IMG/VR virus record: IMGVR_UViG_3300035698_006643
Location: 8,744-72,743 of that record
Source of the DNA: a virus
Direction: 5' to 3' (one strand)
DNA length: 64,000 bases
The position numbers and the translations under genes were made by a program. The first letter of the stretch is position 1; every line of letters starts with the position of its first letter. Under the pieces are notes generated by a model. It was given only the letters and a program-made list of their open reading frames with translations. It was not told where the DNA came from and searched no databases. This document shows positions 1-64,000 of this stretch, one piece after another.

Positions 1-505
1 GAACATAGTATCCTTCGGCAAGGAACAACCCAATTAAACGGGCCTTACCCAAAGTCAGGTCTACGCTTGTTTCACCCTGTGGAATTGGTGTCGTGGTAAA
101 ATCCCAATGATGTTTTAGATCGGCTACTTCAATGAAGTCCCCTGTCTTAGCAGCAAGAAGGGTTTCATTTGACACCCGAGTCTTCTGGTAACAAGCCGAA
201 GAACAGTAGTACCTTGGCAAAAGGAAATTAATCGTGCGGTGGTTACGCACCACTGGGCCACCACAAGCAAAGCATGTTTCTGCTGGTCGATAAACGAATA
301 CAGGGTGCCCACCAGTGATGTAAAGACGCTGGTTGTTCCCACGATACTTCAATTCGTTGAGGTTCCCTGTTGCTGGGTGCTTAAATGTTTCCCGAACTCG
401 ACGAACTCTACCTAGATGCGTTAGCACCTGGTCATTAACTTTGACTTCTTCGACAGGTTTGACTGTCCCGTCAGCCATCGTAACCGGCGTGCCTGGAACC
501 AAACA
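1..505 (-). mobile_element. Intein with LAGLIDADG endonuclease (partial) in the putative protease
   Basis: Block A CLVPGTPVTMADG starts at 505; block B ITGGHP; CFAC...YCSSAC zinc-finger insert; LAGLIDADG motif LIGLFLAEG near the edge. Confidence 0.9.
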
Positions 506-814
506 GTTGTTGTTGATAAAAGGCTGGCTGGCTTCAGTGACGAAGTATTCAGGATAGGTTCGATTGACTTCAAAGCCACTTTCAAGAACCTTCCCCAGTT
601 GTTCGGAATTATCACCAGGCTCTACGTCTACAGAAGCTACGATAGTGCAATGAGTGAGGAGCCACTTGGCTGGGTCATATTCTGACGTGACCTTGCGGGA
701 CGCTACCCGTGTCATGCCCTTTTCTGCTAAAGACATGGCAACCACCAGGTTCCATTCATCGTCCTTCCGGATAATGTTCTGAACTAAGGCATTCGCTGTC
801 TTCAGAAAGGCCAT
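1..814 (-). CDS. Putative prohead (maturation) protease, 5' part, interrupted by an intein; runs off the left edge
   Basis: Manual translation from ATG at 814 (not in the ORF track): MAFLKTANALV...TRVASRK...FINNN|CLVPGTPVTMADG..., open to the window edge. The NxN motif and position downstream of portal fit phage prohead proteases; the function is inferred. Confidence 0.6.
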   Translation of the reverse strand, partial: MAFLKTANALVQNIIRKDDEWNLVVAMSLAEKGMTRVASRKVTSEYDPAKWLLTHCTIVASVDVEPGDNSEQLGKVLESGFEVNRTYPEYFVTEASQPFINNNCLVPGTPVTMADGTVKPVEEVKVNDQVLTHLGRVRRVRETFKHPATGNLNELKYRGNNQRLYITGGHPVFVYRPAETCFACGGPVVRNHRTINFLLPRYYCSSACYQKTRVSNETLLAAKTGDFIEVADLKHHWDFTTTPIPQGETSVDLTLGKARLIGLFLAEGYYV

Positions 815-1825
815 CTATCTACCCCACACGTCGTCTGAAATTACTTCGCAGCCTACCAGGTACTTTTTGTCCCCGTTCAGGGACGCAGCGGCCTGATGAA
901 GGGCTCTTGCTTCTACAGCGGCCCTGTAGGTATCAATGTTCCTCAATTCACTGTCTTCGAGCCGGTCAGCCATTTCCAGGGCTCGCTGTTCGGCTGTGTC
1001 TTTAAGGTCGGTGTCGAGTTTCCCTGGCAAAGCGATGCCTTCGTCCAGCACGTCTACCACCACCCCAGCCATATCGTCATTGGGTCGCACACTGGCTTCA
1101 ACGACAACCTGTTCTATTTCAGATTCAGGTGTCCACAGGTCTGAAGGATCAATCAAGAACAGACACTTAGGACAACCGTGAAGCTTAGTCTGCTTCCGGT
1201 AGCGTAGTTTCACCATAGGGGTGCCACAACGGGGACAGATGTACTGCTTTGAATCCTGCTCAGACTGATTCGGTCGGTACATCCGTCCTGGAGAATGCCA
1301 GTACAACCCAAACTTCGGGATTGTATCGTAGGCACAGTCCACAGCGGCTAAAACTTCTTTCTCTGAAAAACTAGATTCCCGATTCAAAGCCACGACGGCT
1401 TCTGAACGATTCTTACGGTGGAAACGATACTTTGAAGCCTGGGCCAGTAGGTAGTACCCTCGCTGGGTTACATAAGTATTCGCCAGAGCCGCTGACACAC
1501 CCTTTGAGGTTCCGTCCTGCCCCCTAGAGCGGCTTATACCCCAGGAAGGTGCTGACGTATCTTTGGCCGGAGCAATGGTTTCTACATTAAGGGCAGCCCG
1601 CACGACTTCATCCATAGAGCATTGCTCATTGCCCCACGGGAATTCAACATCAATCACGCCCATCCCTCGAAAGACAGTTGTAACGATGCCAGCTATATTG
1701 ATTGGGTCAACAGTAATCGGGTTGATTTTGTAAACCAGGTCGCCACGCTTGAAGTCAACAGACCTGTCACGAATGTCATTTAGGATGCCGGCTCTTTTAG
1801 GGATGTTCAAAGCTAATCTCCCCAA
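815..1825 (-). CDS. Hypothetical head-module protein with zinc ribbon
   Basis: 336 aa; CPRC...CPKC; late-type motif at 1872. Confidence 0.6.
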   Translation of the reverse strand: MGRLALNIPKRAGILNDIRDRSVDFKRGDLVYKINPITVDPINIAGIVTTVFRGMGVIDVEFPWGNEQCSMDEVVRAALNVETIAPAKDTSAPSWGISRSRGQDGTSKGVSAALANTYVTQRGYYLLAQASKYRFHRKNRSEAVVALNRESSFSEKEVLAAVDCAYDTIPKFGLYWHSPGRMYRPNQSEQDSKQYICPRCGTPMVKLRYRKQTKLHGCPKCLFLIDPSDLWTPESEIEQVVVEASVRPNDDMAGVVVDVLDEGIALPGKLDTDLKDTAEQRALEMADRLEDSELRNIDTYRAAVEARALHQAAASLNGDKKYLVGCEVISDDVWGR

Positions 1826-1952
1826 GCTTTAGGGGATCACCTTGGATCACCCCCATACACTTCTGAGGGAACTATAAACAGAATAACGGTGAGTGTGAGG
1901 AAAAGTTCCTCAGTTCATTGATTCAAACTGAAGTGGTGCGGCTGGAGTTGGC

Positions 1953-2330
1953 TTAGACGAAAGGGTTGCCTTCTCGCCAATCACTTGCACTCCCGAACAC
2001 ATCAGACAGTTCTGTCGAAGTATCCGTATTGAATTCCTTCATATACGGTTCATCCGGCTGAATCAAGATGGGTTCCTGCGGGTTGTCCATGTCATCCAGG
2101 AATGTTTCACCAGGCTCGGACTCAAGGATTTCGGCCTTTCGAGTTTCCAATGACTGGGTTCCAAAGACCCCGGTCTCGATGACGTCGGATACTTTGTCCA
2201 ACCCAGCGACAACCTGTGCCACTTGACCAGCGGTTAGGCCGAAGAACTTTGGGTTCTTTTCGACATTGCTTGCCAGCCGGTCCAGGTATCCGAGAATACT
2301 GTTGGCACCTTGTGTTGCAATCTTCTTCAT
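1953..2330 (-). CDS. Hypothetical protein (head module)
   Basis: 125 aa; ATGA overlap with the upstream gene; KIA and RKA motifs. Confidence 0.65.
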   Translation of the reverse strand: MKKIATQGANSILGYLDRLASNVEKNPKFFGLTAGQVAQVVAGLDKVSDVIETGVFGTQSLETRKAEILESEPGETFLDDMDNPQEPILIQPDEPYMKEFNTDTSTELSDVFGSASDWREGNPFV

Positions 2331-4132
2331 GGTCGAACCTCCTTCAGGGATTCATCAATAGCTGAAAAAACGTCAGACACTAACTTCCCATAAAGGAAGC
2401 CATGTTTCAATCCTTCCTTCGACTGTCCTTTCTTCAAGGTAATCGAAGACCCGTCGCACAGTAGGTCACGTATAAACGAATCAACACGAAGGGCGATTCG
2501 AGTGGAATCCAAATTCAATTCAACTGGGCCGGGGTCGTTTACAGCCAAAAGATTCCGAACTTGCTGGAAACGGGCGTTTGTTGCATTTCGTTCAATGACC
2601 TCCTGAAGTACTGACCCCTGGACTTCATCTTCCTGGTCGTCTTCCTCTTCAGAACTATCCGTGTTCGCAGCAGACAAGGCCGCAGCGATGCTGTTTAGCT
2701 TGTAGGCCGTGTCAGGGTGTGTGCGAACCATCTTGCCAGCCGTAGCTGTAATGAAGGCCACAACAGATTCCCCAGTCCATTCAATGTCCATCACACCTGC
2801 CAGAAGGCGGTCATAGGTTCTCGCTGGTATCGGTGCCATGTTCCGGTCACGTTCCCAGGTACCGATAGCTTGGTCGAGGGCGTACCTGTAGGCACTGTCT
2901 TCAACCCACCCGTCTCCAGGGGGCATCAGTTCTTTTGCAAGCTTCACCAAGGCTTCCTCAGACTCCCGAGTCAGGTTCCTTACGTCCATAGATGGATTCC
3001 CACCACGAAGTGATTCAGTCGTGGGGTCATCAGCCTGAATAGGACCAGGGGGGCCATTCTGCCTAGAGGTTACATTGTTCAAAGTTTCACCCCGCTTCTT
3101 CTTCTTCGGTTTCTTTTTTCGCTTCGGTTTCTTCTTCTTTTTCTTCGGTTTTGGTTTTGGCTTCTGGTCCTTCCGCAAGTTTTCTACTTCACGGGTTTTC
3201 TTGTCCAGCTTGTTCCGCAATTCATCCGAAGTATCGTCTGAGGGCTCACCAGGTACCATCCGTTCAGGCGTCTTCCCTTCCCGGTCGTCCTTGGCCCGCT
3301 CCTGTTGCACATCTTCGTCAGGGATATCAGCGTCAGGATGTAGGCTCTTCATCACCCTACGAAGCAATTCTTTATTAGAGGGGTCACCCAGTTCGGCACT
3401 GTAATGGTCAGCTAGGTCCTGGTAGACTTCATCGTGAAGGCTAAGTAGCTGGGGAACAGCTTTGATTTGGTCATCGTACCAGTTCTTGATTTCGTCATTT
3501 GATTCAAGCAACATTTCCCAGACAGCATCCGGGTCGTTATCTATCTGGTCTGCCTTGTTCTTGATTTCCCCAGTCTTCGCCCCAATCAGTTGGGAGTAGT
3601 AGTGTTTCTTCTCTGCTTCTGATGATGCTGACTTCGCTTTCTCTAAGACACCATCATAGTCATAGTTACTGCCTTCAGAAGTGGCCTTGAAGGCTTGTTC
3701 AGCCATATTGCCCATATGTGTTTCCATCTGGGCGCCATCAAACTGGGAAAGGTCTGCCGGAGGGTCTTGTGGCCCAGTAGATGATTTACTGGAGCCCCCC
3801 AGGTCTTCTTTCTTGGTGTACCCTTCCTCAGTCCAGGTTTCTGCCGACTCCTTTGAATCGAAGTACTGGGTCTCCCCATCACTTCGTGTCGCTTTCCATC
3901 TACCGTTGTCTGTTTGTTTTATCCCTGCCGCCGAGAAGTACCTTGTAGCGACTCTAGCCGCAATAGAAGCGGTGGTGTCAGGATCCTTCGTGTCAGTGTC
4001 TGGGTCTTTCTCTTTGACACGTTCCCGACGCAAATCCATTCTAGGAGGTTTCTTCTTAGGTGACGGGCGAACCAGGCGTTCAGCCTGGTCATCTTCACGT
4101 TCTGCTGGTGTTTTAGTACCTACACGGTTCAT
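2327..4132 (-). CDS. Hypothetical acidic protein with Lys-rich tract (possible scaffold/internal head protein)
   Basis: 601 aa; SD GAGG; ARVATRY motif; KPKPKKKKKKPKRKKK tract; late motif at 4156. Confidence 0.65.
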   Translation of the reverse strand: MNRVGTKTPAEREDDQAERLVRPSPKKKPPRMDLRRERVKEKDPDTDTKDPDTTASIAARVATRYFSAAGIKQTDNGRWKATRSDGETQYFDSKESAETWTEEGYTKKEDLGGSSKSSTGPQDPPADLSQFDGAQMETHMGNMAEQAFKATSEGSNYDYDGVLEKAKSASSEAEKKHYYSQLIGAKTGEIKNKADQIDNDPDAVWEMLLESNDEIKNWYDDQIKAVPQLLSLHDEVYQDLADHYSAELGDPSNKELLRRVMKSLHPDADIPDEDVQQERAKDDREGKTPERMVPGEPSDDTSDELRNKLDKKTREVENLRKDQKPKPKPKKKKKKPKRKKKPKKKKRGETLNNVTSRQNGPPGPIQADDPTTESLRGGNPSMDVRNLTRESEEALVKLAKELMPPGDGWVEDSAYRYALDQAIGTWERDRNMAPIPARTYDRLLAGVMDIEWTGESVVAFITATAGKMVRTHPDTAYKLNSIAAALSAANTDSSEEEDDQEDEVQGSVLQEVIERNATNARFQQVRNLLAVNDPGPVELNLDSTRIALRVDSFIRDLLCDGSSITLKKGQSKEGLKHGFLYGKLVSDVFSAIDESLKEVRP

Positions 4133-4183
4133 AGCTAACCTCTGTGAACCCTGTTCTATAAACGAAAAACAACAGGACAGACT

Positions 4184-5980
4184 TTACCCGCCAAAGCGGT
4201 CAGCTTCCTCTTTCTTCTTGACCTGGAGGTCTAGGTAGGTAGCGATACGTTCCCCGACATCCGTGTTCTCAGCCATCCACCGCCCGACTTCGGAGTTCAC
4301 AGACCGTAGAATCTCGTTGAAGGACGAATCATTGAGGGTGAAAACATCCTTCTCCAATTCTTCCAGAGCAGCGTCAGCATCAACATTCAAGAGTTCAAGC
4401 ATGAACCGGACTGGCATAGACCCTTTCTGGTAGAGGTTGTAGAAAGCGTCATAGGTTTCGGCATTGTCCCGAATGGCCAATCTGGTGAAGGACAACGATG
4501 GGTAGATAGCAATATCATCCCCATCTATGTCCCGGATGATGAACCCCTTCTTCCGAGCGACATGTTCAAATAGCATTTTCTCGACGTAGTGCTGGATTCG
4601 GTCTCGGAACAACATGTACCTGGTGTTAATGATTTCAACGCTGATACGGTCACCGCTGTAAACACCTTCACCAGTTAGCATCGTTTCAGTCACACCGTAC
4701 CCAGCATAAATCTCACGGTTACCGGTTTCATGTTCTCTATCCAGGTCAAGAAGTCGGTCCCGGGCTCCAATATCTTCCCAATGAACTTCATAGTTGGTCA
4801 CGATGGAAAAATCAGGGTCCATCAAAGCCAGGTCTACTTGTTCACGAAGGTTCTCTACATCGGCTTCATCCAGGTCTTCAGCCCAGACCAGTCGCTTAGG
4901 TGTCATCGCTCGACTGGCAATCGAAGTCTGAGCTTGTCGGAGCTTGTCCTGGTACGTCAGGGTTCGTTCCAATCTTTCCATTCGGGGGATGACCCCAGCA
5001 CGGTAGGTGTGCTTCCTTCTATAGACCTGGTGGACAAAGGATCCCTTCTCGGGGTTTGTCCCCAGGGGGATGTTTCTACCTTCTGATACATGCAGGAGCA
5101 CTTCGTCTGGGATGTCCTTCACCTGTTCTTCAGCGTCAGGGTCCCTAGCCATCGCCCGATTTATCAGTTCCTTCGTCATTTCGTCGGGAATTAGATAGAC
5201 CTTCTTACGCTTCGAGAACTGGAAGACTTCTTCCTGAACGCTTTCAGGGGGGAGGATAATGATTTGGTCCCAACCACGGTACTTCTTCGTGAAGTGACCT
5301 TGCCAGGCTTTCTTCCCGGCTGCCGTCAGCTTCTTGCTGGTTCTAGTGGTGCCATCCGGCATCAACGACCCAACGTCTTCGGATTCAAAGTTCTCAATGC
5401 CAAGACCTGGGGTATCGCTGTCTTCAGCAAAGACCCAGGCTTCATCGTGAAGGTTGTACTCAAACGAAATGTCCACCAGAACCTGGAAGAGGTTCAAGCG
5501 TTCTGTGAGCTTCCTAAAGAATCGGTACGACCGCTTGCAGAGGCGGTTATAATGGGCAACCGTTTCCTTACTGAGCTTCCCATCCTCGGCACGCTGTTCA
5601 GCCGCTTCAGGGGTATCCTCTTGCCCGTCAGCTAGTGACGGGTACATGTCAATCGCCCCACTAGGAATCTTTGGTTTAGCCAGGCGTAGCTTGGACAACG
5701 GAAGTTCAGTGTGGAGGTCTACAGCCTGCCCAATATAGGGGTGTGTTCTGTACCAGAACTTCTGTCGTTCCAGCCGCTCGAAGCGAGACTGCGGAAGCTC
5801 CATGAAGTCTGTGGACATATACGGGGAATAGAAGTTCGTGCCGAACCCCATCTGGGTTCCCATTCCACCCAAACCGTAGGCACCGGCACCCATCGAAGCT
5901 AGGGCCACCCGTTTCGACTTATCAAGGTTAGCGTTGCCCTTGGTAGCTACTGCTTTTCCAGTCTTTTTCTTTGTAGCCAC
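4184..5980 (-). CDS. Portal protein
   Basis: 598 aa downstream of terminase; portal-like segments FWYRTHPYIGQAVDLH and EIYAGYGVTETMLTGE. Confidence 0.75.
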   Translation of the reverse strand: MATKKKTGKAVATKGNANLDKSKRVALASMGAGAYGLGGMGTQMGFGTNFYSPYMSTDFMELPQSRFERLERQKFWYRTHPYIGQAVDLHTELPLSKLRLAKPKIPSGAIDMYPSLADGQEDTPEAAEQRAEDGKLSKETVAHYNRLCKRSYRFFRKLTERLNLFQVLVDISFEYNLHDEAWVFAEDSDTPGLGIENFESEDVGSLMPDGTTRTSKKLTAAGKKAWQGHFTKKYRGWDQIIILPPESVQEEVFQFSKRKKVYLIPDEMTKELINRAMARDPDAEEQVKDIPDEVLLHVSEGRNIPLGTNPEKGSFVHQVYRRKHTYRAGVIPRMERLERTLTYQDKLRQAQTSIASRAMTPKRLVWAEDLDEADVENLREQVDLALMDPDFSIVTNYEVHWEDIGARDRLLDLDREHETGNREIYAGYGVTETMLTGEGVYSGDRISVEIINTRYMLFRDRIQHYVEKMLFEHVARKKGFIIRDIDGDDIAIYPSLSFTRLAIRDNAETYDAFYNLYQKGSMPVRFMLELLNVDADAALEELEKDVFTLNDSSFNEILRSVNSEVGRWMAENTDVGERIATYLDLQVKKKEEADRFGG

Positions 5981-6507
5981 TAGTCACCCTCAAATTCTGG
6001 GGATTCTTCAGCCATCTTCGTTAGTTCGGTTAGAACTTCTTCTTCAACATCCTCTTCAACAACAACTGCTTTGGAAGCTTCGGTTCCAGCTTCAGCTTCA
6101 GCTAGTTCACGTTGTCGTCTTCGGTTTTCAAGGATCATCTGAGCAGCTTCACGAATCTGTTTTTCCCGCTTCTCATCTTCTTTTCGACGGTCTTCATCAC
6201 GGCGGTAAGCGAGGTCAATGCTGACAAGATGGTCTAAGCCCCGCAAAGACGCACCAATGACCCGACGGGAAGCACGGGCATTGGATTGCGTCAAGCGGTT
6301 CTTTTGTTGGGTAGAGACTCGTTCTAGTTGTTCAGCGATGCCAAGTAACTTCTTGAAGCCCACCCGAATATCGGTTACACCCTTCTTGAAATCACTGACA
6401 AGCTGTTCGGCTGTTCTATTGTCCATTGGTAAACTACCTCCGGCACATACTACACAGCCAACCACCAGAGGTCTACGATGCAGCGTGCTCGATGTCTTTG
6501 ACCACAC
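5980..6507 (-). CDS. Hypothetical coiled-coil protein (true start probably MDNRTA near 6426)
   Basis: ORF track; stop abuts the portal start. Confidence 0.6.
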   Translation of the reverse strand: MWSKTSSTLHRRPLVVGCVVCAGGSLPMDNRTAEQLVSDFKKGVTDIRVGFKKLLGIAEQLERVSTQQKNRLTQSNARASRRVIGASLRGLDHLVSIDLAYRRDEDRRKEDEKREKQIREAAQMILENRRRQRELAEAEAGTEASKAVVVEEDVEEEVLTELTKMAEESPEFEGD

Positions 6508-7441
6508 GGCTCAAACCGTTGATGCTGTCACGGAAGAAAGGTTCGGTGACAGTCTCGACCATCTTCCGAATCCAATCGGCGGCGGCGGAACTCATTGTTC
6601 GCAGGCCACGAAGAACCTTCTGGAGGAAGTCCCAACTTCCGTACTTGTTCTGGTAGGCTTCAATCGCCATCGACGCCTGAAGGTGTCTGTTTGCGGAGAA
6701 AGGAACCTGTACAACTCCAGAACTTTCGTCACTGAAGGACAGTTTGACCTGAGCGAGCTTGACCTCGAAGGGGGCCTTCTTGCGCTTGTCTTCTTCGTCG
6801 TATTCGTCCCACGCCTGCACTTTCTGGTAACCCTTGACCAACGTCTTCATCGTCGCTTCGGATTCATCCAGAATCTTTTTCATGGCCGGTTCGGCTTCGA
6901 CCATTGCAGCAACCACACGCTTGTAGTAGCTGATGTCCATCTTTTCGACGGCGGCAACATCACGGACGCTCACGACCACGTCTTCCAGATGAAGAACTTG
7001 TTCACCGAGCTTCTTCATCCAGGTTTGGAATCGACCAGACATCCCGAGCTTCTTTCCAGCATCAGCAAATGGCTTGAGTTGTTTTTTCAAGTCATCAAGC
7101 TGCCGCTGGGCGTCGATAGACGCTTTCATGGTGTCGTTAACGAGCTTCGTGTACTCGCTGTCAGTCATCCCTTTCCCTGGTTCGTCATTCTTCTTTGCCG
7201 CAGTCGTCGGGTTGTCCACGACGCTGAGCCCTACCAATGTCTTCATAGATGCCTCCCGCTTTGTCAAATGTGACCGTACCACTTGCTTTAGACAGTACAG
7301 TGCTTCGTCATTTCCTTGAACGATATCTTCCCAAGTCCACTGACTTCCAAAGGTATCCAGTATGGCTTCGATGTCCCCCGGTTTCAATTCAGGGAGCCCC
7401 GCCTTCTTTGCTATGTTCTCAATGAACCGTTTCGCAAACAT
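6473..7441 (-). CDS. Hypothetical protein (putative virion)
   Basis: 322 aa; SD AAGG; late motif at 7470. Confidence 0.65.
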   Translation of the reverse strand: MFAKRFIENIAKKAGLPELKPGDIEAILDTFGSQWTWEDIVQGNDEALYCLKQVVRSHLTKREASMKTLVGLSVVDNPTTAAKKNDEPGKGMTDSEYTKLVNDTMKASIDAQRQLDDLKKQLKPFADAGKKLGMSGRFQTWMKKLGEQVLHLEDVVVSVRDVAAVEKMDISYYKRVVAAMVEAEPAMKKILDESEATMKTLVKGYQKVQAWDEYDEEDKRKKAPFEVKLAQVKLSFSDESSGVVQVPFSANRHLQASMAIEAYQNKYGSWDFLQKVLRGLRTMSSAAADWIRKMVETVTEPFFRDSINGLSRVVKDIEHAAS

Positions 7442-7483
7442 CGTCTACCTTTCAATCACAGATACGATGCCATAAACAAACTA

Positions 7484-10400
7484 CTACCTACGCCGCATCC
7501 TGCTTGCAATCCCAAGGGCAGACCCCCGTTGTGGGGCCATCCCTGTTTGACGGGCCTTCCGTATCTTCTGAGTGAGGGAATCCACCTTAGTCCTCGGGTG
7601 GCCAAAGACCGAAGACTTGGTAGCGTCTGATGCAAACTTCGTGTCCCTCAGTCGTTCTGTTGACAACCAGATTGACCTCACTAATGAATCTGCCCGGTCG
7701 TCGTGCATCCCAACAATTTTCGGGGCGTGAACAACAACGATGTTCCGGCTGGTCTGTTCTGCTTCCAGGGTACAAATCTCTTCGACCAAATAAGAATCTG
7801 AACTCCCTTTCTTGCCCTCAAACTCAGCCAGTTCGATTCTACTATCAAACAGCATCATCTTTGTATTCTGGAACATCGACGATGCTAGAGCCGTCAGTAT
7901 TCGCTGAGCCTCAAACTGGTTCAATCCCCTACGACGCAACGACTGTTCCAGCGGAATCCCGTTCCACTGGTCGAGAACCCCTTTTCGGATAATGAAGCGC
8001 TTACTAAGTTGGTAGATCCATTCAGCGATATCTTCTAGTTCAAGGCGGTCCTTATCCAACGCCCAGTCATGTTTGAATAGGTCTCGTACCCCTGGAGGAA
8101 GGGGCTGACCAGCGTACACACATTCGTGGTAGTCAACTACAATGCTAGTTCCGTTACCTGAAGGCCGTGACAGAGTGATAGCTGACCCATCAGTTACCAG
8201 CCCTAGATCCACCCCACAGTCGTAGGAAACCTTTGGCCCCTTAGACCGCTTCAAAGGCTTCCTACCTTCTACCACGCACTTCTGAACTTCTTCCTTACGT
8301 TCAATCCACCCACGGATTCGGTCAGCAAAGTTCGCCCCGAACTCGACCATGAATACTTCAGGGTCTTCGTGGTACTTCGTCCGAAGGTACTGGGATGGAA
8401 TCGTAGGATTCATTTCAGCCGAAGGAGCTTGAATGACTAGGATATCCCCGGCACCTTCCCCACCCTGAAACCCAAGGTAGTACAGTTCAAAGAACTTACC
8501 GTCCCGCATCCCAGGAGAAGAAATAGCCAGAACACGACCATCAGTTGTTTCCTTCAGCTTCTTCGTGGAATCTTCGGGGTCCTTCGGTGTGAAGGATGCT
8601 GCTGATGGTGTTACAGCTTCCCAGACTGACTTACTCGACGCCCGCTTGCTGGAATCCTGGAAGTGTGCAAATTCATCAAGAATGATGACGATGTTACCAG
8701 GACCACGAAGCCCCTTAGCCACACAGCTACGGAAACCAACCTTAATGGAAGCTGGCCCCTTAGTGTCGTCATACCGTCCATAGTCGTCAATGTCCTTGGC
8801 CGTCTGAAGGGTTACGACTGACTGTGTGTGCCTAGCTAGATAGTCGGTAAAGTACCCAACCGACTTGAAATGTGTTTGCACAGACGAAAAGAGGATCCCA
8901 GCCTGTTCCTTATCAGTAGCCACCGTGATGACCTGAAAGGGGTTACCCCGAGCCAAACCGTAGTACAGGTACGGGTCTGCGATGTGGAGGATGCGGTAGG
9001 TCTCATACGACGCCACCGTAGAGGAGAGGAACGTATTGTGGTTGACGACCCCCCCAGCCACGAATGATGGTTCAGCATCATCTGGCATTGACAAGTCGGC
9101 AACTTCAGCTAGTTCAATCTGCCTGTCTGTAACTTCTACCCAGAAGTAATCCTGGTCAGCCAATTCCCGAAGATGGTCTGTCTCTGGGAACCCCTGAAGC
9201 TCTGGTTGGGCTAAGATTCGTTCCAATCTGGAATATGTGAGGTCATTCCGGCTCTGGTCTTTAACAACTGGGCCAAAAACCCTTCTCACCTTAGATTTCA
9301 CTTTGTCAGTTGAAATCATCTGACCAGTCTTCTGGTCCTGCTTCCTTGTATCTGGGATTCGATTCAAAAGACGACGGCACCAGTCTCGTTGAAAGGGAAT
9401 GCTCTCGGCGGTTCCACCTTCCTTCGACTTACGGCACGACACTTCCAACTGGCTCTGCTTTTTCTGAGACCGGAAACCGATCAAATCAAGGAACAACTGC
9501 TTACTACGAAGCCCCTGAAGTGTCAGCGTGTAGTAGTTTCGTTCGTACTTTTTATTCCACTTGGGGCGAATCCCAGACACAATCCCGAGATTCAAGAGTA
9601 GAGCCTGGACCTGACGGACTAGAAGTCTTGATGAACTGGTCAGAGTCACTTTCTTCTGGCCTTCGACACACCCATCAGCTTCAAACAATGACCGTATGAA
9701 CCAGCAGACAACCTTCTGAGGAGACTGCATCACTACCCAAGGAACCTGCTTCGTTTCATTGGTCGCTACCAGACTAAACCCGCACCAATCTAAGAAGTGG
9801 CGAACGGGCTTCGACGCTAGGTAAACACAACCGGTGTTTTCACGACGCTTATCTTTCCTGACACTGTACCGCCTGAATAGCCGGGTGAAAAGTTCTCGGA
9901 GGTCTTCCCAGGTTTCGTGGTGGTCTACAGCAACTTCGACACGGTTGTCGTAGTTCCATAGCCCGTCACCTACTAGATACCCCAAAAGAGTTGTCCAATC
10001 TTCATCCAGCACTGAGGGAACATCAAACAACTTTGCCGACGCCCCCCACTTAGGGGGACTGTAAGCTAGGAGGTCAACTTCATCCCCCCAGACCCCAGCA
10101 CCACGATGGATAGCGACGTAGTCCCCTGGTTCAAGGTCTACTACCTTTTTCCACCCAGGAACCCCGTCAGATTGCATTGCTACAACCTGGTGCCTATCAG
10201 CACTACCTGTCACTTCTAATCCGAGCTTTGTCTGAAGAACGACAGTCTCTTTCAAGCCGCCGTCATAGTAATAGGCTGGTTCGACTAATCCACTAGGTTG
10301 AACCACCTGGAACGGGTCAGTAATGTACTGAACTTCAGCCCCTGTTCCCTGGTCTAAATCAGCGACTGCAACCAGACCCTTTGACGTGGGAATCAAGGTA

Positions 10401-10759
10401 TCTGTTCGGACACACTTCCCGCCTCGCCGGCCGCACGGAAGAATCAAGGTACGGCGGTCGTGGTCTTGTTCCTTGATATTGCATCGGCCTTCTTCAAACA
10501 GGTAAGTCAGGTATTCTTTTTCAGTCAGTCGGTAGATGATGTTTTCATTGAAGATGTCTGGAACGCACACGTTCTTGTCAGTATCATTCAAAGGTAGGTT
10601 ATAGAACATCTTCAGGATAAACCGCTGTACTGGGTACAACCGTAACCCCAACCCCCAGGGCTGTTCTACATACTCAATGATGTTCGGGATATCGAGGTCG
10701 CCTGCCCTCACAGTCATCCTGGCATTTCGCCTGACAATGTCTGAAAGGTCTTGTGACAT
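7484..10759 (-). CDS. terL: Terminase large subunit with intein
   Basis: Walker A CGRRGGK|T split by an intein; Walker B IILDE; ISSP; nuclease motifs GVDLG and HDDRAD; start MSQDL at 10759 (TAATG overlap). Confidence 0.92.
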   Translation of the reverse strand: MSQDLSDIVRRNARMTVRAGDLDIPNIIEYVEQPWGLGLRLYPVQRFILKMFYNLPLNDTDKNVCVPDIFNENIIYRLTEKEYLTYLFEEGRCNIKEQDHDRRTLILPCGRRGGKCVRTDTLIPTSKGLVAVADLDQGTGAEVQYITDPFQVVQPSGLVEPAYYYDGGLKETVVLQTKLGLEVTGSADRHQVVAMQSDGVPGWKKVVDLEPGDYVAIHRGAGVWGDEVDLLAYSPPKWGASAKLFDVPSVLDEDWTTLLGYLVGDGLWNYDNRVEVAVDHHETWEDLRELFTRLFRRYSVRKDKRRENTGCVYLASKPVRHFLDWCGFSLVATNETKQVPWVVMQSPQKVVCWFIRSLFEADGCVEGQKKVTLTSSSRLLVRQVQALLLNLGIVSGIRPKWNKKYERNYYTLTLQGLRSKQLFLDLIGFRSQKKQSQLEVSCRKSKEGGTAESIPFQRDWCRRLLNRIPDTRKQDQKTGQMISTDKVKSKVRRVFGPVVKDQSRNDLTYSRLERILAQPELQGFPETDHLRELADQDYFWVEVTDRQIELAEVADLSMPDDAEPSFVAGGVVNHNTFLSSTVASYETYRILHIADPYLYYGLARGNPFQVITVATDKEQAGILFSSVQTHFKSVGYFTDYLARHTQSVVTLQTAKDIDDYGRYDDTKGPASIKVGFRSCVAKGLRGPGNIVIILDEFAHFQDSSKRASSKSVWEAVTPSAASFTPKDPEDSTKKLKETTDGRVLAISSPGMRDGKFFELYYLGFQGGEGAGDILVIQAPSAEMNPTIPSQYLRTKYHEDPEVFMVEFGANFADRIRGWIERKEEVQKCVVEGRKPLKRSKGPKVSYDCGVDLGLVTDGSAITLSRPSGNGTSIVVDYHECVYAGQPLPPGVRDLFKHDWALDKDRLELEDIAEWIYQLSKRFIIRKGVLDQWNGIPLEQSLRRRGLNQFEAQRILTALASSMFQNTKMMLFDSRIELAEFEGKKGSSDSYLVEEICTLEAEQTSRNIVVVHAPKIVGMHDDRADSLVRSIWLSTERLRDTKFASDATKSSVFGHPRTKVDSLTQKIRKARQTGMAPQRGSALGIASRMRRR
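9035..10414 (-). mobile_element. Intein with LAGLIDADG homing endonuclease in the TerL Walker A motif (460 aa)
   Basis: GGK|CVRTDTLIPT...FVAGGVVNHN|TF; LLGYLVGDG and FIRSLFEADG motifs. Confidence 0.95.
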
Positions 10760-11244
10760 TAGCTCAGTGCCTTCATCTTGTATTCGGCGTCCGCTTCCCA
10801 ACCTTCCATAGCTTCAGCGAACCTAGTCATCACATCGCCAATCTGGGGGCTGGATATACTGGACGACACCATTGCCTCTTTGAACTTTTCAAGGAGCATT
10901 TCAAAGAGTAGCTGAAAGGCTCGGCCCTTTACGTCAATGACCTTCGACGCCATTTCGGAACGCCGCCGAAGCCACATTGACCCCAAAGTCTCCAGGGCCT
11001 TGATTCGTTTTGAGATGATGTCGATGCTCATTTCCCCATTCAGTTCAAGCTGTTCTTCCTCGTAACGAAGCTTTGCTTGTTCCATAGAGATTTCACGCAT
11101 CAACCAGTCCATGAAGTCGTCCGATACTGGACTGTTCATGGCTTCCCGGATGACAGGGTCCTTCAGAATCTTCCGTTTCTTTTGGTCAAGACGCTTTCTG
11201 GGGTCATCCGACCCTGGGAGCGGGATCACTTTACTATTCGACAT
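10759..11244 (-). CDS. Putative terminase small subunit
   Basis: 161-aa helical protein translationally coupled to terL; call is positional. Confidence 0.5.
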   Translation of the reverse strand: MSNSKVIPLPGSDDPRKRLDQKKRKILKDPVIREAMNSPVSDDFMDWLMREISMEQAKLRYEEEQLELNGEMSIDIISKRIKALETLGSMWLRRRSEMASKVIDVKGRAFQLLFEMLLEKFKEAMVSSSISSPQIGDVMTRFAEAMEGWEADAEYKMKALS

Positions 11245-11253
11245 ACCGACCTC

Positions 11254-13083
11254 CTACAGGACGAATTCGTCTCCAAGAATCATACTAGCGTCTTGAAGGT
11301 CTTCGAGTGGGGCTTCGGTTCCCTGGGAATCGGTGGGGATATCAATAGCTGCGGGGCGAAGGTCAAAATCATCCTTGTAAGCCGGGGCCTCTGAGGAAGC
11401 CACCCGCCGATTCAGAACCATCTTCTGGGCCTGGACCTTACCACCGAAGGCTTCATAGTCTACCGACGACACCAACTTCGTTCGGAACAAACGACAGGTA
11501 CTGGCCAAACAATTCGAGCAAGTACCACAAGCGGTCTTACGGATACCCACTGGGGTAGATGCTGTCTTGACTCTACGGTCACGGTGGTACTGAACCGCCC
11601 CTTCTTTACAGTTCGGATATGCGTCCAGGTCAATGTAGTAGTACCCAGCGAGCCCCTGTTCTGCCAGGACAGGTCGTAATGCTTCTTTGGAAGCTGCGAC
11701 CCGACTTCTCCCAAACTTCTTCAAGACGGCCCGCTTCAGGAGTTCCCCGTACAGACCTTCATTCATCAACTTCTTCGTGAAGGCCACGACTGGACCATGC
11801 CCCTGCTTCCGCACTTCAATCTTGTCAGCTTCCCCAGGAAGAATGAGGTCGGCGGCTGGACGATGTGATGCTTGTACCCCTTCAATAGTTGTGCGGCCCA
11901 ACTGTGGGGCATTCTTCATAGCGATGCCAGCCAACTTCTTGACCCCGTGTTTTCTGAGACCAGCTTCGATTGCTTCTGGGGAGAACCCACGAGATTGCAG
12001 GTAGGAAGTGGCAATCAGACGAAGGGGAAGGCCCTGTGGGGACGCTGCCTTTCCGACAGGACGAATGACTGGGGCGGGGGGCTTCACGTCCTGAAGGCTG
12101 GCTAGAGCGTCCTCAAACGATACATCTGAGCCAAAGTACCGTTGTACTGGTTTGCCATCAAGCTTCGGGTCAACAGATGCGGCTCGCTGTTGGGACACAA
12201 AGTACGACTTCAAAGTTTCCTTGATGTCGCTCCCCGTCTTCAACCCAAATCGCTGGAGGAGTTCTTCGGTATAGGGGACTTCCAGAACCACTTGCTTGTA
12301 AAACTGAGCCAGAGCATCATTCGTTGCCCACTGTCTTTTTCCAGAGATTACAAACGGGGCTTTCAGAATCTGGACTTCAGCCGGCACTTTCGACCCATGG
12401 CCAAAATCTTCAGCGAAGATGTAGACAGGCCCCAGCACTCCCTGTTCGGATTCCAGCCCAGCTAGACGCTTGTGGGAAATCCGAATGACCTTCTCTTCAA
12501 GACTTCCTAAACGAAGGTCTCTGATTGCTTGTGTCGCTGCACCAGCGGCGTACTGGAACGAAGCCCCCTTGTACATCAGGCGGCGAGTGCATTGGGTAGC
12601 GTGTTTAACAGCATTCTTCAGGGTCTCGGCCATCGCTTCATATTCTGGAACAGAGCTTGTACGTTCTGCGGCCTGCCTGTTCGGAAGTAGGTGTACCCCT
12701 GGCTCTGAATCAGAATGGTCCCACATTTCAGCCAGGTCGGGACTGATGTCCAGATTCTGTCTGGGGAGGGCTTCCATTTCACGGTCGGAAGGTGCGTTCA
12801 ACCAGGACAGGTCCTGTAGCGGGGACTGTTGGAAGAAACCATCCATTGACCCCAATGGCGTGGCATTGCTGGCGTTATCCGCTGCATCCAGGATATTGAT
12901 GCCCAGGTTCTCTACCAGGTTCCAGATCACGTCCGAAGCCAGGACAGCGGGCTGACCACTTTCCCGAAGGAAAGCAAGGACGTGTGACCGGCTGAGTCCA
13001 GACCCCATCTTCAGGTCGTACATCGCCACTAACCCATTGACTGCATCCAGAACCCGGTCTACGACTATTGCGTTCTTCTTCAT
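11254..13083 (-). CDS. Hypothetical protein with internal repeat and Cys cluster (putative virion)
   Basis: 609 aa; ESEQGVLGPVYI / LAEQGLAGYYYI repeat; CGTCSNC...C; KTAS and RVAS motifs. Confidence 0.65.
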   Translation of the reverse strand: MKKNAIVVDRVLDAVNGLVAMYDLKMGSGLSRSHVLAFLRESGQPAVLASDVIWNLVENLGINILDAADNASNATPLGSMDGFFQQSPLQDLSWLNAPSDREMEALPRQNLDISPDLAEMWDHSDSEPGVHLLPNRQAAERTSSVPEYEAMAETLKNAVKHATQCTRRLMYKGASFQYAAGAATQAIRDLRLGSLEEKVIRISHKRLAGLESEQGVLGPVYIFAEDFGHGSKVPAEVQILKAPFVISGKRQWATNDALAQFYKQVVLEVPYTEELLQRFGLKTGSDIKETLKSYFVSQQRAASVDPKLDGKPVQRYFGSDVSFEDALASLQDVKPPAPVIRPVGKAASPQGLPLRLIATSYLQSRGFSPEAIEAGLRKHGVKKLAGIAMKNAPQLGRTTIEGVQASHRPAADLILPGEADKIEVRKQGHGPVVAFTKKLMNEGLYGELLKRAVLKKFGRSRVAASKEALRPVLAEQGLAGYYYIDLDAYPNCKEGAVQYHRDRRVKTASTPVGIRKTACGTCSNCLASTCRLFRTKLVSSVDYEAFGGKVQAQKMVLNRRVASSEAPAYKDDFDLRPAAIDIPTDSQGTEAPLEDLQDASMILGDEFVL

Positions 13084-13115
13084 GACACCCCTCTTATCAA
13101 TCCTACCAGAGAAAC

Positions 13116-14120
13116 TTACTGACTGGTAGTTTCTCGAAACTTCCTGGAAGCGATTCTGCTGGCGACCGTGTCCCCACTAGGGGGTACCAGCCGAAGTCTA
13201 AGTTTTCCCTTCACATACCCTACTTTCCACCCAGACCGTCTGAAAGCATCAAACACCCTGACAAACACAGATTCCATTCGGTCGGCATTCGACCGAGGAA
13301 GTGCCTTCACAGCCTTCCTGACCGAATCAACCATGCGGTCAGTCACGGGGGTGTCCCCATCAAAGTGAAGAACCTTCACCTGGAAGATTCCTTCACGGGG
13401 AGTCTCCCCCAAAGACAGGTCAAAGTATGAAGTTCCTTTACCAGACTTGTACTTCCACCAGCTAGACCCGACGACCCGATGACTCGAAGCTTTCGTCGGT
13501 TCTGGAGGAAGGTCAGGCATTTCTGGTGGTCGGTCCTTATCTGCGTTAGCTATGGCTTCCCCGTCAGTATCGGATTCTGACTTGGCTTCGGCTTCGACAT
13601 CGTCAGCAACGTCGGAATCTTCAACTACGTCGCTTACGGACTCTGGGCTGTCCATCACCTTTTCTGCTTCTTCAATCAATGACCGGTACTTGCGTTGTTC
13701 ACGGTCAGGAAGAACCTTCACTTCCTCTTCCCAATGCGGCGCCCTGATTTCGTCAAAGATAGTGTCAGTCACGTCCGACAAATTCTCCAAAGATTCAGAC
13801 ACACGTTTCCGCATTTCCTTGATAGACTGGATGTACCCACGCCCACCCATAAGCCCGTCGGGTGAGATAGTTGCAGACTTCAGCTTTGAGAACAACCGGT
13901 AGGCTGTATGAAGATGCCCCATCGACATTGACATTGACCATAGTGCCCCAGCCAACGGTTGTATGGCTTTGGGGTTAACCTCAAAGTTCCCCTCGAAGTT
14001 CCGCTTCAGTTGCCCTGCTTGTTCCCATTCCTTGACGAATTTGACTTCACCAGCCGTCCGGGATGTTCCACCCATCTGTTTTTGCTGGTATCGTGCAGCA
14101 ATCCGTTCGTGCAACTTCAT
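13116..14120 (-). CDS. Hypothetical protein (putative virion)
   Basis: 334 aa; RIAARY, RTAG and VASRIASR motifs. Confidence 0.65.
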   Translation of the reverse strand: MKLHERIAARYQQKQMGGTSRTAGEVKFVKEWEQAGQLKRNFEGNFEVNPKAIQPLAGALWSMSMSMGHLHTAYRLFSKLKSATISPDGLMGGRGYIQSIKEMRKRVSESLENLSDVTDTIFDEIRAPHWEEEVKVLPDREQRKYRSLIEEAEKVMDSPESVSDVVEDSDVADDVEAEAKSESDTDGEAIANADKDRPPEMPDLPPEPTKASSHRVVGSSWWKYKSGKGTSYFDLSLGETPREGIFQVKVLHFDGDTPVTDRMVDSVRKAVKALPRSNADRMESVFVRVFDAFRRSGWKVGYVKGKLRLRLVPPSGDTVASRIASRKFRETTSQ

Positions 14121-14130
14121 CCTTCAACCT

Positions 14131-14505
14131 CTACACGTAGTTATAGACCGTAGTGCGGAACCCCAGCCTCTGTAAAAACTTCTCAACTGTTTCCTGGGCA
14201 TACGTCGCTGTGTCGTCTGGGAAGAAAGCATAAACTGTACACCCAGTAGACACCACAATTTTGCCACCTTCCGATGTGAAACTAGGTTCTGGGGAGACCA
14301 CCACCCGGTCTACAGGAACCATTGACTTGATTTCCTTACACACCTTTTCGACGGCACCTTGCAGAAAACGGCTAGTGCCAACCATGTCTTTCAGACCAGC
14401 TTCAACAAACGAAGAATCCAACCCGACTTCAACCATAGCGTTCGACACCGTAATACTAGCCCGGTTTGAACTCGCTATCCTTCGGTTGTAGTTGTATCGT
14501 TTCAT
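14131..14505 (-). CDS. Hypothetical protein
   Basis: 124 aa in operon; RRIASS motif. Confidence 0.6.
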   Translation of the reverse strand: MKRYNYNRRIASSNRASITVSNAMVEVGLDSSFVEAGLKDMVGTSRFLQGAVEKVCKEIKSMVPVDRVVVSPEPSFTSEGGKIVVSTGCTVYAFFPDDTATYAQETVEKFLQRLGFRTTVYNYV

Positions 14506-15084
14506 CTACCCGTCTACCGGGCCTTCGCCTTCAAACAGACGTTCGATGACGTACCCAGCCTCTGTAGATTTCAGACTCCAGAGGTCAGTTTCAGACTTCC
14601 GAATCAGATGGCTGTCCCCACGACGACTGAATCCAGCCGCTAAGAATTCATCAATCGTTGAAGCAACATACCGCCGTCTGGAAGCTGTCTTTGGATCCAT
14701 CTTGAACAGCTTCCCAAAGTTCTTCTGGCCCCAGGAGTTGAACGCCCCTTCCATAGAAGGGGAGAGGTAAAGCGTCTTCTTGACCCGTTCCCACCCGGCT
14801 TCGTTTTTGAACTCGAATACTGCAACCCCGAAGTCAAAGAGAATCTCACTGTCAGTCACAATCAGTTCACAAGGAAGGCCCTGGAGTTTCTTGTTCCCTT
14901 TCAAAAACTCTGAGGGGACTTTCACCCGTGACGAAGCGGTACGTTTGTCATCGAAGAAGGGGTCCACAGAAGACAATGTGGCTAGTGTCTCTACATCCAT
15001 ATAGGATTCTTCAGCCTCTTCAACGAAAGTTGCGTCAAAGCCTGGGCTTTCAAATTCAATACCTGCCGGGTCCCAATCTTGCAT
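14506..15084 (-). CDS. Hypothetical protein (putative virion)
   Basis: Start MQDW with SD GGAGG; KRTASS and KTAS motifs. Confidence 0.6.
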   Translation of the reverse strand: MQDWDPAGIEFESPGFDATFVEEAEESYMDVETLATLSSVDPFFDDKRTASSRVKVPSEFLKGNKKLQGLPCELIVTDSEILFDFGVAVFEFKNEAGWERVKKTLYLSPSMEGAFNSWGQKNFGKLFKMDPKTASRRRYVASTIDEFLAAGFSRRGDSHLIRKSETDLWSLKSTEAGYVIERLFEGEGPVDG

Positions 15085-15099
15085 CCTGTGTCCCTCCAA

Positions 15100-15978
15100 C
15101 TAAGAAACAACCAGCGTCACTACCACTGTCTGTGGGCTATTAGACGCAGTTTCGTCAATGATTCTAATCGTACCTGTGTAAGTTCCAGCGACAAGACCTG
15201 TCAAGTCTACAGCCACTGTGAGGTTTTCTGTTGCTGCCGATGCCAGGGGGCCACCACTAGATGGAACCACTGATAGCCAGGTAGCGGCTACTTCGATGAC
15301 CCCAGCGGTGAAGTTCAAGAGAGAATCCACCGGCCCTGTATTTTCCACAACCAATGTCTGGTCGGCTGGGTCTGCCCCCCCAACGGTACCTGTGAACGAC
15401 ATCGTTGCCCGGTCAGTGTCAATTTCAGCCTGGGGTAGAATGGTCACTGTAGCTACGACAGTCTGAGGGGTGTTTGTAGCGGCGGCGTCCGTAAACGAAA
15501 TCGTCGCCACGCTATCTCCGACAGGAAGCTCTGAGGTTGACACATAGACTGAGACTTCTGTTTCAGCGTTCTTCTTCTCACCACCATCGGAAGTTGGAAG
15601 TGTCTGAGCCCAATCCACGTCGGAAGTAGCGTCCCACGACAGGAGGCTCCCGAAAGCTCCTACATTCCCAACAGTAACTATCTGGGCGTCTGGCGACGGG
15701 CCTTCATATACCGCCTGGAATGTTAGCGTCGCCAAGTCCAAATCAAAAGTAGGGTCGTAGTGTGTCTTCAGTTCTGTGATAGCTGTTTGAATGTCAGTGG
15801 CCACCTGGTCGGGGTAGGAAGCGACCCGTTCGCCAAACGGGTCGGTCACATCAACGACAGAATAGGTTGGCACTGTTGGGGACCAGTCAACCCTCACGAT
15901 GAAGGTGTACTCCCCGGCAGTAGTTTCGCTTTCAAAAGTGAATTCCTGACGTGACAGTAGTTCTGAAGCTGTAGCCAT
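15100..15978 (-). CDS. Ig-like BACON-type domain protein (two repeats)
   Basis: Thr/Val-rich beta repeats, e.g. WLSV.P.SG and GTYTGTIRI...NSPQTVVVTLVV. Confidence 0.75.
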   Translation of the reverse strand: MATASELLSRQEFTFESETTAGEYTFIVRVDWSPTVPTYSVVDVTDPFGERVASYPDQVATDIQTAITELKTHYDPTFDLDLATLTFQAVYEGPSPDAQIVTVGNVGAFGSLLSWDATSDVDWAQTLPTSDGGEKKNAETEVSVYVSTSELPVGDSVATISFTDAAATNTPQTVVATVTILPQAEIDTDRATMSFTGTVGGADPADQTLVVENTGPVDSLLNFTAGVIEVAATWLSVVPSSGGPLASAATENLTVAVDLTGLVAGTYTGTIRIIDETASNSPQTVVVTLVVS

Positions 15979-16271
15979 TATTCAATTACCTGGGCTGGGA
16001 CGCCGGTATCAGTGGCGAATTTGAACAATGCAATCAGAGACCCACGGTCAGAACCTGTGAAGTGAATGCGGTCTTTCTTCAGAAGATAAACCACACTCCC
16101 AGTCCTAATCGAGTCCCCAATCCCTTCCTGATTCTGCAAAGATGCTATGAAAGCTTCCTTGTCCTGAACCTGGACAGCGACATAGAGTCCTGGGGGTTCA
16201 GCCAGTTCTTCAAGGAACTTACAGGCTACCCGTTTGGACATTGCGATTCGTCGAACGATATTCTGGTTCAT
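15978..16271 (-). CDS. Hypothetical protein
   Basis: Start MNQNIVRRIAMSKRVA with SD GGAGG; late motif at 16296. Confidence 0.6.
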   Translation of the reverse strand: MNQNIVRRIAMSKRVACKFLEELAEPPGLYVAVQVQDKEAFIASLQNQEGIGDSIRTGSVVYLLKKDRIHFTGSDRGSLIALFKFATDTGVPAQVIE

Positions 16272-16318
16272 CGTGAACCTCCGACACACTACGACTTATA
16301 AAGGAATTACAACCTGAG

Positions 16319-16891
16319 CTAGCTGAAGGGGTGCTGAGGCTTGATTTCGTGAAGAATGTTACAGTTGTCCTGAATGGACCGAAACGCCCGAGCATAGTCT
16401 TCATACTTGTCGTCAGCCTCCTCAACCAGGAACTCCACAGATTTCAAAAACCGGTGACGAACCATCCCTTGAGTAAGATTCAACCGATTAGCGACCTCTG
16501 ACTGACAGGTCGTCTGATACATTTCGACCAGGATGTCAATGTCGTCATCCCGCATACCAGCTTCAGCGAGGTCTGCCCTCATTTCATCTAGTTCAAAGCT
16601 AGGAAAGGTCAACAGGAACCGTAGACGGGTCATCCCACGACGAATACGGTAGTGGACCGCTGGCTGCTTTATCTTGAATATACGAGCAATATCCGTCTGA
16701 GTCTTGCCCTTGAAATAGGCCATCCTGATGCAATCCGCTTCAATCTTCGGGATACGGGATAGCAAGAAGTCTACCCGTTCAAGGTCAACTAAACGCTCCT
16801 TGGACATCTCTGAGAATGACGGGAGGGCGTCGTCAGTGGTGAAGATTCGTTCCATCACAGAAGGGTCGGTAGTGACTACAAATCCTGACAT
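16319..16891 (-). CDS. Tandem sigma-region-4-like HTH protein
   Basis: Two HTH units (KTQTDIARIFKIKQPAVHYRI; CQSEVANRLNLTQGMVRHRF); no region 2. Confidence 0.75.
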   Translation of the reverse strand: MSGFVVTTDPSVMERIFTTDDALPSFSEMSKERLVDLERVDFLLSRIPKIEADCIRMAYFKGKTQTDIARIFKIKQPAVHYRIRRGMTRLRFLLTFPSFELDEMRADLAEAGMRDDDIDILVEMYQTTCQSEVANRLNLTQGMVRHRFLKSVEFLVEEADDKYEDYARAFRSIQDNCNILHEIKPQHPFS

Positions 16892-16911
16892 GGTTAACCT
16901 CCGTCAAGAAA

Positions 16912-16941
16912 ACTATACAAGAACCCAGGGACTAGAGTCAA
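16912..16941 (-). promoter_or_regulatory. sigma70-type promoter
   Basis: TTGACT-18 nt-TATAGT. Confidence 0.6.
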
Positions 16942-17726
16942 ACTGGCTCTACAAACAGCTTCGGAAGGATGATTTCGGATGTCATCGTATCCAGGTGAAC
17001 AATCACGCTCACGGTATCTCGAGTAAACCCAGTCACTTCCCCTTCCAGATTTCGATGGATTCCACCGAGTATGCGTACCGATTGCCCCAGTTTAAACTGA
17101 GAAAATAGCTGCTGTAGGTTCCTCCTGAACTGGTCAATCTTTGCCTGAGATAAGTAGTGAATCTGAGTCCCACCTTTTTTCGGGTGGTCACACATTAGTT
17201 CCAGGACAAATGGGCTGGCTTCCAGGTCTTTCGGATGAAACGAACGCTTCCCCATCCAGAACCTACCCTTGATCGGCCCCGAAGACCTGTTCGCTTCTTT
17301 CATCCGTCCAAGAGCCGTGTACACTACTTGCTGCTTCTGCGTATGGGTTTCTCTGGTGAGACAGTCTGGATTGATTTCCAGAATCATGTCCACTAGGTTC
17401 CGGGTAGTGAATACAACCCCAGGATTTCGCTTGAAAATCGTCAGGAGGGCTTGCTTGATTTGGCTCCGAGGGTTCTTTACGAAAGTTGCTACAGTCCAGG
17501 GTGGGGCGGGGCTAACCTTCGGGATGATATACGAACGGACATCAACAAAGACATACCCTTCCATCATCCAGGAGATAAGCGTCTGATTATCGTAGGTTGC
17601 ACTCACGGCAGGAACAAAGACATTGTCAGCACCAAATGACTTCAAACTATCAGAGATTTCACGAAGACTAGAAACCCGTTCACCGGCTGGCGACAATTCA
17701 AGAATCACCCAAGTTCGGTCTGACAT
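16938..17726 (-). CDS. nusG: NusG-family factor with inserted winged-helix domain
   Basis: NGN domain (TWVILE...VFVP...MEGYVFV); C-terminal KOW (FKLGQSVRILGG...LEGEV); start MSDRTW at 17726. Confidence 0.75.
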   Translation of the reverse strand: MSDRTWVILELSPAGERVSSLREISDSLKSFGADNVFVPAVSATYDNQTLISWMMEGYVFVDVRSYIIPKVSPAPPWTVATFVKNPRSQIKQALLTIFKRNPGVVFTTRNLVDMILEINPDCLTRETHTQKQQVVYTALGRMKEANRSSGPIKGRFWMGKRSFHPKDLEASPFVLELMCDHPKKGGTQIHYLSQAKIDQFRRNLQQLFSQFKLGQSVRILGGIHRNLEGEVTGFTRDTVSVIVHLDTMTSEIILPKLFVEPV

Positions 17727-19050
17727 GCACCTTTTCCTCAAGGATACGGTCAAATACTGAAGTAAACTCCCCGGTAGACAGTAGTTTTTTATCACAACTA
17801 CGTGGCGGGTCAATAGGGATTATACCGTCAGGTATTCTCCTTTCAACCTTTCTAGGAGTTAATGGCTTGCGATTGACAGCCTTAGCTTCCAATGCCGCCA
17901 TTCGATCGGACCGTGTCACCTGTAAGGATTCTGAAGGGGTTTCCTCTGAGGAAGCCGATTCTGTCTTCGGTGTCTGAAGAGACGAAGCCTGGGCTACTGG
18001 ATTTCCGTGATGAAGGACATGCCCTAGATACAGGAGATGCCCTTCAACAACTTCTTTAGGGAACCGACCGTATCTATTGGCCACATACGCTGCAATCGTC
18101 AACAACCGGGGACCAAGGACTGTGAAGGCATGTTGCGCCGCATCCTTGTCGTGGGATGAAACATCTTCACCAAAATCAAACCCTAGCCTGTAGCTCATAA
18201 TCGCCGCCTGGCCCAGCCGCTTCATTACGTCGTCTGGAGTCGTCTTTTCCAGCATCTTGCGAAGCAACCCTACAACTTCAACGACTGAATCGTCAGACAA
18301 GCAAACCAGGAGTTCGTAAGCAAGGCTGGATACATCTAGGTGGAGGTACTCCCTGACTAAGGCTACGGTGATGTCCCCAATCCTGGACACCATTTCAGCT
18401 TTCTTGAAGCAGTCCCGGACATGAGACCCAGATTCCTGAACAATCAGCCGCAAAGCTTCCTCTTCAACGGAGATACCTTCAGCCTCACATATCCGCTGAA
18501 GCCGCTTAATGATGTCGTTCTCAAGAACTATCTGTACTGGGAAATCATCGCAACGGGACCGGATGGTTGGCTGTATCTTGGAAGGTTCAGTCGTACAGAA
18601 GATGCAGACCAGCCGCCGTTCTTCAATAGGCTTTAGGAGTGCATCCTGGCTTTCCTTCGACATCCGATGGGATTCGTCAAATACCACCAGCTTCGGTCGG
18701 TCTGATACATAGTCTAGGGTCGAAATAATCGCCCGCACGTCTTCCAGCGTCCCCCTACTGGCAGCGTCCCGTTCTTCGTAGTACGGAGACTTCCCCTCAA
18801 GAAACGACAGACAGTAGCTACACTGATTACACGGGCTCCCATCAGGCTGGATGTCCTTACAGATTGTAGCCCTGGACAGAATTCGAGCAAGGGTGGTCTT
18901 ACCAGACCCTCTAGGCCCAGAGAAGATGTAGGACTGGTTCATTGCTGAACCGTCCTTCAGTCGGGTCTGAAGGACACGCTTTGTCACATCCTGTCCCAGA
19001 ACATCCTCAAAGACAACCGGTCGGTATTTCAGGTCCCAGGACTCATTCAT
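17698..19050 (-). CDS. dnaX: DNA polymerase III gamma/tau clamp-loader subunit
   Basis: LKYRP..FEDVLGQ; GPRGSGKT; Cys4 cluster; DESH; SRC motif. Confidence 0.93.
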   Translation of the reverse strand: MNESWDLKYRPVVFEDVLGQDVTKRVLQTRLKDGSAMNQSYIFSGPRGSGKTTLARILSRATICKDIQPDGSPCNQCSYCLSFLEGKSPYYEERDAASRGTLEDVRAIISTLDYVSDRPKLVVFDESHRMSKESQDALLKPIEERRLVCIFCTTEPSKIQPTIRSRCDDFPVQIVLENDIIKRLQRICEAEGISVEEEALRLIVQESGSHVRDCFKKAEMVSRIGDITVALVREYLHLDVSSLAYELLVCLSDDSVVEVVGLLRKMLEKTTPDDVMKRLGQAAIMSYRLGFDFGEDVSSHDKDAAQHAFTVLGPRLLTIAAYVANRYGRFPKEVVEGHLLYLGHVLHHGNPVAQASSLQTPKTESASSEETPSESLQVTRSDRMAALEAKAVNRKPLTPRKVERRIPDGIIPIDPPRSCDKKLLSTGEFTSVFDRILEEKVHVRPNLGDS

Positions 19051-19555
19051 GCGTTTCAATCCAGTGGCGAGCATCCAAAAGGTACTTATTGAACTGGTCC
19101 GGTTGCAGCCGGATGTCTAGGTACTTCCCATACAAGTCGAAGACCAGTTCCTCAAGCGACGTCAGAAGATAGAACCGTTCCATCACCTTTTCAAAGAGAG
19201 TCTCACTCAGCAGGTCTGGGAGTTTAATCCCACCCATTTCAAATTTTGGGCCGTTGAAGTCGAGGTCCCAGGTCTTGCCATCATACATGACAGACATCTT
19301 GGCCTGTTCAAGCATCTTGCCTGAACGGAGGGCTTCAAACATCTCAGTACTGTCGAAGGGTGACCCACCACGAAAGGACACCTGAACCTCCGTGTCAAGC
19401 ATAGACCGGAGACGCATCGTATCGTCGAACCAGACTTCCATTTTCTTGGTCTTCCCTTCCACAACACCATCGTTGGTCACCGACTGGTAAAGTAGCCAGG
19501 TGAGGAATTCAATCCCAAGACCCCGTGTGCGGTCAATTTTTGCTGCGAGTTCCAT
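19043..19555 (-). CDS. RdgC-associated protein (second gene of the pair)
   Basis: LGIEFLTWL and EALRSGK motifs; adjacent to the RdgC-like gene. Confidence 0.6.
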   Translation of the reverse strand: MELAAKIDRTRGLGIEFLTWLLYQSVTNDGVVEGKTKKMEVWFDDTMRLRSMLDTEVQVSFRGGSPFDSTEMFEALRSGKMLEQAKMSVMYDGKTWDLDFNGPKFEMGGIKLPDLLSETLFEKVMERFYLLTSLEELVFDLYGKYLDIRLQPDQFNKYLLDARHWIETHE

Positions 19556-19565
19556 TGGTATCCCC

Positions 19566-20174
19566 CTATTCGGCCATTAGCGGTTCTGTAGACAGGTCCG
19601 TCAAATTCTCTGCATCAGTCGGGTTCATGAAGAGCCGTGCCACCGTAAAGGGGGAATCCGGCACCAGGATCGAACTGAAGGTTTCGTTGAAGAGGTCTTC
19701 AAAGACCTGGACAACCGCCGTAGACTTCCCAAAGAACCATACCCGTTTGTTCTTCAGGTCTACAGTGACTTCGTAGAGCTTGATTGTCGGGAAGACTTTC
19801 AGCCGCATTTCAGCGACAATGTCTTCCTTGAGTTCTTCTTGTTCCTTGCGTGGCATCTTGTCACGCCCGTCTTCCAGAAGACGACTCCGGACACGTTCAT
19901 TCAGTCGGAACTTCACTTGTGCCGATGGGACGTTGATTTTGTCTTCACGCAACGCAAAGGACAACAGATGCTCCCCGAAGTAGACCGTCGTAGGTTTCAG
20001 GTCTGTGTTGTCGTGTTCTGTTGCCTGGACCCATCCGTATGACACTATCCGGTCTGAATCCTTCGGAATAGGGTGGAAGACCCGCCGCTGCAATTCAGGA
20101 ATAAATAGGTCAGGATTGAAATCCCCATACAGGATGTAGCTGGTTGGGGCCATCGCCCCAGTAAACGCACCCAT
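19566..20174 (-). CDS. RdgC-like recombination-associated protein
   Basis: SYGWV, FALRED...VPS and MPRKEQEELKEDI motifs; start MGAFTG with SD GAGGAGG. Confidence 0.7.
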   Translation of the reverse strand: MGAFTGAMAPTSYILYGDFNPDLFIPELQRRVFHPIPKDSDRIVSYGWVQATEHDNTDLKPTTVYFGEHLLSFALREDKINVPSAQVKFRLNERVRSRLLEDGRDKMPRKEQEELKEDIVAEMRLKVFPTIKLYEVTVDLKNKRVWFFGKSTAVVQVFEDLFNETFSSILVPDSPFTVARLFMNPTDAENLTDLSTEPLMAE

Positions 20175-20184
20175 TAAAGCCTCC

Positions 20185-21057
20185 TCATATTGCGACCCCC
20201 AAACGACCAGCTTCCCTCTGAAAATGGCGTTTGAAGTCCATTTCTCCACGGTCTGCCCAGAATTCCCCAGGGTCTTTGCCTGGATACTGGGCTACCCTTA
20301 CATCAAAATCAGGTCCGAAACGCTTCTTAGCTATCTCGACACCTTTCTTACCAGCTTCGTCCTGGTCTATGGCCAATACTACAACATCTGCGTACCGCTT
20401 CACGAATTGGATCTGTTTCCACCCAGGAGAATCAAACGTGATTGCCACAGTGTTGGGGATTACCCGCTGAAGTGGAAACCAATCGAACACTCCTTCGACA
20501 AGCCAAACGACCTTTGTGTCCCAGATAGACTGGATTGCCAGCGGTAATCCAAACAAGAACGCAGTTGATGTGGCGTGGCTCATTGTAAACTTGGAATAGT
20601 TCTTTTCGATGTGGTCACCGGTCAAGACACCGACGACATCACCTGCCTGGTCTGTCAATGGGTATGAAATGTGGTCCCTTATCCGCTTGAGGCCCCATGA
20701 CCACTTCTTGAAAGCTACCTGGTCCGGATCATTCGTTGGGGTGAATGCCCCAAAGACAGACCCTAAAGACAACCCATCAATCTGGTCTTCGGAAGCTCCC
20801 CGTCCGCACAAGTACTCGAAGTGCTCAAGGTCTAGTCGGAGCGAGAACCGGCGAACCAGGTCAGCTAGAAATCTTCCCTGCAAGAACCACCCCTTGAAGG
20901 TTGTGAACCATGTATCCAGCGTCAGTACCATAGTCGTGATACAACCCGACAAACTCAGGATGTGCCGTGAATAGCCACAGTCCCTTTGGAATCTCTTCCG
21001 TGAACAACGTCGGCAGACCTGCTTCAAACAGCAAATGATTGCAGACGCTGTCTTCAT
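20185..21057 (-). CDS. DNA primase, Toprim domain (true start probably near 20883-20931; no zinc-binding domain)
   Basis: VWLVEGVFD; AIDQDEAG; KDPGE. Confidence 0.85.
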   Translation of the reverse strand: MKTASAIICCLKQVCRRCSRKRFQRDCGYSRHILSLSGCITTMVLTLDTWFTTFKGWFLQGRFLADLVRRFSLRLDLEHFEYLCGRGASEDQIDGLSLGSVFGAFTPTNDPDQVAFKKWSWGLKRIRDHISYPLTDQAGDVVGVLTGDHIEKNYSKFTMSHATSTAFLFGLPLAIQSIWDTKVVWLVEGVFDWFPLQRVIPNTVAITFDSPGWKQIQFVKRYADVVVLAIDQDEAGKKGVEIAKKRFGPDFDVRVAQYPGKDPGEFWADRGEMDFKRHFQREAGRLGVAI

Positions 21058-21481
21058 CTTTGGCCCGGTCTAACTTGAATGTGTCTGGGTGAACGAACAG
21101 CTTGTTCACCACAAGCTCATTTTCCCCAAACCGTACAAGGACGTCATCCACCCCTTGAAGGGTCATTGGCTGTGCTTGCACGCATCCCCAGCCGTATAAT
21201 CGTCCCTGGTCGTAGATGAACTTCACCAGTTCCCCAAAAACCCCTGTGGCAGTCTTACAGTAGACCCCATAGCGGACTAAGCCGTTGTTAGTGTCGCCGT
21301 CTTCAGCACTCTTGGACCGGAACCCAGGGTGAACTACAGGTTTCGCCCGACTGTTGGAAACGATGAATGGTTTCAAGGAGAGGTCTATGGGTGCCTGAAC
21401 AAAGCCGACAAACGGCTTATTCGGGTCGCCTGGAACCGTCTCTTTGTTGTACAGCAGCATTTGTTTGAAAAGTTCATCCAT
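20861..21481 (-). CDS. Hypothetical protein
   Basis: 206 aa in operon. Confidence 0.55.
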   Translation of the reverse strand: MDELFKQMLLYNKETVPGDPNKPFVGFVQAPIDLSLKPFIVSNSRAKPVVHPGFRSKSAEDGDTNNGLVRYGVYCKTATGVFGELVKFIYDQGRLYGWGCVQAQPMTLQGVDDVLVRFGENELVVNKLFVHPDTFKLDRAKDEDSVCNHLLFEAGLPTLFTEEIPKGLWLFTAHPEFVGLYHDYGTDAGYMVHNLQGVVLAGKISS

Positions 21482-21938
21482 AGAGCCACCCCCAGAAAGC
21501 CACCCACGCCATCACAAAAGGATTCGGACGTTGGAGGTCAGTATCTATCGTGGCTTCCCCGAGGACCCAAAGGAGGGACCGAACATCCCTGAACTCAGGG
21601 TCAGTCCGATAGTTACGGTTGATATGCTGTATCAATTCAGCGTAAAGACTGTCTAAATTTTTCTTGAAAATGAATGACCTACAGGATTGAGCCTGTTCCG
21701 GGCGGTTGCAATCAACTACGAGTTCCTGAGTGGACAGAAGGTTGCAGACACAGAACGGGGTCCCGTCTGGGAAGTCAACACTCGTTTCTTGATTGAAAGC
21801 ACAGTTCGACGGTAGTGGCTTGAGTGCTGATTTTGAATAGCGCTGGTAGTGCCGAAAGACGACTCTACGCAGCTTCTTCGTCACTTGGGTCTGGTTCTTC
21901 ACACCGTACCTGCTTGTAGGTCGTTTCCCCTTCCCCAT
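21474..21938 (-). CDS. Hypothetical Cys-containing protein
   Basis: 154 aa; five Cys; hydrophobic C-terminus. Confidence 0.55.
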   Translation of the reverse strand: MGKGKRPTSRYGVKNQTQVTKKLRRVVFRHYQRYSKSALKPLPSNCAFNQETSVDFPDGTPFCVCNLLSTQELVVDCNRPEQAQSCRSFIFKKNLDSLYAELIQHINRNYRTDPEFRDVRSLLWVLGEATIDTDLQRPNPFVMAWVAFWGWLYG

Positions 21939-22530
21939 TTATGCTGGCGTTATAAGCCGTATGGGCATGTTCGAGAAATTCAGTAATGTGGGTCACCATC
22001 AGGAGATTCAGTCCAGTCTTCGCACAGAACTTCCGGAGGAACTCCCCCATCGCTGTGCGGTACTTTTCTGACAGAGCTCCCAACGGTTCATCAGCCACAA
22101 CGAGCGGAACCAACCCAAGGCGAAGCGTAGTGAACAAGCGAAGGATAAGCCCCTGACTGACGGCAATACCGCCGCCAAAGGCTTCCATCACATCACCCTG
22201 GACTTCCCCATAGGCTTTTTCTTCGATAGTCTCCAGGTCAACATTGACCCGGTTTCTCTTCACCGAAATCTGAGGCTGTACCGATAGCTTCTTGTCCGTA
22301 AAAATGGCCCGCATCCCTTCAGTTAGAAGGGACGCAAGGTCTTCGGCTTTGGACTTCAGCATCAGGTCCAATAACGTGTGAAGTACCGCCACGACCTTTG
22401 TGTACAGGTCTACGGACTCCGTGATTTGAATAATCTGAGCTTCAGTCGCCTTCACACGACTTTTAGCACCATCACGGAGCCCCTGAAGACGGCTAGATTC
22501 AGCCATCAACTGTTCGATTCGTTCTTGCAT
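21865..22530 (-). CDS. SbcC/Rad50 ATPase, C-terminal half
   Basis: Coiled coil; signature-like AFGGG; Walker B VVADEP; H-loop MVTH. Confidence 0.85.
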   Translation of the reverse strand: MQERIEQLMAESSRLQGLRDGAKSRVKATEAQIIQITESVDLYTKVVAVLHTLLDLMLKSKAEDLASLLTEGMRAIFTDKKLSVQPQISVKRNRVNVDLETIEEKAYGEVQGDVMEAFGGGIAVSQGLILRLFTTLRLGLVPLVVADEPLGALSEKYRTAMGEFLRKFCAKTGLNLLMVTHITEFLEHAHTAYNASINGEGETTYKQVRCEEPDPSDEEAA

Positions 22531-22532
22531 CG

Positions 22533-23729
22533 CTAGTCCTTCAACGCCGTGAACAATGTCAGACGGACTTCTTGTCCACCGGCAATGTCTTCAACGGACC
22601 GGAAACGGATGAACTGGCCTGGAGACATCAGGATATCAAATTCATCCGGCATTCCGACAAGACCCTGTAAGCATCTCTTCCATAGCACAGGAATGCTTCA
22701 CGGGCCGGCTTCATCTTCCCGAACAACCGGAACGATTAGTCCAAACGGCTTCCGTCTGTCTGGCGTCATAGCCTGAAGGCCCAGATTGATTGCACCTGAT
22801 TCGTCACCCAGTGTCAGGGCGATATAGGAAGAAGAACCCCCCCCGACGCTCTTCGTTGTATCCATCGCTGACTTCAGTATCATCAAGTTGGAGTGGAGGT
22901 CATCCCTCTTGACTCTCAATACCACAGGTTCCTTCAGGTCAGCCGTCGGGTTGATTGTAGTCGGTGGTGGGAAGGACGCTGACTTCTTGATACCGAACGT
23001 ACACCCTCCACACATGAAGTGGTACATATCCGGCGCTTCCAGAACTTCGACATCTGTCCCGTCGATTTCGTCTTCATCGGCAGACTTGAGCTTCGACAAA
23101 ACAGATACGAGCTTTGTGCAGTCACTCTCTTGAAGCAGGAACTTCTTCTTGTCAACAATCCCAGGAGTCTGATACGCCCCGACAATCTTTCCATTCATCC
23201 CGATGAAGAACCCGTTCATGCTTTCAACGAAAGCGAAATTGGGGTCTTTCTTGGAGACGAACTCTTTCGTGAAGGCCAATCCCATCTCCAGCGTTTTCAA
23301 CTTGAAGATGTCCATGGGTTCAGCCGTGGACATAGTCCCTTCGTAGCTGAAATGTTCGTTCGTTTCCCAGAACTGGTACGGGATAGGCTGTCGGTTTCCA
23401 AAAGTGACGCTAACATACTTCCCGCCACCTTCTTCCTGGACTTCCATCAGAATGGAATCTTCCTTGGCGTATGGAAGGGCCGCTGTCATCCGGGCACATT
23501 CCATCGAGAAAACTTCACCACCGCTCACGTCTTCCGATTCCATCGGAATCGTAAGTCTTGACATGAACCGCCCGTCATATCCTGCAATTTCCAGTTCGGT
23601 AGGGCTCAGGCAACGGAACATCAAGCCTTTCCGCCACATCCATTCGTCTCTGGGTTCAACAACAGCACAGGCGATACCTGCGATTGTCACCGCTCGTTGA
23701 AATTCTTCAGTGTTGACTCTAACCTTCAT
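22533..23729 (-). CDS. dnaN: DNA polymerase III beta clamp with in-frame TGA at 22698-22700
   Basis: MKVRVNTEEF..., IAGYDGRF and three-domain size; frame stays open 54 codons past the TGA to a TAG at 22533, 2 nt before the next start. Confidence 0.7.
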
Positions 23730-23994
23730 CGGTTTCCTCCGTAAATTTCTTCAGGCTTTCCTCTGCAATAGTGAGGTCGGCCTCAAATGATTCAAGGGAG
23801 CCCTGGAGTGCTTCCTTCTTTTCCTTCAATACATCCTGAATCGTATCGGGGTCATACCCTGCTTCCGTAATCTCAGAACGCAGGCGTTTCTGTTCTGATT
23901 CCAGATGGTCTTTACGACCCACCAGTGCCGCTTTCTGGGAAGCCAGGCTGTCCCGCCGTTTCTTCAAAGATTCAAGTTCCTGTACTGTTGCCAT
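23719..23994 (-). CDS. Small coiled-coil protein (possible SbcC arm segment)
   Basis: 91-aa heptad pattern; lies between the SbcC halves. Confidence 0.6.
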   Translation of the reverse strand: MATVQELESLKKRRDSLASQKAALVGRKDHLESEQKRLRSEITEAGYDPDTIQDVLKEKKEALQGSLESFEADLTIAEESLKKFTEETDEG

Positions 23995-24005
23995 ATCCTA
24001 CACCC

Positions 24006-24884
24006 CTAAAGTTTCAGGACCCCCTTGGGTCCAAAGTCAATCTTATCATCAGGCTTAGTTCTTGCGGCCTTCCGCTTTACCTGCATTGCACTATATGGGA
24101 TACAACTCCCAGCGACCTGGGCGTAGCGACAATAACGACAAGCCGAAGGCGTTGGGGTCGCATCAAATTCTTCACGCTTCACCGCATTTGTCATCTGAAT
24201 CAGGCGGTCACGAAGGTCTCTTAGGTCCGCTGCCGTCCAGAAGATTTCGTCCCACATCTTGCCTGTGTCCCAAACCCCGGCTTCATTTCGTTCAGCGAAA
24301 CGATACCACCAGAAAACCAGCTTCTTGGGTACTATCTGTTCGGACAAGAACGTGGCCAAAGCATAGAACAGCAACTGGTCACTAGAATTGAATCTGCCCT
24401 TCTTGCGGCCAGCTTTTCCGTCCACAATCCAGACTTCGTCAGCAGATGCGTAACGAAAGTCAATCCGCCCCCCGACTTCGTCTTCATTCGTCAGCTTTCC
24501 CTTCACAAAGATTTCGACATCGGTCTGAGGAGCTAGAAGCTTGTAGTCCTTTACGGACTGCAAGATACCGGGAAGGATGTCCTGTACCCCCTGAATAATC
24601 GTTTCAGGTGTGTCATTGAAGAACGGGGCTTCCCAATTCACATAGATGTCCCGAAGACACAAGTCGAGAACTTCTGGAACAGCATCCACCATCCTCTGTA
24701 AAACCGAAGACCCGTCAAGGTACCATCGTTCCTTGTAGAACAGTTCCATCAACTTCTGGGTGACTGTCCCAAAGATAGCGTAATGGTGGCTGTCGTCGCC
24801 CTTCCCTTCATCCATTATCCACTTTCGGTAGAATCGTGAAGGACACTCTTTGAAGTCGCTGTAGGAACTGTACGAAACAAACAT
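24006..24884 (-). CDS. PD-(D/E)XK nuclease, AddB/Cas4-like with Fe-S cysteines
   Basis: SYSS...CP; GRIDF; IVDGKAG; QLLFYA; CRYC...C. Confidence 0.85.
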   Translation of the reverse strand: MFVSYSSYSDFKECPSRFYRKWIMDEGKGDDSHHYAIFGTVTQKLMELFYKERWYLDGSSVLQRMVDAVPEVLDLCLRDIYVNWEAPFFNDTPETIIQGVQDILPGILQSVKDYKLLAPQTDVEIFVKGKLTNEDEVGGRIDFRYASADEVWIVDGKAGRKKGRFNSSDQLLFYALATFLSEQIVPKKLVFWWYRFAERNEAGVWDTGKMWDEIFWTAADLRDLRDRLIQMTNAVKREEFDATPTPSACRYCRYAQVAGSCIPYSAMQVKRKAARTKPDDKIDFGPKGVLKL

Positions 24885-25861
24885 CAGGAAGCCTCCTCCG
24901 CTTCACCACGAAGGAGTTCAAGAACGACAGACCGGACATCGTCCGCTATGTCTATGTCCTTGAGCATCCCTTCCAGGTCGTCTTTCGTACTTACAGTCGC
25001 TTCGTGTTTGAGGCGGGCCACAAAGGTTTCAATCTGCTTGTCTTCGTATTGCTGTTGCTGTCGTTCTTCCACCTTGAAGATATTGCTTGCCGGTTCTACT
25101 TCAAGAGGGACAACTTCGACCGCTACCCCATCCTTCTTGATATCCAAGACAGCGACTTTGGGGATTCGGTCCATCGTTTCGTAGCGTAGCGACCCACGAC
25201 TAACCGCCCCCAGATTTACAAACACCTTCCCATCAATCTCTTCTACGCCCTGGTCCATGTGCCAGTGCCCAAAGCACCAGACATCGACCCAGGGGAATTC
25301 AGAAATCAGGTCATAGTACTTGAACACTGGGGTACCGTAGAACTCACCACCAGCTTTGGAGGCAAAGTAGTGAACCACAGCCACCGTCTTATCAACTGGG
25401 TAAGCAGGCGGGTAAAGTGCTTCCTTTAGGTCCTCTAGGGTCATTCGCTTCTGGTATGGGACGGCCCGCACACTAATCTTACCAGCTTTTTCGTGGATGA
25501 TGCCGGGGCCAGCCCGCAACAGTGTCACCGCCCCAGATTCAGCCAGTACCTGAAGCGGCTGCTTATCCAAAGAGTCGAGACTGTCGTGGGTGATGTCGTG
25601 GTTCCCAGGAACCACGAAGGTCGGAATCTTTGCTTCCTTGTGGACTCGAATCAGGTCAACCATCAACGAATGGCTATTCCGACTCGGGCTCTTCAAGTAA
25701 AAGAGGTCACCGCCGTCAAGAATCGCATCAGCCCCACGGTCCTGTGCTATGCGATTAATCTGTCGGAGCTTTCCCAGTATGGTTGCCTTCCAGTCGTCGG
25801 TACGACTTTCTGGAGCCCGGTCTGCAATGTGGACGTCTGTCCTAAAAACGAATCGACTCAT
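24884..25861 (-). CDS. sbcD: SbcD/Mre11 metallophosphoesterase nuclease
   Basis: TDVH; GGDLF; PGNHD; GHWH. Confidence 0.9.
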   Translation of the reverse strand: MSRFVFRTDVHIADRAPESRTDDWKATILGKLRQINRIAQDRGADAILDGGDLFYLKSPSRNSHSLMVDLIRVHKEAKIPTFVVPGNHDITHDSLDSLDKQPLQVLAESGAVTLLRAGPGIIHEKAGKISVRAVPYQKRMTLEDLKEALYPPAYPVDKTVAVVHYFASKAGGEFYGTPVFKYYDLISEFPWVDVWCFGHWHMDQGVEEIDGKVFVNLGAVSRGSLRYETMDRIPKVAVLDIKKDGVAVEVVPLEVEPASNIFKVEERQQQQYEDKQIETFVARLKHEATVSTKDDLEGMLKDIDIADDVRSVVLELLRGEAEEAS

Positions 25862-27030
25862 TTGACCTCCCGTTCACATAAGGGACATACAGTCCCGAGT
25901 GCTTCGGTCCAGTCTTCCTCAGTCTGATGAATCTCATCGTTCAATTCAGTTAGGTCTTTCATTGTCGTTGAAAGTGCGTACTGAAGCGACTGACCCGCTG
26001 ACAGCCAGAGTTCCATCCGTTGTATGCCCTTCACCATCGAAGAGACATCTTTGTCCTGGGGGACTTCAACATCTTCGACGCCTATGAGGTTCTGAAGAAG
26101 CCCGCCGATAGATTTCAGGCGCTGACTAAATGCTTCAGCATCTACAATTTCCTGGTGAAGTTCCCGGAAGTCCACCGATTCAGGGATACTGACTCCAGAC
26201 ACACCAGTAAGTGAATCAATCGTTTCCTGACCAGCTACCATCAACATAGCAAAACGCCCGACGGTCTTGACATCTTCCAGAAGCCCTTCGACCGAATCAG
26301 CACTGGGGATTGCCACAAGATTGATACCATCAAGAGTCGCCACATCTACCATAAGGGTCTGAAAGGTCTTCTGCTGGACCTGAAGGGCCTGGTACGCCCT
26401 CCCTTCAACCTGGATAGACTTCCACCTACCCTTGACTAATTCAACGCCCTGTACCGCATCGTCAAGACCTTCATAGACCAGAAGTTCAGCCTGGTCGTCT
26501 TCCAGGTCAGAAGTGCGGACTTTAAGCTGGCTCTTGAAGTCTCGGAGTCGTTTCTCACCCATCCGAATAGCAGGGTTCACCCGTTCAATCCCAGTCACCG
26601 AACAGATTGCTTCAGCGATGAAGGACCCGGACTTGTCCAATAGAAACGGTCGGCTACTGTCGTGCTGGTCGGCTATCTGAGGGACAACCCTATCGGACCC
26701 CGACACAAGTTCCCCGAACCCCAGACCTTCCAGAAAGTCTGGACGGCCCCGATTCACAGAACTCAGAAGGTCACCGTTTACAGTGTACTGGTTGACTCCC
26801 TTTCCCTTTTCCCAAATGACATCGACCTTGTCTCCGTCATTCAATTCCACACGGACAACCCCCTTACCCTTATGGATGAAGTGGTTGCCCCCCTGGTTGG
26901 TCATCAATCCCTTTACGGACCGAACCAATGCCGACTTGCCGACATTGGTTTCACCGGCGACAACTGTAAACCCTTTCACCTGGATTTCAGTGTCCTTGAT
27001 GGACTGGTAGTTTTGAATCCGGATTTTCAT
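25858..27030 (-). CDS. SbcC/Rad50 ATPase, N-terminal half ending in zinc hook
   Basis: IQNYQS; GETNVGKS; Q-loop; terminal CPLC. Confidence 0.88.
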   Translation of the reverse strand: MKIRIQNYQSIKDTEIQVKGFTVVAGETNVGKSALVRSVKGLMTNQGGNHFIHKGKGVVRVELNDGDKVDVIWEKGKGVNQYTVNGDLLSSVNRGRPDFLEGLGFGELVSGSDRVVPQIADQHDSSRPFLLDKSGSFIAEAICSVTGIERVNPAIRMGEKRLRDFKSQLKVRTSDLEDDQAELLVYEGLDDAVQGVELVKGRWKSIQVEGRAYQALQVQQKTFQTLMVDVATLDGINLVAIPSADSVEGLLEDVKTVGRFAMLMVAGQETIDSLTGVSGVSIPESVDFRELHQEIVDAEAFSQRLKSIGGLLQNLIGVEDVEVPQDKDVSSMVKGIQRMELWLSAGQSLQYALSTTMKDLTELNDEIHQTEEDWTEALGTVCPLCEREVK

Positions 27031-28313
27031 GTTTGTTCCTCATCGACGGGCAAAAGGTCGGGGTCTTCTTCATCCTTGGCAACCTTTCCATCTACACCGG
27101 GCATATCATCCATGTCCTCGTTTTTGGCGAACTTTGCCCGGTCTTCGTCGGTGATATACAAGTCGTCTTCTTCGTCATCGTCGTCAGTTCCGGCCCCCTT
27201 CGCCTCGATCCGCTTCAAGTCCGAATCAGAGACTTGCATCTGAGTCTTTGAAAGCTTCTCGACAAGTGTCATCAGCGACTTTTCGATTTCGAGATAGACG
27301 GCCTCATTATCTTGCATGAAGGTTCGGACCTGTTCAATCCCTTGAACCTTCATCAGTTCTTCGCCTGTAGCAGTCTTGTAGCTGTACCAAGACCCGGACT
27401 TCACAACCAATTCGTGAAGCTGAGCCAGGTCCAGCACAGTTCTGGACTTATCAAACCCTTCACCAAACCGCATCATAGCCACAACGCTTGACCCTTGCTG
27501 AGCCGTAACCTTGTTCTTCACGCAAATGAAACGGACCTTCATATTCAGGGGAATCTTCTTATTGGTCTTTTCCAGGGGGTCCACAAATTCCTTCAGTTCC
27601 TTACCGATGACTTTCATCGACATCCGAATGGAAGCGTAGTGACGAAGCGCCTTACCGCCTGTCGTGGTTTCAAAGGCGCTGTTTCCCCCACCGGCTGTCA
27701 GATTGATTCCAGTTCGCATCTGGTTCAGGAAGAGAACTGCCGTTTGTTTCCCATACTTCGTGTTCCAGTAGTTCAGGAGCTTGCAGAAACGGCCTGTGAG
27801 GGCGGCGTGGAGGCCAAGACGGTCATCTTTGTCAATGATGTTGTCAGACTCCAGAATCTTCCTGGGAACCATCGCTGCCAACGAATCGTAAATTATCAGG
27901 TCAACACCAGCCGCTAAGAACTGGCCAGCGATATGGGCTCCTTGTTCAAAGTACTCAGGCTGGTACAGGAAGAAGTTGTCGTCGTCGAAATCCATCCCAA
28001 GGGTACGGACATACTGGTGCCGCATCGTGTGTTCGTAATCGTTGTAAACTACTGTCCCACCCTTCCGAAGACAGTCGATAGCAATCTGGGCTGCCAAAGT
28101 GGATTTCCCACACGACTCTGGGCCATAGAGTTCGATGATGTGCCCCCGTGGGAGACCAGAACATTGAAACCCACCGAACCCATAATCAATGAGGGGGTTT
28201 CCAGTGGATACCGCTGGGAGTTCGTCCTTCCCTTCTTTCATAGGAATGAGTCCCAGGGTTTTTTCAAGGGCCTTGACTGCTGCCAGTGACCTTGGTCGTG
28301 CTTTCTTCGCCAT
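27027..28313 (-). CDS. recA: RecA recombinase
   Basis: IELYGPESCGKST; DSLAAMVP; TTGGKALRHYASIR; KNKV; acidic tail. Confidence 0.95.
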   Translation of the reverse strand: MAKKARPRSLAAVKALEKTLGLIPMKEGKDELPAVSTGNPLIDYGFGGFQCSGLPRGHIIELYGPESCGKSTLAAQIAIDCLRKGGTVVYNDYEHTMRHQYVRTLGMDFDDDNFFLYQPEYFEQGAHIAGQFLAAGVDLIIYDSLAAMVPRKILESDNIIDKDDRLGLHAALTGRFCKLLNYWNTKYGKQTAVLFLNQMRTGINLTAGGGNSAFETTTGGKALRHYASIRMSMKVIGKELKEFVDPLEKTNKKIPLNMKVRFICVKNKVTAQQGSSVVAMMRFGEGFDKSRTVLDLAQLHELVVKSGSWYSYKTATGEELMKVQGIEQVRTFMQDNEAVYLEIEKSLMTLVEKLSKTQMQVSDSDLKRIEAKGAGTDDDDEEDDLYITDEDRAKFAKNEDMDDMPGVDGKVAKDEEDPDLLPVDEEQT

Positions 28314-28990
28314 TAGGAAACCTCCGGTGATTCTAAGTCATCCTTTGAAAAAATGAAGTAACGGTCCCCTTCTCTGAAGACCAGACCCTTCTTCAATACA
28401 AGCCCCGCCCGTAGTCCCTTCGTAATTCGGTACTCTCTTAGGTACACGTGGGTTTCGACGACATTGAGGTCGTCGTCACTGAGGTCACCAGCTAAGTACT
28501 TGAAGAACCTGGCTCCAAACCAACCAGCTACCATAGCGTCGGCTTCATGGTTGTTCAACCGCATCTTTGCTTTCTTCACCCCAGGAGGCGCCACCAGCTT
28601 CTTTGCCCAATCAATCATGTCCTGTTTGAACATCTTCCGACCGCCCTGATGCCCGCGAGCCAGCGCTTTAAGCTGGCCTGGAGCAAACAGAACAACATCG
28701 CAACGACAGTCCCGAAGTGCCTGGAGATAGTACAGGTACAGCCCATACAGACCTTCTGAATAGGATGAACCAAAGACAGGTGATTCTGTCCCGACCAAAC
28801 GCACATCAGGATACCGTTGGAGAAGTGTTCTTACCTGGTCTTGAAGATATTTGTAGCGGTCTACGAAGAACATTCGAGGAGTCGTGTGGAACGTCCCCCT
28901 GTCAACTATTCGGCCAACAGGAGGAGCGTCTGAATCCACAAGAACCCAACCGAAATTTCGGAGTGATGGGTCGAATCCGAATGCAAGCAT
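28313..28990 (-). CDS. ruvC: RuvC-like Holliday junction resolvase
   Basis: GFDPSLRNFGW; TESP; HEADA. Confidence 0.85.
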   Translation of the reverse strand: MLAFGFDPSLRNFGWVLVDSDAPPVGRIVDRGTFHTTPRMFFVDRYKYLQDQVRTLLQRYPDVRLVGTESPVFGSSYSEGLYGLYLYYLQALRDCRCDVVLFAPGQLKALARGHQGGRKMFKQDMIDWAKKLVAPPGVKKAKMRLNNHEADAMVAGWFGARFFKYLAGDLSDDDLNVVETHVYLREYRITKGLRAGLVLKKGLVFREGDRYFIFSKDDLESPEVS

Positions 28991-28995
28991 CCTGA

Positions 28996-29658
28996 CTAGG
29001 TGCCGGCAATGAGGTCGTCGAAGTTTGCGGAAGATTCGCTTCCAGTGCTGGCAGAAGGAGCGTCCACACCCAACTTCTCTCGGACTTCTTCGATGGTGAC
29101 TTTGCGGCCAACCTGCACTTTCTTCGCAAGGATACGAACCTTGGACAGAACCTTGGCCTTGAGTTCAGGCTTCATCTGCCAGATGGACTCGTTCTGGACG
29201 AAGAATTCCATGTTCTGGAACTTGGGGTCCTTGTCCTTGGGAGCCCGAATCTTGAGGTCGTGCTTCGCAAGCGGCGTGACTTTGTTGTGTTCACGAAGCG
29301 TGTCGAACTTGCCCTTGTCCATGTACCACGGGACAATAGTGAAGTTGAGTGGCTTCGTGGGCTGTCCGTTCTTGTCGGTATTGTAAATAAGGGCCAGCGT
29401 ACCGATTCGGGCCTTGCCGGTTCCCAACAGTCCAGCGATTTCATCGCTAGAGAGAATCATCCCAAGGTCGGGATGGAAGTGAGTCTCGCCACCGACAAAG
29501 GTGACGTGTTCAGTGTCGAGGTTTCCGTCCTTGTCCTCGTCGAACATCACGATGGCCACCCGCTCGGTCTGACCTCGGGCTTCCATCTTGAAAGGTTTGT
29601 CGCTGTCGAGCAAATCCTTTGGTGCGTTGTCGAATCCGAATTTCATCTGGTCAGTCAT
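28996..29658 (-). CDS. Putative single-stranded DNA-binding protein
   Basis: Start MTDQ with SD GGAG; HDLKI and FQNMEF segments; acidic tail FDDLIAGT; gene context. Confidence 0.6.
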   Translation of the reverse strand: MTDQMKFGFDNAPKDLLDSDKPFKMEARGQTERVAIVMFDEDKDGNLDTEHVTFVGGETHFHPDLGMILSSDEIAGLLGTGKARIGTLALIYNTDKNGQPTKPLNFTIVPWYMDKGKFDTLREHNKVTPLAKHDLKIRAPKDKDPKFQNMEFFVQNESIWQMKPELKAKVLSKVRILAKKVQVGRKVTIEEVREKLGVDAPSASTGSESSANFDDLIAGT

Positions 29659-29722
29659 TTGGTCTCCTCCGTGTTTGGACCTACTATCTGATACAGTTCT
29701 AGTTCTTTCCTCACAGTTCCCC

Positions 29723-31093
29723 TCACAGTCCTTCGAGCAAATCATCGAAATTGAGTTCAGACCCAGTGTCAATCTTGCCCGCACTGTTGTCTTCATCCTG
29801 GGTTGGAACCACATCGTTGGGTACTTCAATCTTGTCAAGAATCGTTTGGGTGTTGCTATCCAACAGGTCTGAATCTTCTGAAGCATCAGCACTATCGGAT
29901 TGAGGAAGCCCATCTAATGGGTCTGAATCTTCCGCACCCTCTTCGTCAGCATCTTCGTCAACTTCGTTGTCAACTTCTTCAGCCTCTTCAGCTTCTTCGT
30001 CAGGTTCTTCTTCGTCAGGTTCTTCATCGCTACCACCCCCGCTATCCAATAGGTCGAGCCAGCCCTGATTAGAAGCCGTTACAGCAACTAATTCACCCGT
30101 CTCAGCGTCTTTGAATCCTACCGGTTCGGATTCGGGCTCTTGCTTTGCAGCAGCCACGACGTCTTGTACCAGTGAAGCCTCGAATTCCCGTTCAGCGGCA
30201 CCCTCCCAGGATTCTTTTTGTTCTGGTTCAGGGTCTGGGTCTGGTTCAGGGTCTGGTTCAGGGTCTGGTTCAGGGTCTGGTTCAGGGTCTGGTTCAGGGT
30301 CTGGTTCAGGGTCTGGTTCTGGTTCAGGGTCTGGGTCTGGGTCTGGGTCTGGGTCTGGTTCTGGCTCGGGCTCGGGGTCTGACAACAGGTCATTCAGGTC
30401 GAGTGCCAATTCTTCGAGCTTGGACGATTCCCCTGGTGGGGGTGATTCACGAAAATCTTTTAGCTGGTCAACAGGGTCACCTTCCACTGGAAGTTCGACC
30501 GGGTCTTCCGACATCTCTTCGTCAATGTCTTCGATAGTAGGAAGGTCCTTCGCTGGCATACTGTCAGTTTCAGACCCAGTAAGACTACGGTCTGGGTCTT
30601 CACGAAGAATCCACTTCTGAAGATTCAGGTCAGACCGCACCCCTTTCAGGTCAGAAGTTTTTGTCTTGATTACATCTTCGACAGCGGCGAGGTCTTCTGC
30701 AATCAGCGACAGGTTATCAATTTCACGCACTGATTCGTGAAGTAGGTGTTCAGCCATAGCCTTGCGGTCTGATAGCGATGGCTGCCGACGAACCTTGTCG
30801 TCTTCGGCCAGCATCTCTGTCATCTTGATTCGGAAGATGGCCTTCTTGCGTCGTACCGCATCCAGCACCAGACGCTGGGCTTTTCGGAGTTCAATCTGGA
30901 ATTCTGTGGCCTGGGTCAAAGCATTACGGACGACAGCGATTTTCGTTTGAAGGCTACCCCAGTTCGGGAGTTCATCCAATTCAATGACCATCCCATCAAG
31001 GGCCGTAAACATCGCCTCTATCCGGTCACCACTGACAAGGTCTTCAAACCGCTTCAAATAGTCTGTAGGGCTTCCACCACCGCTGTCTGTCAT
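29723..31093 (-). CDS. Coiled-coil protein (UvsY-like N-terminus?) with long acidic PE/PD-repeat tail
   Basis: 456 aa; helical N-terminus; D/E-rich C-terminal two thirds. Confidence 0.6.
30221..30380. repeat. Coding tandem repeat, 6/12-bp unit GGTTCAGGGTCT, encoding (PEPD)n
   Basis: Directly visible in the sequence. Confidence 0.95.
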
Positions 31094-31407
31094 TCTTTCA
31101 CCTTTTCGACGGATTTGATCAACGCATCATACCGAAACATCGCAGCCGTCAAACGACCACGGAACTGTCCCTCGGTCAGTGCTCCACGGGCGAACGCAGC
31201 CATCAACGCCCCTTTCGTGGACTTCTTTCCCACCATCAACATCGCCAAATCAACCTCTGCCAACGTGAGGTTCGCTTTAGCATCCTCCGACAATGAAGCA
31301 CCAGCCGAACAGAAAACCTTTTCCCGGCCAACACGCAGTTCAAAAGAAGCGGTATCGGTCACACGGTTGAAACGAAGTCGGGATTCCAAATCTTTTTGAG
31401 TGCACAT
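31090..31407 (-). CDS. Hypothetical protein
   Basis: Start MCTQK with SD AGGAGG. Confidence 0.55.
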
Positions 31408-31441
31408 AGTCAATCCTCCTGTAGCCTTCAATGGCACCTAC

Positions 31442-33634
31442 CTATACAGCTACCTCAAGAATCCGATTAGAGAGGTAGGTGTTGCGGGATTTGACACGGC
31501 TATTCCCGACAGCACGAACGATAGCGTTCCAGTTCCCATAGATGAAAACCTTCTTCTTTGCTCTGGTCACCGCCGTATAGAACAGATTCCGTTGAAGCAT
31601 TATCCCAAAGGCACTGACAAACGGCATAATGACCATGTCGTGTTCCTGACCTTGTGACTTGTGAACTGTGATGGCATACGCCAGCTTCAGGATGGTACGT
31701 GCCTCTGACTTCGGCAGCGTGATACGAATCGGTTGAACGGCGGATTCGATGTCGATAACAAGGTTGTTATCTATGATGGCAACGATACGCCCTACGTCAC
31801 CGTTATAGACTTCCCGTTCATAGTCATTTCGAGTGATCATCACCCGGTCGTGTTCTCGGAAAGTCCTGTCTCTTGAAACTTTCAATTCAGCCTGACCAGA
31901 CAGCGGATTCAATCTATCCCGAATAGCGTCATTCAGGTTTGACACCCCCAGCGTCCCGGCGTGCCTTGGACTAATGACCTGGAATTGTTTGTCTAACGCC
32001 GTCAGTCGTTCGCAAGCGTGCAAGATATGACCAAGTATCTGGTCTTCGTCCTGCATATTGAAGAAGTGGAAGTCCTTGTCCTTGCCCTCCAGAATCTCAG
32101 GGGCCAGCCCGTGAACGATTCGATGTGAATTCGTCACAATGTCTGAAGCCTTTTCTTGCCTGTAGATTTCAGTGAGGGCGACATGCGGTATCAGCCCAAC
32201 CTGGGTCAGTTCCCAAAGGACATTCCCAGGACCAACTGAGGGAAGCTGTGAAGGGTCACCGACCATCAATAGTCGGGCTTCAGGACGGAGCCCATTCAAA
32301 AGATGGTAGAAGACTTCCTGGTCTACCATCGAAAATTCGTCAATCACAGCGGCGTCTGCCGGAAGGGGTTCTTGGCTGTTGACATCCCAGGTAGCACCCT
32401 TGTACCGCAGACAGCGATGAATTGTCTTCGCTGGGAACTTCGTGATTTCACTGAGCCGCTTTGCAGCAATACCCGTCGGGGCCATCAACTGGAAATCAAG
32501 CCCCCGGTCAGTGTAGTAGTCAACCACGGCTTTCATTAGAGTGGTTTTACCAGTCCCTGGAAGCCCTGTAAGCACCATGATGCGGTTGTTGACAGCCATC
32601 CTGAACCCGGACAACTGTTGTTCACTGAAATTGATGCTGTTCCGGTCCTGGTACTTCGTGAGGAAGCTTTCAACTACCTCGTCAGTACCGATACGATGGT
32701 CTTCCCCGGATTCTATCATATCGACGACACGCTGTGCGGAATAGCGTTCGTGGTCGTAGGACCACCGAGGGTAGATTCGATTCTCTTCAATATGAAGACG
32801 ACACCACTGATTTTCTACCGCTGCCATCCGAATACACATTTCCCGAATCTCTGATTCCAGGATGTCACGACCAAAACGCCGCACACCCGGTCGGTTAGCC
32901 AGGTCTAGGACATTGGAGTACACTTCACTTCGAGTAAGGTACACGTGACCGTTACGTTGTCCGACATCTACGATGGAATGGTAGATAGCGGCCATAATCC
33001 GGTTAGGGTCGTCAGCAGAAACACCGAGACTGTAGGCGACCTTGTCTGCGGCAATAAAGCCAAACCGGTCAATCGCCATCAACTTGTATGGGTTCTCCTT
33101 GACGATATCAATGGCCTTGTCACCCCACTTTCGGAACAGAGACCTTGACTGGTCAACCCCAAGCCCACTACCCATAAAGAACGACATCACGACGGCTTCA
33201 CGGGAAGTTTGCTGGAAAGATTTGACAATTCTTTTCAAACGGGCGGCACCAGCAGCGGTGGTGAACTCTGGGAATTCTTTCAAGCGTTTGGGTTCATTCA
33301 TCATCACGTTGACCGTATCCACCCCAAACTTATCAACGATTCTCTTGGCTGTAATCGGGCCGATTGATTCGACCATCGACTGTAGGTAACAGACAATCCC
33401 CTGGACAGTGTTATCCTTCTTCAGCCCAAAGCGTTTGAAGACAAAAGTCTTCCCGTACTTCGTGTCTTCAAAATCCCCTTCGAGATGGATATTCAACCCA
33501 CGAAGGAGATTGTGGGTCGGAACGACCCCTCTGGCACCGCAGCGGCCACCGGATTCCAGCTTCATTTTGAAGATGAAAACCCGTTCGTCTACGTCACTCC
33601 AAACGATATGTTCAACTTGTCCTGATATAATCAC
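31442..33634 (-). CDS. recD2: RecD2-like SF1 helicase
   Basis: IGPITAKRIV; ENPY; GLPGTGKTT; IDEFSM; GDPSQLPSVGPG; YAITVHKSQG. Confidence 0.95.
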   Translation of the reverse strand: MIISGQVEHIVWSDVDERVFIFKMKLESGGRCGARGVVPTHNLLRGLNIHLEGDFEDTKYGKTFVFKRFGLKKDNTVQGIVCYLQSMVESIGPITAKRIVDKFGVDTVNVMMNEPKRLKEFPEFTTAAGAARLKRIVKSFQQTSREAVVMSFFMGSGLGVDQSRSLFRKWGDKAIDIVKENPYKLMAIDRFGFIAADKVAYSLGVSADDPNRIMAAIYHSIVDVGQRNGHVYLTRSEVYSNVLDLANRPGVRRFGRDILESEIREMCIRMAAVENQWCRLHIEENRIYPRWSYDHERYSAQRVVDMIESGEDHRIGTDEVVESFLTKYQDRNSINFSEQQLSGFRMAVNNRIMVLTGLPGTGKTTLMKAVVDYYTDRGLDFQLMAPTGIAAKRLSEITKFPAKTIHRCLRYKGATWDVNSQEPLPADAAVIDEFSMVDQEVFYHLLNGLRPEARLLMVGDPSQLPSVGPGNVLWELTQVGLIPHVALTEIYRQEKASDIVTNSHRIVHGLAPEILEGKDKDFHFFNMQDEDQILGHILHACERLTALDKQFQVISPRHAGTLGVSNLNDAIRDRLNPLSGQAELKVSRDRTFREHDRVMITRNDYEREVYNGDVGRIVAIIDNNLVIDIESAVQPIRITLPKSEARTILKLAYAITVHKSQGQEHDMVIMPFVSAFGIMLQRNLFYTAVTRAKKKVFIYGNWNAIVRAVGNSRVKSRNTYLSNRILEVAV

Positions 33635-33643
33635 AGCGATTCC

Positions 33644-33934
33644 TCACTTCGGTTCTGGGGGGACGTACTTTGGGTTCCGTTTGGGTGGGTTCACTTCTGC
33701 CAGTGGGGGCTCAATTCCCCGTTCAGCTTCAAGCAAAGCCGCAAGACGGGCTGCGTCTTCCAATGACACCAGGACCAACCGAACTTCTTCACCTTCCAGG
33801 TTTGAAAAGAGGTCTTCGACCTGGGTCGCTTCTTCACCTGATGGGGTAATGACCCAACGGTTAGCTACCTTCGTGAGGGTTCCTTCCTTAATGAAAATCC
33901 GACTCCCGATGACTTCCGTAGTATCTTCTTTCAT
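33644..33934 (-). CDS. Hypothetical protein
   Basis: Start MKEDT with ATGA overlap. Confidence 0.5.
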   Translation of the reverse strand: MKEDTTEVIGSRIFIKEGTLTKVANRWVITPSGEEATQVEDLFSNLEGEEVRLVLVSLEDAARLAALLEAERGIEPPLAEVNPPKRNPKYVPPEPK

Positions 33935-34284
33935 GCCTTTGCCTTTGCCTCTGAAACGTTCCATTGCTTCCCCATAATCCGCCGATGGGCATCGTCTTCA
34001 TCAACGACTACACCGCCCCGGCGTTGAATCACGGTCAGGACAAGTGACTTGTATTGGGCCCCGACCACTTCTAGGTCCTGCCCTGTCTGGACCGTATCAG
34101 TCAAAAAAGAACGCTCCGTCATCGCTGACAGACCGTCCTTCTTATAGGCTTCGTAGGGGCTCCGATAGCGTTTGATAACAACGTGCATCCGACCCGATTC
34201 AGTGATTTTACCGCAGAAGTAAATTCCCATGACGGTTGTCGGGTTCCCACGTTTGTCGTTCATAACCAGCAAAACTTTGGCCAT
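33931..34284 (-). CDS. Hypothetical protein
   Basis: 117 aa in operon. Confidence 0.55.
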   Translation of the reverse strand: MAKVLLVMNDKRGNPTTVMGIYFCGKITESGRMHVVIKRYRSPYEAYKKDGLSAMTERSFLTDTVQTGQDLEVVGAQYKSLVLTVIQRRGGVVVDEDDAHRRIMGKQWNVSEAKAKA

Positions 34285-34287
34285 TTT

Positions 34288-35340
34288 CTAACCCCCTTCG
34301 TAGTCATATACAACTTCGAGGCGAGTTGTGCCCTTTTTTCTTCCAACGAGTTCCAGGACAATGGCTTCGACTAAGAGGCGACCCTGTGACCCGGACTTCA
34401 CTTTATAGTCAGCTTCACATAGACGGGCCAGGGCTTGTACCAGTACCATCGGCTTCATTTTCCTCAGTTGCCTGAACATAATCTTCTCTACGACAAACTG
34501 AGGGAGGCTGACCATTTCAGCGATTTCTTCAAATGGCACATTCCGACTGGCCATTGTCAGAACCTTGAACCAGATAAGGACATTCCGCTGTAGAGCCCCT
34601 AGAATCAAAAGAGTAGGGTCACCCACTTCCAATGAAGTAGACTCGTAGATTGACTGGAGGGTCTTCATTGCAGAAGTAGCCCGCCGTTGAAGTATCATAT
34701 CACACAGGTCAAAGGCGGTTAGATTTCGACGGTGGGTCATCACCTTCCAGAATTCATCCGATGAAATCTGACGCCCATTGGCAAAAGTGAGGAGCTTCCG
34801 ACACTCTGATTCAAGCCCAAAGAGGTCACTCCCGACATGTTCGTGGATTGCAAGACACAATTCGTGCGGAAGATTCAGTCCCCTGTCCATCAGATATTCA
34901 CTAATCCAGTCGGCATACTGGTTCACCTTCCGGTTAGCTACAAGCTTCTTTGCCTCAAAATGAACCCCAGAAGTCGCAGCAGCGGTCAAAAAAGCTCCAC
35001 CCGCCCTTGACCCCTGACTCACTACAAAGACTGCCGTGGTGGTGTCACAGGGGTCGTCCAGATAGGCTTTTAGGTGTTTGTTCCGGTCTTTGACCTTCTC
35101 GACATACCAAACGAAAATGGCTACACGGGAAAATCCGGTCATAAAGAAGGGGCGGTGCTCCAGTTCAAGTAGGACTTCTCCACCCCTAGTCTTGTCCGTA
35201 CACCACACGTCTGTTATCTGGTGGGTCCGTGACAGTCTTTCCCGAAGGTACTCCAGCGACTTGGCGTAGAAGTAGGGTTCATCACCAGACACAAGAATCG
35301 AATCAGGGGGCTTCAGCGGATTGATAGTAGCGATTGTCAC
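34288..35340 (-). CDS. holA: DNA polymerase III delta subunit
   Basis: LVSGDEPYF; VGSDLFGLESECRKL; FDLCD; LCEADYKVKSG. Confidence 0.88.
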   Translation of the reverse strand: MTIATINPLKPPDSILVSGDEPYFYAKSLEYLRERLSRTHQITDVWCTDKTRGGEVLLELEHRPFFMTGFSRVAIFVWYVEKVKDRNKHLKAYLDDPCDTTTAVFVVSQGSRAGGAFLTAAATSGVHFEAKKLVANRKVNQYADWISEYLMDRGLNLPHELCLAIHEHVGSDLFGLESECRKLLTFANGRQISSDEFWKVMTHRRNLTAFDLCDMILQRRATSAMKTLQSIYESTSLEVGDPTLLILGALQRNVLIWFKVLTMASRNVPFEEIAEMVSLPQFVVEKIMFRQLRKMKPMVLVQALARLCEADYKVKSGSQGRLLVEAIVLELVGRKKGTTRLEVVYDYEGG

Positions 35341-36254
35341 TTTGACCCCCCCATACGAACCCGAACCCTGGACAGCACAATCAGGGTTTCCAACTGGAAT
35401 CTCATATTGATTGGCCGACCCGAAATTTGAAAGAGGTTGCAGAACCCTTCGAGAACATCGGCTGCCTTATCTCCGAACTCTGTACCTAGTTCCCGGTACA
35501 GGTCTATTCCATCCACACCTGACACAGCATCAAACCCGCCGGCACGAAACCGAATCACGTCATTCAAAATGCTGACCATTTCCTGGAGGATTGGTAGCAA
35601 GGATTCGTCGGGGTACGTAGCTAGAACCTGACCAACATTTTCAAGTGGCCCTTTCACTATCGCCTGAACCATAGCCATCGACCTTTTCCTGACTGACCCC
35701 AAAGACTTATTCATGTGGGCTAGGGCTCTACCGATTGAACCTTCTGCGTAGGCTAGAGCCGTCTTGACGTTACCGGCCTGTACCCCCCGACTGATTAGGA
35801 ATGGAGTCAGGACTTCATCTGATAGACGGTAGAAGGGAATCGGGGCACACCTGGAACGAACTGTGCCTGGAACATTATGAAGCTGATTGGTCACTAGAAA
35901 GAACCGGCACTGGGCTGGCCCCTCTTCAAGCGACTTCAATAGTGCATCTGCCCCAGCCGTTGTCATCCGGTCCACCCCTTCAATGACAAACAGCCGATAG
36001 GGAGCCCTGGGGATTAACGACATCAACCCCAGGAGCTCCCGCACCTGAGCAATCTTGAGGGAATTGCCGTCGGGCTTGAACCAGTGTACGTCTTCGTGGG
36101 GACCTTTCCCGTACAGTTCAAGGACGACTTTCTTCACGACAGTCCGCTTTCCGACCCCTTCATCCCCGTACAGAAGAAAGGAGACCGTATCAGACTGTTG
36201 AAAGCCGTCCTTTAGCCGCTGGTAGGCTACTTCGTGTCCAACTACCTTGGGCAT
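35337..36254 (-). CDS. holB: DNA polymerase III delta-prime subunit
   Basis: VVGHE; YGDEGVGKR; LKIAQVR; DALLKSLEE; SRC; start MPKVV at 36254. Confidence 0.9.
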   Translation of the reverse strand: MPKVVGHEVAYQRLKDGFQQSDTVSFLLYGDEGVGKRTVVKKVVLELYGKGPHEDVHWFKPDGNSLKIAQVRELLGLMSLIPRAPYRLFVIEGVDRMTTAGADALLKSLEEGPAQCRFFLVTNQLHNVPGTVRSRCAPIPFYRLSDEVLTPFLISRGVQAGNVKTALAYAEGSIGRALAHMNKSLGSVRKRSMAMVQAIVKGPLENVGQVLATYPDESLLPILQEMVSILNDVIRFRAGGFDAVSGVDGIDLYRELGTEFGDKAADVLEGFCNLFQISGRPINMRFQLETLIVLSRVRVRMGGSK

Positions 36255-36457
36255 TAGTGATTGAAACCCCCGCCGACCTGGACGGAATAGGTGTACCCAC
36301 ACTCGGCACACTTGAACCGGGTGCATCCACCCACCTGTGAAGTCGTACATCGGATACTGGTACAACCAGGCCGACGGCACGCAGCGTGAACATACTTCTC
36401 ATCCGGTTTAGGGTCACGACCTTCTCTTGGGATTGACGGAACTCGGTTGTCTGACAT
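36254..36457 (-). CDS. Small zinc-ribbon protein
   Basis: CRRPGC...CAEC; SD GAGGAGG; TAATG coupling to holB. Confidence 0.7.
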   Translation of the reverse strand: MSDNRVPSIPREGRDPKPDEKYVHAACRRPGCTSIRCTTSQVGGCTRFKCAECGYTYSVQVGGGFNH

Positions 36458-36487
36458 TGGAACCTCCTCAGTTAATGTCCATGATTA

Positions 36488-36901
36488 CTATACAAAGATA
36501 CGGGTGAGTTCCGTTTGAATTTTTGACCTGAAGGCGTCTGGGTCGTAGGTAATCAACCGAAGATTGATTGGAGTTCTCGGATTGAAGCGGTGTTGAACAC
36601 GGGTAGCGGACTTAGGTTTCAAGTAGGTACCCAGACGATAGGGCATTGAAGACGAAGGAACCGCTGGACCCCCCACTTCATCTTCACCGTCTGAAATCGT
36701 TTCAGGGTCGTACAGAATGTTATCCATCAAAAGGTTCCAGTCGTCGATATGAAGGGTCATCTGGAACCTAGTGCCACTGATGATGGCTACCTTCACCGTT
36801 CCAACCCTTGAAACCTTTGCAGTCAACTGATGCCGAAGAAGTCCAATGATGACTCCCGGCAAGGTAGCCACAGCTTCAGTTGATGTCAGTCTGTTTACCA
36901 T
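36488..36901 (-). CDS. Hypothetical protein (late)
   Basis: Start MVNRL; late motif at 36926. Confidence 0.55.
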   Translation of the reverse strand: MVNRLTSTEAVATLPGVIIGLLRHQLTAKVSRVGTVKVAIISGTRFQMTLHIDDWNLLMDNILYDPETISDGEDEVGGPAVPSSSMPYRLGTYLKPKSATRVQHRFNPRTPINLRLITYDPDAFRSKIQTELTRIFV

Positions 36902-36944
36902 TGAAGCACCCCTACCACCTGAAATCCATAAATCCATTACCGCT

Positions 36945-37620
36945 GAAATCCCTTGACTTCCCCATCTTCCTTGATGAAACTGGTTCCCGGTTGGACGAAT
37001 CATCCTTTTCATCGTTCAACTGAGGCCCGAAGGGGAGGACCTAGAGGCAATGTTGATGATGCAATATCACATTGAACCGACAAATGATTTCGAGTCACTT
37101 CGATTTCTATCACCTATGCTATCAGGGGCAGCTTCACGGGATGATGATTCACGAATGAATCGAAGCCGCCATTTGGGGGGAAAGCTCTTAGGGCTTCCAC
37201 GGAAGGATTACGGAATGAATACCCCCAAGGGAAAGTGTCTGATTCAGAAGGGACTTAATCATGAATCCGATAGGACGAACCAGGTTCCCAACCTGGCTGG
37301 CCCTATTACAAGTGAAAAAGGAAAAGGGACTGTGCATCCAGATACCTTAACTAAATTAACTTGTAATGACTTTTCTTCCTACCCGTTAAATTTCAGTGCT
37401 GAAGAAGATGATGTGATGATGATTCCAGTTACAGTAGTTAGCGTAGCGATAATGACAAGCGAGAGACGCAGTCAGGGTTAACCTGTCAGGAAGGGTTTTA
37501 GGTACCTTCAACTGCAAAATCACCTGAATTGAAGCGGGTTTCCTTCATCGAAGTCGCTTCCTCACACACCCCCATTTACGCCCGAAGTGTATTCAAACAA
37601 CAAGTGAGGTAGGATTTGGG
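36945..37620. other. Hairpin-rich non-coding region (candidate origin or large ncRNA)
   Basis: Many inverted repeats; AT-rich centre; no credible ORF. Confidence 0.45.
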
Positions 37621-37622
37621 TT

Positions 37623-38114
37623 CTATCGGGCGGTAGGAGCCTTGGGGAAGCTGACTCTGGGTTCATTCGTCTTGTATTCAATCGAAGCCGCCACCTTGAT
37701 TTTGACTGGACTGTTCAACACAGATGCACTCAGGGATTCATCGAAGGTCTTCTTTGGGGTGTAAGTCGTCTTCGTCTCGAACAGCTTGTCGAAGACTTCA
37801 TCACCAAGCTGTTCCTTAATCGCATCAATGTCAGCACCTTTCTTGATGACGACTTTCGTGTCAGTGAAGGTAACGGATACCACCCCAAGCTTCCCATCAA
37901 GAACTGCTTGCCGGTCGGTTGGATTCAATTCAACGAGTCCACGCTGTCGAAGTGTCCCTTTCAGGATGTCCTGCTTCCCTTTAGCGTTCTTTATCATCCA
38001 GTCAAGGGCTGTACCCTGGTCAATGTCAGAATCACCGGCTACTTCAAGCAAAGCAGCGAGGCTACTCCCAATCACGGTCTTGATTTGTTTCGTCAGGTTT
38101 TTGTCTTCAGCCAT
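37623..38114 (-). CDS. Hypothetical protein
   Basis: 163 aa; coupled to the upstream gene. Confidence 0.6.
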   Translation of the reverse strand: MAEDKNLTKQIKTVIGSSLAALLEVAGDSDIDQGTALDWMIKNAKGKQDILKGTLRQRGLVELNPTDRQAVLDGKLGVVSVTFTDTKVVIKKGADIDAIKEQLGDEVFDKLFETKTTYTPKKTFDESLSASVLNSPVKIKVAASIEYKTNEPRVSFPKAPTAR

Positions 38115-38434
38115 TAGATGTCCCTCTTGAATGATGGTGTTGCTGTAGTCGGGTCATCAACCATGTCAATGACCTCAGACGCCATGACCCCATCGGTTTT
38201 TACGTCAGCGTCTCGAATCAACTGAGCCCTTCGTTCTAGGGCTTCAATTCGTAGTTGTTCCTGGGTTTCAATTTCATCACCGACGACAGATACAAGAATT
38301 GCAGTCCTAACCCGGCACTGGTCAGTGAAGTCACAGAATTCTTCTGAGCATTCTTCAACGGCAGCGTCAAAGTTCCCATAGCAAGGAACGATGGCTTTGA
38401 TTTCGTTGTCGGTCATTTGTTCAAGCTTCTTCAT
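38114..38434 (-). CDS. Hypothetical Cys-containing protein
   Basis: CYG...C...C...C pattern. Confidence 0.55.
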   Translation of the reverse strand: MKKLEQMTDNEIKAIVPCYGNFDAAVEECSEEFCDFTDQCRVRTAILVSVVGDEIETQEQLRIEALERRAQLIRDADVKTDGVMASEVIDMVDDPTTATPSFKRDI

Positions 38435-38441
38435 CAGGTAC

Positions 38442-40751
38442 CTATACAGTGGCCCTCAGTTTGTAATCAACGAGGAGTTCATTCAGTTTTTGGCACAATG
38501 CCATCGGAAGCTGGTCCATACTCTCTTCAAGTATGTAGTCCGGGAAGATGGTACTAAGGTAACTACAATTCCCGCCAGCCCCCACGCCGATGACGTGGAT
38601 GCCCATACTTTTGGCTTCATCGCACATCCGGCGGATGATACTGAAGTACCTAGCGTTCTGTTCAGGGTCAGGGTCAGGATTGCCATAGCCGTAGTACGGA
38701 GTACCGTCTGTGATAACGAAGACCACCTTGCGGTCTTCTGGACGATTCATCACCGCTTTGACCGCCGCTTCTACCCCTTCACAAAGGGGCGTGTACGAAT
38801 CAGTGCGGGTGCATCCAAGGCGATTCTTGACAGCCTGGTAGGATTCACCCCAATCCTTGTAGATACGGTAACGGACACCAACCATCCGATGGAACCTTTT
38901 GTTCACTTCCTGTAGGTCCATTCCAGGAACAATGCTGTCTACATTATCCCTGGGATTATTACCATCCTGGGGGGTTCCCCACCCAAACAGGAACGAAGGG
39001 ATGTTCACTTGCGACAGCGGCTCAGATAGACTGATTGCGATTTGACGGGCGATATTGGCATCCATAGACCCCGATTCATCCAGGGACACAGCCACACAAG
39101 TGGACTTCTTAGGGGACAGTATCTTCTGTCGGAAGGAACGGGGGTTTTCTTCGGTGACGACTCGGTGAGCATTCCTTGGGTCAAATCGTCCCCGGACTTG
39201 CTTCCTCACAGTGCGAGACTTTCGCATCCCAAGAAGCGTGTTCACGAACCGCTGTCTGTAATAGCTGATTTGTTTCAGCACTTCCTGACGTGAAGCTTCA
39301 TAGGCCGAAGCATCCGTTTCAGTTACGTAGTGGACTTCGTCAAATTCTGTCGTTAAAGGGTACATCGAAGTCTGACTTGAAGCCTGTCCCTGTGACCCCT
39401 TCTGGGATTCTTCGACAAGGTCTGTTAATGCCTTCAGGACATCCCTGCCCCGGACATTCAATTCAACTGGAGTCCCAGATTCATCCGTTCCCTCTTCTAT
39501 CAAGTCTTTGAGTAATTCAGCAACTTTGGACTGGAGGTCCCCTTCAGAAACTCTAGGACTGTCACCACTAGAGTTTTCACCCGATTGAGGCCCAGCGTCT
39601 GGAGAAGGGCTTGATTGCCCTGAATTGCCCTGTTCTGTTCCTTCAGACCCTGGTTCTTCGCCCTTTTCTCCCTGTCCTTCGCCCTTTTCTTCCCCTTCAT
39701 CCTTTGAAGGGTCAGATTCCGTGTCTTTCATCAGGTCGTCAAGCAAGTCATTCAGTGAATCCGCATCAAGTTCTTCGTCGTCCTTGTTCTCACTATCTCC
39801 TTTTTGTCCCTTTCCTTTCCCCCCTTTACCTTTCCCCTTGCTGTCCTGATTGGGGTCGTCCTCACCGGCACAATCCTGTTCTTCGTCCTGGTCACCAGTA
39901 CTACTGTCCTCTTGCTGGTCTTGCTGGTCTTCTTTCCTTTTCTGGAACAGGTCGTGAAGCCGGTTACAAGTCTGCATCACTAAGGCCAGTGTCCCATAGG
40001 AAGATTCGGACTTGACCGCATCTGCCAGGATGTCTTCAAAGTTGTCTTTCACGAATTGAAGTACTGTTGGGGTGTAGTACTCGGATAGGTCAATAGGGTC
40101 TGGCTCGTAGTTCACATTCAGTAGCAAGTCTCGGATGCAACAGGATACCTGAGCCATTGCCTGACCGTCACCGGTTGCTGGGCTGGACTTTTCAATGGCA
40201 AGGATGAATAGAGCCAGTTCCTTTAGCTGCCGTCTGGCCCCACGATGCCTTAGACATTCAAGCCGTTCTACCATTTCATCTTCGTAGATGCCCACCCACT
40301 TCTGGAAGCCCTGCTTGGAATAGTCAACTTCCTTCTTCCAGTGCATACGGATGAAGGAATTCAGTTCAGCTTGGTCTAATCTCCCACGCTGACTGAAAAG
40401 GCTGTGTGCGATTTCGTGTTTGATGCCACCTTCAAGGGCGTTGATCATCTCCTGGGTCAAATCGGAATCTGGTGGGGTCCTTGCGATAACGATAGTGTTG
40501 TTCCCGTGTGTCTTTACCTGTCGTTGAATCTCTTGTTCTGACAGGAAAGCGATACTTGATACAGTAGAAGGGCCTGGGAACGCACCGGGGTTGTCCTTCA
40601 TCCAGGTCTCAATACGCTCACTGAAAGGAAGGAACGTGAAGTCGTTGAAGTTGTAGAATTCAACCCCCTGCGAAATCAGCCGCACATCCGCATCAGCCGC
40701 AAGGATTCGTGCCACACGTTCATGGGTGTATTCAAAGTATTTACGGGACAT
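38442..40751 (-). CDS. CobT-like VWA protein with HExxH motif
   Basis: KHEIAH; acidic linker; MIDAS DESGS, TP, VITDG. Confidence 0.88.
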   Translation of the reverse strand: MSRKYFEYTHERVARILAADADVRLISQGVEFYNFNDFTFLPFSERIETWMKDNPGAFPGPSTVSSIAFLSEQEIQRQVKTHGNNTIVIARTPPDSDLTQEMINALEGGIKHEIAHSLFSQRGRLDQAELNSFIRMHWKKEVDYSKQGFQKWVGIYEDEMVERLECLRHRGARRQLKELALFILAIEKSSPATGDGQAMAQVSCCIRDLLLNVNYEPDPIDLSEYYTPTVLQFVKDNFEDILADAVKSESSYGTLALVMQTCNRLHDLFQKRKEDQQDQQEDSSTGDQDEEQDCAGEDDPNQDSKGKGKGGKGKGQKGDSENKDDEELDADSLNDLLDDLMKDTESDPSKDEGEEKGEGQGEKGEEPGSEGTEQGNSGQSSPSPDAGPQSGENSSGDSPRVSEGDLQSKVAELLKDLIEEGTDESGTPVELNVRGRDVLKALTDLVEESQKGSQGQASSQTSMYPLTTEFDEVHYVTETDASAYEASRQEVLKQISYYRQRFVNTLLGMRKSRTVRKQVRGRFDPRNAHRVVTEENPRSFRQKILSPKKSTCVAVSLDESGSMDANIARQIAISLSEPLSQVNIPSFLFGWGTPQDGNNPRDNVDSIVPGMDLQEVNKRFHRMVGVRYRIYKDWGESYQAVKNRLGCTRTDSYTPLCEGVEAAVKAVMNRPEDRKVVFVITDGTPYYGYGNPDPDPEQNARYFSIIRRMCDEAKSMGIHVIGVGAGGNCSYLSTIFPDYILEESMDQLPMALCQKLNELLVDYKLRATV

Positions 40752-40760
40752 AGGGGTCTC

Positions 40761-41924
40761 CTAGAAGTTGCTTTCAACGAGCCGCTTCAAGATTTCACGG
40801 GTTTCACCGGAGTACCAATCCAGAATCGTTTGAGAAGCCGCTTCCCTAGCCAGTTCGTCAAGATTCTGGGAAGAACCTGAGTCCTTCGTGAAGTCGAACA
40901 AGTCTTCCAGAGCCTCCAGAAAATTTACCATCGGGCGATGACCGAAGTTGATTAGGATAGACTTGTCGTCAATGGCCTGACGGATGTCATTGGAAAGGCC
41001 AATCAAACTGGACAGAATCCCCGGCATCTTGGCTTCAATGTTTGGGAACTTGTGTGTCAGAATCTTTCGCTCGAATTCCTCTGACATATATTCCATTTTT
41101 ACGACTCGATGGTACCGGTCGAGAAGGGACGTGTCTTGAACTTCCACAGAAGAAAACAGACCCGTATCATCCCCCCGTCCACTAGAGTTAGCCGTTGCCC
41201 AGATTACAGTTTCAGGGTGAACATCAACCCACGTGTTGCACTCAGGGATGAACGCTTGACGGGCTTCTGAATCAAGAATCGACCGAAGCACTTCTGCAAT
41301 GGCAGCGGGGGCCCTATCAGCATCATCCATCACAATGAAGACTGGACGACGTTTCCCGGTCACAGGGTCCAATCTGCCTTGAAGGTCTTCGGCCAATGTC
41401 CCCAACTTAGGAACGGTTGTCCCTTCAACGACTTCGATAGTCCCCAGTGTGATTTCGATGTCCAGATTGTCACGAAGATTGTAGAGGCTGAACTCGTAGT
41501 TCAAGTCAGCAGCAATAGCCCGACCCATAGCCGTCTTACCTGTACCGGCTGCCCCCCAGACATAGATGTTTCGGGGCTGACCAGCCTGACAGCGTTTCAG
41601 CATCAACGCTGCAATGCGGGCTTGATTAGGCGGATATTCATACATTGACGGACGCTTTGACCCACGGAGAACTGATGCGGGACTTTTCTTCAACCGGACA
41701 CCAGCAATGCTAATCGTGTCTTTGTAACGTTTAGACCCTTCGCGTTTGGGTGCCTTTTGGAAGTGTTGTTTTTTGGCTTCATCCGTTGCCCAAGGGGCTC
41801 CAGGATAGGAATCAACGTATTGACTAACGGACATTGAATGTTCCGTTCGTAGGTGGTCTACGAGAACTGGGCTTTCAAAGTCGCACCCAGGTACCCGACA
41901 TTTGACTGTTTTCATTGTAGGCAT
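40761..41924 (-). CDS. CobS/MoxR-family AAA+ ATPase with N-terminal zinc finger
   Basis: C..C...H...H; GAAGTGKT; VMDDAD; ATANS.GRGD; LLDRY. Confidence 0.9.
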   Translation of the reverse strand: MPTMKTVKCRVPGCDFESPVLVDHLRTEHSMSVSQYVDSYPGAPWATDEAKKQHFQKAPKREGSKRYKDTISIAGVRLKKSPASVLRGSKRPSMYEYPPNQARIAALMLKRCQAGQPRNIYVWGAAGTGKTAMGRAIAADLNYEFSLYNLRDNLDIEITLGTIEVVEGTTVPKLGTLAEDLQGRLDPVTGKRRPVFIVMDDADRAPAAIAEVLRSILDSEARQAFIPECNTWVDVHPETVIWATANSSGRGDDTGLFSSVEVQDTSLLDRYHRVVKMEYMSEEFERKILTHKFPNIEAKMPGILSSLIGLSNDIRQAIDDKSILINFGHRPMVNFLEALEDLFDFTKDSGSSQNLDELAREAASQTILDWYSGETREILKRLVESNF

Positions 41925-41983
41925 TGAACCCTTCTGGTTGTTCTATAGTAGATACACTCTGGCTCTGGAGTTATGCCCTATTT

Positions 41984-42331
41984 TTAGAGCAGGGGGAATA
42001 CCGGGATGGAGTTCATCTTCTTGTCTTCGAGTTTGAAGCAAGTCTGGGCGGCGTCAATCAGTGCCTGAAGGTCCATGACTACGTCTTCCAGGCACAAGTA
42101 GTAAGATTGAGCCCCACGGTACAGTATAACTGGGACAGTCAGGGATGCCGGCAATAGGAGCTTGTACTGGAAGGACGCCTGACTGAATATGAAAGTGTGG
42201 TAGCTTGCCCCGAGGGTCTCTTCCTCAAAGATACCGGCGTACCCCCAGTCAGACCGTTTCTCAAGGAACTGAACAAACCTTTTCCAGAACTCCAGCTTGA
42301 AAATCGGGATGACACAGATGGCACTCCCCAT
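41984..42331 (-). CDS. Hypothetical protein (possibly the 3' part of the upstream gene)
   Basis: No SD; in frame with 42380..42661 across a single TAG. Confidence 0.45.
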   Translation of the reverse strand: MGSAICVIPIFKLEFWKRFVQFLEKRSDWGYAGIFEEETLGASYHTFIFSQASFQYKLLLPASLTVPVILYRGAQSYYLCLEDVVMDLQALIDAAQTCFKLEDKKMNSIPVFPLL

Positions 42332-42379
42332 CTTGAAAAGCTTTTCACTGTCAGGCTGTGCTTGTAAGTGGATAATGGG

Positions 42380-42661
42380 CTAACCTTCCAGTTCGTAGAC
42401 CAGGCGGTCTACTAGTAGGTACCAGAGTGCTATCGCCCGTTCTTCACCCATTTCATTCTGGATGTAGGGGCTTCTAGCCCGTTCAATCAACTTCTGATAA
42501 AACCAGACGGTCAGACGTTCTTCAACCCTTGCCCCGTACCCAATGAAGCTGGCACAGAAAAGAACAATCGAACAGAGGACAGTCAGTACTAACCGATAGG
42601 CCAGTAGTCCGCTAGGAAGTTCAATCCCTTTCATCAAAGCTGTAGCTGTTTTATGGTCCAT
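42380..42661 (-). CDS. Hypothetical membrane protein
   Basis: SD GGAGG; one hydrophobic segment. Confidence 0.55.
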   Translation of the reverse strand: MDHKTATALMKGIELPSGLLAYRLVLTVLCSIVLFCASFIGYGARVEERLTVWFYQKLIERARSPYIQNEMGEERAIALWYLLVDRLVYELEG

Positions 42662-42734
42662 AAACCTTCAACCTCCATCCTATCATACAGAGGAAACTTG
42701 AGGTTTAGCGATTATTGGGCCTGGGAATGGGCGA

Positions 42735-43631
42735 TTAGTCGCTGACTAGGTCGAAGAATTCTTCAAGCTGTCCTTCCCTTTGAAGTGACTTGATGACGAC
42801 GTCGATGATGTTTTGAACCTTGTCCCTGACCTTGCGGGCACGGTTTCGGACTGTCCTCCAATCCTTAACCTCTATATCTTCATTCAGTCGAATCAGTTCC
42901 TTGGCAGCCTGTGAAGTTGTCATCCCGTTCTCAAAGACCAATTCAAAAAGCTTCAGGTACGAAATCGTGATTCCAGACTTCGTCTTGTTCTCTTCTTCAC
43001 GGTCTCTTCGGATAAGGTCTTTGTAGATGTTGTCTACGACACTTCTCCACGCCGGGTGCTTCCACCAGTCTTTCTGCTTGATTCCTTTCTCCTGTGTGTC
43101 GTCGAGTACCTTTTCGACGACCTGGAGCATCAGCCTTTCATCCGGGTGGCCTTCGTCATTCTTTACTGTGTCCAGACTAACTTCCTTACGTACCTTGACC
43201 CCTTCGTTCTTCAAATAGGTGTAAGCGGCGTTCTTCATAGCGACTAGGACATACGCCTTTGCATCAGCGAAATCCTTGCCGTCCAGATTTGACTGGAGAT
43301 GGTGGAATTTTGTCCCCAGGAATTCAGTCAGTTTGTTCTGGATGATTTCTTCAGCAATGTCAGTCCGTTGGGAAATCTTGACTACGGTATTGAAAATTTG
43401 GTTCCCGAAGTTCCGGATGTCAGGGTGCTTGCGGTCGATACGTCCGTTTGGAAGGGTGGGTACAATGACACCAGCCCGTTGGAGGACTTTGGCGATACCC
43501 AACCCGAGGCTGTTGTATGTTGTTGATGCCAACATATCGGAGTACGCAATCCTTAGCCGCATAGGTTCTGGAATTGACGCCCATTTTTCCATAGCGGCTT
43601 CACGAAGACAGAAAGCATTGACTTGGTTCAT
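42735..43631 (-). CDS. ECF-like sigma factor with N-terminal extension
   Basis: Region 2: AEEIIQ...AYVLVAMKNAAYTYLK...VSLD; region 4: GMTTSQAAKEL...TVRNRARKVR. Confidence 0.7.
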   Translation of the reverse strand: MNQVNAFCLREAAMEKWASIPEPMRLRIAYSDMLASTTYNSLGLGIAKVLQRAGVIVPTLPNGRIDRKHPDIRNFGNQIFNTVVKISQRTDIAEEIIQNKLTEFLGTKFHHLQSNLDGKDFADAKAYVLVAMKNAAYTYLKNEGVKVRKEVSLDTVKNDEGHPDERLMLQVVEKVLDDTQEKGIKQKDWWKHPAWRSVVDNIYKDLIRRDREEENKTKSGITISYLKLFELVFENGMTTSQAAKELIRLNEDIEVKDWRTVRNRARKVRDKVQNIIDVVIKSLQREGQLEEFFDLVSD

Positions 43632-43655
43632 AGCAACCCTCCACTAGAAGGGAGG

Positions 43656-43663
43656 CTATAAAT
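43656..43663 (-). promoter_or_regulatory. Putative phage late promoter motif (ATTTATAG); related copies at 1872, 4156, 7470, 16296, 36926, 45849, 59573 (-) and 60533 (+)
   Basis: NTTTAT(A/G)(G/A) on the sense strand, usually 21-30 nt before a start codon. Confidence 0.7.
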
Positions 43664-43669
43664 AGACAA

Positions 43670-44233
43670 CTAAACTGTCAAGGCGTCTTGTATCGCCAGA
43701 CGGCTCTTTTCTACGGTTTTGATGGGAACCTTGAGGTCCATGGCAATCTGCCGAGACGTCTTTCCTTCAAGGATGTCCTGAAGAATCGTAGTCCCGTACT
43801 TGATACCCAGTGTCCGGACCCTTGCGAAAGTGTCCTTCACAATCAACTTTTCGAGGGGGTCGTCTTTCGTCGAAACCCCGTAGTACTCGTAACTAGAACC
43901 ACCATCACCAGCATCATAGCCATCAGTGGTCAGGGCGAAAGTGTTGGGATTCCGATTGATTTTCGACATCTGATTCAGGAGATGATTTCGGACTGTGGTA
44001 ATGAGGTAGGCTCTGAAGGGTCTGGATTTCCGACCTTCAATCACCCATTCCTCATTCAGGATGTGGTACCGCCCGATAATATCGTTGTCGATAAGGCGGG
44101 TCACAACATCCTGGAACATATCATCAACCGCCGAATTCCAGATTCGGTGTCGAAAGATCACGCTCTTGATGCAGCCGGTGTACATTTGAACGAGCTCTGT
44201 GTAGTTTTGAGGTAGGTCACGGTAGATTTCCAT
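43670..44233 (-). CDS. ECF-like sigma factor
   Basis: DDMFQDV; FRAYLITTVRNHLLN; GKTSRQIAMDLKVPIKTV. Confidence 0.85.
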   Translation of the reverse strand: MEIYRDLPQNYTELVQMYTGCIKSVIFRHRIWNSAVDDMFQDVVTRLIDNDIIGRYHILNEEWVIEGRKSRPFRAYLITTVRNHLLNQMSKINRNPNTFALTTDGYDAGDGGSSYEYYGVSTKDDPLEKLIVKDTFARVRTLGIKYGTTILQDILEGKTSRQIAMDLKVPIKTVEKSRLAIQDALTV

Positions 44234-44343
44234 CTGTTTCCCCCAGTGCTGGGGCTGTGCAAGATGCAGAGCCCGAGTCTGTTTCAGTTAGGCCGAACAG
44301 TGGTTCTTTGAACCGGGTCGGCCAGGGTTCAACTTAAATACAC

Positions 44344-44562
44344 CTAGTTTTCAGTCTGTGCCCTATAAACTTCATTCCGGCAAACGACATCGGACCAATT
44401 CAGTCCCAATGAGTTGACCGTATCACGAAGGCGGGAATAGGACGCATGGTCCCGCTTCAGTTTTTCTCGGATGGAAGTATAAGGGAGGTTCCGGAGCCGA
44501 CACTCTTTGTGGAGCGACGTCTGCTTTTCCAGTAGCATTGCTCTTACGGTATGGTAAACCAT
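44344..44562 (-). CDS. Small HTH (XRE-like) protein
   Basis: VRAMLLEKQTSLHKECRLRNLPYTSIREKL; promoter TTGACA-17-TAGTTT at 44584-44612. Confidence 0.55.
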   Translation of the reverse strand: MVYHTVRAMLLEKQTSLHKECRLRNLPYTSIREKLKRDHASYSRLRDTVNSLGLNWSDVVCRNEVYRAQTEN

Positions 44563-44634
44563 TATCTCCCCCCCTACCCGCACAAACTACTGGGTAGGTA
44601 CGAAGGTGTCAAGGAAAAAGAAAGGGAGATGGTA

Positions 44635-45513
44635 TCAGATGAAATTGAGTGTCATTTGGTAGGCCGCTACCCCGCCACTACCCCGAACAAGTAGCTGCTT
44701 CGTAGCCCCCGATTCTCGGGCTAGAAACTCACCGGCTGGAATCAGGAATTCGTCACCTTCATCGTCATAGGCAACGTAGATGTCATTCAAGCTCAGGTTC
44801 TCAAGACGTATCCACCAGATTTGTCTGGGGAACACAATTAACTGACTGTCTGCGATGGTAGCCCCATTAGGGGCTGTCCCCTGAACCAACAGCACAGGAG
44901 CAGCGGTACGACCAATCAGTGAGTCAGTGACCATGTAGATTGCTTCACTGTAGGTTTCGGTTTCATAGACCTGGTAGGTATTGTTCAAGGAAGGGGCTGG
45001 AAGGGCCGGAGCCCCCGAAGTAGTAATCAGCGTCCCTAAAGCCGCTGCGATTGGGTAAGTCGTGATCACTGTTCCGAGTCCTTCCCCGACAAGCAATGTG
45101 TCTGTAGCTACCACTCCCAGGGCCGCAAAGTCTTTGCCAGGGCCTACAAAGGTATTCGCCCCTGTAATTGAGCCAGCTAAGGCCGCACCAGCGTACCGCT
45201 GGGGGGTAAGTTTCGTCACCTTCAGATAGAAGGTATGGTCAACGTCCAACGAATAGGTCGCTGGTGCAAAGATGAAGGAACAGCCTTTCTTACGGGCTGC
45301 CCCACAGATTTCCTGGGCGGCTTGCTTCACGCTATTCTGGTCAACAAAACCGTAGTTGCTGTGGAACCTCTTGATTTCAGTGTACGAACCACTGAGGGTC
45401 TGACTTGCTTCTACGATGTAGATGACGCCGGGGGTCGTATGGTCATTGAATAGGAGTTCAATAACACCCCGAGCTTTCGTCAGGTTGTTGTAGGGCTGTG
45501 TCAGTTGAAGCAT
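44635..45513 (-). CDS. Hypothetical beta-rich protein (putative virion)
   Basis: 292 aa; in the late-motif operon. Confidence 0.6.
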   Translation of the reverse strand: MLQLTQPYNNLTKARGVIELLFNDHTTPGVIYIVEASQTLSGSYTEIKRFHSNYGFVDQNSVKQAAQEICGAARKKGCSFIFAPATYSLDVDHTFYLKVTKLTPQRYAGAALAGSITGANTFVGPGKDFAALGVVATDTLLVGEGLGTVITTYPIAAALGTLITTSGAPALPAPSLNNTYQVYETETYSEAIYMVTDSLIGRTAAPVLLVQGTAPNGATIADSQLIVFPRQIWWIRLENLSLNDIYVAYDDEGDEFLIPAGEFLARESGATKQLLVRGSGGVAAYQMTLNFI

Positions 45514-45523
45514 TGGTTCCCTC

Positions 45524-45820
45524 TTAGGCCGTCACTTTCCATTTGCCACCACGGTAGGTCAGTTCAGCGAATCACGTCTGCGTCTGGTTCGTCACAATGA
45601 GTTCTGTCCAACCTTTGTAATTCCGGTACTCTTCCGGGGTTCCGTAGGGCCCTCGAGCACCTTCAGACATATCCAACGGTGGATTTTCAGGGTTGTTCTT
45701 GACGATTTCTTTCAAGGCTTTCTTCGTCTTTGCCTTGCTGTAGATTGCTAGATTCAGCGTCGGGGAGTACCCGGCCATTTTCCGTGAAGCGACCCGATTA
45801 GCGATAGTAGAGCAATTCAT
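45524..45820 (-). CDS. Small phage protein with in-frame TGA at 45572-45574
   Basis: ...VTNQTQT*FAELTYRGGKWKVTA-TAA ends 10 nt before the next ATG; RVASRKMAG motif. Confidence 0.6.
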
Positions 45821-45867
45821 TAGGAACCTCCTTGCTACCAGTCCCCAGTTATAAACGAAGTATGAAG

Positions 45868-46377
45868 TCAGGCTTCGATGAAGATGTTCTGCCAGATGGT
45901 CGTTTCCATATCAGCGATAGCGTTCCTTGTCCTGGGTAGGCTCCAGGCCAACTGTCGAGAAATCTCAGTATCTGATTTCTGTTCGCACCACCGTAATCGG
46001 AAAAGGAAACGGAATAGGAAGGTCGGGGCTAGGAAAGCGTCGATTTGGTGTACCACTTCTCGGTTTTCAAATCCCTTCATCATCTCTTCGTGCCACACGT
46101 CCATTTTTCGCTCGGAAGTGTTGCACAGTACTTCCTTCGAGTAGCGTCGGTTGTGTCGATTAAGATTCAAAGCCGTAGACCGGGCGACCATATAGATGTA
46201 CGACGACGGCTTCATCCCACGGGCGGTATCAAATGAATTAGACCCCTTGTTTTTCTTCAAAAGGGCTACACAGACTTCCTGAATCAAATCCTCTGGGGGG
46301 ATGCCATAGGTTCGGAACCTCTTGTGGACCATTCGTACCACGTCAGGATAGTAGGTATTCAAGTCTATGCCCGCCAA
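45868..46377 (-). CDS. ECF-like sigma factor
   Basis: EDLIQEV; FDTARG..SSYIYMVARS; KSDTEISRQL; promoter TTGACC-18-TAGAAA at 46399-46428. Confidence 0.85.
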   Translation of the reverse strand: MAGIDLNTYYPDVVRMVHKRFRTYGIPPEDLIQEVCVALLKKNKGSNSFDTARGMKPSSYIYMVARSTALNLNRHNRRYSKEVLCNTSERKMDVWHEEMMKGFENREVVHQIDAFLAPTFLFRFLFRLRWCEQKSDTEISRQLAWSLPRTRNAIADMETTIWQNIFIEA

Positions 46378-46464
46378 TTTTTCCCCCTCTATACCTGTTT
46401 TCTACACGTCTGGGTGGGGTTGGGTCAAGAGAAAAATCCCCACTTTCCAAAACAATAGTTGAAA

Positions 46465-46473
46465 TGGTATAAT
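46465..46473 (+). promoter_or_regulatory. Extended -10 promoter with no downstream ORF
   Basis: Perfect TGnTATAAT. Confidence 0.65.
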
Positions 46474-46478
46474 AGGGT

Positions 46479-46622
46479 CTAGACTGGCACGCTAAACTTT
46501 GGATCGACCCGGTGGTCTAGCTACCAGCCGGCGACACTGAAGTCTTCAGCGAACGGTGTGAGTAACCAGCCGCCAGGAATGGTACTTGGCCAGTCGTCCA
46601 GCACGGGACGGCTGGCCTCTAT
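46479..46622 (+). ncRNA. Candidate structured small RNA (~140 nt)
   Basis: Follows the extended -10; nested stems; 12-bp terminal hairpin. Confidence 0.5.
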
Positions 46623-47008
46623 TCGTTAATGTCACCGATGATGATGTAATTGGGTTTGCATAGCGGGTTAGAATCTAAGAAGAAGGTGTACCACAGAATC
46701 GTGGTCATTATCGGGTTGTCCGTGTACACCGGTGAATCCCCGATCCAAATGCGATGAACTTTACTACCACCTACCGGGAAATCAATCCGTTCCTGATTGC
46801 GGTTGTGGACAACCTTACAGGGTTTCAGTCCAGTATCGTTCAGTATGAACCAGTTCTTGATGGTCACGATGTCCTGACTGTGGCAGAGAACTAGTGACTG
46901 CCAGACCCGTGACCCTTCTTGCAGGATTGAGTCCTTGATACCTTGTAGAAGTATCGGGACAGAAGGGTCCCACCAATCAGGTTCTAGGTTTACTTGAGCC
47001 ATACCCAC
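46619..47008 (-). CDS. Hypothetical protein
   Basis: 129-aa ORF. Confidence 0.45.
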   Translation of the reverse strand: MGMAQVNLEPDWWDPSVPILLQGIKDSILQEGSRVWQSLVLCHSQDIVTIKNWFILNDTGLKPCKVVHNRNQERIDFPVGGSKVHRIWIGDSPVYTDNPIMTTILWYTFFLDSNPLCKPNYIIIGDINE

Positions 47009-47838
47009 CCGCCAGCGCCTCGTTGGACTTCAGCCATACGAAGAATTGCAGTACATACCGACCCTTGATAGTTCTTCGCCGGGGTCGTGGGTTTCTTGTG
47101 GCCGTTCTTGATCAAGATATTGGCAAGGTCACGGTAGTGCATCGCCATCCCAGGGGGACTTGTTTCCAGGATTTCATAGACGAAATGCGAAATCCCAAGC
47201 CCCCGTTTTTTGCTAAGGGTGGTTTGAATTCGGTACGTGTCAAGCAGGGCAATCCCTTCGATGGGTCGAGGGGACAAGTCACCTGAATTGATTTTGATTG
47301 CACTACCCCTACTACCCTTCATCATATAAGCCCTATCAGCGGCGGCTGAAGAGGCGGCTGCTTCAGCCGCTTCCTTCATCGTAATTTTTCGACGGTCTTC
47401 AAGGACAGCCCTTTTCTCAGCAGCCCCTGGAACGACTTGCTTGTTCACTGGGACCATCGGAAGAATCTTGGACTGGTCTACATCTTCAGGTTCGATTCCC
47501 AAGGTTTTGGCAAAAGCCAGCAAAGCTTCAGTCCCGACGTGTGGCGGTTCTTCTCCAGCCAACCATTGACGGACATAGTGTTCAGCGGTCAGTTCCAGAT
47601 ATTCTGGGGTCCAGTTGGTATCAGCAGACAAAGGAATTCTCAGTGCCCGACATTCACGAATGAGCATCAAGCATCTTTCCTTGGTTTCAACTATCCAGCC
47701 GAAACAGTCGTCTTTGTTCCGGTAATACGATGACTGGTCTTTTCGGGACACCTTCCCACAGAAGGTAGCCCACCAGCCCATACCAGCGGTATAGGTTGGA
47801 CCTGTAGTGTCAAAATGCGGTGACTGTGGCATTGCCAT
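46990..47838 (-). CDS. Protein with C-terminal HARE-HTH-like winged helix
   Basis: FVYEILE...MHYRDLANIL...SVCTAILRM...GWVWLK. Confidence 0.65.
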   Translation of the reverse strand: MAMPQSPHFDTTGPTYTAGMGWWATFCGKVSRKDQSSYYRNKDDCFGWIVETKERCLMLIRECRALRIPLSADTNWTPEYLELTAEHYVRQWLAGEEPPHVGTEALLAFAKTLGIEPEDVDQSKILPMVPVNKQVVPGAAEKRAVLEDRRKITMKEAAEAAASSAAADRAYMMKGSRGSAIKINSGDLSPRPIEGIALLDTYRIQTTLSKKRGLGISHFVYEILETSPPGMAMHYRDLANILIKNGHKKPTTPAKNYQGSVCTAILRMAEVQRGAGGWVWLK

Positions 47839-47917
47839 TGTGGACCTCCGTCGTAGTTTCTACTGAGGTAGATACACTCTGAGGTCAGAGTTGTGCCCCA
47901 AAAAGTTTGAAGCCGCC

Positions 47918-48190
47918 CTAATCGAAGTCTGGATTCTCCACGACCTGCCAGTGCCAAACCGGTTGTCGGTCCTTGGTGTGGTACAGCATCCTTCTGAGTA
48001 AGCCCTGTTCAGCCATCCTCAAAAGTATCTTCCCATTCCGGTCTAAGAATCGTTTCCGATGTTCCCCACCCTTGGCCCATTCCGTGAAATTGAACCGGTC
48101 TATCAAAAATGCGGCCCGCCTGGTCGTGAACCACAAATTCCTGAAGTTGTTCCACAGAATCATAGCAGCGTCTGTGTACATTGGGTTCAT
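47918..48190 (-). CDS. Hypothetical protein
   Basis: ATGA overlap. Confidence 0.5.
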   Translation of the reverse strand: MNPMYTDAAMILWNNFRNLWFTTRRAAFLIDRFNFTEWAKGGEHRKRFLDRNGKILLRMAEQGLLRRMLYHTKDRQPVWHWQVVENPDFD

Positions 48191-48975
48191 GGGATGAACA
48201 GGTCGATGACTGGGCCGAAGTACAGAACTTCGGCTGGTAGGGGTGGAATAGGAATTGGAACCAACTTCGAGACATCAAGATGGGGTGCTGGTTGTTCAAA
48301 GGGAATGTAGCTGTCGAACTCCGTGTGGAGCTTTGTCTTTGGGATGAATAGTTCAGCATCAAACGGGACCAGGAGGACGGTTCGGTAGATACTACGGGAG
48401 AACTCCAACTTGCAAACGAATTGAAGATTCGTCTTCGACCGCTCCCACATAAATTCTATCGGGCCTTCCTTCCACAGTCCCAAGATTTCAATGAGGTCCC
48501 TGGCTTCACCCCAATCCAACAGGAAAGCCAAAGTACCGCCCGATGTAGGCTTCGACGCTACAACGAAGTCCATTATGTGTCTGGCGTACAGGTACAGATA
48601 CGGACATTGCTGAGCCGTTGTAGCCGCCCTGAGATTCCGAGGCTGTCGAAGGAATGGGCTTGAATACCCCCGAGAAGAACAAGCCATCTTCCCGGCTTGG
48701 GTCAGTAGTTTCCTAACGGTAGATGAACGTGCCCCAAGTGGGATGGGAACTCTTCCCATCACTTCGCCTTGTCCGTCCCTCACGGTAAACATCAGCCCGT
48801 ACATCGTCTCGGCCCCGGTTCTTACCTGGACTTCGTCAAAATGAATGGTCTTCTTGTAGGGGTGGGTGTGAACCTGGTATGGGGCGATGGTGTTGCCGAA
48901 GGCATTCGATACAGCACCTATGATGATATTCCGTTCACTGGAATCGTAGGTGTATGAGACTGTAGCTTCAACCAT
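48187..48975 (-). CDS. Hypothetical protein
   Basis: 262 aa following nrdJ. Confidence 0.55.
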   Translation of the reverse strand: MVEATVSYTYDSSERNIIIGAVSNAFGNTIAPYQVHTHPYKKTIHFDEVQVRTGAETMYGLMFTVRDGQGEVMGRVPIPLGARSSTVRKLLTQAGKMACSSRGYSSPFLRQPRNLRAATTAQQCPYLYLYARHIMDFVVASKPTSGGTLAFLLDWGEARDLIEILGLWKEGPIEFMWERSKTNLQFVCKLEFSRSIYRTVLLVPFDAELFIPKTKLHTEFDSYIPFEQPAPHLDVSKLVPIPIPPLPAEVLYFGPVIDLFIP

Positions 48976-48981
48976 CCTGAA

Positions 48982-51525
48982 TCACCCACAGCCACCGACG
49001 TTGTCCCCACAGTTGGTACAGGTGTAGCAAGTGCCGGTCTGCATCAGAACATGCCCACAACGATTGCACAGTCGATTCGACATTTTGGGTTCGTCCTGGA
49101 CTCCCTGATTCATCCCTGATACTTCCTCCAGGAACCGGAACAGGTAATCAAGGGTCGAAGTAGCCATCTTGATACTGGGGTGTCCTTCAATCACCATCCC
49201 AGAGGGCTCAAAGGTCATTGCCTTCATCTTGTCGGCCATGATTGACAGGGGAACCCCATACTGGAGGGCAATCGAACAAATCGTAGCATGAGCGTCGGCC
49301 CAACCAGCGAGAGCTCCCCCATGCTTCGTTAGGTCTACGAAGAACTCTTTGATTTCCCCGTCTTCATTCTTCCCGATATGGATGTATCCTTCTTGCCCCC
49401 CGATGTTGAACTTGTGTGTGAATCCTTCACGGATATTGGGGAGCTTTTCCCGACGGGCTTTCAAACGGAAGCGGGCTTTCTTCCCTTCCAGGGGCTGACT
49501 GGCCTTTGACCCGTCCCGATAGATGGTGACGCTCTTCAGACCCAATTCCCATGCCGTTTGGTAGGTCCAGGCAACGTCTTCCTCTGTAGCCTGATGGGGA
49601 AGGTTCACAGTCTTCGAGATACTTCCTGACAAGAATGGCTGTACCGCTGCCATCATCCCAAGGTGCCCTCGAATCGTAATCTGGTTAGACTGTGAAAGGG
49701 CTGTCTGGAATACAGGCTTGTCTTCGACTCGAAGCCGGTCAAGGAATGTCACTTCATCGGGGGAGTCTCCGATGATGTCTTCAATGTTCTTGTACCCCAG
49801 AGCCTGAAGCCCCAGATTCACGCATTTGTTCTTCAGGATTAGTTCCCCGCCACCGACAAGCTCTTTCTGAGTTGACAGCATCAGCAAGGGTTCGATTCCA
49901 GTCGTGTCAGCCCCAGAGAGGAATGAAATCGTTCCGGTGGGGGCCAGAAGCGTAACCTGTGCATTCCTGACTGGCTGGCCTTGACGCTTCATCACCTTCC
50001 GCCACATTTTACAGACCGAAGGGTGAGCCGCTTTGGATTTGTGGTTGTCCCAAACTTCAGCGTGTTGTTCAATGACCTTCCAAAGCCTGGTACAGTCGAA
50101 AAGACCTTCTGGTTCGGCGCCAGCGTCGTGGTTGGAATTTTCCCAAACACGGTGAGCTAGATCCATGCTCACATCATAGGCTACAGCGGTCATAAAGGAG
50201 GTCAGGGCAGAAGCTATGTCTCGACCCCTATCAGAGTCATACGCAATCCCACTACTCACCAGCAGCCCGCCAAGGTCCATGTAGCCCAATCCTAGCGGTC
50301 GGTACTTCAGGCTGTTCGCTGTGATTTCTTCTGTGGGGTAGATTGACTTCCCAACTAGGATGTCCTGAGCAATAACCAGGATGCGTACCGTTTGGGCGAA
50401 GTCAGCAGCCTTGAAGCCCTGCTCCAGATTAGAAGTCGGTCTTGCCGGCTTGTACGGGCTTAGACTGATACTGGATAGATTGCACGCTGAGTTGTCGATG
50501 AATGTGAATTCCCCGCATGGGTTAGACCCATTGATAGGTTCGTCAACAGTTCGCCACTGGTCAACCGTATCGTGGAATTGAAGTCCGGGGTCGCCACATT
50601 CCCAGGCTGACCTAGCAATTTCCTTCCACAACTTGGTGGCAGGGATAGGTACCTTGCTTCCATCGCCCCGGTTAATCAGGTAGAAGGTCGCTTCATCTGC
50701 TACGGCTTGCATGAAGCTGTCCGTCATCCGGACTGAATTGTTTGCGTTCTGGAAGAAGATGGATTGGTAGGCGTCCCCGTCAATCCCGCCAGAATATCCA
50801 ATGGCAATCAGTTCACGGGCCTTCTGTTCTTCCTTCGACTTGCACTTGATGAACTGTTCGATGTCGGGGTGGTCGATATTGAGGACGATAATCTTAGCCG
50901 CCCTTCGTGTGCGTCCCCCACTCTTGATAACGCCGGCAAACGAATCGTAACCCCGCATGAAGCTGACAGGCCCCGAAGCATAACCACCGCCACTGAGTGG
51001 TTCATTGCTACCACGAAGCACTGAAAGGTTGACCCCAGCCCCACTACCACGCTTGAAGATGTTCGCTTCCGTGGAAGCCAGCTTCATAATCGAGTCCATG
51101 TCGTCTTCAACGGAATTGATGAAGCAAGCCGAGCATTGGGATTCATCGAAGATACCGACGTTGTACCAGACTGGGCTATTGAAGAAAGCCCGTCCGGTCA
51201 CGAAGAGGAACATCAATTCGTCGTAGAAGATGACCGCTTCTTCAGGGGTCAGGATTCCGTCAGCTACGCCCCAGTCTCGGATATTGCTTGCGACCCGGTC
51301 GAAGGCTGTCTTGAAGGACTTTTCCTGTTCGCCTTTGTTGTCTTGTCTCAGGTAGTGTCTGGAACAGATGTTGATTTGGTTCTTGTTCCACCAGGCCGGG
51401 ACTTCAATACCTAGCATTTCGTAGAGGACTTCTTTCTTGGACCCAAGTAGCTGGGTGTCGGTGGTGACCCAGTCTGTGGCTTCAAGTGCAGTTCCTGGTT
51501 CTGGTACAAAATGTCGTTTTATCAT
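48982..51525 (-). CDS. nrdJ: Class II (B12-dependent) ribonucleotide reductase
   Basis: FNSPVWYN; QCSACFI; GGRTRRAAK; SNPCGEF; CNLSSI; APTGTIS; YRDGSK; C-terminal zinc ribbon. Confidence 0.95.
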   Translation of the reverse strand: MIKRHFVPEPGTALEATDWVTTDTQLLGSKKEVLYEMLGIEVPAWWNKNQINICSRHYLRQDNKGEQEKSFKTAFDRVASNIRDWGVADGILTPEEAVIFYDELMFLFVTGRAFFNSPVWYNVGIFDESQCSACFINSVEDDMDSIMKLASTEANIFKRGSGAGVNLSVLRGSNEPLSGGGYASGPVSFMRGYDSFAGVIKSGGRTRRAAKIIVLNIDHPDIEQFIKCKSKEEQKARELIAIGYSGGIDGDAYQSIFFQNANNSVRMTDSFMQAVADEATFYLINRGDGSKVPIPATKLWKEIARSAWECGDPGLQFHDTVDQWRTVDEPINGSNPCGEFTFIDNSACNLSSISLSPYKPARPTSNLEQGFKAADFAQTVRILVIAQDILVGKSIYPTEEITANSLKYRPLGLGYMDLGGLLVSSGIAYDSDRGRDIASALTSFMTAVAYDVSMDLAHRVWENSNHDAGAEPEGLFDCTRLWKVIEQHAEVWDNHKSKAAHPSVCKMWRKVMKRQGQPVRNAQVTLLAPTGTISFLSGADTTGIEPLLMLSTQKELVGGGELILKNKCVNLGLQALGYKNIEDIIGDSPDEVTFLDRLRVEDKPVFQTALSQSNQITIRGHLGMMAAVQPFLSGSISKTVNLPHQATEEDVAWTYQTAWELGLKSVTIYRDGSKASQPLEGKKARFRLKARREKLPNIREGFTHKFNIGGQEGYIHIGKNEDGEIKEFFVDLTKHGGALAGWADAHATICSIALQYGVPLSIMADKMKAMTFEPSGMVIEGHPSIKMATSTLDYLFRFLEEVSGMNQGVQDEPKMSNRLCNRCGHVLMQTGTCYTCTNCGDNVGGCG

Positions 51526-51586
51526 CGGTAGGCCCTCTTGTTAGCGTCAAGTATTTCATAATACAACGCTTTGGCCCTAAACCGAA

Positions 51587-51781
51587 CTACTTTGCCCCAA
51601 AAAACAGGGCTGTACCCAACACAGCCCAGGACCCCCAAAGGGCCATCGGGAAATCCAGGAACATCTCTACCGAGAATGTCCCATTGGAAACCGTTGCCGC
51701 CCCAACTACAGCCACAATACTCCCGGCTCCCAGCATTGACAGAAACCCAAACCCTTTGAGATAGCTCGTCTTTTCATACAT
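51587..51781 (-). CDS. Small membrane protein
   Basis: Two hydrophobic segments; SD GGAGG. Confidence 0.55.
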   Translation of the reverse strand: MYEKTSYLKGFGFLSMLGAGSIVAVVGAATVSNGTFSVEMFLDFPMALWGSWAVLGTALFFGAK

Positions 51782-51824
51782 GGCAGAACCTCCACCTACG
51801 ATTAAACCACAGCTACGGGGTTCG

Positions 51825-53372
51825 TCAACTTTTTGGGTTGTTTATTGTAGTGAGGAGGCTGACCACATCAACCGTAGTGGTCTTGATACGGGCTTTAGCG
51901 ATTTTGAAGTAGTGAGGTTCCTTCTCGACTCCAATGAATCCCAGCGCCTTCTTGCGGGCGGCGATTCCTGTCGTACCTGACCCCATGAATGGGTCTAGTA
52001 CAGTACCCCCCTGGGGAGTCACAAGCTCGACAAGGTAACACATCAACCGAACAGACTTCACCGTAGGGTGGGTGTTCTTCTTTTCATTTCCACCACGGTT
52101 GTACGGGTTGTTGCTTCCTGCCTGTCCTTTGATTCGACTGGCATCCCGCTGACCGGTCTTGAAGTCTTCCAGACCAGCCTGTTTCTCCGACGACGATGCC
52201 TTGACCGTGTAGAAGAACTGTTGGAAGAAACTGGAAGGCTGGTTCCCTTCAGAATAAAGCACCTGGTCATCAAGCTGCTTCACAGGACAGTCTTCGTGGC
52301 ACGTCTTCCCACACTTGGGGTGGTGGGTCAGCATCAGGTGTGCCGGCCACCGACCTTCGTTCAGTGTCTCTTCGTAGGGCTCCCCAACAGCGTCACCAAA
52401 CGGTTTGGCCCCATTCACGAACCTGTTGATTTGTACAGGGTCAGACCCGACCCGGGTGTCTTTCAGGTTCATCCCCCCAGTACCAAACTTCAAGGTGTTT
52501 GCAGCCAGGTTTAGAATCTGTCCTTTCCGGTATGGCCAGGTTTGTTTGAACTCACCTTTAGCCCCCTTCAGTAGCCAACCACTGTCGTCTTCGGGGCATA
52601 GGGCCACCCATCGTTCTTCGTGAATCCAACGAAGAACTTGCCCGTCTTCCAGGACTTCCACTTGCGGGGCCAAATCCTGGTCCTGACACAATCTGTAGCA
52701 TCTGGACCGTTTCCAAGAAGCAGCGTCTGGTTTCCCAGACCACTTGACCGAATCCTTTGCTGTGTACCACCTGGTCCAACCTGTAATCTTGTGAAGGTCT
52801 TCGTAGCTGACTGGGGCCAGCGGTTTTTGGGCTAGTATCCAATGTTCAACTGCGGGCTTCAAGGCCGTGCCTTCCCCAGAAGTACGAAGGACTTTTCTGT
52901 CGTCCCCAGCCGCAGCGTCAATCGCTTTTCCAATGTCTTTACTATGCGGGAATCCAGACCCAAACAGGTGACACAGGATTGAGTCATCCGGCAGCAACCG
53001 ATAGAACGCATCAAGCTGAACTTCGTCAAGGCTGTCCAGGAAATCATTCAAGTGGGAACTGGGTGGAAGGATGTCGTGGATACGGTCTCGTACCCTGAAG
53101 CCAGCTTCTTCAATCGCCAGCGCCGTCCAATGTGACGTACGGGGGATGCCCCAGACTAGGATATGCCCACCAGGTTTCAATACCCGAAAGCACTCCAGCA
53201 TCACTGTTGTCAACCAGGCGACCCACTGGTCACGACCACCAAGGTCACCGTCCCATTCCTTTCCCATAAAGGAAATGCCAGCGGGCGGGTCAGTGACAAC
53301 TGAATCAACAGAGTCGTCTGGGATGTCCTTCAATGCTTCAGGACATTCGCCCTGTCGGAGGTCTAAAATCAC
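51825..53372 (-). CDS. N6-adenine/N4-cytosine DNA methyltransferase (beta class)
   Basis: VVTDPPA; HPTVKS; VLDPFMGSGTT. Confidence 0.9.
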   Translation of the reverse strand: MILDLRQGECPEALKDIPDDSVDSVVTDPPAGISFMGKEWDGDLGGRDQWVAWLTTVMLECFRVLKPGGHILVWGIPRTSHWTALAIEEAGFRVRDRIHDILPPSSHLNDFLDSLDEVQLDAFYRLLPDDSILCHLFGSGFPHSKDIGKAIDAAAGDDRKVLRTSGEGTALKPAVEHWILAQKPLAPVSYEDLHKITGWTRWYTAKDSVKWSGKPDAASWKRSRCYRLCQDQDLAPQVEVLEDGQVLRWIHEERWVALCPEDDSGWLLKGAKGEFKQTWPYRKGQILNLAANTLKFGTGGMNLKDTRVGSDPVQINRFVNGAKPFGDAVGEPYEETLNEGRWPAHLMLTHHPKCGKTCHEDCPVKQLDDQVLYSEGNQPSSFFQQFFYTVKASSSEKQAGLEDFKTGQRDASRIKGQAGSNNPYNRGGNEKKNTHPTVKSVRLMCYLVELVTPQGGTVLDPFMGSGTTGIAARKKALGFIGVEKEPHYFKIAKARIKTTTVDVVSLLTTINNPKS

Positions 53373-54145
53373 GCCATCAACCTCTGTTCTTCTTGTTCTT
53401 CAAGTCGCTTTTTCTCTCGGTATATCCAGTAGGACTTATTCTGCCTATACAAGTCCTGTCTGAGTTGGGCTTCAGCGAACTTGTGGTTCGCTAGTATTCG
53501 CTTGGCTACTGGACCGTACTCCCGGTCCTTCAGCAGGAACAAGAGGGCCTTAGCCGTCATTTCGGAATCGTACTGAGCCCTATGGGCAAGACCTTCAGCT
53601 TTGAGTTCAAAGCGTTCAGCAAGGCTCACCATTTTATGGCGCCCACGACCAGGCCAGCGGCCTCCAATATCATCGTTGTGTACCAGGGGGTAAGTGTCGA
53701 TTACAGAGGTATCCAGCATCACCTTTTCCCAAGGGAGACCTAGCTGTCTGTCCAACACCTTCAAGTCGTAGGCATAGAAGTTGTGGCCCACAATCACATC
53801 AACGGACCGAACTAGGTTGCACAGCCAGGGAGATAATTGAGAGATTGACTTTTCGCCCGCCGTAGTGAACTCCGTCATCCCGTGAGCTTCTATAGCACTG
53901 AACTCAATCGGGAACGGTTCTGTCACAGGTTCATTGCTTTCATCTAGTAGAACTTCCCCGTCGGCGTCTAGGACAGGCCGTACTCCAGGGTCAACTAGCC
54001 TAGATTCTCGGTGGGTGATTTCAAGACCCTGTACTAGACACACACCGATTTCGATTATTCGACAGGTGCTAGTGTCCAGGCCCGTCGTTTCAATGTCGAG
54101 CGCTAACCAAGGTCGTTCCCACCAGTAAGTACCTTTCTGATTCAT
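53369..54145 (-). CDS. dnaQ: DEDDh 3'-5' exonuclease (Pol III epsilon-like)
   Basis: LDIETTG; GHNFYAYD; IDT; AHRAQYD. Confidence 0.88.
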   Translation of the reverse strand: MNQKGTYWWERPWLALDIETTGLDTSTCRIIEIGVCLVQGLEITHRESRLVDPGVRPVLDADGEVLLDESNEPVTEPFPIEFSAIEAHGMTEFTTAGEKSISQLSPWLCNLVRSVDVIVGHNFYAYDLKVLDRQLGLPWEKVMLDTSVIDTYPLVHNDDIGGRWPGRGRHKMVSLAERFELKAEGLAHRAQYDSEMTAKALLFLLKDREYGPVAKRILANHKFAEAQLRQDLYRQNKSYWIYREKKRLEEQEEQRLMA

Positions 54146-54198
54146 TTGGATACCCCCCTTTCGGAAGGATTCTACAACCTGAACCTCAGATAGAAGAT

Positions 54199-54855
54199 TT
54201 AGAGGTAGGAATCAAGAACAGCCCCTATCTTATAGGATGGAATTACAGCACTGTTTTCAGTCAGTATCCGAAAGACCTTCCATCCCCGTGCCGACAGGTC
54301 AGCATCACGAAGCATATCTTCAGCTTCAATTTCAGGATTCTGGTGGTACCGACCATCGAATTCAATGACAGCCCGCTGGTCAGGTAGAACAAGGTCAACG
54401 ATGTAAGGGCCAATAGGTTCTTCAAATTGGTAGGGTACTTCCATTTCATCAAGTAGTACCTTGATTTCAACATACTTCCAGGCTTCTCGTAGCCGAAGAA
54501 TTTCGTGAATAGGTAAGGCATTATCACAGTGCTGTCTTCCAGCTTCCCACCGTCGTTCTTTAGCTTCAGGGGATACGCACCTGTATCGAAGATAGTCGGC
54601 ACATTCATCTGAACAAGTCCTCCTGGCTTTACAGGTGTCCTTTACCTGGAAGACGGCCCCACAGACTACACACTTCTTGTCAATGATTTTGGCTGTTCGT
54701 CCCAAGAACTTGTTAGCGTGAATGGCACAACATGTCCTGCAACAGTACATCCCTCGGCCCTTTTTCAGAGCCCGGTTGACTTCACTCAATGCTTTCAGGT
54801 GCATCTTGCCGCAGTCAGGATTCTGACAACGGACTTCAGTCATTGTTCGTCCCAT
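54199..54855 (-). CDS. Free-standing DUF559/Vsr-like endonuclease with zinc fingers
   Basis: Two C..C...C...C units; YIVDL; IEFDGRYH; RDADL...GWKVFRI. Confidence 0.85.
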   Translation of the reverse strand: MGRTMTEVRCQNPDCGKMHLKALSEVNRALKKGRGMYCCRTCCAIHANKFLGRTAKIIDKKCVVCGAVFQVKDTCKARRTCSDECADYLRYRCVSPEAKERRWEAGRQHCDNALPIHEILRLREAWKYVEIKVLLDEMEVPYQFEEPIGPYIVDLVLPDQRAVIEFDGRYHQNPEIEAEDMLRDADLSARGWKVFRILTENSAVIPSYKIGAVLDSYL

Positions 54856-54861
54856 TTGACA

Positions 54862-54883
54862 CCTGGTTTCAAGAACTTGGACA
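54862..54883 (-). repeat. 22-bp exact copy of the TnpB element right end (62046-62067)
   Basis: TGTCCAAGTTCTTGAAACCAGG at both sites. Confidence 0.95.
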
Positions 54884-54946
54884 GTCAGTTGATGGAAGTG
54901 TCAAGGGGTAGTGAAACCCAGGGACAGCCTAATGAAATCGGTATAG

Positions 54947-55315
54947 TGGAGGTGGCGTGAATCGAACACGCGTCCGTTAAAGGGTCACTCTGCACGTCTA
55001 CGTGTGTAGGCAAAAGTGTTTGGGTTTCCCCATCTCGCCCTACGACCATCACTCTTGCCAGAAGTGTTCGTCAGGCTACCCTCGTTTGTCTTGTTTCCAT
55101 CAGCCCCGTGGGTACGGACTTCAGGCAGCAGACCGAATAAATGACGAAAGGGTCCAGGTCACAGTCTTCCCTGGTCTTTCGGGCTACGAGTTTTTACGCA
55201 GCCATGCGAACTGGTGTGTTTGCATTTAGTGTTTGCAACGCTTTTGACAGGGTGCGTTACCTCCCCGACACGCAATACAGGTTTCCGACTCCAACGTCGA
55301 AGCCATGTCACCCCC
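54947..55315 (-). ncRNA. ssrA: tmRNA; tag ANTPVRMAA* at 55194-55223
   Basis: 5' GGGGGTGAC...TTCGAC; acceptor stem with G3-U; T-arm GCGTG TTCGATT CACGC; resume context TAAAT GCA; promoter TTGAGG-17-TATAGT at 55337-55365. Confidence 0.95.
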
Positions 55316-55372
55316 AAAAAATCAAAGAACACAAGGACTATACACTGAGGTCACCTGTCCCTCAAGTTTCAG

Positions 55373-55454
55373 TGGGAACGGGGGGACTCGAACCCCCACG
55401 TCAAAAGACACTGGATCCTAAATCCAGGGCGTCTACCAATTCCGTCACGCTCCC
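55373..55454 (-). tRNA. tRNA-Leu(TAG)
   Basis: Cloverleaf; CTGGA-TTTAGGA-TCCAG; long variable arm. Confidence 0.95.
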
Positions 55455-55459
55455 TTTCA

Positions 55460-56002
55460 TCATTCTTCACACAAGAATTGCTGTACATCTTCGTCAGAGA
55501 ACAAGACGACGACAACTTCATCAATCCCGACCCATTCGTCAAATCGCTTTACATCCCGAATGGCTCTGGCGAACTCAGCCACCGACCCACCAAAGATTCC
55601 GGCTGAAATCGCTGGGAAGGCTACTGTCTTTATCCCTTTAAGCTTTGCTTCATGAAGGCAGTTGTACACGCACATCCTGAGAGCCGCCGCTGGGTCGGTA
55701 CTTACGACTTCGCCGTCACGAAGTTCCTCCAGTTGATGTCCCTCAAAGATGGGGCCAGCCGTATGAATGATGAACTTTGCATTGAGGTTGAACCCCGGCG
55801 TAGTCCGTGCTTGTCCGACTCGGATACGGACATTGGGTTCCAGTTCTGGGATCTTTTCGCAATACGCCAGAAGTTCTGGGCCAGCCGCACGATGAATCGC
55901 CCCGTCTACGCCCCCGCCGCCAAGCAACTTGAGGTTGGCTGCATTTACGATAGCGTCAGTCTTGGCATGAACGATGTTTCCCTGATAGTAATTGAGTCGC
56001 AT
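55460..56002 (-). CDS. Macrodomain ADP-ribose hydrolase (YmdB-like)
   Basis: AIVNAAN..LLGGGGVDGAIH; IIHTAGP; AFPAISAGIFG. Confidence 0.93.
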   Translation of the reverse strand: MRLNYYQGNIVHAKTDAIVNAANLKLLGGGGVDGAIHRAAGPELLAYCEKIPELEPNVRIRVGQARTTPGFNLNAKFIIHTAGPIFEGHQLEELRDGEVVSTDPAAALRMCVYNCLHEAKLKGIKTVAFPAISAGIFGGSVAEFARAIRDVKRFDEWVGIDEVVVVLFSDEDVQQFLCEE

Positions 56003-56011
56003 TTGGCCTCC

Positions 56012-56332
56012 TTAGTCGGCTACGATTTTGAAGTTGGAATCATCAAGAGGGACTGGGTACAGTCTTGTTTCGATAAGCAGCGGTCCCCCACTGATTAGGA
56101 ACCCACTTGAAACGACGTACATCCCATCTTCAAGTGACCGTTGGAAGCACAGTGCAAATCTGGATGCTTTTCGGTACTGCGAGATTTTGTCGAGTACAGC
56201 TTCTGCTTTCACCCCCCGCAATTCCAAAGTTTCACCGCCGTCTTTACCGGGGGTGAAGACCAGCCCGATATGCTTCGTCTTTGAATACCCACCGTCAATA
56301 GCATCCCGGCAGGCTTCCAGGACTGTTTCCAT
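56012..56332 (-). CDS. Hypothetical protein
   Basis: 106 aa in a run of small genes. Confidence 0.5.
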   Translation of the reverse strand: METVLEACRDAIDGGYSKTKHIGLVFTPGKDGGETLELRGVKAEAVLDKISQYRKASRFALCFQRSLEDGMYVVSSGFLISGGPLLIETRLYPVPLDDSNFKIVAD

Positions 56333-56357
56333 AAAGTTGTCTTTGCATCTGTGTCCC

Positions 56358-56585
56358 CTAGTCTTGCTTTACGACCCGTACCGCTTCTGGGTGAATCAAG
56401 ATGGTATGGTCATAATCTTTGGTCTGGATTCGAGCGTACCCATGAGTGGTACTGTACCCGACCAACGTACCAGTACATCCGATATGTATCCTGGCCTCCA
56501 GTGGGTGCTCAAGGACCACCACGGTGTCGCCGGGTTTGGCGTCACAGTTAGGACTAGTATCAACGGTGTGATTTGGTAGGTTCAT
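56358..56585 (-). CDS. Small SH3/KOW-like protein
   Basis: KPGDTVVV...IGCTGTLVG; ATGA overlap. Confidence 0.5.
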   Translation of the reverse strand: MNLPNHTVDTSPNCDAKPGDTVVVLEHPLEARIHIGCTGTLVGYSTTHGYARIQTKDYDHTILIHPEAVRVVKQD

Positions 56586-56785
56586 CTGGGGACCCCTCTG
56601 TGGTGAACTGCATCACGAATCTTCTGAAGAATCTCTTCAGTACAGGCGTCGCAACTTCTGGACTTCGGGGCTTGAGCCTGAGACACAGAATAGAATGGCC
56701 CAATCAACTCCTTGCAGTAGATACATTCCCTGTAAATCTTCGGATGGTTCATCCCATCGCTGTTGTCAACTTTCATTACCACCAT
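56582..56785 (-). CDS. Small zinc-finger protein
   Basis: CIYC...CDAC. Confidence 0.5.
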   Translation of the reverse strand: MVVMKVDNSDGMNHPKIYRECIYCKELIGPFYSVSQAQAPKSRSCDACTEEILQKIRDAVHHRGVPR

Positions 56786-57018
56786 TTCACCACCAATGTC
56801 GTGTGGCAGTTAGGACAGACTGCCGACAGCTTGTAGGTAACTGTCCTGATTACGGCCATTACAACCGCCAATCCAGCCCCAACTAGTAGGGTTGTCGTCA
56901 ACGCAAGGATGATACAGCCTAGCAAAATGACGGGCCAGGATACGAACCATCGTGCCCGAAATGTGATTTCCATCGGGAGTTCTGTTCCGCAATTCTGGCA
57001 TTTGACTTTTTCTAGCAT
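56776..57018 (-). CDS. Small membrane protein with zinc ribbon
   Basis: Start MLEKV with SD GGAGG; CQNC, hydrophobic segment, CPNC. Confidence 0.55.
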   Translation of the reverse strand: MLEKVKCQNCGTELPMEITFRARWFVSWPVILLGCIILALTTTLLVGAGLAVVMAVIRTVTYKLSAVCPNCHTTLVVKWW

Positions 57019-57087
57019 CGTGTCCTCCACCCTAGATACACCTTTGAGGCAAAGTTGTGCCCTATGTATTATCATACAGCGGAGGAA

Positions 57088-57675
57088 ATGATGCACTACT
57101 TGTCCCTTTTTAGTGGTTCGGGCGGCGGTGATTTAGCCTGTCAGCACTTCCTTGATTGGAAATGCCTGGGCTATGTTGACCACGATTTAGATTGTTGCGA
57201 GAATATCTCCAGGAGAATAACCGATGGCTGCCTCAACCCTGCCCCTGTCTACTGTTTGGACATCCAAGAATTTAACACCCGACTCGCTGGGCTCTATCAA
57301 GGAATGGTTGATGTCATCGTCGGGGGATTCCCGTGCCAACCATTCTCACTTGCAGGACGACAAGACGGGGCTAAGGACGAACGAAACGCCTGGCCCGCAA
57401 CCATTGGTACCATTCGTGCGGTACGACCCCTCTACGTCCTTCTGGAGAATGTACCCGGCCTTGTGTCGTCAGGCTATATCGGAACAGTGCTCAGAGACCT
57501 GGCCGAATGCGGGTACGATGCGACTTGGCGTTTGCTATCTGCTTCCGAAACAGGAGCGCCACATCAACGGGAACGCTTGTGGGTCCGTGCATTTCGGAAT
57601 GACTCAGACGGACTTCCGGGAAACTTACGAAAACGCCTACATGAACTTGATAACCAAACCCCAGAGTTCATTTGA
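57088..57675 (+). CDS. C5-cytosine methyltransferase, N-terminal subunit (motifs I-VIII)
   Basis: SLFSGSGG; GGFPCQPFS; LENVPG; HQRERLW. Confidence 0.9.
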   Translation: MMHYLSLFSGSGGGDLACQHFLDWKCLGYVDHDLDCCENISRRITDGCLNPAPVYCLDIQEFNTRLAGLYQGMVDVIVGGFPCQPFSLAGRQDGAKDERNAWPATIGTIRAVRPLYVLLENVPGLVSSGYIGTVLRDLAECGYDATWRLLSASETGAPHQRERLWVRAFRNDSDGLPGNLRKRLHELDNQTPEFI

Positions 57676-58177
57676 CCGGCAGCGGTGGCCTACTCCGACG
57701 GCTTTCGTAGCTGGGGACACCTTGAACTTGATTCAAAGCCTGAAGACGAAGTCTGGAGAAAAGGCCAAGCTGGGTGAACGGGCGTATCGGGATGGGAAAC
57801 AGGGTCATGTTCAGATGACCCTGAATCGAGCCGTTGTGCTTCAGGAAGTCAATCAAGGAAGAATTCCCCATCCTAAAGACAAGCTGAACCCAGACTGGGT
57901 TGAACGACTGATGGGACTGCCACACGGGTGGACATCAAAAGACCCACTACTTGAAAGCAGGTTCCAGCGGTGGCTAAAGGGGTGGACCTCAGAATGGTCG
58001 ATGGTGGCAGGTTCTGGATTTCAAGCCTGGGTCAAAGATAACTGGGAAGCTAGTATTCTCCCAATAGGTCGCAAACAAAAAGATTGGGACACACGACATC
58101 GGATGCTTGGAAATGGGTGGGTTCCAGCCACCGCTGCTGCGGCCTGGATATTCCTATCTGACCCTGACCTACGCTAA
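57224..58177 (+). CDS. C5-methyltransferase partner subunit (motifs IX-X) in an overlapping frame
   Basis: WPTPTA; LNPDWVERLMGLPHGWT; RMLGNGWVP. Confidence 0.75.
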   Translation: MAASTLPLSTVWTSKNLTPDSLGSIKEWLMSSSGDSRANHSHLQDDKTGLRTNETPGPQPLVPFVRYDPSTSFWRMYPALCRQAISEQCSETWPNAGTMRLGVCYLLPKQERHINGNACGSVHFGMTQTDFRETYENAYMNLITKPQSSFDRQRWPTPTAFVAGDTLNLIQSLKTKSGEKAKLGERAYRDGKQGHVQMTLNRAVVLQEVNQGRIPHPKDKLNPDWVERLMGLPHGWTSKDPLLESRFQRWLKGWTSEWSMVAGSGFQAWVKDNWEASILPIGRKQKDWDTRHRMLGNGWVPATAAAAWIFLSDPDLR

Positions 58178-59551
58178 GTCATCTACTGGGATGATACTCC
58201 CCAGTCCCTTCTCAAGAAGATTGTGGACGACTTCAGGGTATTCCCTGGGATGATTCTTCTTCACTTCAAGGAGCAGCTTCCGTTTGTTTGACTTCCCAGG
58301 CTGCGACGAAATCTCAAGGGCCAGCCCTTTAGGTGTACGGTGGTCTAACTTCGGGGGAGTCAGGCGCTGTCTCCTGGCATTTTCAGGAAGCATCTCTTTC
58401 ACAACCATCCGAAGGTCTTCAGCCCGAATCATCTTTACCATCTGGAGTGGGTGGGCCGTGTACTTGAAATCAAGGAAGCGAGGATACCAGGACCGCACAC
58501 CAGGGGGGAAGTGTTCCATCATTGCCCCGTGAGTGTGTTCCAGGTTATTGGCTTCGTCTACCTTGTGGATTGCACCCTTACCGCTTGCGTGTTGAAGCTG
58601 CCCATAGATTCGTAGGGCGTCCATCCAGCCGTCACGGTCTTTCTGGTTGCCGTACCTCAATTTCAATTCAGCGACGGCTTCACGAATGGTCTTGATATTC
58701 CGACGGAAGATAACGTCCACGTCGGTGCCGTGTACCGTGAAAAAGAAGTAGTATGGGACACCCTCACCCCTTCCGTAGTCGTTGAATACTTTGCTGAATC
58801 TGTCGATGTTCTTGGGAAGCCAGTCCCCAAAGAACCATTCCTTCAAGGAGATTGAAATCACAGGGGTAGGACTGGTAGTCACTTTCACGGCTTGCGGGAT
58901 ATCCTTGATGACATCAGAATCGAGGTTCTTCGTGAACCAGACTTTGCTCCGTCTGTCCCAGATGAAGCCCATATCTGTGAGTTCTCTTCGATTCCGGAAT
59001 GTCTTCCGGTCTCCTTTCATTTCATAGCGATGGGTCAGCCAGTTGAAGGCTAAGGGGAGGTCTGCCAGAGAAGCGGCTGTTCTGGAAGTGACCAGACCGT
59101 TGTTCCAGTCTGCCTTAAGGGTATCCAGAACTTTCTTTGAAAGCCGGTCCAATACTTTGAAGTCCAGGAATCGAGACGACGCCGGGATGTACGATTGAAT
59201 CTTCGGGCTGGCCTTTCTTTCCATAATGTCTGGAAGGTGCTCTACCCAAGACGCCAATCCTTCTTCCGTTCCAGCGATGGCTTTGCTTCTTCGCATCATA
59301 TTGGCCCGACTCATGAACACGTAACCCAGCCACTCAGCAAAGTTCTTGGCGTACTGTTCAGCCAGAGCCACAGCGAAGCCTTTGAGTTTACTCCCACCGT
59401 CAACCCCAGCGATGTAGTCAAAGACATAAGCAGCGTAGGCTACGTCAGCCGACGAAAACGAGCTTATCATTCCCTGGAGCTTGGGAAGCAAATCGACGAT
59501 GTTATCCTGGGGGTCGATGCCCCCGGCTTCTCGTATGTTCATATTTTTCAA
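58169..59551 (-). CDS. Hypothetical protein (putative virion)
   Basis: 460 aa; late motif at 59573; IREAG and RTAAS motifs. Confidence 0.65.
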   Translation of the reverse strand: MKNMNIREAGGIDPQDNIVDLLPKLQGMISSFSSADVAYAAYVFDYIAGVDGGSKLKGFAVALAEQYAKNFAEWLGYVFMSRANMMRRSKAIAGTEEGLASWVEHLPDIMERKASPKIQSYIPASSRFLDFKVLDRLSKKVLDTLKADWNNGLVTSRTAASLADLPLAFNWLTHRYEMKGDRKTFRNRRELTDMGFIWDRRSKVWFTKNLDSDVIKDIPQAVKVTTSPTPVISISLKEWFFGDWLPKNIDRFSKVFNDYGRGEGVPYYFFFTVHGTDVDVIFRRNIKTIREAVAELKLRYGNQKDRDGWMDALRIYGQLQHASGKGAIHKVDEANNLEHTHGAMMEHFPPGVRSWYPRFLDFKYTAHPLQMVKMIRAEDLRMVVKEMLPENARRQRLTPPKLDHRTPKGLALEISSQPGKSNKRKLLLEVKKNHPREYPEVVHNLLEKGLGSIIPVDDLA

Positions 59552-59590
59552 ACCTCCTGCAAAGGTTCGGGTCTATAAACACTTTTGTAG

Positions 59591-59675
59591 AGGATGGTGG
59601 GGGATTTGAACCCCCGAGACATTTCTGCCTGCTGGTTTTCAAGACCAGTGCCATAAGCCGCTCGGCCAACCATCC
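59591..59675 (-). tRNA. tRNA-Ser(TGA)
   Basis: GGATGGT/ACCATCC acceptor; CTGGT-CTTGAAA-ACCAG; long variable arm. Confidence 0.93.
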
Positions 59676-59936
59676 CTATGTTCGTCCTGTCTGAGGGGAC
59701 TCGCACCAATGAACCTGCTTCAACGGTAGACAGAAAATCAAGTGCAAATCAGTAGGTCTGAACATCGGTAGTGACAATGTGATGCTCAATCGGGAAACAG
59801 TGTAATCCCCGCACGTCATAGAATCTTGTTCCAGGATTTCCCGGTTGTAGATGACTTCGTTGTGGAGCCCGTAGATTCCATCCATGAAGTAGGCTATCTG
59901 CTTCTTAGACAGCGGGAGTAATAGTGGTCTTGACAT
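59676..59936 (-). CDS. Hypothetical protein
   Basis: 86 aa between tRNAs. Confidence 0.4.
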   Translation of the reverse strand: MSRPLLLPLSKKQIAYFMDGIYGLHNEVIYNREILEQDSMTCGDYTVSRLSITLSLPMFRPTDLHLIFCLPLKQVHWCESPQTGRT

Positions 59937-59954
59937 TCAGCTACCTAGATTCAG

Positions 59955-60029
59955 TGGAGCCGACAGAGGGAATCGAACCCCCAGCCAACTGATTACAAAT
60001 CAGCCGTTCTACCGTTGAACTATGTCGGC
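59955..60029 (-). tRNA. tRNA-Thr(TGT), CCA encoded
   Basis: Cloverleaf; GCTGA-TTTGTAA-TCAGT. Confidence 0.95.
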
Positions 60030-60038
60030 TTAGTTTCA

Positions 60039-60245
60039 TCATCCCCCTGTTATCCAGAACAGGTAGTACCCCAACCACACGGAGCACCATGTTATTGAAA
60101 CCCCGAAGACACAGACTAGAATGAAGATTCGGTCTGTGATGATTGTCTTGTCCGCACGAACCATCTGGTAAACTAACCTCCAGATTAGGAGAGCCAGCAC
60201 CAGGGAACCTACTACGGTGACTGCCAGTAAAAAGTTCAAGAACAT
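60039..60245 (-). CDS. Small membrane protein
   Basis: Two hydrophobic segments; SD-like GGGGG. Confidence 0.5.
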   Translation of the reverse strand: MFLNFLLAVTVVGSLVLALLIWRLVYQMVRADKTIITDRIFILVCVFGVSITWCSVWLGYYLFWITGG

Positions 60246-60682
60246 TGACCCACCCCCTAGCCCACAGGTTTCGTACAGTGGGATGATACAACTGAGGTAG
60301 CTTAGATTCGGGGACCTTCTTCATCGGACTTCGAGTCCGTCTTGCTGTCAGCAAAGAACCGCCCGACGAACTTGAAAAGGACGTAGACCACAAAAGGCGA
60401 CCCGGTAGACCCAACGAACCAGATGTCAAACCCTGAGAGGTCGGATGTACACCCAACGATATCGTTCCCTTAGCCCCTGATTCTGACAAGGGCAGGTTCT
60501 AGGAGGCGGTTAAATACTTGCCCCCAGATTCGGTTTATAGTCTGTGGGTCTGTAGGTAAAGAAGGAGGTTGAAGCCGCTTCCTGAAAAGTTGGACAAACT
60601 TGGACAAAAAGACCTGACAACAACGCAAGGAGAAGCAACCTCCTAGAGGTTGCTAGTTTGTAACTTCAGATAAAATAAATAC

Positions 60683-60711
60683 TTGACAAGTCCCCGCAAT
60701 GTACCTATTAT
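60683..60711 (+). promoter_or_regulatory. sigma70 promoter overlapped by an inverted repeat (possible RHH operator)
   Basis: TTGACA-17-TATTAT; GTCCC...AAT...ATT...GGGAC at 60690-60717. Confidence 0.8.
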
Positions 60712-60717
60712 AGGGAC

Positions 60718-60864
60718 ATGAGAAAACGACCAACAAAACTTTATTTCGATCAGGATATTTGGGAATGGCTTCAAGTTGAGGCTCAACGTCTACGTTGTTC
60801 AGTAAGCGAAGTTGTTAGACGGCTTGCTTTGACTGAAATGACAAGACAACGAGAAAGTAGGTGA
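60718..60864 (+). CDS. Ribbon-helix-helix (CopG-like) protein, 48 aa, probably leaderless
   Basis: MRKRPTKLYFDQDIWEWLQVEAQRLRCSVSEVVRRLAL...; GTGA overlap with tnpB; below the ORF-track size cut-off. Confidence 0.8.
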   Translation: MRKRPTKLYFDQDIWEWLQVEAQRLRCSVSEVVRRLALTEMTRQRESR

Positions 60865-62060
60865 TCCTCTCCCACAAAATACGGCTTGCCCCAAATGAAG
60901 AGCAGGAAGCTTATTTTCGGCAAGCTTGTGGTGTCTCCCGGTTTACCTATAACTGGGCACTTGCCAGGTGGAAAGAAACCTACGAAGCTGGGGGGAAGCC
61001 CAGCGGCAGGTCGCTCAAGGTAGAGTTTAATGCGATCCGCCAAACGGATTTTCCCTGGACTTTCGAGGTTCATCGGGACTGTACAGCCGGGGCGTTTGAT
61101 CAGGTTCACTCAGCTTTTCAAGGTTTCTTCAGGCGTGCCAAGAAGGGCGGCAAGCCCGGCTACCCGAAGTTCAAGAAGAAAGGGCGCTGTAAGGACTCTT
61201 TCAGTATTGCCAATGATAAGTTCTCCCTCGACGGCAAGAAGATCCGGGTGCCGAAGCTTGGTTGGGTTAAAACGCGGGAAGCTCTGCGCTTCTCGGGAAA
61301 GATCATGTCCGCTGTTGTCAGCCGAACAGCGGACAAATGGTTTATGGCTATTGCTGTAGATATCGAAGTAGCCCGTCAGCCCCCGAAAATCAAGGGGGTT
61401 GTGGGGGTTGACCTGGGTATCGCTGCTCTGGCTACGATGTCCGATGGCAGGACGGTTCAGCACTCTCCGAGCTGGAGGAAACTGGAAAAGCAAGTGCGGA
61501 GGCTTCAAAAATCCGTGAGCCGGAAACAGAAAGGGTCAGCAAGCCGACGAAAAGCCGTTGTCAGACTGTCCCGAAAACACTACGAGTTGTTCTGTCTGCG
61601 CTTGGACACGTTGCACAAGCTAACAACAGGGCTGGTCCAGAACTACAAAGGGATTGCCATCGAAGACCTGAACGTCAAGGGGATGGTCAAAAACCATCAC
61701 TTGGCTCGGGCTATTTCCCGACAGGGCTGGTCTGAGTTCCGAAGGCAACTTGAGTACAAGTCCGTAATGCACGACAGGCAACTCGTCATTGCGGACAGAT
61801 TCTATCCCTCAACGAAGACTTGCTCGGGCTGTGGTGATATCAGGGCCGTTGCACTGTCGGAACGGATCTACAAGTGCTCTGTTTGTGGTTTATCCATTGA
61901 CAGGGATCTCAATGCTGCAATAAACCTTTCAAGGCTACCCGTGGGTAACGGGGATGATAAGCCGGTGGAGACAGAAGCCCTGGCTGGTCGATGTTTGACC
62001 AGTGAAACTACTGTCTGCGAAACCGGAACAAGGCTTGGGCAAGTTTGTCCAAGTTCTTGA
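60861..62060 (+). CDS. tnpB: RNA-guided nuclease TnpB
   Basis: GVDLG; IEDL; CSGC/CSVC; DRDLNAAINL; all three RuvC acidic residues present. Confidence 0.95.
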   Translation: MILSHKIRLAPNEEQEAYFRQACGVSRFTYNWALARWKETYEAGGKPSGRSLKVEFNAIRQTDFPWTFEVHRDCTAGAFDQVHSAFQGFFRRAKKGGKPGYPKFKKKGRCKDSFSIANDKFSLDGKKIRVPKLGWVKTREALRFSGKIMSAVVSRTADKWFMAIAVDIEVARQPPKIKGVVGVDLGIAALATMSDGRTVQHSPSWRKLEKQVRRLQKSVSRKQKGSASRRKAVVRLSRKHYELFCLRLDTLHKLTTGLVQNYKGIAIEDLNVKGMVKNHHLARAISRQGWSEFRRQLEYKSVMHDRQLVIADRFYPSTKTCSGCGDIRAVALSERIYKCSVCGLSIDRDLNAAINLSRLPVGNGDDKPVETEALAGRCLTSETTVCETGTRLGQVCPSS

Positions 62061-62067
62061 AACCAGG
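61930..62067 (+). ncRNA. omegaRNA scaffold overlapping the tnpB 3' end (5' boundary approximate)
   Basis: Stems CCGGT/ACCGG, GACAG/CTGTC, CTGGTCGA/TTGACCAG; terminal hairpin 62029-62059; pseudoknot CCTGG(61979)/CCAGG(62063). Confidence 0.75.
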
Positions 62068-62075
62068 ACCAAACC

Positions 62076-62786
62076 ATGCAACTGAAAATCGCTTACTCAG
62101 TCAACGCAGCAACAGTCTCACTGGAAAAAGCCAGGGCTTACGCCGAAGAAGCCTTCAAGAAAGCAGGACAGGACCTTGACAAGGTGCTTCCAAACTTCGA
62201 CAAGAACTACATGGTCTTACAGCGTCAATGCAAGAAAGCCATGAACGTACCTCGGATTCAAATGCCGGTCATTGAACCCAGTGACATCAACCAGTTCGCC
62301 AAAGATATCCAGAAAGGTCGGGTGGATATCTTCGCCCCCTACGCCAAAGGGAAATTCAAGTTCCCTGAATCGGCCAAGGATGAAGAATGGATTGGATTGG
62401 GATACGCCGACGGGTCTAAGACAGACGACGTAATCCGTGGGAACATCAAGAGCATCCCTGTAGGGAAACTGGTTCCGACCCAGTCTCAGATTTGGCTGGA
62501 CAAGATGATTGGGAACATCATCAAGTTTGGCCCAGTGAAGTCTGGGTCTCCGGTACTGTCGTTGACCATCATCGTGTCGAAGGAAGGTTACATCCTTGAC
62601 GGGCATCACCGTTACGGTCAAGCCACCCTGTGTGACCCTGGCCTCAAGATGAAGTCCCTATTCGTCCCCTTGCCTATCAAAGAACTTCTCGAGGTCGGGC
62701 GGGCCTATGGCGACTGGCTGGGGAATTCCCGTAAGGGGTCCTATCGAGAACGACTCGCCGCCTGGTTTGATTTCGACCACCAGTAG
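62076..62786 (+). CDS. ParB/Srx-like domain protein
   Basis: LVPTQSQI; IIVSKEGYILDGHHRY; N-terminal KIAYS motif. Confidence 0.75.
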   Translation: MQLKIAYSVNAATVSLEKARAYAEEAFKKAGQDLDKVLPNFDKNYMVLQRQCKKAMNVPRIQMPVIEPSDINQFAKDIQKGRVDIFAPYAKGKFKFPESAKDEEWIGLGYADGSKTDDVIRGNIKSIPVGKLVPTQSQIWLDKMIGNIIKFGPVKSGSPVLSLTIIVSKEGYILDGHHRYGQATLCDPGLKMKSLFVPLPIKELLEVGRAYGDWLGNSRKGSYRERLAAWFDFDHQ

Positions 62787-62819
62787 TACTGGTGTAGAAT
62801 CTGACTAGGAGGACTACAA

Positions 62820-63272
62820 ATGGAAAACATTTCAGGAAAACAACTTCAGAAACTTGTGGGCTGGACGATTGAAAGCGTTGATGACGACTTTGGTAACCTA
62901 ACTGGTGAACAAGTAGCCCGACTAAAACTCACTCAGGGGAAGTTGCGTCGGGAAGTGGCGATTTGCTGTGGTCAGGAAATTTACCTCGAAAATGACAGGC
63001 ACATTGACGGCCCGTATCTGGACTTTCAGGGAATGCTCGAATCAATTCGAGACCATGTCTTGGAAACCGATTCTGGTAGAACCATCGTAGCCGTTGATGA
63101 TGTCTATGCCCGCTGTATCGGCTTCAAGTGCTCTGATACAGGCAAAGAATGGTTCATCGACATCAAAACTGTGAAAGAAGGTCCGGAAGCCTTAAGACGT
63201 TTGGCAGATACCGGCTACAAGCGAGCCGATATGGCTGAAAGTCTGAGCAAGGGGCTTATCCCTAATCCCTAA
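62820..63272 (+). CDS. Hypothetical protein
   Basis: SD AGGAGG; upstream TAGAAT. Confidence 0.6.
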   Translation: MENISGKQLQKLVGWTIESVDDDFGNLTGEQVARLKLTQGKLRREVAICCGQEIYLENDRHIDGPYLDFQGMLESIRDHVLETDSGRTIVAVDDVYARCIGFKCSDTGKEWFIDIKTVKEGPEALRRLADTGYKRADMAESLSKGLIPNP

Positions 63273-63757
63273 AAGTTCAGCTTCTTAGCGACCGTCTTAC
63301 ACCGAAACCGTAGCGGCTTCTCGAAAGGAAATGGGACATTGTGTTCCACAGGTCCCCCAACTTCCCCAAACGATTCTGTAAAGCTCAGCCTGAATGAAGC
63401 CAGGCCACATTGCATAAAGTAATCTAGGTAGGGGTCGTCCGCTTTAAGGGCTACAGGAAAATGCCCGACTGTGAATAGGATTCCAGGAGCATCAGGACCG
63501 ACGACTTCTTTCAGGGCTGCCAGGAGTTGTTGAAGCTGTTGTTGGAAGTACTTCGCCGCTTCTTGTGCCCCTATCCCATGGAACTTCAATTCAAAGCTTG
63601 GAACCATGACCCTTTTGATTTGGGCTGGGATGGTCATGGTAACCACAGAAGGCTTACCATCCCTGAAGGGGTTCTCTGGCTCAATGTAAGTGACTTTGGA
63701 ACTGGTTGTGTCGTAGATGGGCAAAGCCCCGTAAAGAATATTTGTTATACAGTGCAT
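63269..63757 (-). CDS. Hypothetical protein
   Basis: Start MHCIT after the tRNA-like element. Confidence 0.5.
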   Translation of the reverse strand: MHCITNILYGALPIYDTTSSKVTYIEPENPFRDGKPSVVTMTIPAQIKRVMVPSFELKFHGIGAQEAAKYFQQQLQQLLAALKEVVGPDAPGILFTVGHFPVALKADDPYLDYFMQCGLASFRLSFTESFGEVGGPVEHNVPFPFEKPLRFRCKTVAKKLNF

Positions 63758-63775
63758 TGAACCACCCCCTGTCTT

Positions 63776-63876
63776 TGGGCGGAATGGCTGGAATCGAACC
63801 AGCGGAAGGTCATGGGGCATGTCGCTACCTTATCCCTTCGCCGCCGCCACGGTGGCAACCCGCAGCTTCATTCCGC
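63776..63876 (-). ncRNA. Atypical tRNA-like RNA (101 nt)
   Basis: GCGGAATG/CATTCCGC followed by CCA; canonical T-arm GCTGG-TTCGATT-CCAGC; no standard anticodon arm. Confidence 0.7.
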
Positions 63877-63888
63877 TTCTCGTTCAAC

Positions 63889-64000
63889 CTACCACTTGTA
63901 GATTGGCACCGGATACCCGTTTTCGTCTTTCCCTTCGTCCCCAGTGTCATTGATGGTGATTGAGTCATCGTCCCTGACTACTGTCAGCTTGACGAACAGA
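63889..64000 (-). CDS. 3' end of a hypothetical protein (partial)
   Basis: Open frame LFVKLTVVRDDD...IYKW* from the window edge. Confidence 0.45.
   Translation of the reverse strand, partial: LFVKLTVVRDDDSITINDTGDEGKDENGYPVPIYKW

What the first reader, a model, noticed from the sequence alone, without database searches (positions are those of the whole stretch)
54840..54946. Orphan 22-nt crRNA-repeat-like half of the TnpB omegaRNA, 7 kb from the element
Seen: TGTCCAAGTTCTTGAAACCAGG at 54862-54883 (-) is identical to 62046-62067. In the omegaRNA this 22-mer starts exactly after the AGTT loop of the last hairpin. It pairs over 13 bp with CAAGGCTTGGGCA (62029-62041) and ends in the CCAGG that pairs with CCTGG (61979-61983). 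Known: type V CRISPR crRNA:tracrRNA pairs are thought to arise by splitting the omegaRNA at such a hairpin, with the 3' half becoming the repeat. Inference: this may be a one-unit trans guide (repeat + TGTCAAATGGGACGAACAAT) transcribed in the tmRNA trailer, giving the TnpB a second specificity. The simpler alternative is a scar of an earlier insertion. I found no TAM-flanked target in the window.
Basis: partly seen in the sequence, partly recalled or inferred. Interest (0 to 1): 0.85.

Follow-up and report, generated by a model that had tools for sequence, protein, structure and literature searches.

The report
Solo right-end tip of IS607 element
A 22-base exact copy of the very tip of a TnpB-carrying jumping gene sits alone in front of a nuclease gene in a large phage; it is most likely a leftover of an earlier insertion that now doubles as that gene's ribosome-binding site, not a working second guide RNA.

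Summary
The 22-mer occurs exactly twice in the 72.7-kb virus record, against none expected by chance. Comparison with four related elements shows it is the last 22 bases of an IS607-type TnpB element's right end. That is the 3' arm of the final omegaRNA hairpin plus the tail before the guide. This matches what the ISDra2 structure paper calls the crRNA-like region.

The trans-guide reading has no support:
- There is one unit only, and no second repeat.
- No separate anti-repeat or tracr-like copy exists in the record.
- No other genuine orphan turned up in IMG/VR, JGI metagenomes or the one complete relative genome.
- Matches to the motif-flanked target stay at chance level.
- Predicted pairing needs both a truncated scaffold and a processed unit.

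The relic reading fits better. In 5 of 5 close elements the right end lies 7-12 bases before an ATG. The orphan lies 6 bases before the ATG of a DUF559 endonuclease gene, and a 53%-identical homologue supports that start. The orthologous locus could not be fetched and no RNA data exist. The scan has reported solo omegaRNA remnants on other DNA before.

The parts
54862..54883 (-). Orphan 22-mer, identical to the last 22 bases of the resident element's right end. It ends in CCAGG, 6 bases before an ATG.
54884..54945 (-). 62-base stretch between the tmRNA 3' end and the orphan. It shows no detectable similarity to the element and no significant complementarity to the 22-mer.
54946..55315 (-). Phage-encoded tmRNA gene (tag ANTPVRMAA), upstream of the orphan on the same strand. 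A promoter-like site lies at 55365-55337. No terminator-like site lies between the tmRNA and the orphan.
54199..54855 (-). P0002, 218 aa: zinc-ribbon N-terminus plus a DUF559 endonuclease domain. The start at ATG 54855 is supported by the homologue's MGRRM N-terminus. The stored gene call uses ATG 54843 (214 aa).
54694..54712 (-). Unexplained 19-mer inside the P0002 coding sequence. It equals bases 5-14 of the 22-mer joined directly to bases +9 to +17 of its flank, a 17-base gap relative to the orphan locus.
60564..60608 (+). Left end of the resident IS607-like element, starting with GGAGG (which may be the target's Shine-Dalgarno/TAM). It is 89% identical to the left end of the closest relative and holds two direct TTGGACAAA-type motifs.
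60718..60864 (+). 48-aa ORF of no known family, in the place where the closest relative has its serine recombinase tnpA.
60861..62060 (+). tnpB, 399 aa, with OrfB_IS605, Cas12f1-like TNB and HTH_OrfB_IS605 domains. Its stop codon (62058-62060) lies inside the 22-mer.
61959..62067 (+). omegaRNA scaffold overlapping the 3' end of tnpB. Its structure is conserved in 5 related elements.
62046..62067 (+). Resident right-end tip: the 3' arm of the last hairpin plus the AAACCAGG tail. Homology among relatives stops after CCAG(G).
62076..62786 (+). P0003, 236 aa, no Pfam hit (DGHHR motif read by eye). Its ATG lies 8 bases after the right end.

Best explanation
The window is a fragment of a large phage genome that carries one tnpA-less IS607-type TnpB element at 60564-62067. 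This element family inserts right behind a GGAGG Shine-Dalgarno-like motif, a few bases before a gene's start codon, so that its right end (…CCAGG) replaces the ribosome-binding site.

The orphan 22-mer is the surviving tip of a second copy of such an element. That copy once sat in the ribosome-binding site of the DUF559 endonuclease gene P0002.

A later deletion or replacement, not made by the transposase, removed the left junction, the left end, the genes and the right end up to the loop of the terminal palindrome. IS607 excision itself is scarless. The tip was kept, and stays unchanged, because its AGG now serves as P0002's ribosome-binding site, 6 bases before the ATG.

Shown: the identity, the position within the right end, the typical right-end-to-ATG geometry, and the absence of any other part of an element.

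Inferred: the former full copy, the deletion mechanism (an end point at a palindrome centre), and the ribosome-binding role.
For: 1. The 22-mer belongs to the element, not to the phage backbone. It is conserved at the 3' end of tnpB in 4 other contigs with unrelated flanks (L005, L059, L061, L062), and homology ends after CCAG(G).

2. In 5 of 5 close elements an ORF starts with ATG 7-12 bases after the right end: +8, +8, +9, +12, +7. The orphan has ATG at +6. The 53%-identical homologue P0125 begins MGRRM against MGRTM here, which supports that ATG.

3. The left boundary begins with GGAGG behind unrelated flanks in 6 of 6 elements where it could be seen: window, L005, L061, L003, L007 and one contig in runs X2/X3. 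A review states that IS607 TnpB TAMs are mostly AGGAG or GAGGG and that integration is at GG (passages).

4. Nothing else of an element is left at the orphan:
- the flanks against the element reach scores that 15-63 of 200 shuffles also reach;
- the flank against the left end alone is matched by 820 of 1000 shuffles;
- blastn-short of the element against the record finds only the 22-mer below E 0.01.

5. TnpA_S excision is scarless (passages), so a 22-base footprint needs another process.

6. The closest relative shows the full architecture: left end, MerR-HTH plus resolvase-domain TnpA, TnpB, right end.

7. No terminator-like site separates the tmRNA from P0002, so the tip probably lies in P0002's 5' untranslated region.
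Against: No orthologous locus of a related phage could be examined, so the former full copy is inferred and not seen:
- the neighbouring genes have no close relatives in IMG/VR;
- contigs of four runs show no alternative allele at the site, but cover outside X1 is thin.

The remnant starts exactly at the first base after the tetraloop. A random deletion end point would hit that place only a few times in a hundred. I explain it by the palindrome, without evidence.

A ribosome-binding role needs only about 5-8 bases, not 22, so perfect identity over 22 bases points to recency or to some other constraint.

The stored gene call starts P0002 at the second ATG, 54843.

The 19-base composite repeat inside P0002 is not explained by this model.

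The record is only 16% complete by CheckV.
Confidence: 0.7

Rival explanations
1. Natural split guide. The orphan is transcribed with the tmRNA trailer or the P0002 leader and cut out. It pairs through its first 14 bases with the anti-repeat (62029-62041) of an omegaRNA that lacks its own 3' arm. It then directs TnpB to GGAGG-flanked copies of its own flank, for example sibling phages whose P0002 ribosome-binding site is intact. This would be a one-spacer forerunner of a type V crRNA:tracrRNA system.
For: The unit begins exactly after the tetraloop and ends at the scaffold-guide boundary. This is the 'crRNA-like region' of the ISDra2 omegaRNA structure paper, which also proposes that tracrRNA-crRNA pairs arose by splitting there (passages). 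Citing papers report such splitting for TranC systems (passages).

The unit is 22 of 22 identical to the resident right end. TnpB has its D, E, D and zinc-finger motifs (read; motif identities recalled).

No terminator-like site lies between the tmRNA and the unit. A truncated scaffold plus the free 42-base unit cofolds into the native hairpin with a gain of -12.5 kcal/mol.
Against: - There is one unit only, with no degenerate second repeat nearby. The TranC arrays described have 3-20 repeats of 32-38 bp next to the effector gene (passages).
- The 72.7-kb record holds no separate copy of the anti-repeat or scaffold, and nothing indicates a truncated omegaRNA.
- With the full omegaRNA the cofold gain is only -3.5 kcal/mol. 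With the unit in its native trailer, the minimum-energy dimer does not pair the 22-mer with the anti-repeat, even for the truncated scaffold.
- No further genuine orphan was found. IMG/VR gave 1 stretch, a full element. JGI metagenomes gave 6 stretches: 5 at tnpB 3' ends and 1 inside an unrelated bacterial gene. The complete 157-kb relative genome has the right end only.
- GGAGG plus 13 bases of flank gave 0 hits in IMG/VR and 11 in genome contigs, against about 17 expected by my arithmetic. All 11 are ribosome-binding-site and start contexts, and none extends beyond 20 bases.
- The 'spacer' is constrained by P0002's start region.
Confidence: 0.05
2. Imported junction. The element never sat at this place in this phage. 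P0002, a free-standing homing-endonuclease-like gene, was copied in from another genome where a full element preceded it. The illegitimate recombination joint fell inside the right-end palindrome.
For: P0002 is a DUF559 endonuclease with zinc ribbons, wedged between a tmRNA and an exonuclease gene. It has only one relative above 30% identity in the searched protein collection.

The 62 bases upstream have no likeness to the element. The composite 19-mer inside P0002 hints at short-homology rearrangements in this gene's history.
Against: No donor was found. The orphan is identical to the resident element's tip, including G at position 8. That base is C in 3 of the 4 other elements (L005, L061, L062) and G in L059. 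This fits a local origin at least as well. The outcome is the same kind of object: a relic.
Confidence: 0.15
3. Recombinase pseudo-site. The tip (one TGTCCAAG half-site plus the GG crossover) persists as a docking or recombination site for an IS607 TnpA supplied in trans.
For: The 22-mer contains the inverted copy of the TTGGACAAA-type motif that is repeated in the left end. A 13-base left/right inverted repeat exists, and the left-end motifs are conserved in relatives.
Against: No resolvase-domain gene is present in the record (the record is incomplete). The resident element itself lacks tnpA. IS607 ends are described as needing multiple subterminal repeats (recalled, not checked). No rearrangement joint was seen in contigs.
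Confidence: 0.03

Closest known systems
Truncated or solo right-end remnants of IS200/IS605/IS607-family (TnpB) elements
   Same: It is an exact piece of a transposon's right end, found alone, at a place typical for that family's insertions. It lacks the left end, the genes and any mobility.
   Different: It is only 22 bases long and keeps no folded scaffold. Remnants noted earlier in this scan keep 120-195 bases with the whole scaffold. Its inner boundary coincides with the loop of the terminal hairpin.
Stand-alone omegaRNAs of OMEGA systems, which work in trans with a compatible effector (Altae-Tran et al. 2021, as summarised in PMC10691335; passages)
   Same: It is a right-end-derived guide-proximal sequence with its own flank, in a genome that also encodes a matching TnpB.
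   Different: Those loci hold a complete omegaRNA scaffold. This one holds only the last 22 bases and could not bind TnpB without a second RNA.
crRNA:tracrRNA pairs of TranC and type V CRISPR systems, said to derive from split omegaRNA/reRNA (Jin et al. 2025, Cell; not read, known here only through citing passages)
   Same: The orphan corresponds to the part of the omegaRNA that would become the crRNA repeat.
   Different: There is no array, no adjacent effector and no separate tracrRNA gene. The repeat would be 22 bases rather than 32-38, and no target was found.
ISDra2 omegaRNA architecture (PMC10097598; passages)
   Same: A tetraloop joins a tracrRNA-like part and a crRNA-like part. The 3' tail pairs far upstream to form a pseudoknot just before the guide.
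   Different: Here the tetraloop lies at -26 to -23 rather than -20 to -17. The element is IS607-type rather than IS605-type. The pseudoknot is not supported by covariation. No Rfam family matches this scaffold.

Membership tests
IS607-family TnpB element (resident copy, 60564-62067) | TnpB with OrfB_IS605/RuvC, zinc-finger TNB and N-terminal HTH domains | tested here: met
   Pfam: PF01385 at 1.3e-24, PF07282 at 2.5e-21, PF12323 at 2.8e-16.
IS607-family TnpB element (resident copy, 60564-62067) | Serine recombinase TnpA (MerR-type HTH plus resolvase catalytic domain) inside the element | tested here: not met
   A 48-aa ORF of no family stands in its place. No resolvase domain is found in the 72.7-kb record. 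The closest relative (TnpB 75% identical, left end 89% identical) has it: PF00239 at 5.9e-19 and PF00376 at 6.4e-11. The window copy is therefore a tnpA-less derivative.
IS607-family TnpB element (resident copy, 60564-62067) | Ends in GG, integrated at or behind GG, with a G-rich TAM (features as stated in review and preprint passages) | tested here: met
   The right end ends CCAGG in 4 of 5 close elements and CCAGC in L005. The left boundary is GGAGG in 6 of 6.
IS607-family TnpB element (resident copy, 60564-62067) | omegaRNA scaffold overlapping the tnpB 3' end and the right end | tested here: met
   Consensus fold of 5 elements: 93.8% of cells paired against 86.8% in shuffles, and 7 pairs with changes on both sides. 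No Rfam family reaches threshold, RAGATH-18 included.
Solo right-end relic (the orphan) | Sequence identity to a transposon end, beyond chance | tested here: met
   22 of 22 identical, none expected by chance.
Solo right-end relic (the orphan) | The rest of the element is absent at the locus | tested here: met
   no significant likeness of either flank to the element.
Solo right-end relic (the orphan) | Lies at a site of the kind the family inserts into | tested here: met
   ATG at +6, against +7 to +12 in 5 of 5 full elements. The start is supported by a homologue.
Solo right-end relic (the orphan) | Relatives show a full, empty or variably eroded site | not testable with these tools
   There are no close relatives of the flanking genes in IMG/VR.
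CRISPR/TranC-type crRNA locus | Two or more direct repeats separated by spacers | tested here: not met
   A single unit. No copy with 1-5 mismatches exists anywhere in the window, and the best nearby matches have 9-10 mismatches.
CRISPR/TranC-type crRNA locus | A separate tracrRNA (anti-repeat) gene | tested here: not met
   The anti-repeat occurs only inside the full omegaRNA. No other fragment of the element of 15 bases or more is in the record (the record is 16% complete).
CRISPR/TranC-type crRNA locus | The spacer matches foreign DNA next to the effector's motif | tested here: inconclusive
   0 hits in IMG/VR. 11 hits in genome contigs at about the chance level, all ribosome-binding-site and start contexts. 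The host is unknown.
CRISPR/TranC-type crRNA locus | A processed RNA bound by the effector | not testable with these tools
   No RNA run is listed for this DNA.

The most novel reading that the evidence does not exclude
The orphan is a naturally split guide caught at birth. A 22-base crRNA-like unit sits in the tmRNA trailer or P0002 leader. Paired with a 3'-shortened omegaRNA from the resident element, it lets the phage's TnpB cut sibling phages that still carry the intact GGAGG-flanked P0002 start region. The 22-base unit would then spread by break-induced copying. This would be the smallest known TnpB-dependent selfish unit and a living intermediate between omegaRNA and crRNA:tracrRNA.
Probability: 0.05. 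Interest if true: 0.85.

Novelty: new member of a known kind. Interest (0 to 1): 0.3.

Why it matters
As a relic, it is one more piece of transposon debris. It still has two small points of interest.

First, it documents that this phage-borne IS607/TnpB family repeatedly lands in Shine-Dalgarno sites and substitutes its own CCAGG for them. This makes insertion, and even partial loss, harmless to the downstream gene.

Second, the remnant happens to equal the crRNA-like half of the guide RNA. Current models say this is the raw material from which type V crRNAs arose. If such tips are ever used in trans, loci like this are where that step could be caught, and this one gives a concrete, cheap construct to test.

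Tried and rejected
Chance repeat: rejected.

Phage regulatory motif or promoter shared by two genes: rejected. The 22-mer is conserved at tnpB 3' ends in other contigs with unrelated flanks.

The 22-mer as the guide or target (flank) rather than the scaffold: considered because CTGAC precedes the orphan and also occurs at 60614-60618. Rejected because L005, L059, L061 and L062 keep the 22-mer and diverge only after CCAG(G).

Miniature left-end-plus-right-end element at the orphan: rejected.

Local anti-repeat in the 63 bases upstream: not significant. The duplex energy is -15.3 kcal/mol, and 80 of 1000 shuffles and 157 of 2000 random genomic 63-mers do as well.

The orphan region folds at -31 kcal/mol, z -2.06, and 5 of 200 shuffles fold as well. 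This is too weak to build on.

The extra TGTCA shared by the orphan's flank and L005's flank (25 of 27): the flanks of the other elements differ, so I treat it as coincidence or a mild target preference.

L060 (21 of 21 bases inside a bacterial thioredoxin-like lipoprotein gene, next to glmS and a Sua5-type gene by my reading of the translations): treated as a chance hit of a 20-base pattern in a very large collection.

Rfam: no family for the scaffold or for the orphan.

Cultured phages: only the tRNA-Leu matched, and nothing matched the element.

RNA evidence: no RNA holder is listed.

Contigs of runs X1-X4: no joint and no alternative allele was listed at either locus. Cover of the orphan outside X1 is thin.

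Supplements of papers were not opened. Jin et al. 2025 (Cell) was not readable here, and its split points and any single-unit cases in it may bear on the novelty claim. I did not search the literature specifically for 22-base or sub-scaffold omegaRNA remnants. Two searches on IS607 right-end remnants and TAMs found no such report.

Full report
What is there. The window is bases 8744-72743 of a 72,743-base IMG/VR virus record that CheckV rates 16% complete, so it is a fragment of a large phage genome. It encodes a tmRNA (54946-55315, minus strand; tag ANTPVRMAA) and three tRNAs. Nearby genes include a class II ribonucleotide reductase, a DNA methylase, an exonuclease and a macro-domain protein. 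Runs labelled salt lake metagenome hold the stretch, and none is an RNA run.

The observation. The 22-mer stands at 54862-54883 (minus) and 62046-62067 (plus) with no mismatch. No other copy with up to 3 mismatches exists in the window or in the whole record, and shuffles give none. A count up to 8 mismatches found nothing with 1-5. A blastn-short search of the whole element against the record found the 22-mer (E 6e-6) as the only non-self hit below E 0.01. It also found a 13-base inverted repeat between the element's own left and right ends.

What the 22-mer is. A 399-aa TnpB gene occupies 60861-62060 (Pfam OrfB_IS605, Cas12f1-like TNB and HTH_OrfB_IS605). Its stop codon lies inside the 22-mer. 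The closest relative is in a complete 157-kb phage genome. That locus (L005) has a TnpB 75% identical in protein and 73% in DNA, and a 45-base left end 89% identical to window 60564-60608. It carries the full IS607 layout: left end, a MerR-HTH plus resolvase-domain TnpA, an 86-aa ORF, TnpB and the right end.

The window's copy has a 48-aa ORF of no known family where TnpA should be. No resolvase domain is found in the record.

A scan of JGI metagenome contigs for the 22-mer, with position 8 free, returned 6 stretches:
- L057, the L005 contig again;
- L058, a short contig identical to the window's TnpB locus;
- L059, L061 and L062, three further tnpB 3' ends;
- L060, inside an unrelated bacterial lipoprotein gene, which I take as the chance hit expected at that collection size.

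In all five independent elements the sequence is conserved through …GAAACCAG(G/C) and unrelated afterwards. The 22-mer is therefore the last 22 bases of the right end.

The consensus fold of the five scaffolds places it as the 3' arm of the terminal hairpin plus an 8-base tail. That hairpin has 13 pairs, 90.8% paired, and one pair changed on both sides. Over the whole structure 93.8% of cells pair, against 86.8% in shuffles. The tail can pair with CCTGG at 61979-61983, but no covariation supports this.

The ISDra2 structure paper describes the same plan: a tracrRNA-like and a crRNA-like region joined by a tetraloop, with a pseudoknot before the guide (passages). No Rfam family matches the scaffold.

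Where this family inserts. In 5 of 5 close elements an ORF begins with ATG 7-12 bases after the right end: +8 (236 aa), +8 (65 aa), +9 (at least 40 aa, runs off the contig), +12 (at least 37 aa, runs off) and +7 (298 aa). A more distant element (L003, TnpB 49% identical) does not show this.

The left boundary starts with GGAGG behind unrelated flanks in the window, L005, L061, L003 and L007. The same holds for a contig of runs X2/X3 that shares only window 60564-60608 (loose ends). That makes 6 of 6 where the boundary is visible. L059 is cut by its contig end, and seven other loci gave no convincing left-end match and were left out.

A review states that IS607 elements end in GG, integrate at GG and mostly have AGGAG or GAGGG as TAM (passages). 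A preprint shows the strict GG requirement, scarless excision, and agreement between the target motif and the TAM (passages). The family lands in Shine-Dalgarno sites, and its CCAGG end stands in for the lost site.

The orphan in that light. The orphan ends 6 bases before ATG 54855 of P0002, a 218-aa protein with zinc ribbons and a DUF559 endonuclease domain. The only relative above 30% identity found in the 5.8-billion-protein collection, P0125 (53%), starts MGRRMIEVRCQ against MGRTMTEVRCQ here. This supports that ATG, although the stored gene call uses the next ATG, 54843. The orphan thus sits exactly where a right end of this family is expected.

Nothing else of an element is left:
- The 63 bases up to the tmRNA and the 81 bases downstream give local alignment scores against the element that 15 to 63 of 200 shuffles reach.
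- Against the left end alone, 820 of 1000 shuffles reach the observed score.
- The upstream stretch is not significantly complementary to the 22-mer.

IS607 excision is scarless, so the remnant must come from a different event. This could be a deletion or replacement whose inner end point fell at the centre of the right-end palindrome. Such a place is a plausible hotspot, but this is inference. Keeping the tip would preserve an AGG 6 bases before the start codon. That is also inference.

Tests of the trans-guide idea:
- There is one unit and no degenerate second repeat. The TranC arrays described in a preprint have 3-20 repeats of 32-38 bp beside the effector (passages).
- No separate anti-repeat or scaffold fragment exists in the record.
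- No other genuine orphan was found in IMG/VR, in JGI metagenomes, or in the complete relative genome, where only the right end itself matches with up to 3 mismatches.
- The predicted target, GGAGG plus 13 bases of flank, has 0 matches in IMG/VR. It has 11 in 596 billion bases of prokaryote genomes, where I expect about 17 by chance. All are ribosome-binding-site-plus-ATG contexts. Four orthologous Burkholderiaceae hits extend by only 2 more bases.
- In cofolding, a free 42-base unit gains -3.5 kcal/mol with the full omegaRNA and -12.5 with a scaffold cut after the loop. In its native trailer the unit keeps its own fold and does not pair with the anti-repeat.

In favour of the idea there remain the exact coincidence of the boundary with the tetraloop, the perfect identity, an apparently intact TnpB, and the lack of a terminator-like site between the tmRNA and the unit. 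I put it at about 5%.

Unexplained. Inside P0002, at 54712-54694 on the minus strand (codons N-K-F-L-G-R-T), is a 19-mer. It equals bases 5-14 of the 22-mer joined directly to bases +9 to +17 of its flank. This is the orphan locus minus 17 bases, with a 2-base TG overlap at the gap. Composite matches of 9+9 bases of this kind arose in 1 of 300 simulated windows. Part of it is less surprising than that figure suggests. Both G-R-T tripeptides sit at positions where the homologue also has G-R, so the second block is coding sequence that happens to use the same codons. The first block remains a coincidence I cannot explain. It may point to short-homology rearrangements in this gene's history.

Limits:
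- The orthologous locus in relatives was out of reach.
- No RNA data exist.
- The record is a fragment.
- Contigs of four runs show no alternative allele, but they cover the orphan well only in X1, the likely source.
- Jin et al. 2025 was seen only through citing passages.

Verdict. The repeat is real and its anatomy is read correctly. It is most likely (0.7) a solo right-end tip left by a lost IS607/TnpB copy in the ribosome-binding site of a DUF559 endonuclease gene. A further 0.15 goes to the variant in which the junction was imported with that gene. The split-guide reading is not excluded, but it has nothing beyond shape in its favour. Earlier notes of this scan describe solo omegaRNA remnants with full scaffolds in other phages. 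This one is shorter than any of them.

Noticed in passing
window 54694-54712 (-), against 54844-54879 (-): A 19-mer inside the P0002 coding sequence equals part of the orphan 22-mer joined to part of its flank, with a 17-base gap. Composite matches of this kind arose in 1 of 300 simulated windows. Origin unknown.
   Followed up: partly
window 60564-60568 and 62063-62078; L005, L059, L061, L062, L003, L007: This IS607/TnpB family sits behind GGAGG (6 of 6 left boundaries) and 7-12 bases before an ATG (5 of 5 close elements). It therefore lies in Shine-Dalgarno sites, and its CCAGG end can replace the site.
   Followed up: partly
window 60609-60864: The resident element has no tnpA. A 48-aa ORF of no known family stands in its place, behind a TTGACA…TATTAT promoter-like site that I read by eye. 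The relative L005 has TnpA plus an 86-aa cysteine-rich ORF there.
   Followed up: partly
window 60590-60602 against 62040-62052: There is a 13-base perfect inverted repeat between the left and right ends, and two direct TTGGACAAA-type motifs in the left end. These are probably TnpA binding sites. A preprint describes IS607 elements as lacking inverted repeats.
   Followed up: no
window 60563/60608, contigs of runs X2 and X3: A contig in two other runs shares only the 45-base left-end core and has different sequence on both sides. A further element of this family lives in the same community.
   Followed up: no
flanks after the right end: orphan, L005, L003: Three of 7 right-end flanks begin with TGT, and the orphan and L005 share TGTCA. 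This may be a target preference of the recombinase, or coincidence.
   Followed up: no
L060 938-958: 21 of 21 bases of the 22-mer occur in frame inside a bacterial lipoprotein gene on a contig with ordinary housekeeping genes and no tnpB. I take it as a chance match.
   Followed up: partly
L064, L068, L069, L070: Four Burkholderiaceae genomes carry GGAGG plus 15 bases identical to the orphan's flank at what looks like the start of a conserved gene. The count is within chance for the collection, and the phage's host is unknown.
   Followed up: partly
window 54946-55315 and 55372-55454: A phage-encoded tmRNA with a short tag (ANTPVRMAA) lies directly beside a tRNA-Leu(TAG). The CCA end is not fully encoded, by my reading.
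   Followed up: no

Follow-up and report, generated by a model that had tools for sequence, protein, structure and literature searches.

Cas12 descends from TnpB elements, which are under development as compact genome editors; to our knowledge, their natural location and their effects on neighboring genes have been studied much less than their cutting. ISDra2 TnpB, a member of the IS200/IS605 group, has a Y1 transposase as its partner, a TTGAT TAM, and hairpin ends. IS607 TnpBs with a RAGATH-18-derived guide RNA have a 5'-AGGAG TAM in 18 of 22 strains (Ren et al., Cell Res 2024, PMC11061315). In the IS607 IStron of Clostridium botulinum, the transposase target is also the TnpB TAM, and a 2-bp core is found at each end as well as once in the donor joint; the motif at the right end departs from the TAM at one critical position such that the element spares itself, and after excision the element is restored by TnpB (Zedaveinyte et al., bioRxiv 10.1101/2023.11.20.567912). 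The termini and targets of Helicobacter pylori IS607 and IS607-family TnpA are GG, with no further target pattern (Chen et al., eLife 2018, PMC6188088), and a GG core is published for IS607, IS1535, ISC1926, and the C. botulinum element. Arc proteins of IS605-family elements repress the native tnpB promoter in reporter assays (bioRxiv 10.64898/2026.09.24.754181).

Here we describe a tnpA-less element in the genome fragment of a large phage; the stretch of DNA that was analyzed, hereafter the window, is 64,000 nt long. An AGGAG TAM is already published for other IS607 TnpBs (PMC11061315), and the element is of a known kind. Like the ISFba1-type systems of that study, it has an IS607 TnpB, a G-rich motif beside the left end, and a predicted guide in the right flank; unlike them, it has no detected RAGATH-18 motif and no tnpA, carries an arc gene, and has a scaffold that overlaps the 3' end of tnpB. 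The C. botulinum element combines TGGG and TCGG with a GG core, whereas the branch of the window element combines AGGAG and ACCAG with an AG core, and the window copy has neither a group I intron nor tnpA. In common with H. pylori IS607 (PMC6188088), the element has no terminal inverted repeats, no target duplication, short motifs near both ends, and a 2-bp exchange, but its AG core is preceded by a motif of 4–5 nt. As in the IS605 elements with Arc (bioRxiv 10.64898/2026.09.24.754181), some of which consist of arc and tnpB only, a small ribbon–helix–helix (RHH) gene accompanies tnpB; in contrast to those elements, the arc gene of the window belongs to an IS607 lineage and is co-directional and translationally overlapped with tnpB. 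The domain order and catalytic motifs of the TnpB are the same as those of ISDra2 TnpB (PDB 8bf8, 8h1j).

Anatomy and family placement of the element

60533–60540, + strand: GTTTATAG motif ahead of the interrupted ribosome-binding site (RBS), a candidate promoter element of the phage
60563–60567, + strand: AGGAG, left-flank target and predicted TAM, core of the Shine–Dalgarno (SD) sequence AAGGAGG (60562–60568) of the downstream gene
60568–62066, + strand: tnpA-less element
60568–60609, + strand: left end (LE), carrying the direct repeat TTGGACAAA at 60590–60598 and again at 60600–60608
60634–60654, + strand: hairpin AGCAACCTC-CTA-GAGGTTGCT, then AGTTTGT, as read from the sequence
60683–60711, + strand: sigma70-like promoter TTGACA-17-TATTAT, matching 11 of 12 consensus positions
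60718–60864, + strand: arc-like gene, predicted 48-aa RHH protein, its stop overlapping the tnpB start (GTGA)
60861–62060, + strand: tnpB, predicted RNA-guided nuclease of 399 aa, apparently intact
61928–62066, + strand: omega-RNA scaffold and right end (RE), the scaffold overlapping the tnpB 3' end
62067–62086, + strand: predicted guide/target GACCAAACCATGCAACTGAA, directly 3' of the conserved RE end and spanning the downstream start codon
62076–62786, + strand: gene with the interrupted RBS, weakly ParB-like product of 236 aa

From 5' to 3', the element is composed of the LE, the promoter, the arc-like gene, tnpB, the guide-RNA scaffold, and the RE. The TTGGACAAA repeat of the LE has an imperfect inverted copy in the RE, giving short subterminal repeats instead of terminal inverted repeats, and the LE as a whole is 87–92% identical to the LEs of relatives L006, L056, and L052. 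The first-pass annotation had credited the element with a sigma70 promoter of its own; a strong sigma70-like promoter is present, and relatives keep TTGACA at the equivalent place in their LEs. An inverted repeat, GTCCC (60689) and GGGAC (60717), flanks the promoter on both sides and, by analogy with the Arc of IS605 elements, is a candidate Arc operator. The hairpin that precedes the promoter is possibly a weak terminator that would shield the element against transcription entering from upstream; a terminator scan did not call it, and it is missing from L056 and L006. No terminator-like sites were called between tnpB and the next ATG.

There is no tnpA ORF between the LE and tnpB, and no tnpA match was found in the 72.7-kb record, which represents approximately 16% of the genome. 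The closest relatives of the element, which have TnpBs 68–77% identical to that of the window and alignable ends, carry a TnpA composed of MerR and resolvase domains. L006, for example, combines a TnpB 75% identical and an LE 89% identical to those of the window with the same RE and a MerR + Resolvase TnpA, and TnpA adjoins tnpB in L052, L049, L060, L086/L087, L065, L008/L076, L084, L059, L058, and L003 as well as at many more distant loci. The arc–tnpB arrangement without tnpA recurs in L056, where tnpB is frameshifted, and in L051; none of the listed element ORFs of L006, L051, and L056 is an HUH ORF. The initial assignment to IS607 is upheld for the lineage, by the TnpA-bearing relatives and their alignable ends; with the transposase gene missing, the window copy is classed as a tnpA-less derivative of the IS607 lineage and not an autonomous IS607.

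The TnpB matches the Pfam families HTH_OrfB_IS605, OrfB_IS605 (1.3e-24), and Cas12f1-like_TNB (2.5e-21). By sequence, its nearest natural relative with a solved structure is ISDra2 TnpB (residues 6–359, E = 4.7e-61), and the ISFba1 TnpB structure 8IAZ, from IS607, is matched with an E value of 8.1e-52. The catalytic motifs VDLG, IEDL, and DRDLN and the zinc motif CxxC...CxxC align to ISDra2 TnpB, and the RuvC D-E-D residues and the zinc-finger TNB domain are both present. Assignment as a TldR, a nuclease-dead repressor, was rejected given the full length of 399 aa and the intact catalytic motifs. The TAM-contacting residues K80, K83, N121, and N122 of ISFba1 correspond to D, A, N, and D in a phmmer alignment to 8iaz, a mapping that uses a 3-residue numbering offset inferred from N61/N62 and falls in a region that is not aligned with high confidence. 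Given that only N121 of these residues is conserved in the alignment and that no RAGATH-18 motif was detected, the TAM is not transferable by homology.

The arc-like ORF is 79–81% conserved in L056 and L051. It has no match in Pfam, including the RHH families, or in PHROGs, and a profile search of PDB sequences returned only weak matches, the best RHH protein among them being CdbA (E = 0.36). An AlphaFold2 model built from 5 sequences has a pLDDT of 93.8 and helices at residues 12–25 and 29–47, and its top PDB matches in Foldseek are RHH proteins (CdbA, ParG, CopA_SO, CopG, Arc, and PutA), for which the query-normalized TM scores among the matches listed are 0.57–0.89 and the E values only 0.07–1, owing to the small size of the protein. 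The model thus points to an Arc/CopG-type RHH fold.

The structure of the scaffold RNA is conserved. Compensatory changes are found in 21 of 27 consensus pairs, and 93.7% of the alignment cells are paired compared with 35–45% in slid controls; the observed values were reached in 0 of 500 shuffles. The covariance model (R1) matches 61928–62066 with 133.8 bits, the single-sequence fold has a z of −3.25, and approximately 160 loci of relatives are matched at E values up to 0.01; further analysis was confined to the 67 hits with at least 50 bits. Rfam searches returned no family for the scaffold RNA across the whole window at the gathering score and no RAGATH-18 motif over 60500–62300 at E values up to 10. 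The tnpB stop lies only 6 nt from the element end in the window and 6–14 nt from the RE end across the window, L006, L049, L052, L051, L058, L064, and L135–138; a constant distance of 7–8 nt was considered and dropped, as it is approximately 100 nt in L062, L074, and L059.

Junctions, exchange dinucleotide, and an empty site

All of the junction sequences described in the first-pass annotation are present in the window. The left junction reads ...GTAGGTAAAGAAGGAGG (60568)/TTGAAGCCGC and the right junction ...TTCTTGAAACCAGG (62067)/ACCAAACC-ATG (62076), and deleting the element restores an SD sequence as predicted, with AAGGAGG, 8 nt, and the ATG of the 236-aa ORF. The predicted empty allele of the window site is ...AAGAAGGAG + GACCAAACCATG, a sequence that is unchanged if the boundary is shifted by one base to the left (AG/G versus GG/). 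The crossover itself had been placed at GG, the published IS607 feature, and this placement has to be revised: the ends of relatives and the empty site of an Acidiphilium relative put the exchange at AG, and a sister branch with ...CGG ends exists. Conservation of the RE among relatives extends to ...CCAG or ...GCAG, and the base that follows may be G, T, A, or C. When the left flanks of relatives were tabulated, the SD-like motif seen in the window recurred, as AGGAG in 11 of 15 readable junctions (one of them, L054, with a degenerate LE) and as TGGAG, CGGAG, or GGGAG in the remaining 4; GGAG is thus present in 15 of 15.

The AG junction can be observed directly in Acidiphilium. The occupied copy (L137) reads ...GAGGAAGGAG/GTAGAC...GGAAGCAG/ACATAGGGG, and the empty site in a related genome (G010) reads ...GAGGAAGGAG/ACATAGGGGG, that is, AAGGAG/ACATAGG, with AGGAG retained once. 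Within the window, the AG dinucleotide occurs at 60566–60567, as the final two bases of AGGAG, and at 62065–62066, where the RE terminates, with no other duplication, and the L137/G010 pair confirms this arrangement. Because the exchange is at AG and not at GG, the guide is predicted to begin one base earlier than first proposed, at 62067 (GACC...). We infer from the published biology of TnpB that this right flank, GACCAAACCATGCAACTGAA, would serve as the guide; the sequence is unique within the window, even allowing up to 3 mismatches. The window is accordingly annotated with a tnpA-less arc–tnpB element, for which both the boundaries and the predicted guide have been corrected.

The locus was found again in L093, from another assembly, where it is occupied, and contigs of three runs have the same junctions. 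In runs X2 and X4, there is a contig whose match to the LE begins at 60563 (AGGAGG...) and whose preceding flank is unrelated. The search for an empty allele of the window site among 50,697 phage records found no related phage and only tRNA matches, and no relatives of the 236-aa gene were found in viral contigs, so the junction here rests on homology. Joints that skip the element were likewise not seen in the contigs of 4 runs, an absence that does not imply that such joints do not exist, as contigs drop rare variants. For a second Acidiphilium copy, L135, no empty site was found, the only homologue in the genus being ruvA at another locus.

Position before start codons and its possible causes

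The product of the gene downstream of the element matches phrog_2859, of unknown function (E = 1.1e-10), and the ParB-like phrog_1033 only with an E value of 0.049; no Pfam family was matched. Only 4 codons separate the junction from an in-frame stop on its upstream side, which places the insertion in the 5' untranslated region and not within a longer ORF. The ATG of the gene is 9 nt to the right of the element and 15 nt after the tnpB stop, and the substitute AGGA that the right end had been said to supply is present at 62065–62068, 7 nt before the ATG. The putative late motif GTTTATAG noted at 60533 was also confirmed to be present; the window contains 5 copies compared with 0.71 expected, a number reached by 0 of 100 shuffles. 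Four or five of the copies precede a same-strand ORF start, four of them at a distance of 20–50 nt.

We asked how often relatives occupy such positions. The insertion set comprised covariance-model hits of at least 50 bits, with an ORF start 4–13 nt downstream counted as in range; the count excluded every hit below 50 bits, 1 duplicate, and 7 hits for which the flank was shorter than 35 nt. Under a division into AG- and GG-ended insertions made post hoc, after the pooled result, 17 of the 31 AG-ended insertions have an ATG-started ORF in range and 21 have one that starts with ATG, GTG, or TTG, compared with 47 (18%) and 70, respectively, of 256 AGGAG sites in the same 131 kb (binomial P = 5.7e-6 for ATG and 3.3e-6 for any start). 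The GG-ended sister branch has 2 of 26 in range (Fisher P = 1.8e-4 versus AG-ended). Before the division, the pooled set gave a weak result (18/59 in range, P = 0.02), and its non-training members gave 7/42 (P = 0.71); AG-ended elements outside the training set of the covariance model have an ATG-started ORF in range in 5 of 15 cases (P = 0.12) and any start in 9 of 15 (P = 0.008). A first, nhmmer-defined sample, with ATG in range in 13 of 21, overstated the effect relative to the covariance-model set. The proposal that these elements land in RBSs is supported, as an excess before start codons, for AG-ended insertions against their baseline and is weaker for the pooled set and the non-training AG-ended elements. 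Its companion, that they avoid breaking ORFs, does not hold throughout: a 316-aa ORF is interrupted by L137, and L049 and L006 probably also interrupt reading frames, the former being inserted 19 codons ahead of the end of an open frame and the latter inside an open frame whose right part is the C-terminus of a pyrophosphatase. In the openly searchable literature, including two reviews, we found no statement on an RBS or SD bias of IS607 or TnpB.

The explanation that we favor, and consider probable, is that the element is an AG-core IS607 derivative lodged in an RBS, with (A)GGAG acting both as target and as TAM, TnpB promoting homing, and members of the branch accumulating in RBSs. An ancestral IS607-family transposon would have lost its transposase, leaving a non-autonomous element, which lies directly 3' of AGGAG; the SD sequence remains on the left side, and the ATG follows 9 nt beyond the right end. 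The serine transposase of the AG branch would exchange strands at the AG common to both ends and the target, and the (A)GGAG left of the element would be the target of this transposase and presumably the TAM of TnpB; the right end, ...ACCAG, differs from that TAM at −3 and −4, such that the occupied site would be spared. With a guide RNA transcribed from the tnpB 3' end into the flank GACCAAACCATGCAACTGAA, TnpB would cleave copies of the RBS that are free of the element, such as that of a co-infecting relative, and the element would be restored when the break is repaired from the occupied copy. As the recognized motif is the SD core, branch members would accumulate in the gap between SD sequence and start codon, in every case in the orientation of the gene, and purifying selection against intragenic insertions probably sharpens the positional pattern. 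Arc may repress the promoter of the element, and the downstream gene may be expressed by read-through from this promoter and re-initiation after the tnpB stop.

More speculatively, and in our judgment rather unlikely, the whole AG-core branch could use the SD core both as transposase target and as nuclease TAM and thereby home into the gap before the start codon. Each copy would become the 5' control module of the gene it captures, which would be transcribed from the Arc-controlled promoter and translated by re-initiation after the nearby tnpB stop, and in phages without tnpA the TnpB would act as a homing endonuclease between co-infecting genomes; the guide would then cover the start codon, a sequence that the host cannot easily alter to escape re-cutting. 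If SD-directed insertion holds for a branch of IS607, that branch would have a near-universal conserved landing pad in any genome that uses SD sequences, and each of its elements would share the orientation of a downstream gene to which it is physically coupled, with the guide over the start codon. Such elements would be unrecognized modifiers of bacterial and phage gene expression, and there would be a simple testable rule for locating their targets.

The same positional pattern could arise by selection alone, through insertion at any (A)GGAG, with no preference for RBSs beyond the 5-mer, followed by loss of intragenic copies and tolerance of those in the gap between SD sequence and ATG; we regard this as a serious possibility, if a lesser one. 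The insertions within ORFs (L137, L049, and L006) are in line with it, as are the 18–27% of RBS contexts that the 5-mer gives by itself and the observation that the longer AAGGAG is not more RBS-linked in the window (3/23). For the frequent G after AG and A at −6, a wider target and the SD consensus are both possible sources. Selection alone and the explanation that we favor differ only in the cause of the approximately 3-fold excess, and the data do not separate target preference from selection.

Alternatively, the phage may have domesticated arc–tnpB, which would no longer be selfish and would serve to regulate the downstream ParB-like gene or as a weapon against competitors. The loss of tnpA here as in L056 and L051, the recurrence of the same junctions in contigs of three runs and in L093, and a predicted guide that spans the start codon of the downstream gene are all compatible with such a role. 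We nevertheless judge it improbable, given that the intact catalytic motifs argue against a TldR-type repressor, that the DNA beside the guide (ACCAG) is without a TAM, and that the frameshifted tnpB of L056 suggests decay and not retention. Still less credible is that GGAGG is part of the element, giving it an SD-like left end and a true target unrelated to RBSs. The motif is common to all of the aligned left junctions, and alignment alone cannot set the boundary; however, the empty site of the Acidiphilium relative keeps AAGGAG once without the G-TAGAC that follows it in the occupied copy, the base at −5 may be A, T, C, or G, and downstream genes such as that of L135 would have no SD sequence in the absence of the motif. 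A solo tnpB of the IS200/IS605 group (IS1341-like), moved as single-stranded DNA by a Y1 transposase and with merely coincidental GG/AG junctions, can be dismissed as scarcely plausible: the nearest natural solved structure is that of ISDra2 TnpB and Arc is described for IS605 elements, but all of the close relatives with a transposase have a serine recombinase directly upstream of tnpB, the ends carry the short repeats typical of IS607 and not IS605-type hairpins, and the flank motif is G-rich and not T-rich.

A second, partial copy of the right end occurs elsewhere in the window.

54862–54883, − strand: orphan remnant of the right end, made up of the final 21 nt of the RE and one G, identical at 22 of 22 nt to 62046–62067

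This copy, reported at the outset as preceding an ATG (54855), is real, and no similarity was found beyond its 22 nt. It is followed by TGTCAA and the ATG of an ORF of 218 aa that matches DUF559 (E = 1.2e-10), and its AG end, at 54863, stands 7 nt before this ATG. The remnant is located just 3' of a tmRNA gene (54946–55315).

Composition and lineage of the element

The transposon inserted in the ribosome-binding site of the 236-aa phage ORF carries an arc-like gene and tnpB, arranged as follows.

Parts of the element, from left end to right end
Left end: two direct TTGGACAAA repeats
Hairpin: between the left end and the promoter
Promoter: TTGACA-17-TATTAT, 11 of 12 consensus positions matched
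48-aa ORF (arc-like): stop overlaps the GTG start of tnpB
tnpB: 399 aa, all three Pfam domains, catalytic and zinc motifs aligned
Right end: stops 6 nt past the tnpB stop

The 48-aa ORF, which matched no Pfam family, is conserved at 79–81% in two relatives, and the predicted structure of its product (pLDDT 93.8) most resembles ribbon-helix-helix proteins, e.g., CdbA, ParG, CopG, Arc, and PutA. According to one 2026 preprint, Arc proteins of IS605 elements, including those composed only of arc and tnpB, repress the tnpB promoter (bioRxiv 10.64898/2026.09.24.754181). A GTCCC...GGGAC inverted repeat lies on both sides of the promoter in the window element and in L051, one of the loci with related TnpB elements, and we infer that it is a candidate operator.

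Scans with TnpB collected 45 viral, 80 metagenomic, and 80 genomic loci. The closest of these (L006, L049, and L051–L056; 68–77% identity) have left and right ends that can be aligned with those of the window element. In L006, L052, and L049, a TnpA composed of MerR and Resolvase domains is encoded between the left end and tnpB, and TnpA is also present in many more distant relatives; arc takes the place of tnpA in the window element and in L056, and L051 has the order arc, a 415-aa passenger ORF, tnpB. Given these TnpA-bearing relatives with alignable ends, and given that no tnpA was found across the 72.7-kb viral record (estimated to be 16% complete), sequence comparison identifies the window element as a non-autonomous derivative of the IS607 lineage, in agreement with the first-pass annotation of an IS607-like TnpB element. 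Assignment to the IS605 type was rejected, although ISDra2 TnpB is the nearest in sequence among natural proteins of solved structure, because those close relatives that have a transposase carry the MerR and Resolvase TnpA. The element belongs to a known kind, with precedents for IS607-family TnpB, for an AGGAG TAM, and for Arc in tnpB elements.

Several relatives have features of their own. L051 has no recognizable left end; the 10-mer GAGATAGATG 3' of its right end (2724–2733) recurs to the left of the arc promoter (61–76), directly after CTGGAG. This repeat is a duplicated TAM-proximal part of the target that includes the ATG of the downstream gene, and it could have been left by break repair following a TnpB cut. 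The tnpB of L056 is disrupted by frameshifts, and its viral contig (1200–4700) contains a tandemly repeated family of short, Cys-rich ORFs starting MN.C..CP..LLC. L080 (1258, 3479) and L008 (126, 4237) each have two family elements in the same orientation, ~2–4 kb apart.

Junctions, exchange core, and predicted guide RNA

The junction sequences reported in the first-pass annotation agree with the window sequence: on the left, ...GTAGGTAAAGAAGGAGG is followed by TTGAAGCCGCTTCC, and on the right, ...TTCTTGAAACCAGG is followed by ACCAAACC and the ATG (62076) of the 236-aa ORF. With the element removed in silico, the frame of the 236-aa gene extends just 4 codons to the left of the junction, and its first start codon is 9 nt to the right; therefore, the element interrupts the 5' UTR, with AAGGAGG on one side and the ATG on the other. 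Contigs from three runs show these occupied junctions, as does a further assembly, from which it follows that the insertion is tolerated and common in the sampled populations. A different contig in X2 and X4, two salt-lake metagenome runs, matches the left end (window 60563–60608) from AGGAGG on, preceded by unrelated sequence, and thus represents a related element that occupies a different AGGAG site, in another genome from this type of habitat.

Among relatives, the right end is conserved up to ...GAAACCAG, or ...GAAAGCAG in the next clade, after which the base is variable (G, T, G, A, C...), and left-side similarity among independent insertions starts at (A)GGAG-G. Of 15 readable junctions, 11 have AGGAG as the left 5-mer (the window, L056, L052, L086/87, L049, L065, L008, L054, which has a degenerate left end, L135, L137, and L138); the others are TGGAG (L006), CGGAG (L058), and GGGAG (L003 and L059). 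Since alignment alone cannot assign GGAG to flank or element, an empty site was sought. It was found for L137, an element from an Acidiphilium genome that carries three copies. L137 has a TnpB that is 44% identical and the same end architecture, and it scores 101.5 bits with R1, a covariance model of the omega-RNA scaffold and right end. The occupied allele reads ...GAGGAAGGAG|GTAGACTC...GGAAGCAG|ACATAGGGG and the orthologous unoccupied locus of a related genome reads ...GAGGAAGGAG|ACATAGGGGG; AGGAG is therefore the target and AG a shared 2-bp core, with no duplication. Applied to the window, this rule delimits the element at 60568–62066, with the AG core at 60566–7 and 62065–6. These alleles, and right ends conserved to AG, replace the GG crossover initially proposed, and the empty site reconstructed with it is unchanged in sequence. 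The AG boundary sets the start of the predicted guide at 62067 (GACCAAACCATGCAACTGAA), one base earlier than initially proposed, and this sequence is unique within the window. The left flank of L137 (1087–1193) contains a ~107-nt stretch that is repeated tens of times at 85–96% identity in Acidiphilium genomes G001, G004, and G010, and is a small dispersed repeat of MITE- or REP-like type.

PMC11061315 gives AGGAG as the TAM of IS607 TnpBs in 18 of 22 strains. An Rfam search found no RAGATH-18 RNA in the window element, and most TAM-contact residues of ISFba1 are not conserved in the aligned window TnpB; therefore, we infer a TAM of (A)GGAG from the flanks rather than from homology. The element's own right end, ACCAG, mismatches AGGAG at positions -3 and -4, paralleling the TGGG/TCGG discrimination found by experiment for the C. 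botulinum IS607 element (bioRxiv 10.1101/2023.11.20.567912). An alignment of the last 140 nt of 17 elements reveals a conserved RNA scaffold with 27 consensus pairs, 21 of which show compensatory changes; 93.7% of cells are paired, compared with 35–45% when partners are slid, and none of 500 shuffles reached the observed values. The window scaffold folded alone adopts the same fold (z = -3.25), and the covariance model built from the alignment matched ~160 fetched loci at E up to 0.01.

Position relative to start codons

A first small set had an ATG in range for 13 of 21 insertions. We then defined ends by covariance-model hits of at least 50 bits, blind to the flanks, and scored as positive an ATG-started ORF 4–13 nt downstream that either reached 40 aa or ran open to the contig end for 15 codons or more; seven hits with <35 nt of flank and one duplicate were left out of the count. 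Among the 59 distinct insertions kept, 18 precede such an ORF (P 0.02), and the 42 insertions outside the model-building set (7 before an ATG) show no excess. A post hoc split by terminal right-end dinucleotide, with the isolated (orphan) right-end copy of the window added, separates the insertions as follows.

Insertions and baseline sites followed by a start codon
AG-ended: 17/31 ATG; 21/31 ATG, GTG, or TTG
GG-ended: 2/26 ATG; 5/26 any start
Other right-end dinucleotides: 0/3
Baseline, AGGAG sites in the same 131 kb: 47/256 ATG; 70/256 any start

AG-ended insertions exceed the baseline (binomial P 5.7e-6 for ATG and 3.3e-6 for any start) and differ from GG-ended ones (Fisher P 1.8e-4); their non-training subset is weaker (5/15 ATG, P 0.12; 9/15 any start, P 0.008). 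We read as real a ~3-fold bias beyond motif prediction in the AG/AGGAG branch only, with a signal dominated by closely related elements, and in these data target preference and purifying selection are inseparable as its source. The earlier suggestion that such elements land in ribosome-binding sites is supported for the AG-ended insertions, more weakly so in their non-training subset, and the GG-ended ones show no such excess. Its corollary, that ORFs are spared, is not a rule: L137 breaks a 316-aa ORF of the opposite strand, L049 lies 19 codons short of the end of a 161-codon open frame, and L006 falls inside an open frame of 129 codons, the right part of which matches a pyrophosphatase profile in the profile's C-terminal third only. 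In L056, the element parts the SD of a small gene from its ATG and trims the final two codons from the gene before it. No statement on an RBS bias of IS607 or TnpB elements was found in full-text literature searches or in those passages of PMC11061315 and of two 2026 reviews that deal with the AGGAG TAM.

From published TnpB and IS607 biology, we hypothesize that the ancestral element was placed 3' of AGGAG by its own serine transposase, and that TnpB with a flank-derived guide would cut element-free copies of the RBS so that recombination copies the element in. For the tnpA-less phage copy, TnpB cutting and recombination would be the sole remaining route of spread, and Arc may repress the element's promoter. 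The downstream gene now lies 1.5 kb from its original SD and retains AGGA alone, with half of that motif contributed by the right end. Its expression is probably by read-through, as the terminator scan called nothing between tnpB and the downstream ATG, together with translation re-initiating past the tnpB stop, which is 15 nt before that ATG.

The orphan right end and phage surroundings

An inverted, exact 22-nt match to the right end occupies 54862–54883, ~60 nt 3' of the tmRNA and followed by the ATG of a DUF559 ORF; its position just before an ATG had been noted previously. No similarity to the element was found beyond these 22 nt and no SD-like motif is left upstream. Because the orphan is identical to the resident copy at 22 of 22 positions and relatives differ at 1–3 positions in the same stretch, the comparison suggests that it arose in this same genome, probably as what is left of another copy that likewise lay 7 nt before an ATG. 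The 218-aa ORF that follows (54199–54855, minus) combines N-terminal repeats rich in Cys with a DUF559/Vsr-like endonuclease domain (E 1.2e-10), and may be a free-standing homing-endonuclease-like gene.

Window DNA is present in contigs from several salt-lake metagenome runs, and no related phage was found in the GenBank phage collection.

RNA genes and GTTTATAG copies in the window
54946–55315, minus: tmRNA (tag ANTPVRMAA)
55372–55454, minus: tRNA-Leu(tag)
59590–59675, minus: tRNA-Ser(tga)
59955–60029, minus: tRNA-Thr(tgt)
1872, 4156, 44363, and 59573, minus: GTTTATAG
60533, plus: GTTTATAG

The five copies of GTTTATAG compare with 0.71 expected; most lie 20–50 nt upstream of an ORF start on the same strand, and those at 59573 and 60533 point away from each other as a divergent pair, making this motif a candidate phage promoter element.
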